Made by a program: the position numbers and the translations under genes
Shown here: in pieces, positions 1-64,000 of the stretch
Layout of the letters: every line of letters begins with the position of its first letter
Numbering within the stretch: position 1 is the stretch's first letter
The notes under the pieces: model-generated
Databases searched by the model: none
The model's input: the letters and a program-made list of their open reading frames with translations, nothing else
Told to the model about the DNA's origin: nothing
Assembly (NCBI RefSeq): GCF_963676685.1
Contig: NC_092345.1
Coordinates: forward strand, 28,086,001-28,150,000
DNA: 64,000 nt
Source of the DNA: Mytilus edulis
Lineage: Eukaryota
Direction: 5' to 3'

Positions 1-1197
1 GACTGCCCTGTTTCGTGTAAATTATACGGATATTGTACATGTTCAACTGACCAAAAGTGGCAATGAAACACTACTATGAAAAAGTGTTGGAAACGGAACT
101 AACGATCTAAGGGATGTAACTCTAATTTCTATAATGCTTATTTAAATCGAAGTTAAGCATATGATATTACTTTCCTCTTGAATTAAGAAAAGTTTGATTA
201 GAACAATGTAGTGCAGTCCGAATATATTACTATACTACGCAGAAAAAAGATAAAGACTGCGAAATATTTGTTGGTTATTTGTTCTTCACATTTCTATACA
301 TATACTAAAGACACGTTCTAACATTTTTTATGATTTGTGTTATGATTTTCCTTTTTCATGATTATGACAGAGAACTAATTCGACTGAAAAATCATAGTAA
401 TTAAATGCTTATCAAATGCGTCCTCCATTTCACTTTCATAATTTGTTCTGTTCTGTCAATAATGATTCACGGTATCACCGTACACCTTGAAAAACAGATA
501 AAATGATTAATTTTGAAAAGGTAAACTTTAATTGATCCTCAATTTCTAATATTACTATTTTTCAATTGTATAGATTAACCGCCATGACTTGTAAGCATTG
601 AAATCAAATACAACTCATATATCACCATTTACAGTGTGTCAATTAGCCTCGGGTAAGAGGAGTCCGAAATTAAGTCGTGTGTAACATCCGAACGTCACTT
701 AAATGTGACATTGACAGCTCAAATCCGGGTTTTTACTACCGCAAAACGCGTGTCATTGTGTAGAATATTATTTGTAGATGACTGGAATTTATTCAGCGGT
801 TTATGAAAAACACGGTGTAAATTAGAGAGTGTCCATTAACTGTCATAATATTTTGATTTTGTTAAGGTTTTATTATTTATAACGTGTCAAATATACTCCT
901 CACACAGTATGGATGGACAACATTCGGTTCATTCGGTAAAATTGAATAAGAAATGATCCATTATATTTAGCATTTAAAATTTTATTAACGTATCATTTAA
1001 AACATTATCCACAAATCTTCTTAAAAACTTAGAAATTCGGTATGCAGGAAAGGAAGAACAACAACATCAAAACTATTGTGACTTCTTAATCGCCGTTTTG
1101 ATATCTTTGGAAATAACACATGCACTGATATCAGATAAGATGATTTGAATTCAGTATACTAGTATCACTATTATATATTTTATACAGGATACAATGT

Positions 1198-1280
1198 TTT
1201 CACCTGTGTCAAAAACGAACAAAAGTATTTCTAGTAACTGCTCGACTCCATCTGTCCGTCCGTCCGTCCGTCCGTCGTAC
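1198..1280 (+). mobile_element. Fragment of a HINE/DINE-like element 5' region with (GTCC)n microsatellite
   Basis: TTTTCACCTG start, then TCTGTCCGTCCGTCCGTCCGTCCGTC at ~1250-1276. A tetranucleotide microsatellite near the 5' end is typical of DINE-1/HINE-type elements. No matching 3' end recognised. Confidence 0.35.
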
Positions 1281-1789
1281 CGCCTCAAGACCTTCGGTAG
1301 ACAACTGTCGTGACTGTTTTCTTTACTCATATATGGAAGAGAACCATTATATATTTGGTTTAAAGGTTGCATGTAACTGAGTAATGTTTAAATATGCAGC
1401 CTCTTCCTGCGTGCGTATAGTTTGAAATTTTACAACACTCGTTATTTAAGGATAATTTTTGTCATAATTTGCTTTATTTCACTGATTCATCGTGCTATAC
1501 TGATCCTTACCTAGCTGATATCTTCACTTTATATGCGATAGTCTTTACCGTGCATTGGCCGATATACTGAAATTCGAGTGTGAAACGAACGTTCGTAAAC
1601 ATGGTTTTCATAATATAATTTGCATGTTTTATTTTCAATGTTGACCGCTTTCGAATTTGCTTTCGTTTCCGTCGCTTAGCAATACGTCAAGATGTCACAT
1701 GAGTAACATACTATGCATATTGTCCTGGGACGCTAATGCCACTGCATGCATGTATTGAAGGAAAGTCGTATTGCTAAAAAAATATTCAT

Positions 1790-4170
1790 ACAGTTCTTAC
1801 ATCCCTTGAAGGTTGTTCTAGACTAGTCTTTAAACCAATTCTCCAATCCTATTTAGAAAAGTGTATGACAGAAGCTGTTGTATAACAGTAACATTCTACC
1901 TTAAAACAGATGTTGAAAGCTTTATTCTGGAACAGTTTTGGACAGTTCTACAGTACAAAAACAAAGACTGTGACAGCTCAACCATATCGATACAAACCTT
2001 TCTATTCTACCCAGGAACGGCGTGACAGTTCTACCCTTTTAGTTTTACCCGAAAAAAGATTATGAAAGTTTTACCTAATAAAAGGTTCAGAAAGTTCTAC
2101 CATAGAACAGCTTTTCAAATTTCTATATATAAGTGATTTTGACTGTTCTTTTATAGGACTGATACTGATAGTTCTATCCTAGAACAGCTTCAGATAGTTC
2201 TTCTGTAGAACTGAATATAACAGTTCTGCCAAGAATTGATTGTTACATATTCACCCTAGAACCGATCCTAATCTTGACAGCTTTTTTCTTGGACAGATTC
2301 GGACAATTCTTCAGAAGAAAATATTCTAATAGTTCAACCATTGATAGGGAATGAAAGCTTACAAGTCTACCCATTAACATGTTAGTACAGTTCTACACTA
2401 CTACATATTATGATACTAGTAGTTCTACTTTAGAATTTTTTTTTGACAGTTTTATCCGAGAAGATATTTTCAATGTTTTACATTAGAACAGGCTCATACA
2501 GTAGATATAGGAAGATGTGGTATGAGTGCCAATGAGAAAACTCTCAATCCAAGTATATATCAATTTATAAAACGTTAACCATCATACAGCTCTACCATAG
2601 AACAGTTTCATATAGTTCTACCATAGAACTGATTCAGACTGTTTTAACCTAGAACAGATTCAGACAGTTCTACTCTAGAACAGCTTCAGATAGTTCTACT
2701 CTAGTACTGATTCTAATCTTGCCAATCTATCCTGGGAAAGGCTTAAACAGTTCTTCGATAGAAAAGACTATGAGAGCTCAACTATGGAAACATACCTAGC
2801 ATTTCTACCCATGAACATGTTATTACAGTTCTACAATAGAACGTACCCGGTATTCTAACAGTTCTACTTTAGAACACGTTTTGACAGTTTTATCCAAAAG
2901 GAGATTCGGAAAGTTTTACATTAGAACAGGTTCAGACAGCTCTACCATAGAATAGCTTCTCATGGATATACCGTAGAACTGATTTTTACTGTTCTGCCTA
3001 GAACAGTTTCCGACATTTTCCTGATTTTGATCTTGACAGCTGTTTTATGACAGAAACAAACTTACAATTTTCATCATGAACAAGGTTGTACAGTTCAATC
3101 CTAAAACATATTGTGACAGTTATGTCTTGGAACAAATCCTGAAGGTTTATCATGGAACCAGTTTGAACAGTTCTATACCCATGAACGTTTTGTAGTTCTT
3201 CCTTAGATCAAGTTGTGGCAGTTTGAAGACATTCTGACAGTTATGCCATAGAACAGATTCTGATAGTTTTACACTAAACAGTTTCTGACAGTTCTACTTT
3301 AAAACAGATTCCGGCTGGTCTCTTCTAGAACGACTTCCAATAGTTCTACTCTAGAACTGATGATAACAGTTCGGCCTGGAACAATTTCTTTCAGTATTAC
3401 CCTAAAACCGGTTCTGACAGTTTCTGCTGTTCTACATGAAACTGATAATTACGATTCAATCCTTATTACGATTCTCTGATTATGACAGTTCTACTTAAGA
3501 ATATTTTCTGCTGTTCTATCTGAAAGGGATACTGATAGTTCAATCCTTCAACTGATTCTGATAGTTTTATTATCAAACTCATTCTGACAGTTCTACCCTA
3601 GAACAGATTATGAGTGTATTTATATGAGCTTCATCCGATAGTTCTATTTTGAAGCATATACGGATATTATACCCTTAAACCGATTGTGACAGTTCTATTT
3701 TAGCACAGCGTTTGATAGTTCTTTTTTTTTACAGTTATACCATATAACAGCTTCTGATATTTTACCCTAGAACTGATTCTGAAATTTCTACTCTAGAATT
3801 GAATCTGACAGTTCTACTCTAGAACTGATTCTGAGTGTTCTATCCTAGAACTGATTCTTGCAGTTTTACCCTGGAATTGATCATGATTCTGACAAATGTA
3901 CTCTAGAACTGATTCTGGTAGATGTACCCTTAAAGAAGTTCTGATAGTTCTACCTACTAATATATTCTGACATGCATTTTTACCCTAGAATAGGTTTTTT
4001 ATAATTATTCTATGGAAAAGCTTTTGATGTTCTACTCTGAAACTAATTTCTGACAGTTCTATTCTAAAATTGATTCTAGCAGTTTTATCCTATAACTGAT
4101 TATGACAGTTTTATAATTAAACAAATTTCGGTTGTGTCTTTTTTTAACGAGAACAGATTCTGATAGTGTT
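1790..4170. repeat. Degenerate 26-bp minisatellite array (consensus ~CTAGAACTGATTCTGACAGTTCTACT)
   Basis: Monomers start at 3793, 3819 and 3845 (26-bp period). Diverged copies extend over ~2.4 kb. The monomer contains an internal inverted pair, TAGAACTG/CAGTTCTA. Confidence 0.9.
2502..2581 (+). mobile_element. Truncated interspersed-repeat (family B) insertion into the minisatellite, with 8-bp TSD
   Basis: AGGAAGATGTGGTATGAGTGCCAATGAG matches other copies (e.g. reverse complement at ~16800-16830). Flanked by TCATACAG at 2494-2501 and 2582-2589. Confidence 0.75.
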
Positions 4171-5289
4171 GCTCAAAGCTGAAATTATTTATTTTTAAGT
4201 TTAAACCCGTAGGCAAAATTATCTTAAACGTTTTTTATGGTTCTGTATTTTCTAACTTTCCGAAGCGTTCATTTTAAAGAAGAAGAAAATTAATCATGCG
4301 TTTGAATTAAGGGAGACAACAATTCTGATTTATTTAGAAAAGATGAACAAGATAAAATGGTTGCTTCCGTCGAAGCCTCATATGGAAAAACAGAAAACTT
4401 TTCGAGATTCCCGCCATCGTCGTTGCGTTTTATCTAAGTTCTTTTTGACGAACCCTTTGTTTACAGGATTGGCGATTTACTGAAACGTGTTTTCAGTGTT
4501 GTCTGTTCTATCTTGATCGGTTTGAATTTTGATATCATGTCACCCTGTGATGTATTTTAATATGCTTTTATAAAGTGTACTGCTATAATTCGGAATGGTA
4601 TTTTTTCATAAATATCGTCTTTTTTTCAGTCAATAATGTAACTATTACACATTAATTGTATGTGGTCATAAAGATATAGGTCCATGATCTTTATAGCTTA
4701 CTGTTCGATGTGAGCAAAGTCTTAGTGTTGAAGGCCGTACTTCGACCTATAATTGTTTATTTTTTATACATGGTGACGAGGAAGCATAGTTGTCTCATTG
4801 CAACTTATATACGTCATCTTCTTTTAATAATGTTGACTTTCTTTTATGAGTATATATATAATATAGATAATTGTAATATATTTAGGAACATATTTGAAAA
4901 AATATTCAAATTATCTTAGAATTTAGCGGCATCCTTTGATAAAACTTTAAAGACATAGTCTAGGAAAACATCCAAAAGGGTGGCGAGTTAAGAATTAACA
5001 CTATTATTTTGACGCTGAATACAAAGTCTCAGAGAAATAAATTATAATTAATAATTCAGTTATCTAACTAGGTGAATGGTACAACACGAATTCTGTATTA
5101 TCAAGCTTGAAATTAATTTATTTAACCTGACGATAAACCATGTCATAAAAAACTAAATTTAATGTTATAGTAACAAAGGTTAAGGAATCCGTCATTTTCT
5201 CGTAAGCTGGCACTATCCTTTTCTTCATATATCTCACTAGCTACAAACGATTTAAATATACCACTTATTCATGACATACTACAACTACG

Positions 5290-5570
5290 AGATGTTACAA
5301 AGATAATGACGGATATGTTCCAATCGTCGTTACCACAATCCCGACGACCTTTTGCCTGAACTTGACCTACTGAATTAGACTAAACACCGGGTTTGTTTAC
5401 CCTTCCGGAACCCCAGAGATCATCCCCGGTTTTAGTGCACAGTCTCTGTTTTTCTATGTTCTGTTTTGTATACAGTTGCCTGTTTCTTTTTCTGTTTCTT
5501 GGTCTATTCTTTTTCATGCAGTAGTCAGGTTATCTCGAGTTTGAATGTCTCTCTGATATCTTTCGCCTTT
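5290..5570 (+). mobile_element. Degenerate copy of retroelement 3'-end family E
   Basis: TTACCCTTCCGGAACCCCAGAGATCATCCCCGGTTTT...TCTCTGATATCTTTCGCC matches the reverse complement of 30967-31180. Other copies at ~21240, 27410, 36905 and 61930. Confidence 0.7.
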
Positions 5571-5574
5571 TTTT

Positions 5575-6031
5575 TTTAGAATCATATTCAGAACAGTGTG
5601 ACTGTAGCCATTGATTGACGACCTAAATTATCCCATTGACTCAGTGGGACAGATTAAGTGAACGTTTGTCTGTAACGATCACTGCTCACTACTTACTTAT
5701 TATAGAATTTAAACTGTGGGGTCACCAAAGGTTCTTAACGCCTTTAATAATTAAAAAATCGAAAAAAATAATCAGGAATTACCTTTAGGTTTTGATTTAT
5801 ATTATTGGTATAAATCAAAAAAACGTGTTATTCCTGATTAATTTTCCGAATTACTTTATTTAGGTTTTGAGAACCTTTGGTGACCCCCACAGTTTCAGTG
5901 TCTTTAACAAGTACATAGTGAGCAGTGATCGTTACAGACAAACCTTCACCTGATCTGTCCCAATCCATGGGATAATTTAGGTCGTCACTCAATGGCCACA
6001 GCCACACTACTGTTTTGAATATGATTCTAAA
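5575..6031. mobile_element. Foldback MITE (whole element is a ~457-bp imperfect palindrome)
   Basis: Ends TTTAGAATCATATTCAGAACAG / CTGTTTTGAATATGATTCTAAA. Internal pairs include GACGACCTAAATTATCCCAT / ATGGGATAATTTAGGTCGTC and TTTGTCTGTAACGATCACTGCTCACTA / TAGTGAGCAGTGATCGTTACAGACAAA. Centre ~5800. Confidence 0.9.
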
Positions 6032-6439
6032 TATAACTTGGAAGCTCTGGCATGTTTGGATTGTTAAATTGAATTTTGTTCAAATGAAATAACACAGAAG
6101 AAAGGTAACAAAAGAATGGAAAGAAACGAGTTAAAAGGGAGCGACAGTTGTATAAAAATACATCGCCTTTAAACTCCAGTCATACTTTCCGTACTAGTTG
6201 AAAACTCGGTAATTGTCGTTGTAAATTGGCATTGGTATCGATAGGGACTGATATTTAACTGTCATTTTTATGACGCTTATCAAAAATCGAAGTCAAAAGT
6301 ACATGAATTTAAATTTTAGTAGAAAACCGTCTAAATTCCATGATCAAAATTTGATAAAACTTATCAATATGTGATTTATATATATATATATGATCAAGAT
6401 TTTTTTTAAACATACCACAGAATTTTAATAAAGGGAACT

Positions 6440-6660
6440 GATTCCTAATATTTCCTTCCTGGATTCTGCATATTTAAGTTTGAATGGGCAAACTGTCAAA
6501 AGAGACGATTTCCAATTCCCTATTAAAACTTTCCTTTTAACGTTGGTGTTTCATTGGGTTTCTTCTTATGGTGTGTATATTTCATGAGTTGTTCATGTCT
6601 TTAGTGACGTTTTATTTTTTGATAATAAGGTTATAATATACTAGTAGTTGATATTTATTT
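6440..6660 (+). pseudogene. Decayed C-terminal reverse-transcriptase fragment of a (probably Penelope-like) retroelement
   Basis: Hand translation gives FLD..., KRDDFQFPI (from 6498) and SSYGVYIS* (~6561-6587), resembling the YDKRDDF.F.I.NFP...YGVYISQL motif of abundant invertebrate retroelement RTs. Followed by repeat-like 3' sequence to ~7130. Confidence 0.6.
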
Positions 6661-8929
6661 AATAATTGAAATTGTTTTGAATTGGCGAGTACTTTTAAAT
6701 CGATTTATTGGGTTTTGTTTTGTGTCTCTTTTTCGTTGTTGCTATTTTGTGTGTCCTTCTGGTCGATTTGATGAGTAAATAAAGCCCTGTCCCACTCATT
6801 TTTCACATTTAAACTTATGTTGTTCTGTTTCAAATCGTTCTCATGTTAAGTGAGGTTTGAACCCTCAAACATATTTAACCTTGCACATTCTGTATGTGTC
6901 TGTCTCAAGTCAAAAATGCATCGGTAAATCAGTGTCTGTTGTTGGTTGATGCATGCCATATTTGTTTCTCTATTTCATTGTTTAACATTAATGGGGTCGT
7001 TGGTTTTTTCTTTTGAGTTGTTTCACATTTGTCGTGTTGGTAACCTTTATACATTACTAAATTGTTTGAACTTTTTTGTTCATTTTTGAAGCCCGTGCAC
7101 CGACCTATAGACTAAATGTAGTTGTATTAGGTCCATTTTTTTGTTGTCCCAAACAGCTTTACAACTGAAACGTTTATTGAATATCCTGATTTTAGAAACT
7201 AAAGTTACATACATCTTTGTCCTAGTTTTTTTTGTCTATGATGGATATTGTGTCATGGATAAACAAACCACGAAATACTCACGAATGTAAACGTAGCGTC
7301 TATATATGTATTATGATGAATATTGTGATATCGGCTTGCAGTCTCATTGACATATGGTCCATATCTTCTTTAAATCTTAAAATGGTGACATTTGGCTGTT
7401 TTCTGCTCTTTGGTCAGGTTTTTGTCTCTTTGACACATTCACTGTTTCCATAATGGCATTATCAATTTATTTGCAAACACCAGCTTTGAAATATAATTAA
7501 TTACGATTTGTTCATGAATGTAACTCATCAGCTTAAATATTTAGTAAAATCTGGCACTAGAAACCTGTATACTTGAAAAGTTGATAAGTTGAAAACAACA
7601 AATACAAATTGATATAAATTTTATTTTTGATTATTGGAATTTTACACAATTTTCAGCTAACTTGGCTATATCATGGAAAACTGTTTTTGTTCTTGGATAC
7701 AGTCAAGTTACCCGAAGAGAACATTCTACCTTCGGAAGGAAAACCAAACAACTAGTCAATTCAGATTAGAGATTTACGCACCTTGCGGAAGAGTCCACTG
7801 TAGATAAAACACTTGGTCACTGATGACCCCTAAATGAATTGATGACCCCTAAATGAATTCAACACAAAATAAAAAAAAACATGGATTAAAAATTACAAAT
7901 AAGAAAAAAATACAACATGTGCAAATATAGTAAGCAAAAAAACCTACCAGTATGAGAATTAAAGTTGTGGTTACAACTATTGGAACATATCCGTCGTCAT
8001 CTGCATGTAAAACAGATATTCAATAACGGTTAACCGATTCGTGATAGTGCACTTGATAAACCAGGTGCTCCGCAGGGCGCAGCTTTATACGACCGCAGAG
8101 GTCGAACCCTGAACAGTTGGGGCAAGTATGGACAAAACATTCAAGCGTGATACAGCTCTGAATTTGGATTGTGATCAAATTTTTGACATTACATGGTTTT
8201 TTTTTACACAAAACAAATGTCAAGATTTTACAAATCAATTAAAGATTTCTTCTTCAAACTTTTTAAATCTAAAATTAAATAGTTGACACAGCATAGGTTT
8301 CTGACACATAATGAATGTGGTCTAATGAACTTAAAAGTTTTTTTTTGCCTTTGAGCAATTCACTATGCTGTTGAATATTAATCCTCTCAAAAAAATGTTT
8401 GAAGAAATTTTCTTTTTATTTATGAAATCTGAAATGAGAAAAATTTAAACCCCCCCCCCTTTTTTTTCACATCCCCGTTTCCCTTTTTCCAAAACTGATA
8501 TCAATTCAAATTTCTAATGGAGTTTGCAACAATAACTACTCTTTTAAATACATCATAAAATATTAAAATGTAAAATAAAGTGCTTGTTATCACTGAATGG
8601 TAAAGATTGGTTGGTAGTAAAAGTGAATATACATTGTTTATTGTATAAAACAATAAAAAAAACTTCATCAGCAACATTTTATATTGGCAAATTTCCAATG
8701 AAGTTATTTACATAAAGTTATTGGCAAATAAAAATAGAAAATGACATCATAGTCATGTCTGGCAAATTTCCAACATATATTATCAACTATTATTCTATAC
8801 AAAGAAAGATAACTCCAATTGAAAATTAATTGCTATTGCACAATATTGTGCAATTAGATATTTCTTGCTATTGTGCAATACTGTGCAATTGAAAATTTCT
8901 TGCTTTTGCACAATACTTGATATGGAATC

Positions 8930-9470
8930 CTGATTTGGACCAACTTGAAAACTGGGCCCATAATCAAAAATCAAAGTACATATTTAGATAAAGCATATCA
9001 AATAAGCCCAAGAATTTAATTTTTGTTAAAATCAAACGTAGTTTAATTTTGGACCCTTTGGACCTTAATGTAGACCAATTTGAAAACTAGACCAAAAATT
9101 AAGAATCTACATACACAGTTAGATTTGGCATATCAAAGAACCCATTTATTCAATTTTTGATGAAATCAAACAAAGTTTAATTTTAGACCCCCATTTGGAC
9201 CAACTTTAAAACTAGGCCAATAATTAAAAATTTAAGTTCATTTTTAAATTCAGCATATCAAAGAACCCCAAGGATTCAATTTTTGTTAAAATCAAACTAA
9301 GTTTAATTTTGGACCCTTTGGACCTTAATGTAGACCAATTTGAAAACTGGACCAAAAGTTAAGAATCTACATACACAGTCATGACAGTTAGATTCAGCAT
9401 ATCAAAGAACCCCAATTATTCAATTTTGATGAAATCAAACAAAAGTTTAATTTTGGACCCTTTGGGCCCC
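8930..9470. repeat. ~130-bp alternating A/B subrepeats (~260-bp higher-order unit) inside the HINE
   Basis: GACCAA(C/T)TT(G/T)AAAACT recurs at ~8938, 9073, 9199 and 9333; copies 1/3 and 2/4 are most similar. Confidence 0.8.
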
Positions 9471-10075
9471 TTATTATGTTGGGACCAAAACTCCCAAAAT
9501 CAAACCCAACCTTTCTTTTATGGTCATAAACCTTGTGTTTAAATTTCATAGATTTCTATTTACTTATACTAACGTTATGGTGCGAAAACCAAGAAAAATG
9601 CTTATTTGGGTCCCTTTTTGGCCCCTAATTCCTAAACTGTTGGGACCTAAACTCCCAAAATCAATACCAACCTTCCTTTTGTAGTCATTAACATTGTGTT
9701 TAAATTTCATTGATTTCTATTTACTTAAACTAATGTTATTGTGCGAAAACCAAGAATAATGCTTATTTGGGCCCTTTTTTGGCCCCTAATTTCTAAACTG
9801 TTGAGACCAAAACTCCCAAAATCAATCCCAACCGTTCATTTGTGGTCATAAACCTTGTGTCAAAATTTCATAGATTTCTATTAACTTAAACTAAAGTTAT
9901 AGTGCGAAAACCAAGAAAATGCTTATTTGGGCCCTTTTTGGCCCCTAATTCCTAAAATGTTGAGACCAAAACTCCCAAAATCAATACCAACCTTCCTTTT
10001 GTGGTCATAAACCTTGTGTTAAAATTTCATAGATTTCCATTCACTTTTACTAAAGTTAGAGTGCGAAAACTAAAA
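9470..10075. repeat. ~160-bp tandem repeat (~3.7 copies) inside the HINE
   Basis: G(G/A)GACC(A/T)AAACTCCCAAAATCAA at 9481, 9642, 9803 and 9962 (periods 161, 161, 159). Confidence 0.9.
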
Positions 10076-10089
10076 GTATTCGGACGCCG

Positions 10090-10133
<44 letters not shown>

Positions 10134-10544
10134 CGACGCCAACGTGATAGCAATATACGACGAAAATTTTTTCAAAATTTGCGGTCGTATAAAAATGTAT
10201 GGTAAAAAATATAAACGAGCAAATAACAAAGAAAAAGTATAACAGCTTTGATAAAGGCTCAACAAAACGGCTACTACCAACTAAGAACATAAGATCTGTA
10301 CAATGATTTACAGAATGAGATTTAGGGATCACAACGGAATTAAGCCCTGACTAACATACTCCTTTCCGCCAAGTGTTTGATGGGCCTCAGCCATCACAGT
10401 TTCTCCAAATACCAACATTATCTTCATTGTACTATTCATATCTATACTTATATTTTCAAGCTTGATTTAACGACATAAATTCGACAAATAGTAACCTCTA
10501 TCAATACCTCGTGTATTTGGGTCTCGAAGTTGAAAAGTTTGTAA

Positions 10545-10960
10545 ATAAAGGCAACAGAGTATAACGATGTTCAATAGTCGTAATTCGATTAACAAACTAA
10601 AACCGGGAGAAACACATCAACAATAAGAGGAAAGCAACGGAACAACAAAAACAACGGAACAACAGAAACAACGGAACAACAGAAACACCAGACTACAGCA
10701 AAAGGTAACACCAACATACATAGACACGTATTGTAGATAACAACTGTCATATTCCTGATTTAGTACAGGAGTGAATGGTAAGTTGAACCTAGTGTTATGG
10801 CCAGCCAAACCTACCGCTTATGTGGCAATGTTAAAATAAATACCAATAAAATTAAAACACTGTGTTACAGAACTACAGTACATATTTGTGAAACGCAAGA
10901 ATACTCAGCACAGAGAAATACATTAATAAATAATATAAAAGTACATTACAACATGTAAAT
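10545..10960 (+). mobile_element. Interspersed repeat family C (AATAAAGGCAACAG... head)
   Basis: Same sequence at 35146-35500 (+), and reverse-complemented at ~36030-36316, 47185-47228 and 47560-48096. Confidence 0.75.
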
Positions 10961-11679
10961 GTAAACGTAAATTATAGTAAATTTTGTACAATTGCCGTAA
11001 AAACTAACATTCGAAAAAGTTGCCTAATTAATATAAAAACAAGGAGATATTGTATGATTGCCAATGACTATCATCATTCACTAGAGTGAAAATGTAGTAG
11101 TAAGCAATTAAGGAAACCGTACGATCTTCAACAATGAGAAAACCTATACCGTTTAGTCGGCTATTAAAAGCTATAGCTATAAAACAAATGTGCAAAAATT
11201 CGAGCAAGAGCGAATAAAACTGACGGCCTATTCTTTATAAGCAAAAAAAAAAAAATATGACATTTATAAACCAACTAATGTACAGAAGGCTCCTGCGGGT
11301 TTAAAAGTGATTGTGAGCGCTCAATTCTCCGCACACTACGACAGTGGTGTAACATCACAAAATAAGTGGCTTAATTCAAATGAGGCACAAAAACCAAGAA
11401 CCAAAAACATAAAAAAAAAAAAGATAGACTCAAAGCACCAAAATTAGAGTACGTTACTGAAAGCTAGTTATAAGTCAATTACTACTCATGCATAATTCAT
11501 TTTCCCCAAGACTAAATTAAAGCGAGTGTTTGTACCGTCGATTCGATTTTGCACTATAATCTGACATACACAACTAGAAGCTACATAGACTCAATTTAGT
11601 TACATGTATATATTTTATTCTATGAATAAACATACTGAAAGCAAAGATGCAAAAGTCTATATAACTCATATTTACTATG

Positions 11680-11889
11680 AAGAACACTCTGTTGAACCTG
11701 TTACATACTCCGTCATTTATGTTGTTTAAGTCAGCCACTAAATATAACTCCGCAGATTCGCATTTGTCATGTGATATATACAAATTCGGATCTACAGGGT
11801 AGATATAGTGGAGAAAGTTACACATGCGCAGCAAAGCATCTCCAAAATTCTTCAGTCATATCCTGGACCAAAGCACTTGAATTCGCCAT
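11680..11889 (-). pseudogene. Decayed first exon of a RING-finger/TRIM-like gene
   Basis: AAGATGGCG start at 11889 gives MANSSALVQDMTEEFWRC...*LSPLYLPCRSEF; after frameshifts CE...LRSYI. Resembles the N-terminal RING pattern EEFL.C.IC...P..LPC.H.FC..CL..YI. Several cysteines are lost and stops are present. Confidence 0.4.
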
Positions 11890-14800
11890 CTTTTAGGTCG
11901 ACAATGTTGCTGCAAATATATAATACGAAACTAATTATAGCAAAAACATGTTAATAAAATGTAAGATTTGTATTCTCGTCATTTATAACCTCCTTGAATC
12001 TTAAGTAGCTTGAAGATATTTTAAAATTTGGTCCTGACACATGGAATGTATGATTTCAAGCATGTGACTGAAAGGTCGTATAAAGTGTCAAGCGTCTAGC
12101 AAACGTTTTATGATAAATGTACACATTATTGTAGATTAGTGAGTTTACATAGAAATATACCGTCATAAAACAAGACAATGTCAACACAATAAAACTGCAA
12201 CATAGAGTTACAAGGTTGTAAAACACCGATAATTTCATATAGGGGTCGACTTCGAGGAGACTAACACTCTTGAACTTCATATATGATCATATTGCTTGTT
12301 CAAACAAGACTAATATTTAAATTAATCCCAAACTTTGTCAGGTCTTATATTCTGTTTTATATCACTTTTCTTCTCACCACTTGAGACTTTTGGTATGATC
12401 ATGGCTTATATAGGCCCAATAAATAATAGGGTAAAACTCATGTTAAACAATTACTTTATAGAAGAAACAATTTTTACGCTTCAACATTTACAAGGTTGTG
12501 TACTGGTCGTGTGTACAGTGATCTTTCTAAAAATGATATTAACCATTGTGTGCTTTTCTGTGTACTCTTTGTCAGGAACATATATATTATTAAACACTTT
12601 ACATAAAATAAATCACACTTATTTCGGTCATTTTACATGACAAAATATATCTACTTTATGATAAAACTTGTAATTATTTACGATTAGAATTATGTGGTTA
12701 CTTATTGCGCAGATCCGATAGTTTTTCAGTCAGACGCTCCAAAATCCATTAACCTCACGAAGTCTCGTAAAGTCGCGTAAAGTCCGAGATTTTAACAATT
12801 TTATACTGAGACTCCTACGAGATTCTTTTCCCGTTTATAGATATATTGTTCTGTGAAACATTAGCCTCATTTTTCTTTTGAAGGACTAAAAAAACTAACT
12901 TAACTTTTTGAAGAAAAGAGACAATGAAACAATATGAAGGAAAATCATAAAGTTTACCAACTTTTGCTCCAGGATAATTTATATATGGTTCTGAATATTT
13001 GTCAAACTTTCAAATTAAGTGACATAACACGGTTCTTTAAAAGCTGTCGTGATTAACTGTCAGTGCTGGTTTTATTTTTTAAGGTGTATGAATTTGTAAA
13101 ATATTACAATAAATGTACAAAACGTGTCGGATATCCTCCGGCATTTACAACATAGCAAAATTCACCTTTATATTAAAAAAAATCCAACTATATTTTCACC
13201 TGAAATTCTTATGGCCATGCATTTTAATACATGATATTGCTTTGTCATTTATTTTCACAACTATAAAGCTCTTCGTTGTCCGGGTTCCTTTTTTTTTCAA
13301 AAAAAGACGCATGGAATTTAAAACGTTTTAAAAATGTTTGTTTGTTCATTAAAAAAAGAGTAAAATATTAAGCTGCCAGCAAGCAAATTTACAAATACCG
13401 ACATAAACGACCTGATATATATTGAAAATATATTGGGCCAAACCTGAAAGGTCAGAGTGCAAACATTACAAGAAATGTCTTTGTTTGAAGCGTTTACTCA
13501 TAAACTTTAAATCAATGTTAAAGAGGTCTACAAAAATAAATTAAGAACTTATAAAGATTAATGCATCTTGATGTTTTTTTATGTATGTAATGTGTTCGTA
13601 CTCTGTGGCACGTAAAAACATTAATGACCTATATCTAAAATGCATCTGTTAGTGTTAATTTCATTGCTGTCAGTGTCGATTTCAATCTCAGCAACTCACA
13701 GCATGTAACCAACTATCATATGTAATATTATATGTTTGTTTCTTATGAAATATAAATGGACATTTGCCAAACTTATCATTCAAAGAATCTAGAAAATGAT
13801 TTAACAATCTATCTACAAAATCTGTTTTTTTGAAGTGGTAAGATGTTTAAGACTCATTGCGAATAATTAGCTATTTCAGTAGTTTCAAAATATTATGTAT
13901 ACTTAATCTAATCACTGAAAGACTGCTTAAAGTGTTTACAGATATAACCTGCAATGTTTTGGAAATATTTTATATATATCTTTCAATCGTATCACATTGT
14001 ATATTTTTCTTAAATAGAATACTCCAAACAGATAACTAGAATACTCGAAACAGATGAGAAAAAATAAACATGAAAAATTACAAAAGTAACATAAACGTCA
14101 GTCAAGGATTTACGAGTTCGATAACAATTCAACTACTTATAGACACAAATTGCTGCATTTTCATTTCTGAAAAGATTAAACCAAACCGTAAGTATATTGT
14201 GCAGGATGCAGCAGGATGCAAATAGTAATCCTGTAATAGTATTTGTAACTAATCAGGTAGTTTGTTTAATGTAAAAGGGACTGCTAAGCCCTGTGTGACT
14301 CAGACAATTTTCATACATAATCCTGATTTTATAAAAACAAAAACTTTGACAGGGTCATAAGGGTACTTTAAAAAAAAGTATTACACGATATAGTGTCGTC
14401 AACAGGGCTTCGTGTGCGTACCCAAAAACGCGGTAAAGTTGTCACATGGTGGATGAAATGAACCGATATTTGTGATTCCATGTACCTTTAAAAGGACAAG
14501 TCCATGTATATTTTCTTAACTATGGATAACAACAGAGACATTCATATAGTGATCTATATGTGACTCGAAAAATTGAATTTAAACCTGAAAATTTAAATGG
14601 CTGTTATCTTAGTATACTAGTATTGTGAATGTGAATAGAATTACCAGGATGAAGGGTTTTAATTTATGCCGTTCAACAGGTCAACTATGGATTCCAGAAA
14701 GATTTGTTGCAACTGTTCTATAAGATGGCCAATCCAAAACATATATCGTCGAATTTTACATCTCAATTTCAACCATAAAGATATACATACAACAGTGAAT

Positions 14801-15140
14801 TGTAAGATAAAAACATGATTGATATTTTACAATGTTGAGGTTACTAATGAAACCATCTTAAAAACCCATTAATTTTCGACCATTTAGAAATCGTCAAAAT
14901 TCCAACATCATTCATACGTTATTGTTAATTGCCTTGACAATTACTTGCATTTCATTCTTCCGCCTTTTTTTCTCATGAAAAATACATTAAATAGAAATCT
15001 TAAGTGAGACTCTTAGATACTGTTTCAAAAAGTAAATTTGTAGTCTTAAATAATTGATATAAATGATGGCATATGTACATAACTCATTTGCACAGCTGGA
15101 TTTCATAAATACACAATTTTTACTCACCTATTCACTGCAG

Positions 15141-15294
15141 GTATGAAGAACTGTTTTCCGGGACGGCATGCTGGGAGAACATTACAGACTCAACTGGTCA
15201 AGATTTGATAGGAACCAGCGTTAAAGGTGCCCCTAAATACCGACTTCAAACAGCGTTATCGCTGGTTTTATGGCCGTTTAACGAGAGGAAATAA
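15141..15294 (+). other. Candidate isolated terminal exon, unknown product
   Basis: TACTCAC...CTGCAG acceptor, then an open frame YEELFSGTACWENITDSTGQDLIGTSVKGAPKYRLQTALSLVLWPFNERK*, locally GC-richer. No convincing upstream exon and no recognised domain. Confidence 0.2.
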
Positions 15295-16559
15295 AGATAA
15301 AACATCATAAAATCTACAACTCTTCAGGAAGACGATAATGAAGTGAAATAATCTTGCTCCAAGTTTTATTAGATATAAATATCAGTGTCATTTCGCAAAT
15401 AAGCAAAAACAAATAATAAATTTAGCGAGTTTTATATTAAAAAATCTTCCTTGTTTAGTGCAGTTAATAGCGGAACACCGACGCATTTCTGAAATGTTGA
15501 GATTTAAAAACGTAAAATCGTCTTTGATGTTTTCAATTTCTTGTGATAAGGCTGAAATATATCAGCTTTATAATAGATTATTTGACCAATAAATTACAAA
15601 AGTAATGACAAACGTATCCAAGTTGACAAAAAAATTTTCCTTTCTGTTTTTTCGTGTATGAAGCGGGATAACTCTAACTGTCTTGTTTGTCCTGAATATT
15701 CGTAACAGTTATAACCCCAAAAAATGTTTAATATGCTCAAATTGAGAGAAAAAAATGTTGGCGTTCTTTGCAGTTGTTGCTGATCATAAACATACCGAAA
15801 ATTCGAGCCTTTACAAATCATAATATGTATGCAAGTTTATAAAAAGTTTATAGTAAGTTATAGTAAACAAATATTTTAGATATGGAATATCGTTTAATAT
15901 TATTCTAAGTGGATCATAAAACGATAAACAAATTTAAGGTCGATGGAATAATTGACTTGTAAACAACACTCAAGAATATGTTTATTTGTGTAATTTTATG
16001 ACTGTATGTTTAGATGGGTTTGTTCTAGTTTATTTTATAATTTTACATACCATCAATTGATATCAAAATCAAACAAGATTTCGCAAGAATTATCTTGTTT
16101 CATTGATCCTCTCTTGAACAAATCGAGGGTTAGAGTATAATGCTTTAGGTTATTAGTCTAAGATTTGGTGTTTGTCTCTATTTCTTTGTTGTTTTTTTCA
16201 ATTTTTCTTTCACCTACCACCCCAGAGTCGTAATGTTTTGTTTTTCTCAACGAATATACATGCTATTGTCACTGAACTTTTGTACACTTTTTCTCGCTGC
16301 GTAAAAGACCAATTGGTGGACTTGGGCTGTCTTCTGCTTTTTGGTCGGGTTGTAGTCTCTTTGACATATTCCCCATTTCCAATCTCAATTTATCATCACA
16401 ACATTTAGTATTTTGATATCAAAGCAATTTTTAGAAATCGTATCGTCTTAAAATGTATTGCAAAATCTTAAAAGGTGCATTATTGGAAATTAGCTTTCAA
16501 GATGCGCCATGCGGTACAAATAACACTTTTCATTGTGTTTAATAAGCTAACTACAGCTG

Positions 16560-16833
16560 TTCTGAGACAGCAACCTGATGTTCAGTGGTTGTCGTTTGTT
16601 GATGTGGTTCATAAATGTTTCTCGTTTCTTGTATTTTATATAGATTAGACCGTTTATTTTCCCGTTTGAATGGTATCACTAGTCATTTTGGGGTCCTTTC
16701 ATAGCTTGCTGTTCGGTGTAAGATAAGGCTTTGTGTTGAAGACCACAATTTGACCTATAATGGTTTACTTTTACAAATTTTGACTTGGATGGACAGTTGT
16801 TACATTGGCACTCATACCACATCTTCTTATATC
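16560..16833 (-). mobile_element. Well-preserved copy of interspersed repeat family B
   Basis: Reverse complement begins AGATATAAGAAGATGTGGTATGAGTGCCAATG. Related copies at ~4700-4825, 11040-11400, 21460-21810, 61575-61605 and 62570-62900. Confidence 0.8.
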
Positions 16834-17422
16834 TACGGAACAAATGTTTGATAATGCTCAATTCAGGATATAACTCAATCGTTTATATATTCTTGGTATT
16901 TATTCATTATCTTGAGACATACGGTACGGTCCGGGGAAACAGTTATCGTCCTTTGATTTTCGTTGTCTAACAAATAGAGTTCCTAGTGTGGACAGTATAT
17001 AACTTGCAATTTTTTTTCATATACCTTCCAAATTTATTTATTCATATTCTATGCATAATATAGTAAGGAAAGAAGATGAAATTTAACGTAAAAAGGGAAT
17101 TGGGGGCATGAATTTAAGTAGTGATTTTTTTCCAGTTTGAAAAGGGCAAAATTAGTATGTCTAAAGCTGCCAAACTGAATTACAGACCCCTTTAACATAA
17201 CATTATCCATATTTTGTGTTAGAGTCGCTAGACTTTTGTATAATTTTGATATAATTTGTCCTTAAATTAATACACTACACTATAACATCTTTTAGGAATA
17301 AGCAGATGCCTTTTTGTCTACAGGAAATGCACTTCTAATAACTGTGATACAATATTTAGTCATCGTTGTTGAGGCTTTTATTTGGAGGTTGCTGTATTTG
17401 ACATTGCGATATTGAGCCTTCA

Positions 17423-17507
17423 ATCTAATTGAATATAGATCTCTGATTTCGTTATACTTCACTCATATATAGTATAACGAAATCAGAGATCTATATTTTA
17501 ATTAGAT
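17423..17507. repeat. Hairpin/inverted repeat, ~36-bp arms, 12-nt loop (probably internally deleted MITE)
   Basis: AATATAGATCTCTGATTTCGTTATACT pairs perfectly (27 bp) with AGTATAACGAAATCAGAGATCTATATT; outer arms ATCTAATT/AATTAGAT. Confidence 0.9.
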
Positions 17508-17699
17508 AGGTGTGCCTTAAATTTTGCGACCACTCAGTAAGTATTTAGCACGCACAAAAGCATAAATTATTGACTGATTCTACACGCCAGTGAATGTAAA
17601 GTCTGAATCTTGAAGGAGTAAGCCAATATGTTTTTTTTTTATCATAATGAAAAATAATAGATTAGGGGATTGGGGTTAGTATCCTCCATTTCTAGATGC

Positions 17700-17782
17700 A
17701 ATTTGAATTCGAATATGAATATGAATTTGAATTTGAATTTGAATTTGAATTTGAATTTGAATTTGAATTTGGATTTGAATTT
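17700..17782. repeat. (GAATTT)n hexanucleotide microsatellite
   Basis: Direct reading; source of the FEFEFE and KFKFKF ORFs. Confidence 0.95.
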
Positions 17783-19769
17783 TTCTTTGCTTTTATTGAA
17801 GGCCCAATTTCCCCTTTTGTAATTAATTATTTCAACTCGGCTGATATGGAACTGAATCAGCAACACAATTATCTCGTTATAAATGTTAGACTCATGTTGA
17901 AAAAAATAATTATTTTGACTTTCTTTGTTGTTGTTGTCTCAAATGACAAGAACAAAACTTAAGTCAAACATCCTATTTCATGCATTTCGAAGCAATTATT
18001 ATACTTAAATATCTATAATGTTGTTATAGGTTAAAAAAAATCGCAATCATCATACAAAATGCTATTCTTGACGAAAGCTTATGATTATTTTTTGTTACAC
18101 AACGCCTTGAATGATACTTAGATGATCAAACATACATATAAAACATTCAACACAAATAAATAAGCCCTGTAGATTCTTATTGGATAATGAAATAGCCATC
18201 TGGTCATAAATATATTTTATCTCTTAAACATATCTACGTATGCATTAGAAAATTCGAAGAGTGCATCAGTACCAGATGAACTACAAACTGTCTCAATAAA
18301 CATATCATTACTTGGCATAAGAAAAGAGAAATAGCTTTGGTTACAAAAAATCTTATAGACATCCAAATACTTTAAGTGGTTAAACGTATGGTTAGTTTCT
18401 TTACCATTGATATGAACTTTTAGCAAAGCCTTTAATCAGAAGATAAAAAGAAAACTAGTAATTCTTTTGCAGTTTACATTGTTTTTAGATTTTAATTATT
18501 TTTACTGTCTTTCGAAACCAATATTTAATAATTAGACTGGATTGAGTGCATTCCCTCTTTATACAAAATATTTATACTTCATAATATATGAATGCTCAGT
18601 ATGTCAGTAGCATATCTACATTACGTTAAATTCATCAGCGCGTTTACACTGTTTATATTTTCGATTATTTTTTCATTACTTCGTTTTGTTTAAATGTTTT
18701 TTTTTTTCTATTATTATTATTTTTCTATATCGATTATTTCTATGCGTCTATAATAATAAATAGCATAAACTATATCGACAAATCCACTTTGACTGATAAA
18801 AAAAAATTTAGCATCAATATAGTATGTCCCATTCTTTGATAGCAAGATTAAATTTTGTTTTCTTGGCATTCCATACAAATACGTTTTGGGACATGGAAGT
18901 ACTTAAAGTAGTTGGAATTATTTCCCTTGGACCAATAAAAAACACTAATTCTCGAATAACCCAATTATCAATCACAATAAGCATACCTGGCACATCTTTC
19001 AATATTCAAGCTAGTTAACAAAAACAGAGATTAAATTGTAATATATTACAAAGGAAAAAGAAACAAATACATGTGTCACTTTTATTTTTATAATTGCAGG
19101 ATGATACAAAACAAATGCTAAAGTAGTATGTTCTTCGGCCTGTAAAGTTTTGCGTATGGTTTTCATCAGAATGGTTAAACGGAAAATCATACCAAACATT
19201 TTTAACGATAAGCATCGCTAATTTTCTCAGAGAATATCCGTAAGAAAAGCTATCCAGCCCATAAATTACAAGTCAAGCATTTTCTTTGACGCAAACATAT
19301 CGGTTGCAATAGTTCTCTACATTCACATTAGATAGCAAGGTTATTTATTGGCGAAAGGGTTAGAATTATTTTATTCGTCAGTCAACGAATTTGTCAATAC
19401 ACAAAAAGTTAAGATTTAAATATTGCCAAAGTGTCAGTTAAGCCTTCTAACTATGCCTAAACGGGACGGATCCGTTCCCGATGTTACTCTCGTCTGTGTC
19501 AGATTCTAGTCCGTGACAGATTTATGGCCAAAGATCTGTCAAGTTTAAGTTTTATGTTCCGAAGTTGCTACTCCTCGTTTCTTTTCATTCATAATCTGAA
19601 CAATCCGTTCTAACCTCTTGACCCAAGAGAGAAATAAGACCGCCATATTTTACAATGCATGCTGGGTAAGAACTGAATTATTTGTGCAGCTGGGAAAATG
19701 CTCAAGTTTAAAATGAAAAGAAGTAACAAACAAATATCTTGTTAGAGGCAGCAGTTTTATGTTTACAAA

Positions 19770-19895
19770 GAAGCACGATATGTGCAAATAGTTTCATAAA
19801 ACAGATTGTTTCATAAGAGGAGCGAAACGGGTCAACGCTGTCTTATGTGAAACGTGTCTTAACTTATGCTTCAAAACGTTTTCACGAATTCACGC
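19770..19895 (+). mobile_element. Possible piggyBac-type transposase C-terminal cysteine-rich remnant
   Basis: Translation DMCK*...AVLCETCLNLCFKTF then (frameshift) FHEF resembles C..C...C..C...LC...CF..FH. No TIRs identified. Confidence 0.3.
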
Positions 19896-22087
19896 AAAAA
19901 TGCAATTTATAATTTAAATACAACGAACTGTCTAAGATGAGAAAATGATAGATTTTTCAGAATTTCTTGAAATTTTATTGTTACTAACTCTCAGTCATCA
20001 TACTTGCACAACATCATGAGGTAAATGAGGCGTAAAATAACCGTGACCGAGGATAAAAAAGTTGAAAAGATGAAAATCAACACGGTATGATGAGTGTTTA
20101 ATTGCCACATTTCAAGAAGTAATTCTGGAACTTTGAATGATATATTATGGAAAACAAACATGCTTGCATCATATCGGCGTCAATCGGTACGGCTTAGCAT
20201 TTTAATAAATTATAGTGGAGAAAGATTAGTTATAATTCCTATCGTTTTTTTCCCTCAAAAAACAACGAACAATGCCCAGCTTTCGAACACATTTTTTGCT
20301 TGTTTGTGTTGATTTGTTTTGTTTTTGTTTTTGTAAATTGTATTTGCATTTTGAACCACGAATTTCATGGTATGTTTCGTCAAACTCGTAAGGTAACCAA
20401 TAATGTCTTTCTCTTAAATTACGTGATGCGGTCCCACCGTCCTTTTTAATGGCCCCTCATATCGTTAAGACCCGTGTGAATGTTTTAAAATTATTCATAG
20501 TCGGACCAGTTCCATACATGTATAACTAAGGCATACTGGTATTCTTAATACAACATGTGGGGAAACATGTCTTTATTGCATTTACAGTCAGCCAAATATT
20601 TAATTTAAAGCAATTCAAATTCAATCCATTAAAACTAGGCGAAATAAAAAGAAAGTTTCGACAATGTGCGATCGCTATCTTCACATTATAATAAATGGAT
20701 GATGTTATATTCATGAACAACCGTGAATATGATACAGTCACATTTAGATACACATTTCACAGCACGCTCTATACCTTCCAAAATACAATACATGACCTAA
20801 GATTGCATGTTCTCCATTAGAACTTGTAATGCGCAGCAGTGTTGAGAAAAGCATAGTCGATACAATCACTTTCCTTATAAAGAAAGGTTAATAGAGATCG
20901 CCAACTTGCTGCTGTGACTTGAAACCATTATAATAGATTTTTAAGCCATTAATATTGGTCTTCTAAAACACCAAACATTGTTTAGCTTAGATATTTAACT
21001 AGATTGCGGGTTAGATCGTAAAACGTTAGAAAGGGACATTTTTATCGGTGAGGGAGTCGATTTTATTGGAATAGTTTCGTGTTTACGAGAACTTAAAGGG
21101 ATATCACAATGTAAGAAGTTAACTATAAACATGATAACTTTGTGTTTTAGTCCAAAATGGGGAAACCATGAATAACTACTCAAACTCACTGAAATATATA
21201 CTTTAGTCTGCAGTGGATAACAAGATTCATTTATTTAAAGAGATGCAAATGATACCAGAGCGACATTCAAACCCGAAATAGAAAAAAACTTACAACGCCT
21301 TGGCTAAAAAGGAAAATGGCAAACAGACAATCAATAATACACAAAAAACAATTAGTTGTTATTGGCGCTCAACTTGCTATAAGTAGCTACGAAAACTCTT
21401 TAATCGGCACTGTGTATAGTGTATATTTTGTCTTTATGCTACAATAGTAGTTAGTTTTGTGTTTCTTGCTGATCCCATGAGTCAAGCCATTTTCAACTGA
21501 GCTTAACAGTGTTTTCCTATGTTGTGTTGTTGCATTGCTGTCCAAGGTGTGGGAGGGTTTAGCTCTCACAAACATGTCCCATTCTATAATATGTGCATGT
21601 TCCAAGTCAGAGATTTGTTATTCAGAGGTTGTCGTTAGTAGTTATCTGACACTTTTGTACTTTGAATTGTTTCACATAACTGACCGTATACTGATAAGGG
21701 TTTGCTCATTGTCGAAGACCGTATGGTTACCAATAGTTGCTTAAATTCGTTTTATTTGGACTGTTGGATAGTTGTCTCATTGGCACTCATACCGCATCGC
21801 CTTATTTTATTTACGGTCTTCAATGTTGTATTTAAGTGTCCATGACAAGCACACAATCACCACATTTCAGAACAAGTGGTGAATGACTGAATCCAAAGAA
21901 GGGTTGGCCGAATTTCTAGTATTTACCCTTATTTCCAAAAATTACAGAAGGTTCAGAAAATAGTCACTACCAATGACGAGGTTCCGCAGTCTGAACAGCA
22001 CTTATTCCTTTGTTGTTGTTTGGGTGTAGTAAATTGGTTGTGTGATGAAAAAACCCTTCAGTAGATCTCAATCAGTCGAAAACAAAG

Positions 22088-22170
22088 AAGACAGGTTAAT
22101 GCGCAAAGAGAACAGGTGATTTGTGCAAAAAGAACAGGTGAATACGCAAAGAGAACAGGTGAATGCGCAA
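22088..22170. repeat. Short tandem repeat, ~21-22 bp (GCGCAAAGAGAACAGGTGAAT) x3-4
   Basis: AGAACAGGTG occurs three times between ~22108 and 22161. Confidence 0.8.
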
Positions 22171-23758
22171 TGAAAAATAAAAACAGTGAACGAACAGTTA
22201 CAGCATGGTTAATAAATACATGCTCCTTGTCCTAAGTCTAAAACCGGTAATCTTATCAGTGATTGTAAATATTTATGTCTTTTTAATGGTATGTGTCGTT
22301 CAAACAATTAAGCTTGAGCGTAGATATATATTTGTTGAATTTATCCACTTCTTTAGTAGACTCAGTTTTCGGGTGGGGTGGCATAAATGGTTTCAGCTTG
22401 GCAATTACATGAAGAAACACTTTTCTATTATTGAATCATTTTAATCTCTTGATGACTTTTCTGCATGCAAAAGTAAACGGGTGGAAAGTAATTTTGCTCT
22501 AACGAAATTACGAAATAAATAAAATCTCACAAGCTCACAGTACACCATATTTACGACTTATTTTTATTCTTTGATTATGGGTTCATTAGGTCTTGTACTT
22601 CTTCGTTTATTGAAATTCGTGTAAATGAGGTACTGCAATTCATGAATTTACTCTTTTTAAAAGGAAACATTTCAATGTTCTTGTTCATATTTATGCTCCA
22701 AAATAGTTTATGATCCTAGATATTTTACGACAGTTTAAATTGACAGAAGAAAACATTGGCACATGTCCTCAAATGAGACTGTTTGTCGGTTACCTTGAAA
22801 GTATATAAGATGCTCTTCAAAATTATAGTCTGAAGACTCGACAAAATGGCCATCTGTGTACGAGAAAGTCTTTTAATATGTCATTTTAATGTTTTTGGGG
22901 AAATAAATGTACCACCCAAACACACGGGATCGTCTGCCTTCGTTGTAGACCAACATGGTCACACGCTTTTCCACTATACCTTATTTACTCCAAACATCCG
23001 GGTCTTGGCAGCCATTGTTAAAGGGACTTAATTTGTAACAATATCACATTAATCAAAGATGCAAATCATAAGAGCTATTGTTAAAATATAACGCTTTCAG
23101 TTATTTGTTTACTTTAATGGTGTAACAACACAAAGTACAGATAATCCCGTTTATTCGCGCCGATGAATTTTCTATTTAAGGTATAGACAGTGATATTGTT
23201 GAGAAGAGCATGTTCGGGATTTGTTGACATCATGATAATCTTGAAATATATTGCCTACCTACTCGACTTTGTGGTTGGTATGAAATTATTTCACTTCTAT
23301 ACCAATAAGATTCAGAAAACTAGATGATACTGACTGTGTGTACTTTTTGCAGACTGAGGATTCGTGCAACAAAACTTGAATTCACTTATATTTTTAGTCT
23401 CTGGAAATAGTTGCTCTTACCCAAATAAATATTCCTTTCGGACAAACTGAAAATAGTGTTTGTCGACTACGAAATTTTTATGGTTTGACGGAGCACCTTA
23501 GATTAGTAAAAAGAAAAACGCTTTCACTGTACTTGTGCAAGTTTAACTAACTTTCGGTTGGAAAACGTGGTTTTTAACGGCAATGTTTAATTGTTTCATG
23601 TCAGGCTAATATAAGAAAACACATAATTAACGACTATCACCTACTTTTACAAAAGAATTTTAACCGATTTCGTTTTGGCACATTCTGATTAGTAGACAGG
23701 GAAATAACTTTTTTGATAAACTATTCAAGTTACTCTAGTTTAAACTTACGGGTTTATG

Positions 23759-23791
23759 ATTAGAATGTGCAAATATATTGCACATTCTAAT
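23759..23791. repeat. Perfect 14-bp inverted repeat with 5-nt loop
   Basis: ATTAGAATGTGCAA-ATATA-TTGCACATTCTAAT. Confidence 0.85.
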
Positions 23792-26551
23792 GTGTATACC
23801 CGTATATATATATAATATATATTATTTATAATGAGAGTAAAACGAACATGTGTACTTGACTTAATTAGTAGAAATGGGTTAATAATATCCTTCTCATATT
23901 CTAATAGTCATGAATATATTTTTCAAACCTATATATATGTGTCAAAAATAACAATAATTTCGTAGCAGAACTGTTCAGAAAATTCCGAAAATCATTTAAA
24001 AAATCTATTTTTTTTTAAGCATTGATTTCAACATGAATAATAATTAATTATAAAGATTTATGTCGTTTTTTTTTTATTTCTTTTAAAACTCAAATTATGT
24101 TGATGATGTATTGTTCGTATGTAAACTGTATACATTTACACACCAAATGTACATAGTTTGTACACAGCTTTCATAATCTGCATTTTAATTTGTCGATAAA
24201 GGCTGGTAATGTAAATTTCTAATGCACCAATTTATTATTAGAACGACAGAATACATTAAGCTATAGAAGAAAACTTCAAGCCGCTCATTTACTCATAGAT
24301 TCATCTATTTGCAAAAGATGAGGATTTTTGCTTTCAAAACTTTGCTTTTTTTTAACGGAAAATATAAATCCTTGAAATACAATAGTAAGTTAGTTTTTTC
24401 TTGAATATATTCTTTTGTTGATAAGCTGGTATTGTCTTTTAGTTTCTCTTAATCTATTCTTTTATTTATTTGAATTAATTGAACGCAAATCTCTTAATTT
24501 CTGGTCGAAAATCACTTTAGTATTTTATTTACTGAACTCTCAAATTGCATTCGGAGTTTGCAAGAAAAAAATTATTAATTTGAATACATTTTTTTTTTTC
24601 AGTTTTTTAAGTTATCTTTATTTTTGCGTGATTGTTTAAAATTTCAAGTTATATTTATCTGCGTTCAATGTAAACTATGCAAAGACACAGTCACGTCATA
24701 AAATAGTAAAAAAAAAAGAACATTATATATTTGTAAAAGTTGAAATGTTTTGAATATTTCATCTATGGATTTATATTAAACAATTTAAAAGAGAAAAAAA
24801 ATAGCATTACTTACTTAAAAAGATCTTTTAAATATGAAAAATAGATAAAAAGCAATGAAATCTTTCTTAGATTATAAAAGACAATTATTTCTTTTGCAAT
24901 AAAATACACAAATTAAAAAATATATATCAGTGTCTTTTTGCAACTGTTAACCATAATGATGAAATACTGCGTATGCATTATTTATGTATAAGTTTCCATG
25001 AAAGGACAAGTGAAATATACATGTACCTTCACGTGACCGTATAAACATATATATTTCAATTGTTCAATAATTAACTATGTTTGATGAAATTTTAAAATTG
25101 TGTCAACGGTCTTTTCCTGATTTTACTACCATTTATTTAACGGAAATTGTTTTCATTGGAGGTTGTCGACCAAAAGTTATAAATAAAGGCATATGGGACA
25201 TTACTGTTTATCGATGTAAAATTAGACAAATTTATACTAAACACAAGCCCATAAACCGCGTGAAATTTATTTACGAGGTCAAAATTTAGTATGCAACTAA
25301 ACTGTAATAAAAGTCACCGCGAACAAAGTATCGAATCGTAAATTATTTTAAGACGTTAAATCATTCGTTGTCGCAAAATGTTATTTATGGAGACAAATAT
25401 ACTTTATCATCAATGCAAATTATCAATAAAGATAGTCATTATTTTCTTTTTTCCCGTTAAAATGTAATTTAATATTTTCCCCTTGTGTAACAAAAACTTA
25501 TGGAAAATCAAATGTTCTTTTGTGTTTGTCCGAAGTTGTATTAAAAGCATAATAGGGTACTATGATTATCTAATGTTTATCAATTAATTGTTAATCAAGT
25601 AGTAATAAATATTTTAAAATGTAAATTATAAGATTCCGGAGAAAAGATTATTTGTGCCACTTTTTGCTTACAAATAAAACAAATAAAATTATATGAATAC
25701 AATTCCAAATTTTATTTTAAATCATAATTATTTATTTAGTGCAATTCTTTGTTAAATTTAGAGAATTAAGAGACTCATAATGTAAGGTATTAGCTGGCGA
25801 GACATGAAGACATAAATCAATGTAGCTTTCTAATAAATCTTAGGCGGACTGACCGACTCAATTATGTGGGAAGTGACCCAGTAATTTTATACAATCCAGA
25901 TGGAGACTTCTGTATACATAGTTTACCTCTGATTCTGCGCCAAGTATCAGCAGGTAAAAAAGAACGAACTCTGCTTCGGCGACATATTAATTTCCGTTCG
26001 TATTGAATTATATAAAAATTTTAATCCACTAAAATATTTCCAAAATTCAAAGTCATAAATATATACACTTGAAATAGATAGTGTGAACCTCCTGAACAAT
26101 CACTTTCTTCTTCTGAATAATTTAGTCGGTCATTTTCTTTTGCACAATATATTGATTAATCAATCCCAATTTATATAATATAACATTCGTGCAAATTTCT
26201 TTTCTTTTTAGAATCCAATTGTTTGTGGAAATGTGAACATATCACTCCCAAAAACGGTGTTACGAAAAAATCATTTGGATCTGAAATTATTAATAGAGAT
26301 TCTTTTCAAAGAACACTTCCAAGTTTATAGAATGCATTTCAAAACAGTCCAAGACACCGGACGTTCAGCTATAGAAATAACAATTTTTTGAATAAATCAG
26401 AGGTTGCAGTTTTCACCAGATTTGCAGGTGTTTGGGAAATAAACTTGATTTATTTTAGTGACGTCAAGAGGATTTTTAGAGCTAAATAAACATTAAAATT
26501 ATGTGATTTAGTTTTCCAGTCATAGTAGTTTCCGGTGAAAAATAGAATTTA

Positions 26552-26831
26552 GGGGACTACCTTTTCATATTTTGGGGGTCAGGTGGATTTTTTTTTGCGA
26601 TTCACTTTTTATTTTCATCTGTTGCTACACGTGTTAAATGTTGTTTTTTTTTAGCTGGTTCTCTGCGCAAAAATGTTTTTTCTTTTTTACACAATTGTTT
26701 CCTGTTTGTGTTTTGTGTTGCACAATTTTCATTTTCGTCCTGTCTTCTGCTTATTTATCTTAAGCTCTTACCAGACCAAACTATTAATTTTCAAAATCCT
26801 ACTGCCCCTATAAACTTAAATGGTCGTGCCC
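26552..26831. mobile_element. PIF/Harbinger-type MITE (TTA TSD) inside the TLR pseudogene
   Basis: TTA|GGGGACTACCTTTT ... AAATGGTCGTGCCC|TTA; imperfect TIRs GGG(G/C)AC(T/G)ACC(T/A)TTT. Confidence 0.7.
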
Positions 26832-27906
26832 TTACCATATTACGACACAACAAGGAACTGGAATTCATTTTCACCAGCTTTGCAGAAAATATTTAAATTT
26901 GAATGGATAGACACGTGCTTACATTTAAATCAAGCGACTTCAAAAACCTAACTTATATTTGACTTTTTATAATATAATCTCTTGGCATCTGCTACGCATT
27001 CCCCACAAATCGAATCCGTGTGCTCATGTTTCAAAATTTCTGGCATGAGTTAAATTTAGCGACCGTTTGATTTATTTGTTTTATCAATAAGAGTCTACAA
27101 TTATCTTTTTATTTGGTCGTTGTACAAATCTTTACACGTTTTAAATATCGCCATTTATCATGACTGAATTACTTACACGGCGGACATCTTGGATATAGGA
27201 TATTTTGATCTATGGTCTCCTCATGTTAATATGAAAGTGTGATCTTTAATCTACCGATAATACACGAAGTATGAACAAAGAAGAAATTTATTTCTTTTTT
27301 ATTTCAATTTTCGCCATGACATGTTCATTTGTAATAATAATTACTGGCTTGATATGATTGCCACTGAAAACGGATACAGATAGCAAATACAATTAAAAGA
27401 GCTTAATAAAGGGAGAGAAGATAATAAGGGTGCAACCAAAAACCATGGTCAAAAATAAAAACGACGAAAAGACGAACAATATAAATAAAACGATACACAG
27501 TAATCTAATGATTTAACAACAAGAACCCAACCCAAAAGGGGGAGAAGGGAGGGGATGTAAACTCAGCTTCTTCAGAAGTGTAAGCTGCTCCTGCTAAACA
27601 TATGGCACCGTCTTTGATGGCGTTTGAAAACGTTACGAATCAATGACATGAACTTTACCATTTGGAACCCTTGATGCAAGTTACAAAGGGTTACATATTT
27701 TATGATACTGTGGTTATTTAGTTACGTGAACAAATAGGAACTTATTCCTGTTAACTCTAAGTTGTGTGTTTGGATTTTTTTATTTAGCGCAACCATCGAC
27801 CGAAGCATTATAACAAATGAATAAATCAATTGAAGTTATATATGGGCATAATGTATATAACTCTCATTTATTCTAAAGTTATTCAACCTAAATGAATTGA
27901 GCTCTA

Positions 27907-27962
27907 CGACGATGGAAGTTTTGAACGACATTGACTGGCTAAACAGCCCTTGCAAGGTCGGC
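27907..27962. mobile_element. 56-bp insertion with 10-bp TSD
   Basis: TTGAGCTCTA at 27897-27906 and 27963-27972. Removing the insert restores an LRR-like reading (NLNELSSSRNF). Confidence 0.75.
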
Positions 27963-29688
27963 TTGAGCTCTAGCAGAAACTTTTAATAACTTCTGCCTTA
28001 ACCATTGGCTGTCAATCAAAACGGCTCTCTTGCCTAAAGAAATCACTTGACACAACAGAGTTGGTTTCCTTGCGAACTCCTTTTTATTTACGAGTTTGTA
28101 AAACTTGTCTAAGTTTTGCTTTTGTGTAAATCTATTGTCAGTTTTGAGTTATCTTTATCTTTTTCAAAATATGGATTAATGGTTTCTGATTTTTTTTTGT
28201 CACCAAAGTAGTTTTGATACTCTTCTGTCTTTTTTTTACCTAGTATAATACCAGATTGCAATGTAAGCATTATCTACCAAAATCAGCGCTCACGAAAATA
28301 GAGACGACGACTGGTTTCTTTTTTCTCTAAAATGAAGTACCAGTATAAGGAAATATTTCTATGCTTTTTCGCTTTACATGCAGAACTGCAGCCAAAATCA
28401 TCTCCCTCCTTATTCTGTTTCGTTGGCATGCAACTCAAGTCTGAATGCTTCAAGATGCAGAACGTATAACTTATTTTAGTGTCAACTGCACATGTGTAGA
28501 CGTATATTAATCGAAGTAAATTCTACCCAGACACCAATCTGACTCTGGGCCATCCAGTCTTCGCACTCACTAAATGTTATTTGTTACTGATAGATTCCAA
28601 AACACATGTTAAAAGATTTAAAATGCGTTAAGATTTTGTGTACCAAAATTCGATTTCAATGATAAAACGAATTTAATTGAATAAAAGATCTATACGGATT
28701 AAAAGTCTCCCAAAGCACTTCACGGTTAAGAATTACTCTTTATTTTGAAGTGTAAAACATTTATATATCTGTTTGAGTATTTGCCCGCAATTGTTTGGCA
28801 CTATATACATAGAGACAATATTCAACTTTCTTGCATGAATGCTATAGTAACTAACATAGGAGACAAAATTCCTAAACGTTACTGACATATCTATACACTA
28901 TACTTAACAAACAAAAAATTCACAGTGTTAATTTCATTTTATATTAGAAGTAGAGGTTTATAGCAAATTAGTGGAGACGTCCAGTCAATGAGATGAGTAA
29001 GTTAACCACATAATTGTATACTTTAAAGGAAAAACACTGACTTCACAAAAATACTAACGTAATTTACAACGAAATCTAATATATCTGACTGAAATAAAAT
29101 TACTAACATTTGATCGTCTTTCAACATAAATCAGAATCAAGGTATTATTTATTTGAATTGTGACATTAAGTCTATTGTACCCATGTGATAAAACTAACGT
29201 GTATTGTTTCTGTGTTGTGAAACATAAACTGATGAACACTTTATCGTACGAGTTACTGACACTGAATGAACACTATACGGTACGAGTTTACCTGTCATTG
29301 ATAACGCTTTAATTTTTTTAATTATTTGATTTACACATTATCAAATTATATAATCTGGTTTTTGGACAGACAATAACCGATAGCCACAGTATGCACGGTG
29401 GACATTTCGTCGTTTACATTCTCAGCCAAAATATCGTAATCCGGGACCTAAATCACGAAGCATCTTTAAAAATAGCTGCCCCCTCAAACATTGCGGAATG
29501 ATTGCTAAAAAAGTAAAAATATAAAAATACCGAACGCCGAGGAAAAAAGGTCTAAACATGTGTTTAATGGATATTGCTTCGTATACACACTCAGTCAAAA
29601 TGTCACATTCAGGAACTTTATTCGCGGAGCTTCCGTCAAGTTACCTCATCCGCAAACGTTGTAGAATGTTTGCCTGTGTGTGTTTTGT

Positions 29689-30010
29689 CCTGGTATCTAT
29701 GATGAGTTTATTTACAACCACTGGGTCGATGCCACTGCTGGTGGAGATTTATTTCCTTGAGGGTATCACCAGCCCAGTAGTCAGCACTTATGTGTAGACT
29801 TGAGTTATCATTGATATGTTCATAATTATAAACTGATAACAAAACTTTGAATTTTTGAAATACTAAGGCTTTTCTACCTCAGGAATAGATTACCTTAGCT
29901 GTATTTGGCAAAACTTTTAGGAATATTTGGTCCTCAATGCTCTTCAACTTCGTACTTTATTTGGCCTTTTGACATTTTTTGATCGATGAGTCTTTTGTAG
30001 ACGAAACGAG
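29689..30010 (+). mobile_element. Near-monomer retrozyme-like repeat (family R1) with degenerate hammerhead
   Basis: Ends ...TCGATGAGTCTTTTGTAGACGAAACGAG (core damaged). Begins CCTGGTATCTATGATGAG, the sequence that follows the hammerhead in the copies at ~50740 and ~58215. Confidence 0.75.
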
Positions 30011-30966
30011 TTTATTGTATACCCTTTGCAAATCAAAAACATCATTTCGAGGAAAAAAACAAAAGATAAACTCAACTTAAACATTTGTGACACAAATACG
30101 TTTTGTGATTACGAAATGCTTACCCATGAATTGTCATCTACTTTTACAGTGAGCAATGTCATTGGATGTTTAATATCGAGCTTCCGCATAAAAAATAAAA
30201 CATTTCGGATGTCTGCTGAAATGTAACATCGTTAGCTCATATTCAGTTTAGTCTGGAGCCTTGTTGGTCTCATACAGATAAACAATCCAGGTTTTAAAGT
30301 CTAGCGCTGGAGATATTACTTTTTACAACGCTATGTAAATTCGAAAAAAAAGTTTATTCGTTTAATATATCATGTTCACAATAAAAAAAAAAGTAAATAC
30401 ACATCTTCTCATTTTTATACAACAATGCGTACACTGTCAACCATTTTTTCATTTTTATGACAAACTATTTAAACAAGAAAAAGCTCGCTCATACTATATT
30501 TCAACAAGTTTTTTAACTTATAAACTAAACCAATTTAAAAGACTTAGTTATCTAATCACACATATTTCTACTATAGTATTTCTGGTCGTCTGAAAACAGG
30601 AAAATACATCAAATGCAGCAAAAATGTTTCTAAAATGCTTATATCACCTGTACGTTAAATGGGCTTGGATGAATTTTAGGTTATGAATAGGAAACGAACA
30701 ATGCATAGATCATCTAAAATGTCATGTGTTTTTAAGTGTCAATAAAAATCTTGTACACATACAAGCATACCATAATGTTTCGTAATCATAATCTAATCAA
30801 ATCATCAATTAAATTGTCTATTGAATATAGAGAGGTCCCCCCCTTTTTTTAAACTGAAAATTGTCCCTAGAGATTGCTCTACGGTTATTTATCTATTTTG
30901 GTCTGCTCAAACCATATATCTGAGCATGTTTTTTTGGGACAGATTATCAAAATGGTGCAGCTATAC

Positions 30967-31420
30967 AAGAGGGACGAAAGATACCAAAGGGACAGTCAAA
31001 CTCATAAATCGAAAATAAATTGACAACGCCATGGCTAAAAATGAAAAAAAGAAAAACAGACAAACAATAGTACACATGACACAACATAGAAAACTAAAGA
31101 ATAAACAACACGAACCCCACCAAAAACTAGGGGTGATATCAGGTGCCCCGGAAGGGTAAGCAGATCCTGCTCCACATGCGGCACCCGTCGTGTTGCTTAT
31201 GTGATAACAAATCCGGTAAATAGTCTAATTCGGTAAGTCACATTCATGAAAGTGAAGGGGATTGTAGTTACGACGTAAGGAACATATCCGATATCATTTA
31301 TGAAACGGTTATTCCATAACGGTCAACCAACTCGTGATGGCGTCGGTAAAATTTACGAAGGGGTGATTTCAACTCATTTGGAACTCTTGGTTTAATAGCT
31401 TCCTTGTGAGCAGCAATATA
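30967..31420 (-). mobile_element. 5'-truncated retroelement 3' end (family E) with RT C-terminal codons
   Basis: The supplied ORF 31298..31507 ends LKSPLRKFYRRHHELVDRYGITVS, an RT C-terminal-like motif, followed by a ~330-bp 3' UTR present in at least 5 other places in the window. Confidence 0.75.
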
Positions 31421-32154
31421 TGCTACAATCCCTTTTATGTCCCTTTTTGGTCTTGTGTTCCTCATGTTTTCATGTATTTGTAAAACGCGAGGTTTGGCTA
31501 GCAACAAAAAAAGGTTAAACCCATCATGTCTTTCTTAAAATGTCCTGTATAATATGACAGTTGTTTACAAGTAGTAAAACATTTAAACAGTGTTCATCAT
31601 GACTTTAACAATTTAATGTAAAGATGGAAGTGGAGTGAATACTGCTCTCAAAATTTAGCACTTTATGGATCATTTCAAAAATATAAACATCATGTAACGG
31701 AAATCCTAGAATAATGTTTTTAAGCAAATGAGAGTGTCCATTTGGAAAACTTAATTAAGGTTTAAGGGGAAGAGATGCAAAAACAGTAGTATTTGTTCAT
31801 AGCTTTATGCTTGTTCCACATTGTTTTTTTTCTAGTGCCGTGGGCAAGCAAATAAAAGCATGATGCAATAACTATGGAAGCTATAAATGCATGTACCATG
31901 ATGAGACTTGTTGAACGTGAAACCATACAGCCTAAGTATTGCTCTCAATCATCCATGCTCATGAATCAACGCTTAACCATTGTATATAAACACTTATATT
32001 TTATGTTATTAGTTGCGACACATGTCTTGCTTTCAATGCCGTTTATTTTAAGAACTGTCTCCGTTCATAACGATGTAAATGTTAATAATAGATGTTTAAA
32101 AATTACACATGCTGTGTGTATTGTGATCTAAGCGCTTTATCAACGCATTGTGGA

Positions 32155-32300
32155 ATTATGAGCTGTCGGAATAATGAGCTGTCGGAGTAATGGGCTGTCG
32201 GAACAGTGGGTTGTCGGATTATTGGGCTGTCGGAATAGTGGGCTGTCGGAGTAATGGGCTGTCGGAATAATGGTTGTCGGACAATTGGGATGTCACCGAA
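32155..32300. repeat. 16-bp tandem repeat (AATAATGGGCTGTCGG) x~8, probably one terminal array of a DNA transposon
   Basis: TGTCGG recurs every ~16 bp and the run ends GGGATGTCACCG. No partner end seen. Confidence 0.8.
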
Positions 32301-32700
32301 AATTCAAAACGAAAAGTCCCTAATCAAATGGCAAAATCAAAAGCACAACCATTTCAAACACATGGATAACAACTGTCATATACCTGACTTGGTACAGGTA
32401 TTTTCTTATGTAGAAAATGGTGGATTGAACCTGGTTTTAAAGCTAGCTAAACCTCTCACCTGTATGACAGGCGCATCAAATTCCATTATATTGACAACGA
32501 TGTGTGAACAAAACAAACAGCCATTATAGGTACAAATGTCAAAAATAGAGGACAGTAGTCAACATTGTGTTATAATCTTAATCACTAAAATTCAAACAAA
32601 TATGTAACAAAGCAGCAAAAAATGGCATTTGGATCAAGCATATTAGCAAAAACTAACGACTAGAATACACAAATATATGTATAAGTATAGAGCCAGCAAC
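32298..32700 (+). mobile_element. Interspersed repeat family D
   Basis: GAAAATTCAAAAC(G)GAAAGTCCCTAATCAAATGGCAAAATCAAA also at ~46018 and ~48549; upstream part also at ~29520. Confidence 0.75.
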
Positions 32701-33371
32701 GTCATATATGTAGCCAAACGTTTGTTAAGCAGAAGAAAAATGAGAGCAACAAACTAAAACTCACACATGTACAAAATTCCTAGATTAACGCAATACAGCT
32801 AAGTTAAACATCAGCGTCATAGTTTATGCTTTTTTTCGCTCATTTTGTCTTTGGCATGCAACCATGTAAAATTGAGAATGGAAATGGGGAATATGCCAAA
32901 GAGACAACAACCCGACCATAGAAAAAAAACCAACAGCAGAAGGTCACCAACAGGTCTTCAATGTAGCGAGAAATTCCCGCACCTGTATAAAGCATAATGT
33001 TTTAAATGTCGATTTGGAAGTCTTCAGAATTTATGTTATGAATATTACTCATTGAAGTAATTGGTCATGGTCGATGACTCGGTTGTGACCATGGTTGACC
33101 AGTCATACTTCCATAAATTCCAAGCTAGACAATTTTACGTTTAACAAAACTATTTTTTATGCAAATGGTATTGAGCAAATGTTTTAGAACTCTGCGTTTT
33201 TATGCATCCTTTGTTTTCCAACGAATGAGAAAGGACATGTTTAGTGAAGTTACTCAAGAAAGTAAAGCGTTTTGAAACCAACCAATGTAAACAGATCCAT
33301 TGACCAGTATAATAAATGTTTCTTCTTTTGAGATTTACACACTGAACCATTTCCATAAATATTCATAAGAT

Positions 33372-33780
33372 AAACGGTACTAATTTCATTGCACCAGATG
33401 CCGATTTTGACTATAAATGCCTCTCCCTTGATGCTGGAGACTTTTTTTTTTTTTTTTTTTTTTTTATCTGAAACAACTTTAACACTTTACAAACTTTAAA
33501 GAGAAAAGCAATCAAAATATACCAAAAACAGGTATACGGGCTTTGCATAAGTGATATGTATTCCTTAATTTTACATGATTGTCATAATTCCATAACAGCA
33601 AATTTCTATTTAACAGTATCCGTTTTTTCATGCTAGTACCAGAGAAATGGTAACTGAGCTTTTGATACCCACTAGGTCAATAGTCATCCAGCAGTGGTAT
33701 TGATAGCATAAACGGTACTAGTTTTATTGCACTAGTTGTGCATTTCGACATTAAATATATTTTAAGTGATGCTCGTTGTC
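33372..33780 (-). mobile_element. Decayed retrozyme-like unit (family R2) bounded by two hammerhead remnants 338 bp apart
   Basis: ACGGTAC...GCAC(C/T)AG...TGATGCT at 33374 and 33712. The inferred family consensus on the minus strand, GCATCA-CTGAAGA-GAC...GTC-GAAA-TGCGCA-TC-TGGTGC, is a type I hammerhead layout. Confidence 0.55.
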
Positions 33781-34389
33781 AATATTCTCTAGCAAGCAAT
33801 GCGCTCTTTGTCTTTGATTTCTTTCGTAACAAATTACTACGAACAGTAATTATGAATAAATCCCAGTTATACTATATATATGCATTTATGCAACTCAAAT
33901 ATATCTATCATAAATATATATCCAGCTTCTAATCTGCATAACATGAATTATCTCTTTTCATGGACCCAACTTCAGGCCAATGTTTATAACCTTGTTATCC
34001 AAAATTAATATATGTTAACGATTTATAGAAAATATACAAAGGGGACTAGAAAAGAATAAATAACACAAGAATGACAAAAAATACAGAACTGCCAGGCTAA
34101 TTTAAAAAAAGGAAGTCCATAAAAAATGATAAAATCCATCGGGTGAAGAACAACTGTTATATTCATGACTTGTTACACGTTTTATTAGATGATTTAGAAG
34201 ATAAATTGTCACGCTTTTTGCATCAACTCTTTGAAATTCACCGGTTTGTAAGGGAACATTAATTATATTTTTTTGTATCCTCTGTTTCCAGTGCCACCCA
34301 AATTTGCCTGCCCTTTATTTTGGTCTTTTCACCTTGCAATACCTCCCTTTCGCGCATTAATTGTTGATTTTTTATCCCCTGGGTATGAT

Positions 34390-34660
34390 TGAGATTTTAA
34401 TCACTTGTCATCGAGCGATTTGAAAATTCATATGAAAAATACCAAGTTGTTCGTTTACAACACCTTGCCTTTCAATCTTGAGGGTGCGAATGCGAACACG
34501 CAAGTGGAGATTGGGTGGGAGATTGGACTCCAATTTTAATTTAGTAGAATTGCTGAAGGTCGGTGTTTCCCTCCGAGCACACCGGTATCCTCTCCCAAAA
34601 AACACTGGCGCCAAAAAATCAAATACTGCGGACAGTGACGTTAATCACAAACAAAATTTA
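34390..34660 (+). mobile_element. Degenerate tRNA-derived SINE
   Basis: GACTCCAAT...GAAGGTCGGTGTTTCCCTCCGAGCACACCGGTATCCTC...GACGTTAATCACAAACAAAA matches the 37738-37988 SINE. Confidence 0.6.
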
Positions 34661-35599
34661 TCAATTAAACCCTTACTTGTTCATTAACCACCGTAATGTG
34701 TCTTTTTATCAATCTGAATTTAACAACTCACTAAATATTTGTATTACAAATCACTGGCGTTAGCTTAGGAATAGAAAAATCCGAGTAGTCACATGTATAG
34801 AATAGTATAGTTTATCCTCAGTTTCAGATTTTACTTCCCTTTGAATTTTAATTCATTGTACTGTTGAAACGTTAAGCCTCAGTGAATATTTCTGAACTAT
34901 TAATGAAGCTCTGTTGTCTCAAAATGAAATGTTGGATGGAATCAATGGAATGGAATGGTATCCCCTAGTATGGTCAGATGACCTATGTTTGGTCAAATGT
35001 AAATTTTCTAATCAACTCTTTCATATAAGCCATTTGAAGTCTTTCAAGCATGATACACAGCACAATATTATACCAGATTGATATGGGTATTGGGTTTAAG
35101 GAAAAGTTAAATATTAAGCATGCATTTAAAACCTGCATCCTTCTAAATAAAGGCAACAGTAGTATATTGCTGTTCAGTAGTCATAAATCGATTACTAAGA
35201 ACGCAAAAACAAATCAGGTTCACAAACCAAAACCGAGGGAAACACATCAACTATAAGAAGAACATATGAAACACTGAACTGCAACAAAAACAAACGCCAA
35301 CAAACAAAAGGACTATTTGATAACAACTGCCTTGTTCCTGACTTGGTACAGGACATTTTAAAAACAAATGGTGAATTGAACTTGGATGCATAGCTAACCA
35401 AAATCCCGCTTGTATGGCAATGTTAAAAATACCAAAACAATTTCAACATTACTTTACGGGAATACAGTAAAAATAACCACAACAACACTTGGGGAGAAAT
35501 TAAATAAAAAAATAATATAATAGCGCATTACAATATGTAAACCATAAAATATACATGTCACAACAATAATAATTGATTAAAATAAAGTTAAGAATAACA

Positions 35600-35800
35600 T
35601 AAACGGTACCAGTTTTACCTCACAGAGGCGCATTTCGCCAATAAGTATCTCTCCAGTAATGCTTGAGGCTGAAATATTTGAAAATCCAAATCTTATAAAC
35701 AAGAAAGGACAAGCAACATGGATAATGCCGGACAAGGAATCAAAGCTTTGTATGAGGTAGACATGTTCCTTGATTTAAAAATATTTTCTAAAATCTCGTA
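35600..35800 (-). mobile_element. Retrozyme-like fragment (family R2), hammerhead core mutated
   Basis: Minus strand reads GCATTA-CTGGAGA-GATACTTATTGGC-GAAA-TGCGCC-TC-TG (~35665-35620). Confidence 0.55.
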
Positions 35801-37449
35801 ACAAAAGATATAGTCAAAATGCTGGACATCCAAATTAATTAAAAACGTCCACGTAATTTTAGTATTTAAATAACAATCCTGATTGAAGTGTTTTTCCAAA
35901 TTTTTCGTGTTGTTCTGCGGTTTGCAAGTTGTGTCGACTATTATATTATTTGTTTGTGCGTTTCTCTGTTGTGATTGTTCTTGCGTGTGTTTGTGCTGTA
36001 TATCTGTCACGTAGTTTTATAGCGATATTTTTTTTACATCGCCATAAAGCGGAAGATTTGGCATACAATTAAACCAGGTTTAACTCACAATTTTTCTTAA
36101 AATATCCTGTACCAAGTCAGGAATATGACAGTTGTTATCAAATAGTTCGTTTCTATGCATGTTGGCGTTTGTTTTTGATGCACTTTGGTGTTCCTGTTGT
36201 CCTTTGTTTTCCCCTTATAGTTGATAGGTTTCTCTCAAGTTTGGTTTGTAACCCGTTTTCCCCCCTAACCGATTCATGACTTTTGAACACTTGTTTACTA
36301 CTGTTGCCTTTATTTTAGTGGAAAAATGGTTAAACATTAAGAATTTAAAACATGAATTACATATATTGCCTTTAGATAGTTTAATACATGTATAATTGTT
36401 ATAAAAATCAGGTAGTATGTACTTGTTGTTTTAACTAGTTTCTGACTAATTATAAAGTTTATATTCTAGTCATGATATCATTACATTTGCATTCAATCGA
36501 TTTTGTAAATTCTTTAAATAAGGATTTTATCATCCACATAAAACACTGTGAATTCTATAAAAATCAAAGAAATGTAACAGTATATAAACAATTTAAGTAT
36601 ATCTCATAATGCAAAATTATTCAAACAATTTGATTCTTCCACCCTAAACGCCAGTATTTCTCATTCCAAATTCAAAACACCGATTGAAAGTATCAGACAA
36701 TCTTTGATTTGGAGCAAAACAGATACTTATAGATAACTTGTTTATCAAGAAATTTGTTTTGTTAAAATCGATTTTTTTTCTCTCTCAATCATTCTCAAAT
36801 AGCATCAAATTTTCTCCTATTGATAACACGATTGTTGTTTTGATACAGAAACATTTGGCGGTGTTGTTATTGTAACTAGTTGAACATGCATGATCAATTC
36901 GAGGGTTTCACATGTGGAGCAGGGTCTTTTCATCCTTCTGGAGAACATTGAATCTATCATAGGTGTTGTGGGGTTCGTGTTAGTCTTTAGTTTTCTTTGT
37001 TTTTTTGTATACTGTTGCTTGTCTTTTCGGTCTTTTTTTTAATTTTTTTACCATAGCATTGTCAGTTTATTTCTAACTTGTGAGATTTAATGTCCATTTG
37101 GTATCTCTGGTATCTTTCACCCCTCTTGTACATTTCACGATCGCAAGGCCAACCTTTACTCTCAGAATTGAAAATTTACGGATAGTCCCCAACATACTAA
37201 CCATTCTTTCTGAGATATTGAAGTGTCATAGTAATCTAGAAACAGTAATAAACACTTTTCCAAATACCTTTAGTAGAAAAACCCGAAAGTATTACATAGT
37301 GGTTTTCCTAATCCGGGTTTATCTGCTAGGGACGGGGTGGAAGGGACAGCGTTTTAAAATTGCAAGAAAAAAACCCAACAATATCTCAAGAATTTCAGCA
37401 AGAAAAATTTCTATCTACGTCTAGATGTCATTAAAAGCTTGAAATAATG

Positions 37450-39160
37450 CTTGAAAGTCTTTATATAAAGTAAATACGTGGACGGGGTTTCCATCGACTC
37501 TGGCCAACATTCTAGATATGAGAAGCACATGCCAAATAAAAACATTCCTGGAAAATGCAAAGCAATGTGAATGAAAAGGAATCATGTCCAATGCAGTAAA
37601 TTCTGTCAGTTCCTTATGTATATATATAATAAGACACCTGTTAGGTTTGGATCAAATCCATATAATTTCGAATTATTGTCGCAAGTTGTCCAAATTGGCA
37701 AATATTGTTAATGAAATCAGTATAGATATAATTTTTGGATGTTTGGTGTTTTAACGCCTCTTTGACTCACCGCTTATAAGTTATTTCGTGGCGGTCAGTA
37801 TTTATTGGTGGAGCAAGCCAGAGTTCCCATAGAAAACCACCGACCTTTTATAGAAAAACTGACAATCCTAGTGAATCAAGATTGGAGTCGAGTGCATCAT
37901 ACGAGCGGGTTCGAATTCACAACCTCAGTGTTGACTGGCTAGTGATCACAGTAGTAACTACTTAGACCACTCGGCCACCGAGGCTCCCGTCCAGATATGA
38001 TTTGTATCTTCTTCCCGATGACAAATGGGTCAAAATCTTTAATTGTTTTACATAGGCGGTAATGGTAACGTTTTTGCCTGTAGCTCAGTCCATATCGTAA
38101 ACTTGGATATGTATGATAGCTCGTTTCGAAGCTGTGACATTTTCACATATGTGGTTACATTTTTGGGGTACGAAGTGAAATTACTTTTTCCGTAAATTAG
38201 CATACCCCGAACATCCTTTTGTGATGCGGCTCCTTGTGGTAAAATATCCCCTTTTTAACACAAAAAGTTCTTTGAAAATTTAATACTTTGAACACATCAA
38301 ATAGCTCCATAGTTTTTACACATTTATTCTATGTTCCTCTACTTTCCTAATCACCACAAATGGTTAAGTTCAGTCATTTGTAAAAAATAGAAACATGTCC
38401 AATATCACTACACAGAGATTTTTTTTTACACGTGACTTTTCCTCATTTCGAGGCGCATTATGGATGTTGTCCCAAATAAAACCAACAATAAAAAAAAATC
38501 TTTAGATCAGGTACGTCCGAAACGGTTTTCTAGGTTAACCACCTTCATGGACGCTAAAACTGAAATGTGAAATCATGGATGTATAAATACCTGAACACGT
38601 AAGAAGTTTCATTGCTAAAGGGGTCCATAAAGTCGGATACCAAAAACTAAGACTAAAGACTAGTTGCTTAAATACTAGAAGGTTTGGGTTTTCATTATAT
38701 AAGAATGGAGATAAAATTATTACTTGTTTTATATAGTTCAATTTAGGACATGTAGAACTTCAAGGTACTGCCCATATTGTTAATTACTAAAATAAAAACA
38801 ACATATTCTCGTTATATCTATAAATTAAAAACAATTCTTAGGTTTACGTCACATATACTTTTTATTGTTGTCCAAAATCTTTGTGATCGAACTTTATGGA
38901 TCTGTTGGAGATTCAACCATGATAACGCCGAATTAAAGATGTCATCGAAAAGTGCAGTTATGAAATCACCGTGATACTGATTCAATGTTTTAAAACCTCC
39001 TGTAGATTTTATATTTGTCAAATGCATGAATATTTGGAACAGTAGGGTAACCATGTGTGAACCAACCTTTTTCGTACTCACTATTTATATGTTGGGGTTT
39101 GCAGCCACTAAATCTGTCCCGAAAGTCGTCATCGAAGGATGTTTAAATGAAGGCATAAGA
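37450..39160 (-). pseudogene. Second Toll-like receptor pseudogene
   Basis: Minus-strand LRR-like pieces: LLFQIFMHLTNIK, FITALFDDIFNSALSWLNLQ, YLEVLHVLN/NYIKQV, NENPNLLVF. TIR-like pieces: LSYISKFTIW..L, YRLCKTIKDFDPFVIGKKIQ (~38060-38000), SYLECWPES (~37545-37495). Interrupted by a SINE. A possible N-terminus lies beyond the repeat, near 39790. Confidence 0.5.
37738..37988 (-). mobile_element. tRNA-derived SINE (Pol III A/B boxes, V-domain-like centre) with TSD
   Basis: Minus strand: GGGAGCCTCGG-TGGCCGAGTGG (A box), GAATTCGAACCC (B-box-like), GGTGGTTTTCTATGGGAACTCTGGCTTGCTCCACCAATAAA, tail GGCGTTAAAACACCAAACA. TSD AGATAT(A/G)ATTT at ~37724 and ~37993. Confidence 0.85.
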
Positions 39161-39172
39161 CTATATTTTGTA

Positions 39173-39665
39173 TAAAATTGAGAATGGAAATGGGGAATGT
39201 GTCAAAGAGACAACAACCCGACCAAATAAAAAACAACAGCAGAGGGTCACCAACAGGTCTTCAATGTAGCGAGAAATTCCTTCAGCTGGACCCTCAACAA
39301 ATATATACTAGTCCAGTGATAATGAACGCCATACTAATTTCCAAATTGTACACAAGAAACTAAAATTAAAATAATACAAGACTATCAAAGGCCAGAGGCT
39401 CCTGACTTGGGACAGGCGCAAAAATGCGGCGGGGTTAAACATGTTTGTGAGATCTCAACCCCCCCCCCCCCTATACCTCTAACCAATGTAGAAAAGTAAA
39501 CGCATAACAATACGCACATTAAAATTCAGTTCAAGAGAAGTCCGAGTCTGATGTCAGAAGATGTAACCAAAGAAAATAAACAAAATGACAATAATACATA
39601 AATAACAACAGACTACTGGCAGTTAACTGACATGCCAGCTCCAGACTTCAATTAAACTGACTGAC
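39173..39665 (+). mobile_element. Well-preserved copy of interspersed repeat family A
   Basis: TAAAATTGAGAATGGAAATGGGGAATGTGTCAAAGAGACAACAACCCGACC also at 32867 (+), and reverse-complemented at ~7400, 16300-16390 and 50970-51025. Confidence 0.85.
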
Positions 39666-39912
39666 TGTATGCATTTTCTTTCTTTAAAGATAAGCTGTAG
39701 GAACGGCAATACTACACCATATGCGCATAAATGTGTTTCGGATGACAAAATATTTAAAAATGCAAAACCTTATACAAACATTGAAGAACCTGATAAAAGC
39801 AAAAAGTAACCGAAGTATAATAGCAAACTCGCACAACTTATCAGAGCAATACACTAATGAGATACATTTTTCAGTTTTAAATTATTACAAATATTTTACA
39901 ACAGCAAATATC

Positions 39913-42900
39913 AACTAGATTTGCCATTGCAAGCAATAGCGGATGGCACCCTTCCCCCATTGCCAGGCGAGTGGCAGCCATTTTGAAAAATTCAAAATCA
40001 AAGAGGGCTTTTACACATGTTTATTAACATTGTTGTAAAATTTCAACTCGTTTGGAGCATTTTGAAATTTTTGAAAATTTTGCTGTTTCCATGGTAATAG
40101 TTACTATTTCCAAAATTCAAAAGACAGGTGCCACATTGGTACATGCCATGTTACATATCTATAAAGTTTCATTGGGATTGATGCTATATTCTTCAAGAAA
40201 ATGTAGCTTTTATGTGTTTTCCCATACGGTCAATGCTAAACTTTCGCCCTGTTTCCATGACAATGGCGGCCATTTTGGAACCTCTTGATATTGCATGCAC
40301 ATCTGGGCATACCATGTAACACTTCCACAAAGTTTCATCCACTTGGGTCTTATAATGAAAGATTTGGAATTTTGCCAATTTTTCACATTTTTGCAGTTTC
40401 CATGGAAACGGCAGCCATCTTGAACCATTCCATGGTGCCTGCAACTCTTCACCTAAGGGTCCTCTATATAATAGAGTTCCATCAACTTTGGTTCATTGGA
40501 TTTCCAGAAATCTCCTGGACAAAATGTGTGGAAGAAAAATAATAAAAACTAGATTTGCAATTGCAAGCAATAGCGGATGGCACCCTTCCCATATTGCCAG
40601 GTGAGCGGTAGCCATGGTAACGGCGGCCATTTTGGAAATTCCAAACTCAAAAGTCAAGTCTACATTAGCTGAGCAACATTTGTTATAAGTTTCAATAAAT
40701 TTGAAGCATTTTGAAGTTTTTTGTATTTTTGCTGTTTCTATGGTAACGGCGGCCATTTTGAATATTCCAAAGTCAAACCCCCGCTGCAATTTTTCCCCTC
40801 CATAATCATATACCATATTTAATGTCTCTAGAATAAATTAAACATTGATGTTCTAGAATGTTCTGTGAAAATTCAAAGTTTTGACCTTTTTGCATTGTTT
40901 CCATGGTAACAACAGCGATTTTGGAAATTCCAACGCCAAATTTCACATCTTCCAATGTTGCTCATCGTTACTGTGAAGTTTCATTAAGTTTGGAACATTT
41001 TGAGATTTTTGAATTTTTTGGAGTAGTTTCCATGGCAACATAGTAGTTCCAATGAGGGCCAAAATCATCCAAGACCTGTATATAGTGGGCACCTACATTG
41101 TATTATAATATAATGATTCTGAGTTAAAGCATATACAAACAGTTCACCAAAACAAAAAACTGGATTTTTTCACATTTGTTCCGTTTCCATGGTAACGGCA
41201 GCCATCTTAAAAGTGCCACCCCCAAAAAGCAAATCTTCATTTGGTGGTTAACATTATGGTATAGTTCCATCTTCTTGGGTCCATTCATATAAGAGTTCCA
41301 GACCGGACAAAAATGTGTGGAAGAAAAATAATAAAAAAAACAAAAAGAAACGTAGAATAACAATATGTCACCCAAACTCCGTTTAGGGTGCCATAATAAT
41401 AATAATAATAACTAGATTTGCCATTGCAAGCAATAGCGGATGGCACCCTTCCCACATTGCCAGGCGAGCGGCAGCAATCTAGAAAATTCCAAAGTCAAAG
41501 TGTGCATCTACACATTCAAATTATCATATTTGTAAAGTTTCATTAAGTTTGGAGCATTTTGAAGTTTTTGACATTTTTGCTGTTTCCATGGTTACAGCAG
41601 CCATTTTGAAAATTCCAACTTCAAATGTCAACTTTGCTTATGCCAGTGACCATTCCTGTAAAGTTTCATCCAGTTTAAAGCATTTTTAATTTTTTTGAAA
41701 TTTTTGACCTTTTTTGCATTGTTTCCATGGTAACAACAGATATTTTAGAAATTCCAACGCCAAATTCCACATCTTCCAATGTTGCTCATCGTTACTGTGA
41801 AGTTTCATGAAGTTTGGAGCATTTTGATATTTTTGAAATTTTTGGTACAGTTTCCATGGCAACATAGTAGTTCCAATGAGTGCCAAAATCATCCAACACC
41901 TGTATATGGCCGGCACCTACATTGTATCAAAATATAATGGTTCTGAGTTTAAGCATATCAAAACAGTTCACCAAAACAAAAAACAGGATTTTTTCACATT
42001 TGTTTCGTTTCCATGGCAACGTCAGCCATCTTGATGGTGCCATACCTCACTGCACTATAGAATGTGGTGGTCTACATTATGGTATAGTTCCATCAATATT
42101 GTTCAAGCCAATTCCGAGAAATAGAATGGACAAAAAAGTGTGGAAGAATAAAAATAATAACTAGAATTGCCATTGCAAGCAATAGCGGATGTCACCCTTC
42201 CCCTATTGCCACTAACCGGCAGCCATTTCAAAATGGTTTAACAGTGAATGCACATATATTTATGGCAATACATCTTTCTGTAAATTTTCAGTACATTCAG
42301 AGCATTTTAAAAAAATTCACATTTCTGCTGTTTCCATGGCAACGGCAGCCATTTTGAAAATTTCAAAGTGAAAAGTCTCATCTGTACTTGGCAGTTAACA
42401 ATAATATCAAGTTTCATTAAGTTCAAAGCATTTTGAGAAATTTTGACTTTTTTGCAGTTTCCAAGGCAACGGTGGCCATTTTGGAAATTCCAAAGTCAAA
42501 AGTCTCATCCAGACTTGCCAGTCAACTATCATATTAAGTTTCATCAATTTTGGAGCATTTTGAAATTTTTTAGATATTTGATCCTGTATCCATGGTAACA
42601 GAGTAGTTCCAATGATTGTCAAAATCATTCAAAACCTGTATATAGTGGACAACTATATTGCATAAAAATTTGATGATTTTAAGTTCAAGCATACCAAAGT
42701 TATTCACCAAACCCTGAAGTTTTTAGAGCATTTTGACACTTATGCACTGTTTCCATGGTAACGGCAGACATTTTGGAAATTCCAACGCCAAATTCCACTT
42801 CTACCAAAGTTGCTCATCGTTATGCTAAAGTTTCAAAAAATTTGGATCATTTTGATATTTTTGAAATTTTTGGTGTCGTTTCCATGGCAACATAGTAGTT

Positions 42901-44263
42901 CCAATGATTGCCAAAATCATCCAAAACCAGTATATGCCCGGCACCTACATTGTATCAAAATATAATGATTCTAAGTTAAAGCATTTCCAAATAATTCATC
43001 AAAACCAAAAACTGGAATTTTCCATTATTTTTCGGTTTCCATGGTGATGGCAGCCATTTTTTAGTTCCAAAGTTGCACTGCAACTGGACAGTCAGGGTTC
43101 CTTGTTATAGTGCACCATCATTCAGATTGGTCCCTTTGGCTCTGAGAAAACTGCCGGACAAAACCAGGTGGAAGAAAAATAATAATAATAATAGTGAAAA
43201 AGAAACAGAGGAATAGCAATATGTCACCCGACATTGTCGATCGGGTGACATAACTAGATTTGTAATTGCTAGCAATAACGGATGGCACCCTTCCGCCATT
43301 GCCAGGATAACAGCAGCCATTTTGAAAATTCCAAAATCAAAGACCGGATTTACACATGCCTATTAACATTTTTGTAAAGTTTTAGAAAGATTGGAGCATT
43401 TTGAAAATTTTGATATTTTTCGCATTTTACCAGTTTCCATGGTAACGGCGGCCATCTTGGTAGTGCCAACCCTTATTTGCAAATCTGCACATGGTGGTTA
43501 ACATTATTGTAAAGTTCCATCAGCATTGGTCCATACAGTTCCGAGAAATCGCCTGGACAAAAAAAGTGGAAGAAAAATAATATTAAAAATAAGAAAAAAA
43601 GAAACGTAGAATAACAATATGTCACCCAAACTCCGTTTAGGGTGCCATAACTAGAATTGCCATTGCAAGCAATAGCGGATGCCACCCTGGTCCACCCATT
43701 GCCACTTAACAGCAGCCATGGTAACGGAAGCCATTTTGGAAATTCCAAAGTTGAAAGCCGCATCTAGATTAACAAGTTAACATTTCTGTAACGTTTCATA
43801 CAGATTTGAAGAATTTTCAAAATTTTGCCTTTTTTGCACAGTTTCCATGGCAACATTTGAAAATTCCAAAGTCATACTGCTGCTTTATATTGTGCTCGCC
43901 ATAATATAATACCATTATATAACATTAAATGTTCGTAGATTTACTTTAACACCAATGTTCTAGAACGTTCTATTATATTTTTACATTCTTTCTGTTTCCA
44001 TGACAACGGCAGCCATGTTGGATATGCCAACCCTCGACTGCACTTCTGCACATGGTCTTTAACATTTTGGTAAAGTTCCATAACAATTGGTCCATCCTAT
44101 TCCCAGAAATAGTCTGGACAAAAAAGTGTGGAATAATAATAAAAAAAAGAATCGTACAATAACAATATGTCACCCGACCTCAGTCAGGGTGACATAATAA
44201 TAAGAAAAAAAAAGAAACGTAGAATAACAATACGTCACCCCAACTCCGTTGAGGGTGCCATAA
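39913..44263 (-). mobile_element. Stack of six non-autonomous Helentron-like (HINE) elements, head-to-tail/nested
   Basis: Near-identical end motif AACTAGA(T/A)TTGCCATTGCAAGCAATAGCGGATG(G/T/C)CACCC at 39913, 40547, 41410, 42159, 43252 and 43649. Opposite-end hairpins ATGTCACCC...GGGTG(C/A)CATAA at ~41365, 43221, 43619, 44167 and 44232. Interiors are built of ~127-160-bp modules. Confidence 0.85.
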
Positions 44264-45451
44264 TAATAAAGCAATATTTATATTTAAGTGCCAGAAGCGA
44301 AGTACTGCCTACTGGGCTTGTGAAATCCTCGCGAAATGACCAACCGACGTTGTGTTTTCAATCTTTAGGGGGTTAATGCCATTATTTAGTACACATGATT
44401 GCTCCCAAAAGAAGAAATATCTTAGATGCACTTTGCCCTGATATTCAAACTCATGGCCATCCTATGTATACCCTAATATCAAACTTCTATTGCAAATACA
44501 AAGCAATTATAGTTTCATATAAAAGGATATAATAGAACACTCAGAATTTAACAATTCAATATTTTTTTCGTTTTTTTTTCTTCAAATGTCGATATCGCTG
44601 TAATCATCTTTTAATTATCTACCAATTATACACTTCCGGTTAGAATAAAATCGACAACCAATTGCACACATGTCAATCAAGTGTTAATAAACATTCAGCA
44701 GTACACGTAGGACATTTGTTTTCTTTATATAAATAGTTTAAAGAATTCCTGATAGCTTTATATTAGAGTAAAATGTCAGATCTGCTTTTGAAGGGAATTG
44801 TATAACATAAAAGACGTTTTCATAATTCAAAATTAAATCGTTCGGAATGATAACCTGAGGAACATTTAGCTCTTAACACTTAGAATGGCAATGGAAAAGA
44901 CCAAAGTAACTAAAAAGATTACTATCGAATTAATGGGTTTTTAAATATTCTTAATAAGCCTTAATTAAAAAGTGAAATAAGAAAATGATATTACAAAGTA
45001 GAACTCATTGTTTGATGATTGACAGAACGAAATACCGATAAAGAAATACATTGTTCCATTGGTATTGTCCCAAACGTAAAAAAGCAGAGTAGAACATAAA
45101 AAAATGTTTAAGTGTTTACAAGATAAAGTGATGATTAGGCTTTTAAAATGTCAATGTTATAAGAAATAAAAGTGTGCATGTAATACTTGTTTTCTTATGC
45201 ACACCATTTACATTGATCTAAGATAAAGTCATTCTGCATTTGGCGAAAGTGCAATGGTTTTTGTGAATGCAAATAGAAAAGTCAGCAAGCAAATAAATTG
45301 CGTTCAAACGTTGTGCAGATATAGCCTAACGATGTTTAAACTAATAAATAGTCTAATTGAATAAAAACTTCATTTTAGACGGGGTTTCTGTTGGGAGATT
45401 TCAAAAAATATTAATAAAATAAAATTGTCCACATATCATGTAACTGATGAC

Positions 45452-45830
45452 ACAACCGGTTTCATTTTAACTACTCCAGATGCGCATTTTTATAATGTAT
45501 GTCTGCTCAGTGATGATCGAGGTCAGTGCATTTGAAATTCAAAAACCGAATACAACCATGAAACCTAATACATCTGATAAAAGCATAATGGACCAAAGTA
45601 AAGCCATACTCAGACAAAAAAGAGCTATGCATGAGATATACTCCTTAATAAAAATGATTTCGAAATTCGTTTACGTATTCCAGGACGGAAGTACTATCAA
45701 ATGGACTAATGATACCAGTTCTTCTGCAAAGGTATTGACCAGTGGGAGTTATAACAAAGACGGTACCAATTTTACTATACAAGTTGCGCATTTAAACTAT
45801 TAATGTCTTTCCAGTGATGCTCGAGGACGA
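45452..45830 (-). mobile_element. Decayed retrozyme-like unit (family R2) with two hammerhead remnants 304 bp apart
   Basis: TGCGCATTT...CAGTGATG(A/C)TCGAGG at ~45481 and ~45785. The intervening sequence resembles 33440-33710 and 35670-35790. Confidence 0.55.
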
Positions 45831-46612
45831 AAATCGACAACCAGTGGTCTTAGTTTTTAAATTGAATAAAACTCCAACATCTCTTAACGTATATTGTTAT
45901 TCAAACATTATTCATATATGACTTAGTGTCACTAGGGTGGCTTTTTTTGTTGTTGATTTACTTCAAATGCGATATAATGTATAAAGTAAAATCACAATAA
46001 AAATACAGAACTCCGAGGAAAATTCAAAACGGAAAGTCCCTAATCAAATGGCAAAATCAAATGATAAAACACATTAAACGAACGGACAATAACTGTATGA
46101 TAAACAATGAGGTATCTATCAAAAAGATAAAAAGGATTCTAAAAAAACAAAACAATTAAGAACACGTTAAGGGTTTTAACAATGAGGTTAAACCCGTAAC
46201 CTATAGTAAACAATAAAAGTCTACAATATGACGAACCGTTAAACAATACAGAAAATACGAACAGCCTTAATTAAGGCTTTAACCATAAAAGAAAACAATA
46301 ATTATAACAGACGGCAAACAACGGCATCATCTAGACTACATACTCTAAGTATCGGACGGGGGTTGATCCTCCCATAACCGATAACAGAAGTGTAACAACA
46401 CATTATTAGAATAAACTGCAAAAATCAGTAGAAATAATGGTTAAACTCATCAGATCGATATATACTGAGCACAAACGCAACGAACAACATGACATAAGAC
46501 AACAGTATATATCTTATTACAGTAACAGATAAGTAGTTTAAAGCAAAGTCCATAATTGAATTGAATACGTGTCATAATATATAAATCAAAACCGCTCCCA
46601 GAAAGTATACTA

Positions 46613-46892
46613 TGATACCAAACTCCAAAGCAAAGTCCTGATACCAAACTCCAAGGCAAAGTCCTGATACCAAACTCCAAGGCAAAGTCCTAATACCAAA
46701 CTCCAAGGCAAAGTCCTGATACCAAACTCCAAGGCAAAGTCCTGATACCAACTACAAGGCAAAGTCCTGATACCAAACTCCAAGGCAAAGTCCTGATACC
46801 AAACTCCAAGGCAAAGTCCTGATACCAAACTCCAAGCCAAAGTCCTGATACCAAACTCCAAGGCAAAGTCCTGATACCAACTACAAGGCAAA
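46613..46892. repeat. Homogeneous 26-bp minisatellite (GATACCAAACTCCAAGGCAAAGTCCT) x~11
   Basis: Direct reading; near-identical copies with a recurring 25-bp CAACTACAAGG variant. Confidence 0.95.
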
Positions 46893-47339
46893 TTCAAAAT
46901 AGGAAAGTCTATTGAAGGTTACAAAATCAAGTGTTATGAACTGATTTAAATGCCATATATATTTTAAAAAAAGGATGACCTTGTCCAATACTAAAATATG
47001 GGAAAGTAGGACCATAAACATATACGTTTTAACCTAATAACTTGACAGCAATACTCGCTTCATTGTGTATTGAACCAAGGAAAACAAAATACCAATAAAC
47101 ACTACATAGGGAATTTACCACAATGATGAATTGATAAACTTTTAAAAATGTAGCATGGCTAAAAAACAATATTATAACAAGAGGATTTATGAGTTTGAAC
47201 AGCGGTATACTACTGTTGCCTTTATTTACTACATGCAGGAACAGTAAGTTAAAAAAAATATATGTAACTACGAAAATCTGTAGTTACTTTTTAAACGACA
47301 TCCTGACTTAAGAATTAACCAGTTCTATATAGATAACGT

Positions 47340-48096
47340 TAAATTTACTGTTTGCAAAAGTGTAAATTACTCTAAATTATAGGGATTTTCTGGTAACTTA
47401 ACAGAAAACCCTTGCCGTTTTTGGCACAACCTTTTTGATCTTTTGGTCCTCGATGCTGTTCAACTTTGTACTCGTTTCGGCTTTCAAACTTTTGTATCTG
47501 TGCGTCACACATAGGTCTTGTGTGGACAAAATACACTTCTGGCGTATTAAAAATTTTGAACTTGTTGCCTTTTGTTGGCTGTTTTTTCGTGTGATTCTTT
47601 GTCAATTGTGTTCTCCAATTTATTTATATTGTAGTCCTGTGTTGTCATTTTGATGTTATATTTCACATGGCCATAAAAGTGCGAGGTTTGGCATGCCACA
47701 AAACCAGGTTCAACCCACCATTGTTTCCTTTAAAAATGCCCTGTACCAAGTCAGGAATATGGTCATTGTTATATTATAGTTCGTTTCTGTGTGTGTTACA
47801 TTATAACGTTGTGTCGTTTGTTTTCTCTTATTTTTGAGTGTAAATTCACATTGCGATAAGACGTGTCACGGTACTTGTCTATCCCAAATTCATGTATTTG
47901 GTTTTGATGTTATATATATGTTATATTTGTTATTCTCGTGGGATTTTGTCTATATGTGTTACATTTTAGTGTTATGTCGTTGTTCTCCTCTTATATTTAA
48001 TGCGTTTCCCTCGGTTTTGGTTTGTTATCCCGATTTTGTTTTTTGTCCATGGATTTATGAGTTTTGAACAGCAGTATACTACTGTTGCCTTTATTT
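47340..48096 (+). mobile_element. Composite non-autonomous retroelement: R1-like segment with dead hammerhead joined to family C
   Basis: TGCGTCACACATAGGTCTTGTGTGGACAAAATACACTTCTGGCGTA (~47501-47546) aligns with the 58159 hammerhead, and the sequence continues into reverse-complement family C. Confidence 0.7.
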
Positions 48097-48658
48097 ATCA
48101 AAATTCAAAACGTCACTCCAGACACGGACATATCGTACAAATTGAGAAACATTACGCAGACCGTAAGGAGGGGTCAACAAAACTTTTAGTCAATTTCCAA
48201 ACGTAACCACTGTGGTAAATCTAGAATTCATCAGACAATTAACTTGCAGTCATTTAGGTAAAGTCAGTCTATGTTCAGGCTCTTTAGTAGTTGTTGTTTA
48301 CCTGCACACAACATTATCCTGAAATGTCTGAAAAGCTACTTGACAGTACCGCATTGACTACAACTGAATTGTCTAAAAAATACTGAATTGATTGCAGTAC
48401 TAGTATTTAGAATATGACTGAAAGACTGAACATGACTGAAAAAATTATTGATCAGACTTTCAGATGATGTTAAGATAAAAATGACCGTATGAGACGAAAA
48501 TCATTTACATTCTTAAAAAGTAAAGTAAAAAAAATACTCAAGTCCGAGGAAAATTCAAAAAGGAAATTTCCTAAACAAATGCCAAAATCAAAAGCTCAAA
48601 CACATCAAACGAATGGACAACAACTGTCACACTCCTAACCTTGAACAGGCCTTTTTTT

Positions 48659-48830
48659 ATGTGGATATAGTACTGCTCTAGTCAAATATTGCATTTGTTA
48701 CATGGTCAACAAACAATGCATACACTTCCGGACCTTGCACAGGCATTTTGTTATGTGGAAATAGTACTGCTCTAGTCAAATATTGCATTTGTTACATGGT
48801 CAACAAACAATGCATACACTTCCGGACCTT
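48659..48830. repeat. Recent ~94-bp tandem duplication
   Basis: ATAGTACTGCTCTAGTCAAATATTGC...TTCCGGACCTT occurs twice. It lies within an older duplication (48330-48490 ~ 49080-49220; 48860-49040 ~ 49335-49520). Confidence 0.9.
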
Positions 48831-50489
48831 AATATCTATCTGTCAAGTCTTAGCATAAGCATTATTTTCCCGTGTTTATCACACAGAAGTTTTGCTTTCA
48901 GCGCCTTTCTGTGTTTGTGATTTATGATATCATGACTTTTGACCATTGGGTTTGCGATTGTTCATGTTTCTTCTATACTTATTTGAGTATAACTTTCAAT
49001 GTTATCTTTTTACAATAGGTAAGACTTTGATAAGATATTAATAAATCACGTGTCCAGCCTTATCTTCTTGAATTACCTGGAAAATCTACTTAACAGTACA
49101 GAATTGACTGCAACTTAATTGTCTGAAAAGTATTGAATTGACTGCAGTATTTTAAATCTTAAAAAATGACTGAATTTTTGTTCAGACTGTTCAGATAGTG
49201 TTAAAATCAAAATGACCGTTTATGACTAAAGTTAATTTACCAGCTCATATTACTGTTCAAATCAAATATGACAAAAAATACATACACTTCAGGATCAATC
49301 ACATTATATCTCACGGGTATTTGCCTAAGTATTATTATACCCGTATCTATCACATAGAAGTTTTACTTTCAGCCCCTTCTGTTTTGTGGAATTTAGGATA
49401 TCATGACTAAGACCTTTGGAGTTACGATTGTTCATATTTCTTATATACTTATTTGCTTTTAACTATTAATTTATCATATATTTACAATAGTTAAGACTAA
49501 TTATATGACAAGATGTAATTTTTAAAAAGAGGGCCCCATAAACTGGTTTTCAGATTTATAAGTCTCAATAATAAAAAAAAATCTGTCGAAAAATGTATCT
49601 CTTCCCGATATGTCCTATTTTGATTCGCGAAAAAAACAATCTTTCACGTTGTTAGCGAATAGATTACTTTTTAACTGTATCATTTGCCCTTAACTCATTT
49701 ATTAAGCCCTTTATTAACATATAATTCTAACCACGGTCGAACAGTATGAAGCAGGATCAATTTATTATAAAGCGCTGTCCGAATTATAATAAAGCTGCAA
49801 ATTGTCGACCTGTTCGTTTGCAGGGATTTATTATTTTCCTACATATACTGCATGTACACACTAGATTTTGATTGGCTGATAGACAGTACATCTTGCATAC
49901 GTTTTGTTTTATGTAATATATACACTTGTATCGTTCAAATGTCACCACTGCCGGTGTATTTTCAAAAGGATTTGTCTCATTAATCCTCTCTGCTCTGGTA
50001 TTTGCCAAAACGTATTTGCCTTGTTTACCCTTAATGTAGACACTTGATCATTTGTGCGAATTGTCAAATGCTACTGCTTATTCGTTCGTTTGTATAATTT
50101 AAAAATAACTTAACTCGGAGGTTCAATGTGAAATGTTGATAAATTGCATGTTTGAAATGATCTTTTTATAAATAAAATTGAAATAAGATGCATTTTTTTT
50201 AAATAGAATCTGCATAAAGTATTGCTGATTTTTATTCCTCTTAGACAGTTTGATGTATTTATGGTCTTTGTAACTTTATTTTATCAAGGCGTACTTTTTA
50301 AATTTCCAAAATCATTTATTTATCTATTTAAAAAAAATATTTATTGCAATTTAGACAAGATTCTTTTATACAGAAAGGAAAGTAATGTTTTCTATAGATT
50401 TACAAAGCGCCGACAGATATTGCATTGATAATTGTTTGATGAATGTCCAGTGGCAATATTTCATGTTCTTTATCTCGAAATTTAAAGGA

Positions 50490-50760
50490 ATCTTTTGAAT
50501 TTTCAAAATACTACGGTTTTTTTTGTGTTTTTTTTTTTTATATTTTTATCATTTGCATTTTTGCTTATTTTTTTTTATTTTTTTTTTAATCTCAGGCATT
50601 TATTACCTTAGCTGCATTTGTCATAACTATAAGAATTTTGGTTCTGCAATGCTCTTTCACTTCGTGCTTTATTTTGCCTTTTTAGAGTGTCACTGGTCTT
50701 TTGTAGACGAAACACGCGTACGGCGTTACAAATTTCAATCCTGGTATCTATGATGACTAT
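50490..50760 (+). mobile_element. Retrozyme-like fragment (family R1), core deleted
   Basis: GTCACTG-GTCTTTTGTAGACGAAACACGCGTACGGCG lacks the ATGA of CTGATGA. Confidence 0.7.
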
Positions 50761-52917
50761 TTTTTCTGATTGTTTGTATGTTTTGTTAATCATAAAAAGC
50801 ATGTTATTTATATCCTTATCCGTACAACCGGATGCTGTAATATCATAAATCTAAATTTGCCATTCGATAGATGAAAACGTCGATGATCCATTGATATCCA
50901 TACTTACTTGTATTCATGTTAACTCCATGTTTTTGTTTCAGAAAAAACTGGCATTGATCTGAGCTGTTTTTGCTCATTAGACGGGTGGTTGTCTCTTTGA
51001 CACATTCCCCGTTTCCAATTCTCTGTTCTATGGAATTCAACTGTGATGAAACCAGTTCCTTTCATTATATTACAATCGTCCACATGTCAGCGATAATTGG
51101 GTGTACATTTCATTTCAAGTGTTATTATTGTTGACATGGAATTGGATAATAATTTACTTTTTACATAACCGTATCAAACGTGTATCAATGTGCACTATGT
51201 GACATTGTGCAAGCTAGCGTTAAAACTCTTGCTTACGATTGAATGGTCGCATTTTTTTTAAACCAATTGTCCTATGCTGTAATTTGTGTTACGTGTCAGA
51301 CTATACTGCAATATTAGGTTACCAGTATACCATTGACTGTAAAAAGCCATTGTTTCCAAAAACGCGTTGACACTTTTAAAGATATTACATCTGTGCGTGT
51401 TCCAAATCCGTACCAGTAGTTACAAGTTACTATATTGAAACCGAGGTCAGCTAAAGGATCTTGGGTAAAAATTGCGTTTCCTGTAGTCTTCTCCTGATAA
51501 AATCTTAAATTTAAAATGATATGCACACCGATATGTTTATTAACTGAAGCGTGTTGATGTGTTAAAATTGTTTAGCGGTTTGGGGTTGAATTTCATATTT
51601 GCAAGCTGTGCATATTTGCAGCTCATAAACAATAATCACAAGCAACCGTGAACAAATCATATGTTTAGTGTAAATTAGATACGACAAAAACTATGACCCA
51701 GTGCTTGTAGCACTGTTATCATTGAAACAACATGTACAAATTGGGTCCGAATAATTTTTCATTATTTCATGTTCATGTCATTACCGGAAGTGGCCCTAAA
51801 AAAATGCTAAATTAATTAAATCATAAATGAAGAAGTTGAACGAGATTTTGATATCTCAGCGAGATAAGTGGTTAATAATGTGTACATGGAAATAACAATT
51901 GCATGGTTACTAGCTTGAGAAACAATATTTTATAGGTTAGTTTCAGAATCTTTGGAATGCTTACTTGGCTAAATAGCTAGTGCAAAAGGGCAACTGTGGT
52001 TTGAGTATACGGTATATTGTTATGACGGTTCCAATTGATTTGGTTAACATCTATATTGAATGACTCTAAATACTTAATTTCAAATGACATTCCAAGCAAA
52101 TAATTGTGGTTATTTTTAACAGTATAACACTATATAATGTATAACACTCAACTGACGTCTACTATATAATAACCATTGTAAAAAAAAAAAATTTACAGAC
52201 ATTGGTGAAATAATCAAAATATGTATAAATTTAATAGACATATATGTAACGAAAATTATAACAAATAATTTTAAATCATTTATAATAAATCATGAATAAC
52301 AAATATTTTCTCTTGAATGTCCTTAAATAACTTTTCTTATCAAAAGTGTTCATATTTTTTATTATTGAAAGAATGAAAAAAATATTAAAATTAAGAACAA
52401 ATTTATTGGGAACTATTGCACACACGTATTATTCATTTTCAAAATTACAGACCTACCATATCAGTCTAAGCATGTATCTTAGCCACAACAGTTGCAAAAT
52501 TATCGGATCGCTCTTTGGTGGGAGCATGTAAACTATGATGTCGATTTGAACCATCATCTGCTTTAAAAACAAAATACTTACTAAATTTGAAAACAAAATA
52601 ATTAACACTTTTAATAAAAAAAAAATAGAAATCTATAGCATAAAAAATTCCAACAAAATGTTATATTTCCTTGTTTTATTATACAAGATGGATTTTTTTT
52701 ACGAAAATGAAAAAAAGGTGTTTTAACTCCCTTTGGATTTTTTTGTTTTCGTTTTATTCTTTTGTTATTGGTTCTGAGTATAATTTAAATATTTGGCCCT
52801 TTACATTAGGCAATCAGCAATTTTCTGATGTGTCTTTTTTCTTTTCTTTGTCTTTGGGAAAATAGTTTAACAGCAATCAATCAATAAACAATATTTGTCT
52901 ATGTTTAGTACGTTTAA

Positions 52918-53190
52918 GGTGGTACCTAACACTACAGGGAGATAACTCTGTAAAGTCAGCTAAACGTTTTAATTACATTGTGTTGTAAAATGAATTTAAA
53001 GCTTCTCAATGATCAAAATTGGTGTTTGTCAAACTGCTATATAACCAGTGAAATTTTTCTGACAAAACGGTTGGTTCAAAATTTTTGAAATTTTTATATT
53101 TTTGATCAAGGGTCAAAGTAAATACTTTGACAAAATTTTATGAAAATTAAGCGAGCTAAATTAATTTTAGTGAAAGTGTTGGGTACCACC
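52918..53190. mobile_element. MITE with TTAA TSD (Kolobok-like, GG...CC termini)
   Basis: TTAA|GGTGGTACCTAACACT ... AGTGTTGGGTACCACC|TTAA. Confidence 0.85.
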
Positions 53191-54554
53191 TTAATTTTGT
53201 TCCTGAACAAACAATTAATAAGTAAGATATTAAACTATGTAAGTAATCTCGACAACAGAGAAATACAGACAGTACATTTTTTTTAAACTCGTCTGGGCAA
53301 AACACAAACCAGACTAAATCAATATATATTATGAATATTGAAAAATAATACTCACAACCGGTTTGGCACATCATACGCTGTGTTCGAAAATCGGCTTAAA
53401 TTTGTATATGCAATATATTGACACAGTTTATTTTATAATATCTTATTCGAGTTCCTATGATGCACACTGTTTATTTTTTTCGCAATACTTTTGTTCAAAG
53501 AGATATAAAATCATTACGACTACTTCCGTAATGGCATTTCTTAGAACCAGATTTTTTTAGCATGCCCGCTCTGGGTAATTTAATTGAGTAATGCTCTTAG
53601 GTTAAAACTTCATAATAAGTATTCAGCTATGGACAAGTCAGTTTGTTTTCAATATATGTATGACTTTTCATTTTTTTTCAATGTTCCCATGGAAGCGCTA
53701 TTCTATCCATTTATAAATTATTTCCAATTCGACATTCATTTGGCCGTTGAAAAATGCGTGATATACAATCGTTTAATATTTTCTTAGTTCATTTTTTATG
53801 ATAAATGTTTATATTTCATAATTCTGCATTTAACTAATCATTTTTTGCTATATTTGAATATATTAACGTCACGGAATGCGTTTTGGAAAAGATTTTTGCA
53901 AATCTAATTTCTGTGTTAGTTTTTGTTGTACATATATATTTTTGTTTTTTACAGGATTAGAATTCGTTTTGAAACTAATGGTTTATGTCTCTACAAAAAA
54001 AAAAAAAAAACACATCAACGTGGAATACACGTTTCGTGTAAGTTGGCGTTCCATAAAAAACTAGTTTTGCTCGTGTATACGGAATAAAGCTCCATTATTA
54101 CCGTATTAAAATACGAAAAGGGCGACAACCCTATTTACGTGATTAATTCTCATCAATATTCTAAACAAAATAAAAATCATACAAAAATTCCGCCTCTGTG
54201 AAAACTACCAAATTGAAGTCTTCACATCCAAAACCGACGCTTATCATTATGTATGAATACAAATGGATACGATCATGAACCGCTGTTGAAAATTGCAGGA
54301 AAAAAAGAAGAAATTTCTTGAATAATCAGAACGGCTCTCAAGTTTTTCAGTTTACGCAATATTGTCAAAATAATTCAACACAAATAAATTAATTAAGCAA
54401 TAACTTAAATATAACCTTGTATTATTCTGTTTATTGATTATTTCTGTTAACCATATCTCGTTTGATTCAAAATGACAATTATACAAATATATTGCGATAA
54501 ATAGTTCAAAATTAGTTTTTAAATTGATAGCGTTAAGTTTTTGGAACACAATTT

Positions 54555-55420
54555 TATGAAATATCTCATGATTACAATGATTCATTATAGTTAGTCCGTC
54601 AATGATATATCTCATGACGACAATGATTCATTATGGTTAGTCCATCAATGAGATATCTCATGATGACAATGATTCATTATAGTTAGTCCGTCAATGAGAT
54701 ATCTCATGACGATAATGATTCATTATGGTTAGTCCGTCAATAAGATATCTCATGACAAACAATGATTCATTATGGTTAGTCCATCAATGAGATATTTCAT
54801 GATGACAATGATTCATTATAGTTAGTCCATCAATGAGATATATCATGATGACAATTATACATTATGGTTAGTCCATCAATGAGATATCTCATGACGACAA
54901 TGATTCATTAAGGTTTGTCCGTCAATGAAATATTTCATGATGACAATGATTCATCATGGTTCGTCCGTCAATGAAATATCTCATGACGATAATGGTTCAT
55001 TATGGTTCGTCCGTCAGTGAGATATCTCATCACGACAATGATTCATTATAGTTAGTCCGTCAATGAGATATCTCATCACGACAATGATTCATTATGGTTA
55101 GTCCGTCTATGAAATATCTCATCACGACAATGATTCATTATGGTTCGTCCGTCAGTGAGATATCTCATTACGATAGTGATTCATTATGGTTCGTCCGTCA
55201 GCGAGATATCTAATCACGACAATGATTCATTATGGTTAGTCCGTCAATGAGATATATCATGACGACAATGATTCATTATGGTTAGTCCGTCAATGAGATA
55301 TCTCATGACGACAATGATTCATTATGGTTCGTCCGTCAATGATATATCTCATGACGACAATGATTCATTATGGTTCGTCCGTCAATGAGATATCTCATGA
55401 TGACAATGATTCATTGTGGA
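54555..55420. repeat. 46-bp minisatellite x~18-19 (TGAGATATCTCATGACGACAATGATTCATTATGGTTAGTCCGTCAA)
   Basis: Period 46 (54601 to 54647). Contains the 14-bp palindrome ATGAGATATCTCAT and AATGATTCATT. No unique spacers. Confidence 0.95.
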
Positions 55421-55509
55421 TCGTCCCTGAATAAGACAGTACTTGATGTATTATAAGTATCCATATGCATTTTAAATAAAACGACAACAGAAAGCGAATT
55501 GCAAAATAT

Positions 55510-55640
55510 AATAACAACACTATATCTTGCATCCGAAACGCTTTTTCTGGATGTACCTTCATTAGGAACGCTTAAAGCCGAAACAATCGAAGAACTATAT
55601 ATGACCAAAACGGATCTGGACATATTAACCAAATCCATCT
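55510..55640 (-). mobile_element. Fragment with a third hammerhead-like family (R3), core mutated
   Basis: Minus strand: GCGTTC-CTAATGA-AGGTACATCCA-GAAA-AAGCGTT-TC-GGATGC. Stem I GCGTTC/GGATGC can pair; the core reads CUAAUGA instead of CUGAUGA. Confidence 0.5.
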
Positions 55641-58034
55641 AAGGACAACGTTGTATGATGAAGTTATGTTAGTTAATAATTTCTAGAATTAAACGGACAA
55701 TTTAAAAAAAGTTTGTTTTAAATCAGTACAGATGTACTGACTATTGAACTAATGGATTTTGTTCGTGTAAATAAAAACGGTCATTAATGGAAAAATTGTT
55801 ACCTTATATATCTTAACTGGCATCTTAACAAAAAATATCTTTTTCTTTGACTTTTTTCATAAAAAAAAAGTCATGGAATCATAATTTAAATTAAACTTTT
55901 TTTAAACCAGAAAAAAATATCATACTGAACAATGAAACAAATCTGGGGTCAATTAAAAATAAACAAACATAAGAAGAAGAAAAAATGAAGACATACCGAT
56001 TGCTGTTCAATTTGAGTATACAGCGGTGTCTGGTTGTATCCGCCGGATTTTGGATGCCTTGCTACAGGGCGAGCAGTTGCAAGAGGACTTAAACTAGTTC
56101 AACAGCGGAAATCAGAACAGATCAAATAAAACGATAACTTTATTTGTCAGTAAAGAAAAAAAAACTTATTTCAATACCAGAAAATATTAAAGAACAACGG
56201 ATAGTAAAATAGATTAAAGGGGGAATAATGTCTGTTTTAAAAAGTGCAGTACAGTATTGTTAAAACATGTTAGCCACACGTCAATGGAAATTAAAGAATT
56301 GATAAGTCTGACACATTACACGATGGGGTCAGATTAAACTGTTTCTACGTCTTCGACCATGTACCATTGACAGACGAACAAGATGTAGTCGCCCATTACT
56401 TATTGTATATTTGTGATGTTTTCCTGAAGTCAACATATACCTGAAGTTTGTGTGACATGGAAACGGTATTCGTAAACTGTGTAGTATGTTTGTAGGTAAA
56501 ATTTGTCAACTTTCAGAAACATCCCATTAAAAGCAGTTTTACATGTTCTCTAACTTGAAAGGAAATATCTGGGTGGTCAGTAACTGTGTGGTACTTGGAT
56601 TAGTAAAAAGATGATGCAAAAGTGTATGTGACTGTTTTGCACTAAAAATTTGTTAACAGATAAAAAAAAAAGTCGGTAATGAATTCCCTTAACAGGAGTT
56701 ATACATGTAGTGAACAAGCGGGCCAGGAATTAAAAATCTGCACACTGTACTTGTATTGTGTGGATGTTTATTTTAAGGCGCTATTCACATCTGGCTTCTG
56801 TACCTTAACATTCAATGCTAACAATTTTTAAACTTTTTTTCTGCAAAATGGATGAAATTGATTTTGAATTACCAAGAATTTTGTTTTCCGAAAAAAATAT
56901 TTGATTTTTCCCTACTCTACGATAAAATTATGGAGCTGCACTTAAATACAAGGTCTTTCTTTTTTCCATCTTTTCTTAAAGGTTTAATATATCTATCACA
57001 GAAGCAAAAATTACTAGATTATGTATGATATCAAAAAGTGAAATATGAGTTATAAAAAAAAAAAATGAATATACAAATAAAAGATTCTTGAAACCATATG
57101 AGGTCAATAATGATCCCGTCTAAAATTATAAATAATACACATTTTTATAAAGTAATTCTTTCATTCATTTATTCAATCAATCATTGGCCAAATAATTTAA
57201 ACGAAAATAAAATTTCTTTGAATATATTCAGTAAGCGAAATACAAATGAATATGACTAGAAAGTATTGTCTAGTTAAAAAAAGTCTTTAAAAGGGAATGG
57301 GAGAGAAATCCCTTATTATATCTAAAATTCAATTTTTACTGTTATCTCATTAGACTGTCAAATAAGGAATCTTTGCTAATTACAAAATATTACAGATATA
57401 GATCTCGTCAGATAAAAATAAACGAGATTTGACGCGCACATCTTCAAAGGGCAGATAACCTATTGTCTGTTGATTGATTGTTCAATACAACAGGTCACAA
57501 ATGTTATAAATGGCGTGTTTCTTTTTATCTGTACGAATTCATATGAAGACCCGTCATATCCTCTCACGAGATCCGTCCTTATCGGTGATCAATCTGCCCG
57601 TAATGACACCAGGGGTAGATATGTATATAAAAAGTCAAATTTTCTAACCGAGTAGTCATTTGCACCTGCAATTTTGATTGACAGTGTTAAATAACAGAAT
57701 GGTTTTGTCCTTTTCATGATTTGAACCAAAAAGTATTTTTTAAATTTACGAGGTGCGACACACGATAGTCGATAACATTGAACTATCATGCAATATTTTT
57801 CGCTTCATTATTACTATGAAAGAATAGAAAATGGAATACAATCAGCTTTAAGTGGGGATAATATTAATTGAGCGTGAAGACGGTTTATTTTTGTATTTTT
57901 AATTATTATTTTGTATGTTCATTTAAAAACTTATTTATAGATCTGTAAAAAGTTCATTGAACGGTTTGGTTTTAATGTAGTGTTAATTATTACAGATGCT
58001 TAGTTAAACTATGAGGGAAAGAAAAAAAAAAGCC

Positions 58035-58238
58035 TTGGTTTTCTTATCCTAGGCATAGATTACCTATAAGCCGTATTTTGCACAAATTTTTGGAATTTTG
58101 GATCCTCAATGCTCTTCAACTTTGTACCTGTTTGGCTTTATAAATATTTTGATATGAGCGTCACTGATGAGTCTTATGAAGACGAAACGCGCGTCTGGCG
58201 TACTAAATTATAATCCTGGTACCTTTGATAACTATTAG
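58035..58238 (+). mobile_element. Retrozyme/Penelope-type repeat (family R1), best-preserved copy
   Basis: Aligns with 29865-30010 and 50590-50760; carries an intact hammerhead. Confidence 0.8.
58159..58200 (+). ncRNA. Type I hammerhead ribozyme (minimal, palindromic stem III)
   Basis: Stem I CGTCA (58159-63) / TGGCG (58196-200); core CTGATGA (58164-70); stem II GTCTT-ATG-AAGAC; GAAA (58184-87); stem III palindrome ACGCGCGT; GUC cleavage triplet ending at C58195. Confidence 0.9.
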
Positions 58239-59337
58239 CAAGTAAAGCCATTAGATTTGATGTAGTCATTTTAGGAGATAGACCAGAAAAATGTTATAAA
58301 TAGAAAATCAATGCAATCAATAAGCACATTAAAAAAAAATGTAAAAATATAAAATTGGAATAAATGGATGATCAGGATCAGGATCATAGACAAGCGAGAA
58401 TTTCTTTCCTAACAACTTAGAAAAACGCTTTTTTGGTTGGAATTGGTGTTTTTCAGTCTTAAGGTGTCTGTTGGTTGATTTTTCATCTTTTGTGAACTTA
58501 TCTTTTCATTTTGTTGTCTTTGTCAAGATAAGAATTTGATTAAACCCTTTTGAATATTTTTATTTTCATATTATATAATTTGTGACTGGGGTGTATAAAT
58601 AATGGTCATCTGGAACTCTCCAATCCGACATAAAGATCCATTCTAACTATTGGCCTCCGTTTGGCTCTTAATTCAAAGATTTTTTAAAATATATATATTA
58701 GCAGGCACGGGCGATCTGAATAGGACGGGACATTTGATGTTTCATTTAAAGAGAACATGACTCTTTGTAAATTAAAAAAAAAACGGCGACAATCTTTTAA
58801 GGGTTTCGGAGTTGTTCTTATGCAAAGCAAAGTTCTGTCCTTATACTATGTATACTAGTCAAACGATATTATAAAAGTAACGAAACACAAGTTTGAAGTC
58901 CAACTTATCATAAAATATAATGAATAGAAGCAACTGTTAAATTATCTAAAGCAAATGCATTTGATTAAAAGAATTTAACCAAATTTGAAACTGAGAAAAT
59001 ATCGTGTTATTCCACATAGGGGTTAAATTTATTTTTGCGAAAAATTATGAGAAAAGTCGTCACTTGATTTCAAAAAATGAGAATTAAGTATTCAAATATC
59101 TGAAAAAGCATTCAATGGTCTCAGCAAAAAATACATAAAGTATAGGAAGATTTAAGTTCAAATATTGATTTTTTAATTTTTGGTTAAAAATACAATTTTA
59201 AAATAACAAAAATTGCAAGAAAAATAACACTGTAAATATGAGACCAATTTGGCAATAATTTAGCTCGGTACAGCGTATTCATTTTGTTACAGTTAGACAA
59301 TACATTGGCTTGTATCGTTTCTTTTGCTGGTTAGTAT

Positions 59338-59404
59338 TAGCCTGGTATCCCGGCCCGATATCTAGCTGCGCGTTACTGACAAGATTAGCCAGGACCCCAG
59401 GCTA
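59338..59404. mobile_element. 67-bp miniature DNA transposon, TAG...CTA termini, 9-bp TSD
   Basis: TSD GGTTAGTAT at 59329-59337 and 59405-59413; TIR TAGCCTGGTATCCCGGC vs TAGCCTGGGGTCCTGGC (14/17). Confidence 0.8.
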
Positions 59405-60413
59405 GGTTAGTATATCTTCATTTGCCATTGACAAATCAAATTTCCCGCCCATAATTCCGTCAATCTACTGTGCAGAACCTACTTATTGTACCAATATTAA
59501 TTTGTTGTTGTCTAGAATCAACACGAAATACTTGCCACTGGAAGTAAATCAAGCAACAATCAATTAATCAAATAATAAATAAAATATTTTTTTTTAAAAA
59601 AACCTGAAGAATATGACCTTTTTCCTGACCTTAAGGTTTATTTTTAAAAATCAAAACAGAAGGGAAATATGATATTTTTAATCAGTGTTTGGCAGGGGAA
59701 AATGACATCATTATTTATACCCAAAAAAACTTTCCGTACTAAGTACTCTGTCGGTTCCAGCCTCGTTATCACTAAATGACGACACTGTTATCACAAGATG
59801 GTTTCATTTTCCTCAATGAATTATTTACATGTTGAATTGAAAGCGTCAGGAATACTCTTACACTAAAGATTTATTCCCTTTTATAAATGTAAACAATTTG
59901 CCTTTTTATCAAAAATATGACACTAAATTAGCACAATTTGAAGCTTGTCAAAGATTGCGTTAGCTATGCGTTGAAAGGGGTCATAAATTAAGAGGATTAC
60001 TTCATTTCTACTTGGATTGTTATTTTAAGATTAAGATATACATGATACGCAACAGACAATAATTTTGACCCTTTTAAGTGCATCTCGATGATGTATAAGA
60101 TACATCTTAGTACATAACCGTTAAAGTAGTTGTAAAGATAATGTTGTTGGTATGTTGTACTCATTCATTTTCATTGGTGTTTAACTCCACTTTCAGCACT
60201 GTTGGCCATCTCGTGGTGGTCAGTTTTTATTGTTGGACAACTCAAACGACCACTCGTCCACCAATGCCTTGCATTTGAAAGAGTTTTATACTCTTTTATT
60301 ATATTTCTTTCACTCTGTCTTGCTCCTCTTGAGTGTTTATGAAATATTTGCCCTGGAAATGAGCAAACATAATTTGTGAAAGAAGTTAAAATGATAATAA
60401 TGTTCTTAAATTA

Positions 60414-60702
60414 GGCAGCAACCATTTGATTTTTTTTGGGGGCTATGGTTTTTTTTTCTGTGCAAACTTTTTTTTTCGCCTTCGGCGAAGAACAATCTAT
60501 TTTTTTAGCGACAAACCGAAAACAATTTTTTTCTTTCAATTTTAGAATTACATATAGTGGGAGCTGAGAGTGAAACAAACAATTTTTTTTTCTCAGGGTC
60601 CAAAACAAATTATTTTTTTCACCAAAACCTGAAAACAAACTTTTTTTTCCAAAAAAAACCATAGCCCCCCCCCCCCCCCCCGAAAATCAAATGGTTGCTG
60701 CC
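60414..60702. mobile_element. PIF/Harbinger-type MITE (TTA TSD)
   Basis: TTA|GGCAGCAACCATTTGATTT ... AAATCAAATGGTTGCTGCC|TTA; inner IR GGGGCTATGGTTTTT / AAAAACCATAGCCCC. Confidence 0.9.
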
Positions 60703-61679
60703 TTAGATATACACGGTCTATACTCCTTTTTATATAATCATTATCTATCTCTGTGTCTCTTGCTTTTGAATTTTTATGAAATATTTGCCACTGGACGATC
60801 AGCAAGCGAAAATCGCCAAAAACAGTTGAAACGATAATATTGTTCTTATATTGCATTTACAGAGTCCTGTACTTCTTTTCAAATATATACTTTTTTTCTT
60901 GGTCTCTCTCACTCGTGAGGGTTTTGGAAACTGGGCGTTAAGCAAACGACAATCACTATACACATGTAGTTGTAAAAATAATACTGATGGTATGTTGGAT
61001 TACGCAGAGTCAATACTCCCTTTTATATATTTATGTCTCTCTTGTCTTCATTGTTTGTGAAATACTTGCCACTGGACGATAAATAAAAGTATAAAAAGGA
61101 CTGTACACATCGAATGTTGAAGCTTGCTTGTCATTTGGATACCGGTATATCAATACTAACCTATAGTTTATACTATATAGTTTACACTTTATTGGATGTA
61201 TTTGAAATATATTTAATGACTATTGCATATAGGACAAAAATTGACATTTCAGATACCGTTTAATGACAAGTTTAGTAAAATAAAAAACTTAAACGAATGG
61301 GGACATGATGCAGCAAATGAGAATTTCGAAAATGTTGCTTGAGAGACATATGTAAAGATTATTGCTGCAAGCATAAACAAGGTGAACAATTTCTGCTTTT
61401 AATACTGCGTAAAGGCTTCTTCCCTTTTCTTGTCTATTTTCAAAACATAGGACATCTCTGATAATTTTAAGAAAAAAACACCCGTTTCTGTTCATTTTTA
61501 ATCTGAAATGATCACACACATATCCTCTGTAATAAGTAAAACAGTTCTGGCATAGATCAGTCCATTTGTTCTCAAGCAACCACATACCACATCTTCTTAT
61601 ATCTATCTAGTGTTGAGTAAGAACATCTTTATAATGCGCTTCCTCTCGATGTTTCTTTATTTTTTGTATAATTATATAA

Positions 61680-61760
61680 AGTTAGTTTAAGAGACAAATT
61701 GGATGGTGTCAATCTTTATATAGTTAGTTTAAGAGACAAATTGGATGGTGTCAATCTTTA
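61680..61760. repeat. Exact ~40-bp tandem duplication
   Basis: AGTTAGTTTAAGAGACAAATTGGATGGTGTCAATCTTTA occurs twice. Confidence 0.9.
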
Positions 61761-62613
61761 ACGTGTGACCCTATCTGTATGTATTTGCTATAGATTTACA
61801 TATTTTAGTCTTATACGATACAAGCAGTTTATTTTTTTAGATTAGCGGATTGACCTTATCGTTATTTCGGAGTATGATCAATTTAATTTGCTTTGTTGGG
61901 ATATCATATACATGCAGCGGAGATTATTATTACACGACGGGTGCCTCATGTGGAACAGGAACTGCTTACCCTTCCAGAGTACATGTGATTACATCCAGTT
62001 CTTGGTTGGGTTCGTGTTGCTCAGTCTATGTTTTATGTTGTGTACTATTGTTTGTCTTTTTGGTTTTTTTTAGCAATGGCGTTGTCATTTTTTTTTACAT
62101 GTAAGTTTGATTGAATGTCCCTCTGGTTTCTGTCGGCCCTCTTTTGTATCCTAAAAAAACAGAGGACAATTCCATCGTACTGTTTGATTTTTTTAAACCA
62201 TAAGTTTTGTTTTTTCCTGTAGGAGAGCTCAATGAAAACACGATTCGAAAAACAACGTATTTTTTTTTCTGAAAACAAATTGCAGAATAGCTAAACGTAG
62301 AACACTCATGAATGCACTTATACTAAAAATGTTTACCGGGTTAACAAAGTTTACAGGTCAATACTCCCCATTATCTCTCGATCTTAATTTGATACTTTTG
62401 AAATCTTTATTTCTTTTCTTTTTCTGTGTTACATTTGAATGTACCTATGATTCGTTTGATATCAAGACATATACCAAAGGTTAAAGTCACTTTACTGACA
62501 ACGTAGACTCTGCTTTAAAAGAGGGCTGGCTTCATTACTGCTCGTAAAATACATGCTAGGATAAGAATAAAACAGATATAGTATGATTTCAAGTGAGACA
62601 ATTAACTATCCAC

Positions 62614-62689
62614 CATTCGTCTCAACTCGGCCGATTCCGTACCCTCATACAGAAGGAGAGTAGCGGATTGTACCGAGGATTGCCGAATG
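62614..62689. mobile_element. 76-bp palindromic miniature transposon with 10-bp TSD, inserted in a family B repeat
   Basis: TSD AACTATCCAC at 62604-62613 and 62690-62699; termini CATTCG...CGAATG; inner pairs CTCGG/CCGAG and TCCG/CGGA. Confidence 0.8.
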
Positions 62690-63031
62690 AACTATCCACT
62701 ACAGACTTAATGTCATAGATGTTCGCAACTATAGGTCATCGTTCGACAAAATCAAAACCACATAGCAAACCACAAAGGCCCCGAGAAAAAACGTAAAACA
62801 ATTTAATCAAAAAAACCAACGGCATGATTTATGTACCAAAAAAGAACAACAAACGAAATACTAATAAGATATACAACAACAAACGACAACCACTAAATTA
62901 CAGAATCTTGGCTTCTGGTGTTCTTTTTCTTTACCCAGTCACGACGGAAAGTACAAAGGACTCAACCACTTAAATCAAGCTCTTGTTATTAAAGCCTTCT
63001 TTTTTTCGTAACAGCTTTAAAAATATGGGAT

Positions 63032-63839
63032 TTAAGTAGAAATTGTTAAATGACTTTGGTCTTCATCAACACAATCTGTAATATGTTCATAGTAAGCATA
63101 CATATGTATAATGTCTTGATATTTATTAGCACCTTGACATGTATGGGCACCATATTTAAAGTAACCGTTATTATAAAACATACCATTCCTCTTTTGTGAG
63201 TGGAAAAACAGTTTTTGTTGTTTTATAAAAAAAATAAACAAGCATATATATTTTCCCCATTGACATACAGGAACAAGAATGCTTTGTTTCAATCCAAAGT
63301 TGAATTCATTTACCCCGGATTTTTAATGGAAACAAATAATATTTTTCATTTCCTGAAACGACAATATTTTTTTTTTATAAATATACTAGTGACCATGCTA
63401 AACATGAATGGTTGGTATATAACCATGTCACATATACCATTGACCCTACAAGCACTTTTTGTAGTTGACAAAGCATAGTAAAGTAGCATATGGAATGTGA
63501 GCATATTGTTTTGAACACACAAGTCCACCTGCAGAACACAAAAACTGATAAAAATGTGTTTGTTTTGCCAAAAAAAAAAGTGTACTCCTGTGTCCTATGT
63601 CAATTTCCTATGACACGAGCGTGCTATATAATAATTTTACATTATGACCGAAGTTATGAAATAGGTGACATCCGGAAGGCTCCCTACTTCATTACACAGA
63701 GCATCGGGATGCATGACCTCGGCCATGTCACGACTGCCTCTGTGTCAAATGCCAGACCAAAAAGCACAATAAGTAACATATAATTAATATGTATCAAAGC
63801 TAAATGTCATGCAATAAAGAATTAACAAGGTCCTTTCAC
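63032..63839 (-). pseudogene. Apextrin-like (ApeC domain) pseudogene
   Basis: Signal-peptide-like MLLIVLFGLAFDTEAVVTWPR (ATG at 63779), then across frameshifts PSGC, RKLT*DTG (cf. R.QDTE), KKYCRFRK (cf. WP.G.YCI.KK) and YFKYGAHTCQGANK...YAYYEHITDCVDED (cf. YLFKYG..CQ.V.GM...EYI..D.ED). AG acceptors at ~63840 and ~63528. Confidence 0.5.
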
Positions 63840-64000
63840 CTGCAAGAAAAGTGTTACAATTTTGTCACAGTCAAATGGTGGAGTTTAAAATTGCGTGATG
63901 ATATCTTAAGACTTACCATTGTCCATTCAGAAATTAAATTGCTTAATTGGTCGTTAAATTGTAACTGAGTAAATTCTCCTGAATTCTAATATGAAATATT

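Follow-up and report, generated by a model that had tools for sequence, protein, structure and literature searches.

Ordered nesting of non-autonomous Helentrons in the 5' tract of related copies in the Mytilus edulis genome

Helitron-like elements are thought to select little beyond a dinucleotide when they insert. In Helentrons and in HINEs or DINE-1 elements (HLE2), subTIRs, a 5' inverted repeat, a microsatellite and a 3' palindrome are combined with a TT target that is not duplicated and with a Rep/PIF1 transposase carrying an endonuclease and DUF6570 (PMC4067079; PMC11417382). The elements described here share these features, but in the accessible text of those accounts clustering is just a possibility and no fixed target within kin is described. 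The oyster Cg_HINE elements, with internal modules of 125-170 bp, and complex Helitron loci are alike in anatomy, in their bivalve host and in holding elements within elements (PMC7492417; PMC11136912; PMC12628747; PMC8268682); the portions of these papers at hand describe the loci as shuffled or as internal array expansion, whereas the mussel nests are ordered and use one site. FoHeli of Fusarium (HLE2) has several 5' termini less than 200 bp apart, which in the available sections are explained by self-insertion near the 5' end in a few cases (PMC5148889), and the double left end of the Xenopus HLE2 element HelenXT233 is also explained by self-insertion (PMC11417382). Those few cases are, in these excerpts, chimeras with two 5' ends and one 3' end, whereas here most copies are nested, the ends are balanced, depth reaches 11-15 and chimeras look rare. 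The telomeric Helitrons of Paramecium resemble the present elements in their proposed insertion, with fixed orientation, into one strand of a simple repeat (bioRxiv 10.1101/2025.11.06.686955); as presented in the part of the preprint available, they differ in targeting a host repeat and in forming a clade separate from HLE2, whereas here the target travels inside the element. Double-insertion tandems of transposable elements in Drosophila likewise reuse a preserved site and yield head-to-tail neighbours, but according to the accessible text they need a target-site duplication and give whole-element dimers (PMC5932611), whereas here nothing is duplicated and the host is split by recursion. In openly accessible full texts, no description of ordered or recursive Helitron nesting across a genome was found. 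The Helentron/HINE class and scattered cases of self-insertion are known.

The window analyzed here is a stretch of 64,000 nucleotides (positions 28086001-28150000 of contig 2, NC_092345.1) in a 1,368-Mb (1.37-Gb) assembly, which was surveyed as a whole with exact end patterns. Its array is read as a nest of six non-autonomous Helentron copies built by serial targeted insertion into the 5' tract of kin, with a probability of roughly 0.8. Serial insertion displacing termini was the core of the original prediction, and it is supported by an excess of such stacks across the genome, by dispersed relatives of the units, by the assignment of an orphan 5' end to unit 1 and by an empty site. The six units are HINEs on the minus strand, and no open frame of at least 170 residues occurs within the 64-kb window. 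On that strand, a complete unit opens with a hairpin that contains the 5' subTIR and inverted repeat, followed by a (TTA)n tract, a body built of modules of 125-140 bp, a 3' subTIR, a palindrome and a CTAG-T end. In these minus-strand elements ACTAG, common to the units, marks the 3' terminus and the hairpin marks the 5' terminus. The 3' and 5' copies of the subTIR are complementary and covary in 148/149 intact units. Four 5' ends of the window fold at -8.9 to -12.1 kcal/mol with the (AAT)n tract alongside, while the 3' palindrome is imperfect in sequence and was formed partly or not at all in the minimum-energy folds of two ends. Insertion falls between T and T without target duplication, a feature of Helentrons and HINEs. 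Canonical Helitrons (HLE1) have a 5' TC end and an AT target; here the 5' end is TATG and lies between T's, and the likeness to HLE1 is limited to CTAG near the 3' end. By analogy with the known family, transposition would be of the rolling-circle type and carried out by the family's enzyme.

Copies of the common end begin at 39914, 40548, 41411, 42160, 43253 and 43650, with start-to-start spacings of 634, 863, 749, 1093 and 397, so that six units with a common end but unequal lengths are present as had been described from the sequence; unit 6 measures 547 bp. An 18-mer of this end has five window matches at ≤3 mismatches against a chance mean of 0.02, unit 5 carrying a variant. The subTIR copy is ATGGCACCC in units 1, 2, 3 and 5, ATGTCACCC in unit 4 and ATGCCACCC in unit 6. 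Compared with the empty allele, the whole insertion occupies 39913..44264 (4,352 bp, minus strand) and comprises a founder HINE whose 5' tract contains the other five HINEs as a nest. Unit 1, the founder (39914..40547, lineage A), retains its 3' end, 3' palindrome, subTIR, body and the first 11 nt of its (AAT)n tract. Within that tract sits unit 2, a complete HINE of lineage A (40548..41395), as judged from relatives and the parse; the 15 positions 41396..41410 between units 2 and 3 would be a leftover of the same tract. Unit 3 (41411..42159, lineage A) has its tract split by unit 4 and its own 5' end is absent from the array. Units 4 (42160..43252, lineage B), 5 (43253..43649, short, with lineage A ends) and 6 (43650..44196, lineage C) are complete, no spacer separating unit 5 from units 4 and 6. 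Behind unit 6 lies the displaced 5' end of unit 1 (44197..44262), with the remaining tract, inverted repeat, hairpin (-8.9 kcal/mol) and 5' subTIR. The original prediction that units 1 and 3 lack the terminal hairpin and that an orphan terminus follows unit 6 was thus correct, both bodies stopping within the (AAT)n tract and units 2, 4, 5 and 6 being complete. Its placement of all junctions in the (AAT)n/ATAA tract fails for 4/5 and 5/6, where ends abut without tract.

Two bodies therefore lack a 5' end, yet the array holds a single orphan. This orphan is the 5' end of unit 1, and unit 1 encloses units 2-6: an intact relative of unit 1 has the orphan's subtype, whereas the relatives of unit 3 have another, which settles a choice between units 1 and 3 that had been left for checking. 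In a type-aware parse of the window, too, the orphan closes unit 1, and unit 3 is left without a partner. Strict last-in-first-out pairing assigns the orphan to unit 3, a result ruled out by the 5' subtype; the 5' end of unit 3 is lost.

Arrays elsewhere can likewise be read as balanced brackets. Some 7% of copies were sampled, in 41 windows' worth of arrays from lists beginning on contigs 1 and 2; units without a recognizable internal motif were dropped (28/269 rows, 4/105 orphans and 2/20 held-out orphans). With each unit's own array left out, the body end predicts the 5' lineage in 119/119 intact units. Last-in-first-out pairing of orphan 5' ends with interrupted bodies is correct in 79/101 cases, against 40.8±4.5 in global and 51.1±4.5 in within-array shuffles (maxima 57 and 68; none of 10,000 reached 79), and the 22 mismatched strict pairings occur in runs that follow a single missing end. 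In held-out arrays fetched later, all 18 scorable of 20 orphans matched (within-array null 14.0±1.6, p 0.03). The type-aware parse, which maximizes pairing, joined 220/240 3' ends in 16 arrays at depths of up to 11-15 and left 20/240 3' ends and 8/228 5' ends unpaired; its control gave 163 pairs against 149.9±2.0 in 60 shuffles of 15 arrays.

The units of the window have their closest relatives at other loci. Unit 1 has five full-length relatives at 92-95% (best 95.3%), unit 2 six at 95-97% (best 97.3%), unit 3 several at 97-98% (best 98.1%) and unit 6 several at 97.3-97.7%, while the best full-length relative of unit 4 elsewhere reaches 95.5% and the best sampled relative of unit 5 81%. Between neighbors in the window, alignments at 69-83% cover 17-60% of the length; units 2 and 3, which are 77% alike throughout, are the exception. 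Five units are thus 95-98% identical to dispersed copies, closer than to their neighbors as had been anticipated, and the earlier statement that the array is not a simple tandem duplication is borne out by three lineages whose members are not each other's closest relatives. A satellite or rolling-circle concatemer consists of homogeneous head-to-tail monomers; here, besides the partial likeness of the window units, 265 sampled units fall in 128 clusters, and arrays are mixed nests with homogeneous blocks at only a few loci.

These data bear on a local origin, in which arrays arise by unequal crossing-over, as rolling-circle concatemers or from circles recombining into resident copies. Helitron circles and plant concatemers are documented in the portions of the literature available, three sampled loci carry exact block duplications, two small contigs carry a 1.8-kb tandem, and near-identical units are in excess within arrays: of 19 unit pairs at least 99.5% identical, 18 lie within one array (10.5% expected), 8 of them as block duplications and 10, by our reading, as single units in different contexts. 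Local duplication therefore contributes, and the concentration of such pairs within one array indicates that big arrays also feed on themselves. However, the best match is adjacent for only 10/248 array units (it lies in the same array for 71, with 27 expected), swapped ends are absent in 119/119 intact units, the window combines three lineages that are not mutual closest relatives, and none of these routes gives ordered stacks of displaced ends. Local recombination is contradicted as the main route, which makes it a very improbable source of the arrays, and stays a secondary process; no near-identical pair was seen within the window's own array. The block duplications are exact over 3.5 kb and are accompanied by an inverted duplication that gives a two-way array (G000:C1:27.80, 48.63 and 8.22 Mb), which may reflect assembly error. 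The two small contigs (G000:C576 and C403) are 99.6% alike and end in the 1.8-kb tandem, which is made up of a single 1.33-kb element and another 470 bp and may represent an intermediate between nest and satellite.

Contigs of 8/8 sequencing runs, from seven samples and seven studies and with some runs carrying a possible-source flag, join 39912 to 44265, so that the empty-site haplotypes proposed as a check are present. The filled allele is 3 bases longer than element plus empty site. No filled or partly filled allele was seen among the contig pieces listed; contigs drop rare alleles, and this is not counted as absence. That all eight runs show only the empty site, and that six insertions on an allele not seen elsewhere need fast growth, would suit an assembly artefact or a nest moved whole from another locus. 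Against this stand the clean TT junctions, a near-unique flank (next-best match 74%), units that differ from all sampled copies and the failure to find a second copy of the whole array or of units 3+4 as a pair among the 3 of 2,018 and 40 of 3,294 candidates scored, which make such an origin quite unlikely. Movement of units 3+4 as a read-through composite was rejected: junction matches at 97-98% exist, but the whole of unit 4 is only 91-92% alike there. Rare unit pairs recur 6 times against 4.1±1.8 in shuffles.

Genome-wide, exact patterns recover 3,635 3' ends and 3,418 5' ends, reversed-pattern controls giving 0. Among the 3' ends, 1,216 interrupt another copy's (AAT)n tract (≤25 nt after the internal motif of the body) and 1,333 lie ≤25 nt after a 5' end, counted with a pattern 6 letters shorter; 1,291 5' ends, 38% of the total, are stacked behind another 5' end and represent displaced orphans. 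Interrupted bodies and orphan 5' ends are therefore nearly balanced, and the genome-wide excess of stacks that serial insertion led one to expect is found in all three counts. Most copies of the family (70-80%) sit in one small interval of their own kin: the first 100 contig 1 matches comprise 47 in a tract and 31 abutting a 5' end (78 together), 9 carried along within another element and 13 assigned to genomic sites, two of these 13 reading as tracts of a sister family. One carrier is a foldback-like element with a satellite-rich interior and without a long ORF, both of whose long inverted arms (3-6 kb, 91-99% alike) contain a 5'-truncated family copy (G000:C1 9.35, 13.39, 23.91, 33.22 Mb and numerous further sites). 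When founder flanks were sought by requiring a C two bases upstream, 270 matches came up, most of them one passenger copy riding in this element. The body of one nested unit holds an unrelated insertion of ~14 kb with an open frame of 1,815 residues (G000:C1:43.005-43.021 Mb).

Insertion is precise. Of 72 hosts, 56 were well matched; with the element defined as having one terminal T at each end, taking out their inserts gives back the tract length seen in the nearest intact relative, with a mean change of 0.15 nt in 33 one-insert hosts and 0 in three five-insert hosts. A gain of AAT triplets with each insertion was considered and not seen, tract length being flat with insert number. At 89/126 end-abutting junctions there is no spacer. 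Insertion is most frequent 8 and 11 nt away from the internal motif, and the points lie ~51-81 nt from the 5' end of the host: sites at 2 nt are used in 0/68 cases, at 5 nt in 1/72, at 8 nt in 30/95 and at 11 nt in 42/84. Opposite-strand inserts were not found among the interrupting junctions, bar one inverted duplication. Regression on left and right anchors, with outliers filtered, gave ambiguous slopes of 0.31 and 0.69 (n=93), and we lean weakly towards a site set from the side of the internal motif rather than from that of the 5' hairpin.

A simpler account is that the transposase just prefers T-rich (TTA)n sequence and that elements are entered for their tract, without recognition of kin. 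The commonest insertion context is indeed inside AAT repeats (76/136 points), founder sites are A-rich on the same strand, the tracts of the sister families D and D' are also entered (5/12 fetched loci) and, in the part of the preprint available, the Paramecium Helitrons are proposed to target simple telomeric repeats. But plain (AAT)6 has 36,813 overlapping matches genome-wide, and among the 11 tracts listed for the first 3.6 Mb of contig 1 there is no overlap with an element end, against 1,291 of 3,418 5' ends displaced; an AAT run lies upstream in only 2/11 genomic-site copies, both from one duplicated locus; and the sites 2 and 5 nt from the motif are nearly unused compared with those at 8 and 11 nt. 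These samples are small, and the T-rich account appears unlikely. Near-random insertion, with selection clearing copies elsewhere and sparing those inside other copies, would draw on the presumed neutrality of nested copies and on bat Helitrons, whose new and old insertion patterns differ and are read as selection in the accessible account. It is extremely improbable here: element bodies are equally neutral, far longer and TT-rich, yet 138/140 body-interrupting junctions lie in the tract, and tracts total, by arithmetic, only ~0.1 Mb of the 1,368 Mb. Since insertions hardly ever fall in element bodies or in plain (AAT)n tracts of the genome, the pattern looks like active targeting of kin, and the transposase probably recognizes more than the microsatellite. 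The original prediction of a self-targeted microsatellite stands as far as the tract in kin is concerned; the microsatellite as such is probably not the target, and the target is not strictly "self", as tracts of sister families are entered too.

A clade of autonomous elements is matched to the nested ends. PF14214 matches in the genome include ORFs between the halves of sampled arrays, and three elements of 15.6, 16.6 and 24.8 kb are bounded by the same ends, nested as the short ones are and provided with an ORF on the element strand. One ORF of 2,124 aa has PF14214, PF05970, PF20209 and PF03372 (in Pfam, Rep, PIF1, DUF6570 and endonuclease). In a quick protein tree, 13 Rep/helicase/endonuclease ORFs form one clade (SH-aLRT 97); within the 20-50 kb fetched around each, the same ends are found near 13/13 ORFs of that clade against 0/7 of other clades, one of these seven bearing the sister D' end. 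The genome has 328 D and D' ends, most of them single, and the invaded loci mentioned above contain the nested HINE family. One array (G000:C10:42.93-42.94 Mb) shows sister family D, whose 3' end differs, nested in perfect order both in its own copies and in lineage A.

In the mechanism proposed here, the Rep/helicase/endonuclease transposase would prefer the AT-rich tract ~50-80 bases from the 5' end of kin and would join a copy, single-stranded or circular, between two T's of the tract that a resident relative carries. Each insertion would keep the old target and bring a new one, and since the old site survives while the newcomer brings another, nests would grow recursively. Other parts of the genome would supply the donors, joined in big arrays by the array itself; displaced 5' ends, such as that of unit 3, may sometimes be lost by deletion between near-identical stacked ends. 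Candidate target signals are the tract and neighboring motif read by the enzyme, recruitment by the resident 5' hairpin and homology pairing. Extra 5' ends among the 228 sampled comprise 5 of the family's own types and 3 of type D, a count in which the parse could hide extras; because they are few, displaced 5' ends seem seldom to act as origins, which suggests that insertion disables the host copy. More tentatively, the clade's transposase may home on the 5' origin region of kin, so that insertion severs origin from body and silences the resident, autonomous copies included, in a gene-sparing arrangement that is self-limiting by mutual knock-out. Active displaced origins should spawn chimeras with double 5' ends, and the rarity of such chimeras therefore favors mutual knock-out: 38% of 5' ends are displaced, yet at most 5/228 sampled ends look like them. 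Also in its favor, an insertion on the 5' side is carried by 3/13 long ORFs.

The family offers a natural system for testing target choice by rolling-circle transposases, being apparently young and having long open reading frames, and an integrase that prefers one site and leaves no duplication also has interest as a tool. Nests log the order of insertion and hence the relative ages of subfamilies, and nesting explains earlier stray reports of multiple 5' termini. It gives bivalves a further way of acquiring large presence/absence variants, which measure 4.35 kb here and ~40-55 kb at two other loci, and annotation tools that pair nearest ends would mis-annotate nests. If the targeting of kin is true, it would be an unusual way of avoiding genes, with the entered copy probably disabled.

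The 125-140 bp modules of every unit (window 40081-44016) contain 1-6 copies of a GTTTCCATGGYAAC-like motif and 1-3 copies of GCCATYTT, often adjacent. We take these motifs to resemble RFX X-box and YY1 sites; thousands of element copies could disperse such candidate sites. The window also contains other tandem arrays at 2041-4114, 8938-10070, 46613-46892 and 54556-55426, with periods of 26, 135, 161, 26 and 46 bp, which probably come from unrelated repeats.

Follow-up and report, generated by a model that had tools for sequence, protein, structure and literature searches.

The window, that is the whole stretch of 64,000 nucleotides of Mytilus edulis DNA that was analysed, contains at 39913..44261 on the minus strand a stack of six non-autonomous Helentrons (HINEs), one inserted in another. 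The elements and the X-box-like sites they carry are listed in Table 1. Read on the plus strand, with a body opening and a 5' head closing each bracket, the array parses as (()(()()()). The sequence-only reading had placed the motif array at 40085..44025; its limits are 39913-44261, and the real unit is an element of 0.4-1.1 kb. Element 3 has at least 31 further copies at 97-98% identity. A fuzzy matcher that passes over weaker matches gave 5 copies across 5 regions for the type of element 1, 22 copies across 14 regions for element 2 and 7 copies across 5 regions for element 6; by the same matcher the head class at 44214-44261 fits the type of element 3, and this is most likely its head. If element 1 still has a head, it is the one at 44214.

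Table 1. Elements of the nested stack and X-box-like sites in the window
Feature	Position	Strand	Description
Whole nested stack	39913..44261	-	Six bodies, five 5' heads, single orientation
Element 1	39913..40546	-	3' end (subTIR, stem-loop, CTAG), three monomers, T-rich tract
Element 2	40547..41394	-	Complete; sits in tract of element 1; head 41347-41394
Element 3 body	41410..42158	-	Tract holds elements 4-6
Element 4	42159..43251	-	Complete; six X-box-like sites; head 43202-43251
Element 5	43252..43648	-	Short, complete; head 43601-43648
Element 6	43649..44195	-	Complete; head 44149-44195
Outermost 5' head	44214..44261	-	subTIR and inverted repeat hairpin; predicted DNA fold -8.9 kcal/mol
22 X-box-like sites (<=2 mismatches)	40085..44007	.	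14 followed by YY1-like word
X-box-like starts, first half	40085, 40251, 40396, 40608, 40734, 40897, 41026, 41183, 41582, 41721, 41850	.	Motif scan
X-box-like starts, second half	42007, 42330, 42457, 42586, 42749, 42878, 43035, 43433, 43712, 43841, 43994	.	Motif scan

The anatomy of the elements was compared with that of HINE/DINE-1 (PMC4067079) and oyster Cg_HINE (PMC7492417). According to the available parts of these papers, the shared features are a 5' subTIR with an inverted repeat, a microsatellite, central tandem repeats, a 3' subTIR with a stem-loop, TT junctions and a Rep-helicase partner with common ends. The mussel family differs from known HINEs in its diverged monomers within one element and in its shorter subTIRs, which measure only about 10 bp against 11-15 bp in those accounts; one lies 2 nt inside the 5' end, and the other begins 38 nt in from the 3' end. 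The inverted repeat pairs with the 5' subTIR, and a hairpin was predicted in 5/5 window heads (-8.9 to -12.3 kcal/mol). The 3' stem-loop was predicted in 6/6 window ends; it is weak (-4.1 to -5.4 kcal/mol) and alternative pairings exist. The 5' module is followed by a (TTA)n-like microsatellite tract and then by central monomers of 126-166 bp. On the opposite strand, most of the 345 3' junctions terminate in AA, with AATAA or CATAA in 255 cases, in accordance with insertion at TT. The flanks of solo copies are A/T-rich, and no target-site duplication was seen in window flanks or solo-copy flanks.

The array was scanned for the palindromic X-box consensus with the RFX half-site RGYAAC (PMC3414849). 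The pattern GTTNCCATGGNAAC with at most one mismatch gave 19 matches between 40085 and 44007, of which 12 are exact consensus sites, and one more at 53683, while dinucleotide-shuffled versions of the window (n = 100) averaged 0.10 matches and never exceeded 1. The sequence-only reading had counted about 20 such palindromes, which agrees with 19 at one mismatch and 22 at two, and its six positions for GTTTCCATGGCAAC and the perfect palindrome at 40396 were all correct. It had also described many X-boxes as fused to a YY1-like motif; the word GCNGCCATNTT indeed lies one base past the X-box, exactly in 10/22 and with at most one mismatch in 14/22 sites, leaving 8/22 without it. The YY1/Pho GCCAT core together with CNGCCATNDNND, the criterion of PMC4901126, follows 11/22 X-boxes. 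The high-affinity long YY1/Pho form beginning GCCGCCAT is absent, and GCCGCCATNTT, which had been given as the YY1 consensus, has 0 exact occurrences in the array. The spacing, earlier put at 127-160 bp, is 126-166 bp in 16/21 intervals; the remaining five, of 212-399 bp, are precisely those spanning element-element junctions. Oyster HINE monomers measure 140-180 bp in the accessible part of PMC7492417. The spacing, being variable and close to this ordinary monomer length, does not indicate phased nucleosomes.

At least 3,236 copies of the family are present in the genome. They are mostly nested in each other; Cg_HINEs, by contrast, are reported to be densely interspersed (PMC7492417, as far as available). 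Among the first 100 copies on contig C1, 90 are stacked, compared to 12/100 for a control HINE family, and 351/373 3' ends adjoin a head or lie within a tract. In direct pairs the head class was predicted correctly in 140/141, and 65/80 nested bodies are paired with the expected head against a permutation mean of 36.1 and a maximum of 53 in 20,000; with the matcher that passes over weaker matches the agreement is 60/79 and the conclusion is the same. There are stacks of about 40 elements over 39 kb with matching brackets. The stack thus arose as a side effect of new copies landing again and again, in one orientation, in or next to the 5' T-rich tract of older copies, and the arrays were assembled piecewise. 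Movement of arrays as composite blocks was rejected as the main route, because neighbour pairs of copies are nearly all distinct (22/23, 26/26, 20/22, 22/22 and 17/18 for five types); only 7 between-region blocks of at least 1.5 kb were found. Local duplications do occur (C1:48.63 Mb), and same-type neighbours are weakly in excess (16/331 vs 9.3, p 0.025). Integration of circles by recombination, for which a tandem order would be the outcome, was rejected in view of 101 nested pairs. The abundance of (TAA)n tracts was likewise rejected as an explanation of stacking on its own, AATAATAA having about 309,000 genomic sites by extrapolation from 80 kb of non-array DNA (about 17,000 for a longer tract, a poor estimate from one that was seen once).

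ORFs of about 2,000 aa with Rep and PIF1 domains are flanked by the head and the 3' end of this same family, and a C-terminal endonuclease domain is borderline (Exo_endo_phos, E 3e-05, 24.3 bits against a cut-off of 24.5, in 1/2 ORFs). These Rep-helicase partners sharing the ends, together with the HINE anatomy, support the earlier assignment to rolling-circle transposons. The X-box repeats of autonomous copies precede the ORF by about 3-8 kb. X-boxes and family ends were found upstream in 8/10 further loci of the partner Rep clade vs 1/10 other Rep loci, the counts being lower bounds, the loose opener pattern having given false brackets in other clades, and the clades coming from a quick Rep tree that serves only for sorting loci.

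The constraint on the motif in gene-less copies was analysed in 214 non-autonomous copies of 17 types, with singletons and shared variants compared to the expectation from the element body. The X-box showed 52 singletons vs 159 expected and 31 shared variants vs 120 expected. This variation is 3-4 times below that of the body and nears the level of the 3' end, where 19 singletons vs 96 expected and 8 shared variants vs 75 expected were counted. The YY1-like word is modestly constrained (singletons 85 vs 109 expected). The control word AAAGTTTCAT gave 83 singletons vs 65 expected and 45 shared variants vs 48 expected. The profile by column revealed 1-9 variant alleles at 13 X-box positions, 19 at position 11 and 14-30 in the flanks, so that the X-box columns are clearly less variable than the flanking module, and 13/14 positions are under sharp constraint. 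Position 11 varies freely (C 46, T 50, A 13, G 2 in 111 distinct sites), and the half-site RGYAAC is retained in 71/111 distinct contexts. The analysis supports the composite as the most constrained internal part of the element, its free and fixed positions fitting RFX and, more weakly, YY1. To the sequence-only reading the box had looked like the best-conserved part of the modules; this is true of the X-box and, for the YY1-like word, only in part.

The X-box, a match to the sites of RFX, which regulates cilia and sperm, is kept far more strictly than the surrounding DNA, so that the element probably spreads with the help of a borrowed host regulator. The reading considered probable, by a modest measure, is that of a self-nested Helentron stack in which the X-box and the YY1-like word form a constrained element-level signal, likely read by host RFX/YY1 and aiding copying. 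An RFX DNA-binding domain is encoded at 6 loci of the host genome. Host RFX, with YY1, would bind the composite sites, and the element would be opened or transcribed; RepHel supplied in trans would then nick and copy the opened element. In RFX-rich cells, for example those of the male germ line, the upstream repeats of autonomous copies may also promote the expression of RepHel. More speculatively, the RFX/YY1-bound state might turn resident copies into preferred landing sites. Several observations stand against this explanation. The YY1-like part is weak, as given above, in its modest constraint, the missing high-affinity form and the sites that lack it. RFX would be expected to accept other bases at position 4 of the X-box, yet this position is almost fixed (T in 101/111). 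A second control word, which is T-rich, is also slightly depleted of shared variants (68 vs 90, p 0.01). The control HINE family, whose window copy has no X-boxes, reached 4,060 copies; therefore, HINEs in general do not need the motif.

The 26-bp composite was also found 123-125 bp inside two otherwise unrelated TTAA-flanked TIR elements, L135 and L151 (946 and 924 bp; TIRs of 20 and 13 bp; GG..CC termini). Both show TTAA at both ends, RR..YY termini and TIRs, the Kolobok criteria of PMC9587614, and may be termed Kolobok-like; no transposase was seen in either. In 5/9 unrelated loci the motif is preceded by TTAAGG at 127-152 bp upstream, a distance range picked after seeing the data. No complete TIR pair was found at L136, L140, L143, L152 and L155, and that of L150 is just 6 bp. 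The match at L153 (53% GC, 232-kb contig) is probably due to chance. These metagenome loci show the spread of the motif and not its function, as they were found by motif search. A broader and tentative proposal is that the RFX-YY1 composite might be a portable transposition enhancer: host RFX and YY1, as auxiliary factors, would license germ-line rolling-circle copying of even gene-less Helentrons and mark resident copies as landing pads, with nested arrays as the outcome, and unrelated DNA-transposon superfamilies of marine animals would have converged on the cassette.

The association of the motif with one Rep clade among the sampled loci (8/10 vs 1/10) counts against host factors as readers to the extent that a RepHel-binding site would follow the clade also. 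The palindrome could accordingly be an iteron bound by the element's own RepHel with a convergent likeness to RFX, as the sequence-only reading had allowed; constraint nearing that of the terminus and a RepHel N-terminus of about 560 aa, mostly without annotation, are in line with it. This alternative is weakened by the composite in the unrelated TIR elements, which would use another transposase. The free positions coincide with those of RFX and YY1 sites, and Pfam and PDB sequence searches of RepHel, including its N-terminus, gave no RFX-like domain. It is kept as a rival, though an unlikely one.

Low variation without function, whether from a mutational cold spot, from gene conversion among monomers or from an artefact of alignment, is improbable. 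The motif columns were taken from the majority sequence, and homologous monomers could convert each other; the control word AAAGTTTCAT was picked likewise and shows no depletion, and the constraint is sharp-edged with a free position inside. Alignment without anchoring on the box still gave 0.80 vs 0.57, though a T-rich segment reached 0.75 (counts are lower bounds).

The stack had also been proposed as a transposon-built host enhancer or a sink for RFX/YY1, for which the density of sites (22 in 4 kb) and the 15,022 exact X-box strand matches in the genome, palindromes counted twice, could be cited. An apparent array-free allele was seen in 3/3 runs placed on both flanks, judged by a length of 257 nt vs about 259 nt expected without target duplication. 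The Pfam scan of 50/172 window ORFs, which short exons would escape, gave no match over the cut-off and one weak TIR_3 match below it. In the least diverged third of the copies, a split on body rate that is biased, X-box private changes are close to the body rate (2.4 vs 2.35 per kb). Because of the apparent array-free allele and the lack of a recognised gene among the 50/172 ORFs scanned, a host enhancer is quite improbable, and the stack is better regarded as a self-insertion by-product apparently missing from other haplotypes. Six RNA runs contain part of the unit as contigs, which says nothing on expression. A palindrome acting as a single-strand hairpin is very improbable: Helitrons do move as single strands (PMC5148889, available part), but positions 4 and 11 are complementary in just 14/111 distinct sites. 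Equally improbable is nucleosome positioning by the monomers, whose 126-166 bp length would suit it but whose spacing is not constant.

Host factor sites in Helitron repeats have a precedent in Caenorhabditis, where the repeats bear HSE clusters that regulate nearby genes and for which the authors speculate on a selfish origin (PMC6927752, available part). That study demonstrated binding by HSF-1 together with effects on host genes, while in the mussel RFX with YY1 are candidate factors and the constraint lies in gene-less copies. The 5' end of Xenopus Heli1Xen1 carries ChIP signal for myb, foxn4, rfx2, foxj1, ep300 and beta-catenin (PMC12001565, available part); this is an autonomous Helitron of a different family at a single locus, and the available part contains no motif analysis. 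FoHeli of Fusarium oxysporum also has nested copies, as well as several 5' termini to one 3' terminus; self-insertion is the explanation given, so that Helitron self-insertion is already published (PMC5148889, available part); one nested case and some multi-head copies are described there, whereas self-nesting is dominant in the mussel family. No RFX or YY1 motif is reported for HINE/DINE-1 or Cg_HINE in the available parts of PMC4067079 and PMC7492417, and no report of such motifs in Helentron repeats was found in a search limited to one open-access library. A bivalve structural-variant preprint and an oyster satellitome paper contain, in their accessible parts, nothing on nesting or the motif. 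The family could already be in Repbase-type consensus files of paper supplements.

The Rep protein of AAV2 is of the HUH type. The p5 promoter of AAV2 is a similar case in that the control region of a replicon joins a Rep-binding site and a host YY1 site (PMC4135950, available part). AAV2 is a virus and not a transposon, and p5 is without an RFX site, so the likeness is an analogy only.

The central repeats of Helentrons are usually regarded as passive satellite-like cargo. A needed cis function is suggested here, because a 14-bp word in non-coding copies is constrained nearly like a terminal signal. This constraint names candidate host proteins for the licensing of Helitron transposition and makes the question testable. 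The self-targeting of a family also becomes testable, with 90% of copies stacked here and 12% in a sister HINE of this genome. With about 15,000 exact strand matches, RFX-motif enrichment in ATAC/ChIP data from such animals may stem from transposons.

The X-box-like word was counted along the array, where 19 sites with at most one mismatch were found, compared with a shuffle mean of 0.10, and 22 when two mismatches were allowed. The YY1-like word (at most one mismatch) followed one base after the X-box in 14 of the 22 sites. These counts are in accordance with the sequence-only reading, which had described a recurrent X-box palindrome often followed by a YY1-like word; its spacing was 127-160 bp, and 16 of 21 intervals measured 126-166 bp. 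The other five were longer and crossed element junctions. The variation of these words was analysed in the 17 largest types of non-autonomous copies, 214 distinct ones in all. Expected counts were matched for AT, GC and CpG columns, and the p values assume independent columns, which overstates significance. The X-box columns carried 52 singletons against 159 expected and 31 shared variants against 120, the 3' terminus 19 against 96 and 8 against 75, and the YY1-like columns 85 against 109 and 32 against 84. Two control words chosen likewise gave 83 singletons against 65 and 45 shared variants against 48 for the first, and 116 against 116 and 68 against 90 for the second.

The constraint on the X-box had sharp edges and spared position 11. 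Among 111 distinct monomer contexts selected at three or fewer mismatches, this position was C in 46, T in 50, A in 13 and G in 2, while position 4 was T in 101; the RFX half-site RGYAAC (PMC3414849) was kept in 71 and a perfect hairpin in 14. The mixed position 11 and the mostly T position 4 indicate that the half-site is kept and the perfect hairpin is not. When windows were anchored on another word, the X-box was present in 72 of 94 and its columns scored 0.80 versus 0.57. As private divergence of the body rose from 2.4 to 20.5 per kb, that of the X-box rose from 2.4 to 5.5 and that of the terminus from 1.8 to 3.1, the classes being split on the body rate, which biases the lowest class. Such a trend would be expected of selection during copying and not after insertion. 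The motif is very probably under element-level selection.

The array lies in a window of ~32% GC and holds six bodies and five hairpin heads of 48-50 bp, either element 1 or element 3 being without its own head. A complete unit on the minus strand starts with TT, a 10-bp subTIR folded onto an inverted repeat and a (TTA)n-like tract, and continues with diverged monomers and a second subTIR, after which come a weak stem-loop, CTAG and TT; this is the order described for HINE/DINE-1 elements (PMC4067079; PMC7492417). The 3'-end pattern of the family has 3,236 exact matches in the genome (1.37 Gb, 14 large contigs) and its reversed control has none. Element 3 has at least 31 further copies of 97-98% identity, and all 20 loci inspected, that of the window included, are surrounded by sister units whose arrangement changes from locus to locus. 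The same nests also hold sister HINE families that differ in their heads and 3' ends (L036-L037, L101-L104, L109), and their inspected bodies also contain X-boxes.

When each body is written as an opening and each head as a closing bracket, the family arrays parse as nested brackets of single orientation and solo copies as one pair; the sole orientation switch seen is a join of two mirror-oriented arrays (L084-L085). Complete arrays are nearly balanced, for example 43:40 over 39 kb with a run of 13 heads as the last part. In 37 regions selected around known copies, 351 of 373 3' ends adjoined a head or fell in the tract after a body, and by eye about four of the remaining 22 lay within bodies or were false calls, even though there are 27,338 AA and 40,078 TT steps in the body cores. 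From the body type, the class of the head that comes directly after it was predicted correctly in 140 of 141 cases; in nested cases the bracket-matched head agreed in 65 of 80, where permutation gave 36.1 (at most 53 in 20,000). As an unbiased check, the first 100 family copies on contig C1 included 90 with a neighbour within 3 kb and formed 21 clusters, in contrast to 12 of 100 and 93 clusters for a control HINE whose copies (4,060 matches to its head pattern) are mostly dispersed. The neighbours differ for nearly every family copy, so the arrays grew piece by piece. The window array is almost certainly a nested Helentron stack; Helitron self-insertion (PMC5148889) and HINEs in bivalves (PMC7492417) have already been published.

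Features of the window and of related loci
Feature	Coordinates	Description
Bodies of elements 1-6	39913, 40547, 41410, 42159, 43252, 43649	start positions
X-box-like sites	40085-44007	at most one mismatch
Control HINE, window copy	8816-10185	solo; 135- and 161-bp repeats, GAC microsatellite, no X-box
Repeat left of array	~39170-39665	separate, extremely abundant; summed contig depth more than 10 times that of array units
Young tandem array	46613-46892	26 bp unit, 10.8 copies, 95%
Young tandem array	54556-55426	46 bp unit, 18.9 copies, 90%
L084-L085	G000:C1:8.217-8.229 Mb	arrays join at ~8.2211 Mb
L089-L090	G000:C1:48.63 Mb	element plus flank block three times over, giving 5 bodies and 14 heads; either local duplication or assembly artefact
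L027	5984-9901	body split by another element whose open frame spans 774 aa or more
L157, L158-L159	G000:C1:9.35 and 23.91 Mb	inverted elements, 5-10 kb, of ~170-bp tandem repeats; each of two arms with ~625 bp, 85% identical to an X-box body
L135		946 bp; TIRs, GG..CC termini, TTAA at both ends; motif 123-125 bp from left end
L151		924 bp; as L135

A PF14214 profile search of the genome gave 150 Rep matches, several of them within or beside arrays in the orientation of the element. These array-associated Rep elements, the autonomous partners of the family, are 14-21 kb long, with the family head, the family 3' end and an ORF of ~2,000 aa; Rep and PIF1 domains were found in two of these ORFs and a borderline endonuclease domain in one of the two. 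Within these elements the 5' end holds the X-box repeats, ~3-8 kb upstream of the ORF, and the 3' part is almost free of them. X-boxes and family ends were present upstream of 8 of 10 further Rep loci of the same clade compared with 1 of 10 other Rep loci, both counts being lower bounds. Many of the 150 matches lie in open frames of 2,000-3,200 aa, and the matches suggest that several Helitron-like clades have been active recently.

In metagenome contigs the 26-bp composite was located at 23 distinct loci, nine of which have only 29-43 bp in common with the array bodies. Two of these nine (L135, L151) agree with the published description of Kolobok elements (PMC9587614), three more (L143, L150, L155) are Kolobok-like TTAA candidates with the X-box and YY1-like composite, and in all five the composite lies 123-152 bp from a TTAAGG end. 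A word common to a rolling-circle family and TIR elements would be explained more simply by a host-factor site than by the site of a single transposase. The RFX DNA-binding domain was found at six host loci, and a sequence search found none in RepHel. The YY1-like word agrees with the core of YY1 sites and with the consensus for Pho, and the array holds no match to the high-affinity long form (all as defined in PMC4901126). It is somewhat more likely than not that host RFX reads the motif, with YY1 as a weaker partner. Precedents are the rfx2, foxj1, foxn4 and myb ChIP signal at a Xenopus Helitron 5' end (PMC12001565), HSE clusters within Caenorhabditis Helitrons (PMC6927752) and YY1 beside the Rep site of AAV p5 (PMC4135950). 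That the boxes also cause self-targeting is rather doubtful; if RepHel docked onto the head hairpin of a resident copy, next to a T-rich tract, this would account for the insertion zone just as well.

The stack had also been proposed as a transposon-built host enhancer. One contig in each of three sequencing runs (X1, X2, X7), matched across the two flank comparisons by equal length and depth, joins window 39750-39824 to 44432 onward, 257 nt apart; this interval is 4,608 nt in the window and would be ~259 nt in an array-free allele. The letters between the flanks gave no alignment at the thresholds used, so these contigs may represent a diverged paralogue. A further run (X11) matched the left flank of the window exactly. 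The apparently array-free contigs, and the absence of a recognised gene near the array among 50 of the 172 ORFs of the window, make a host enhancer at this locus unlikely. Single copies elsewhere in the genome could be co-opted by the host.

Searches of the open-access literature found no account of an RFX or YY1 motif in the repeats of Helentrons. The present analysis adds the measured constraint on the motif and the link to the autonomous partner, together with the contrast to a dispersed sister HINE family and the occurrence of the composite in elements that resemble Kolobok.
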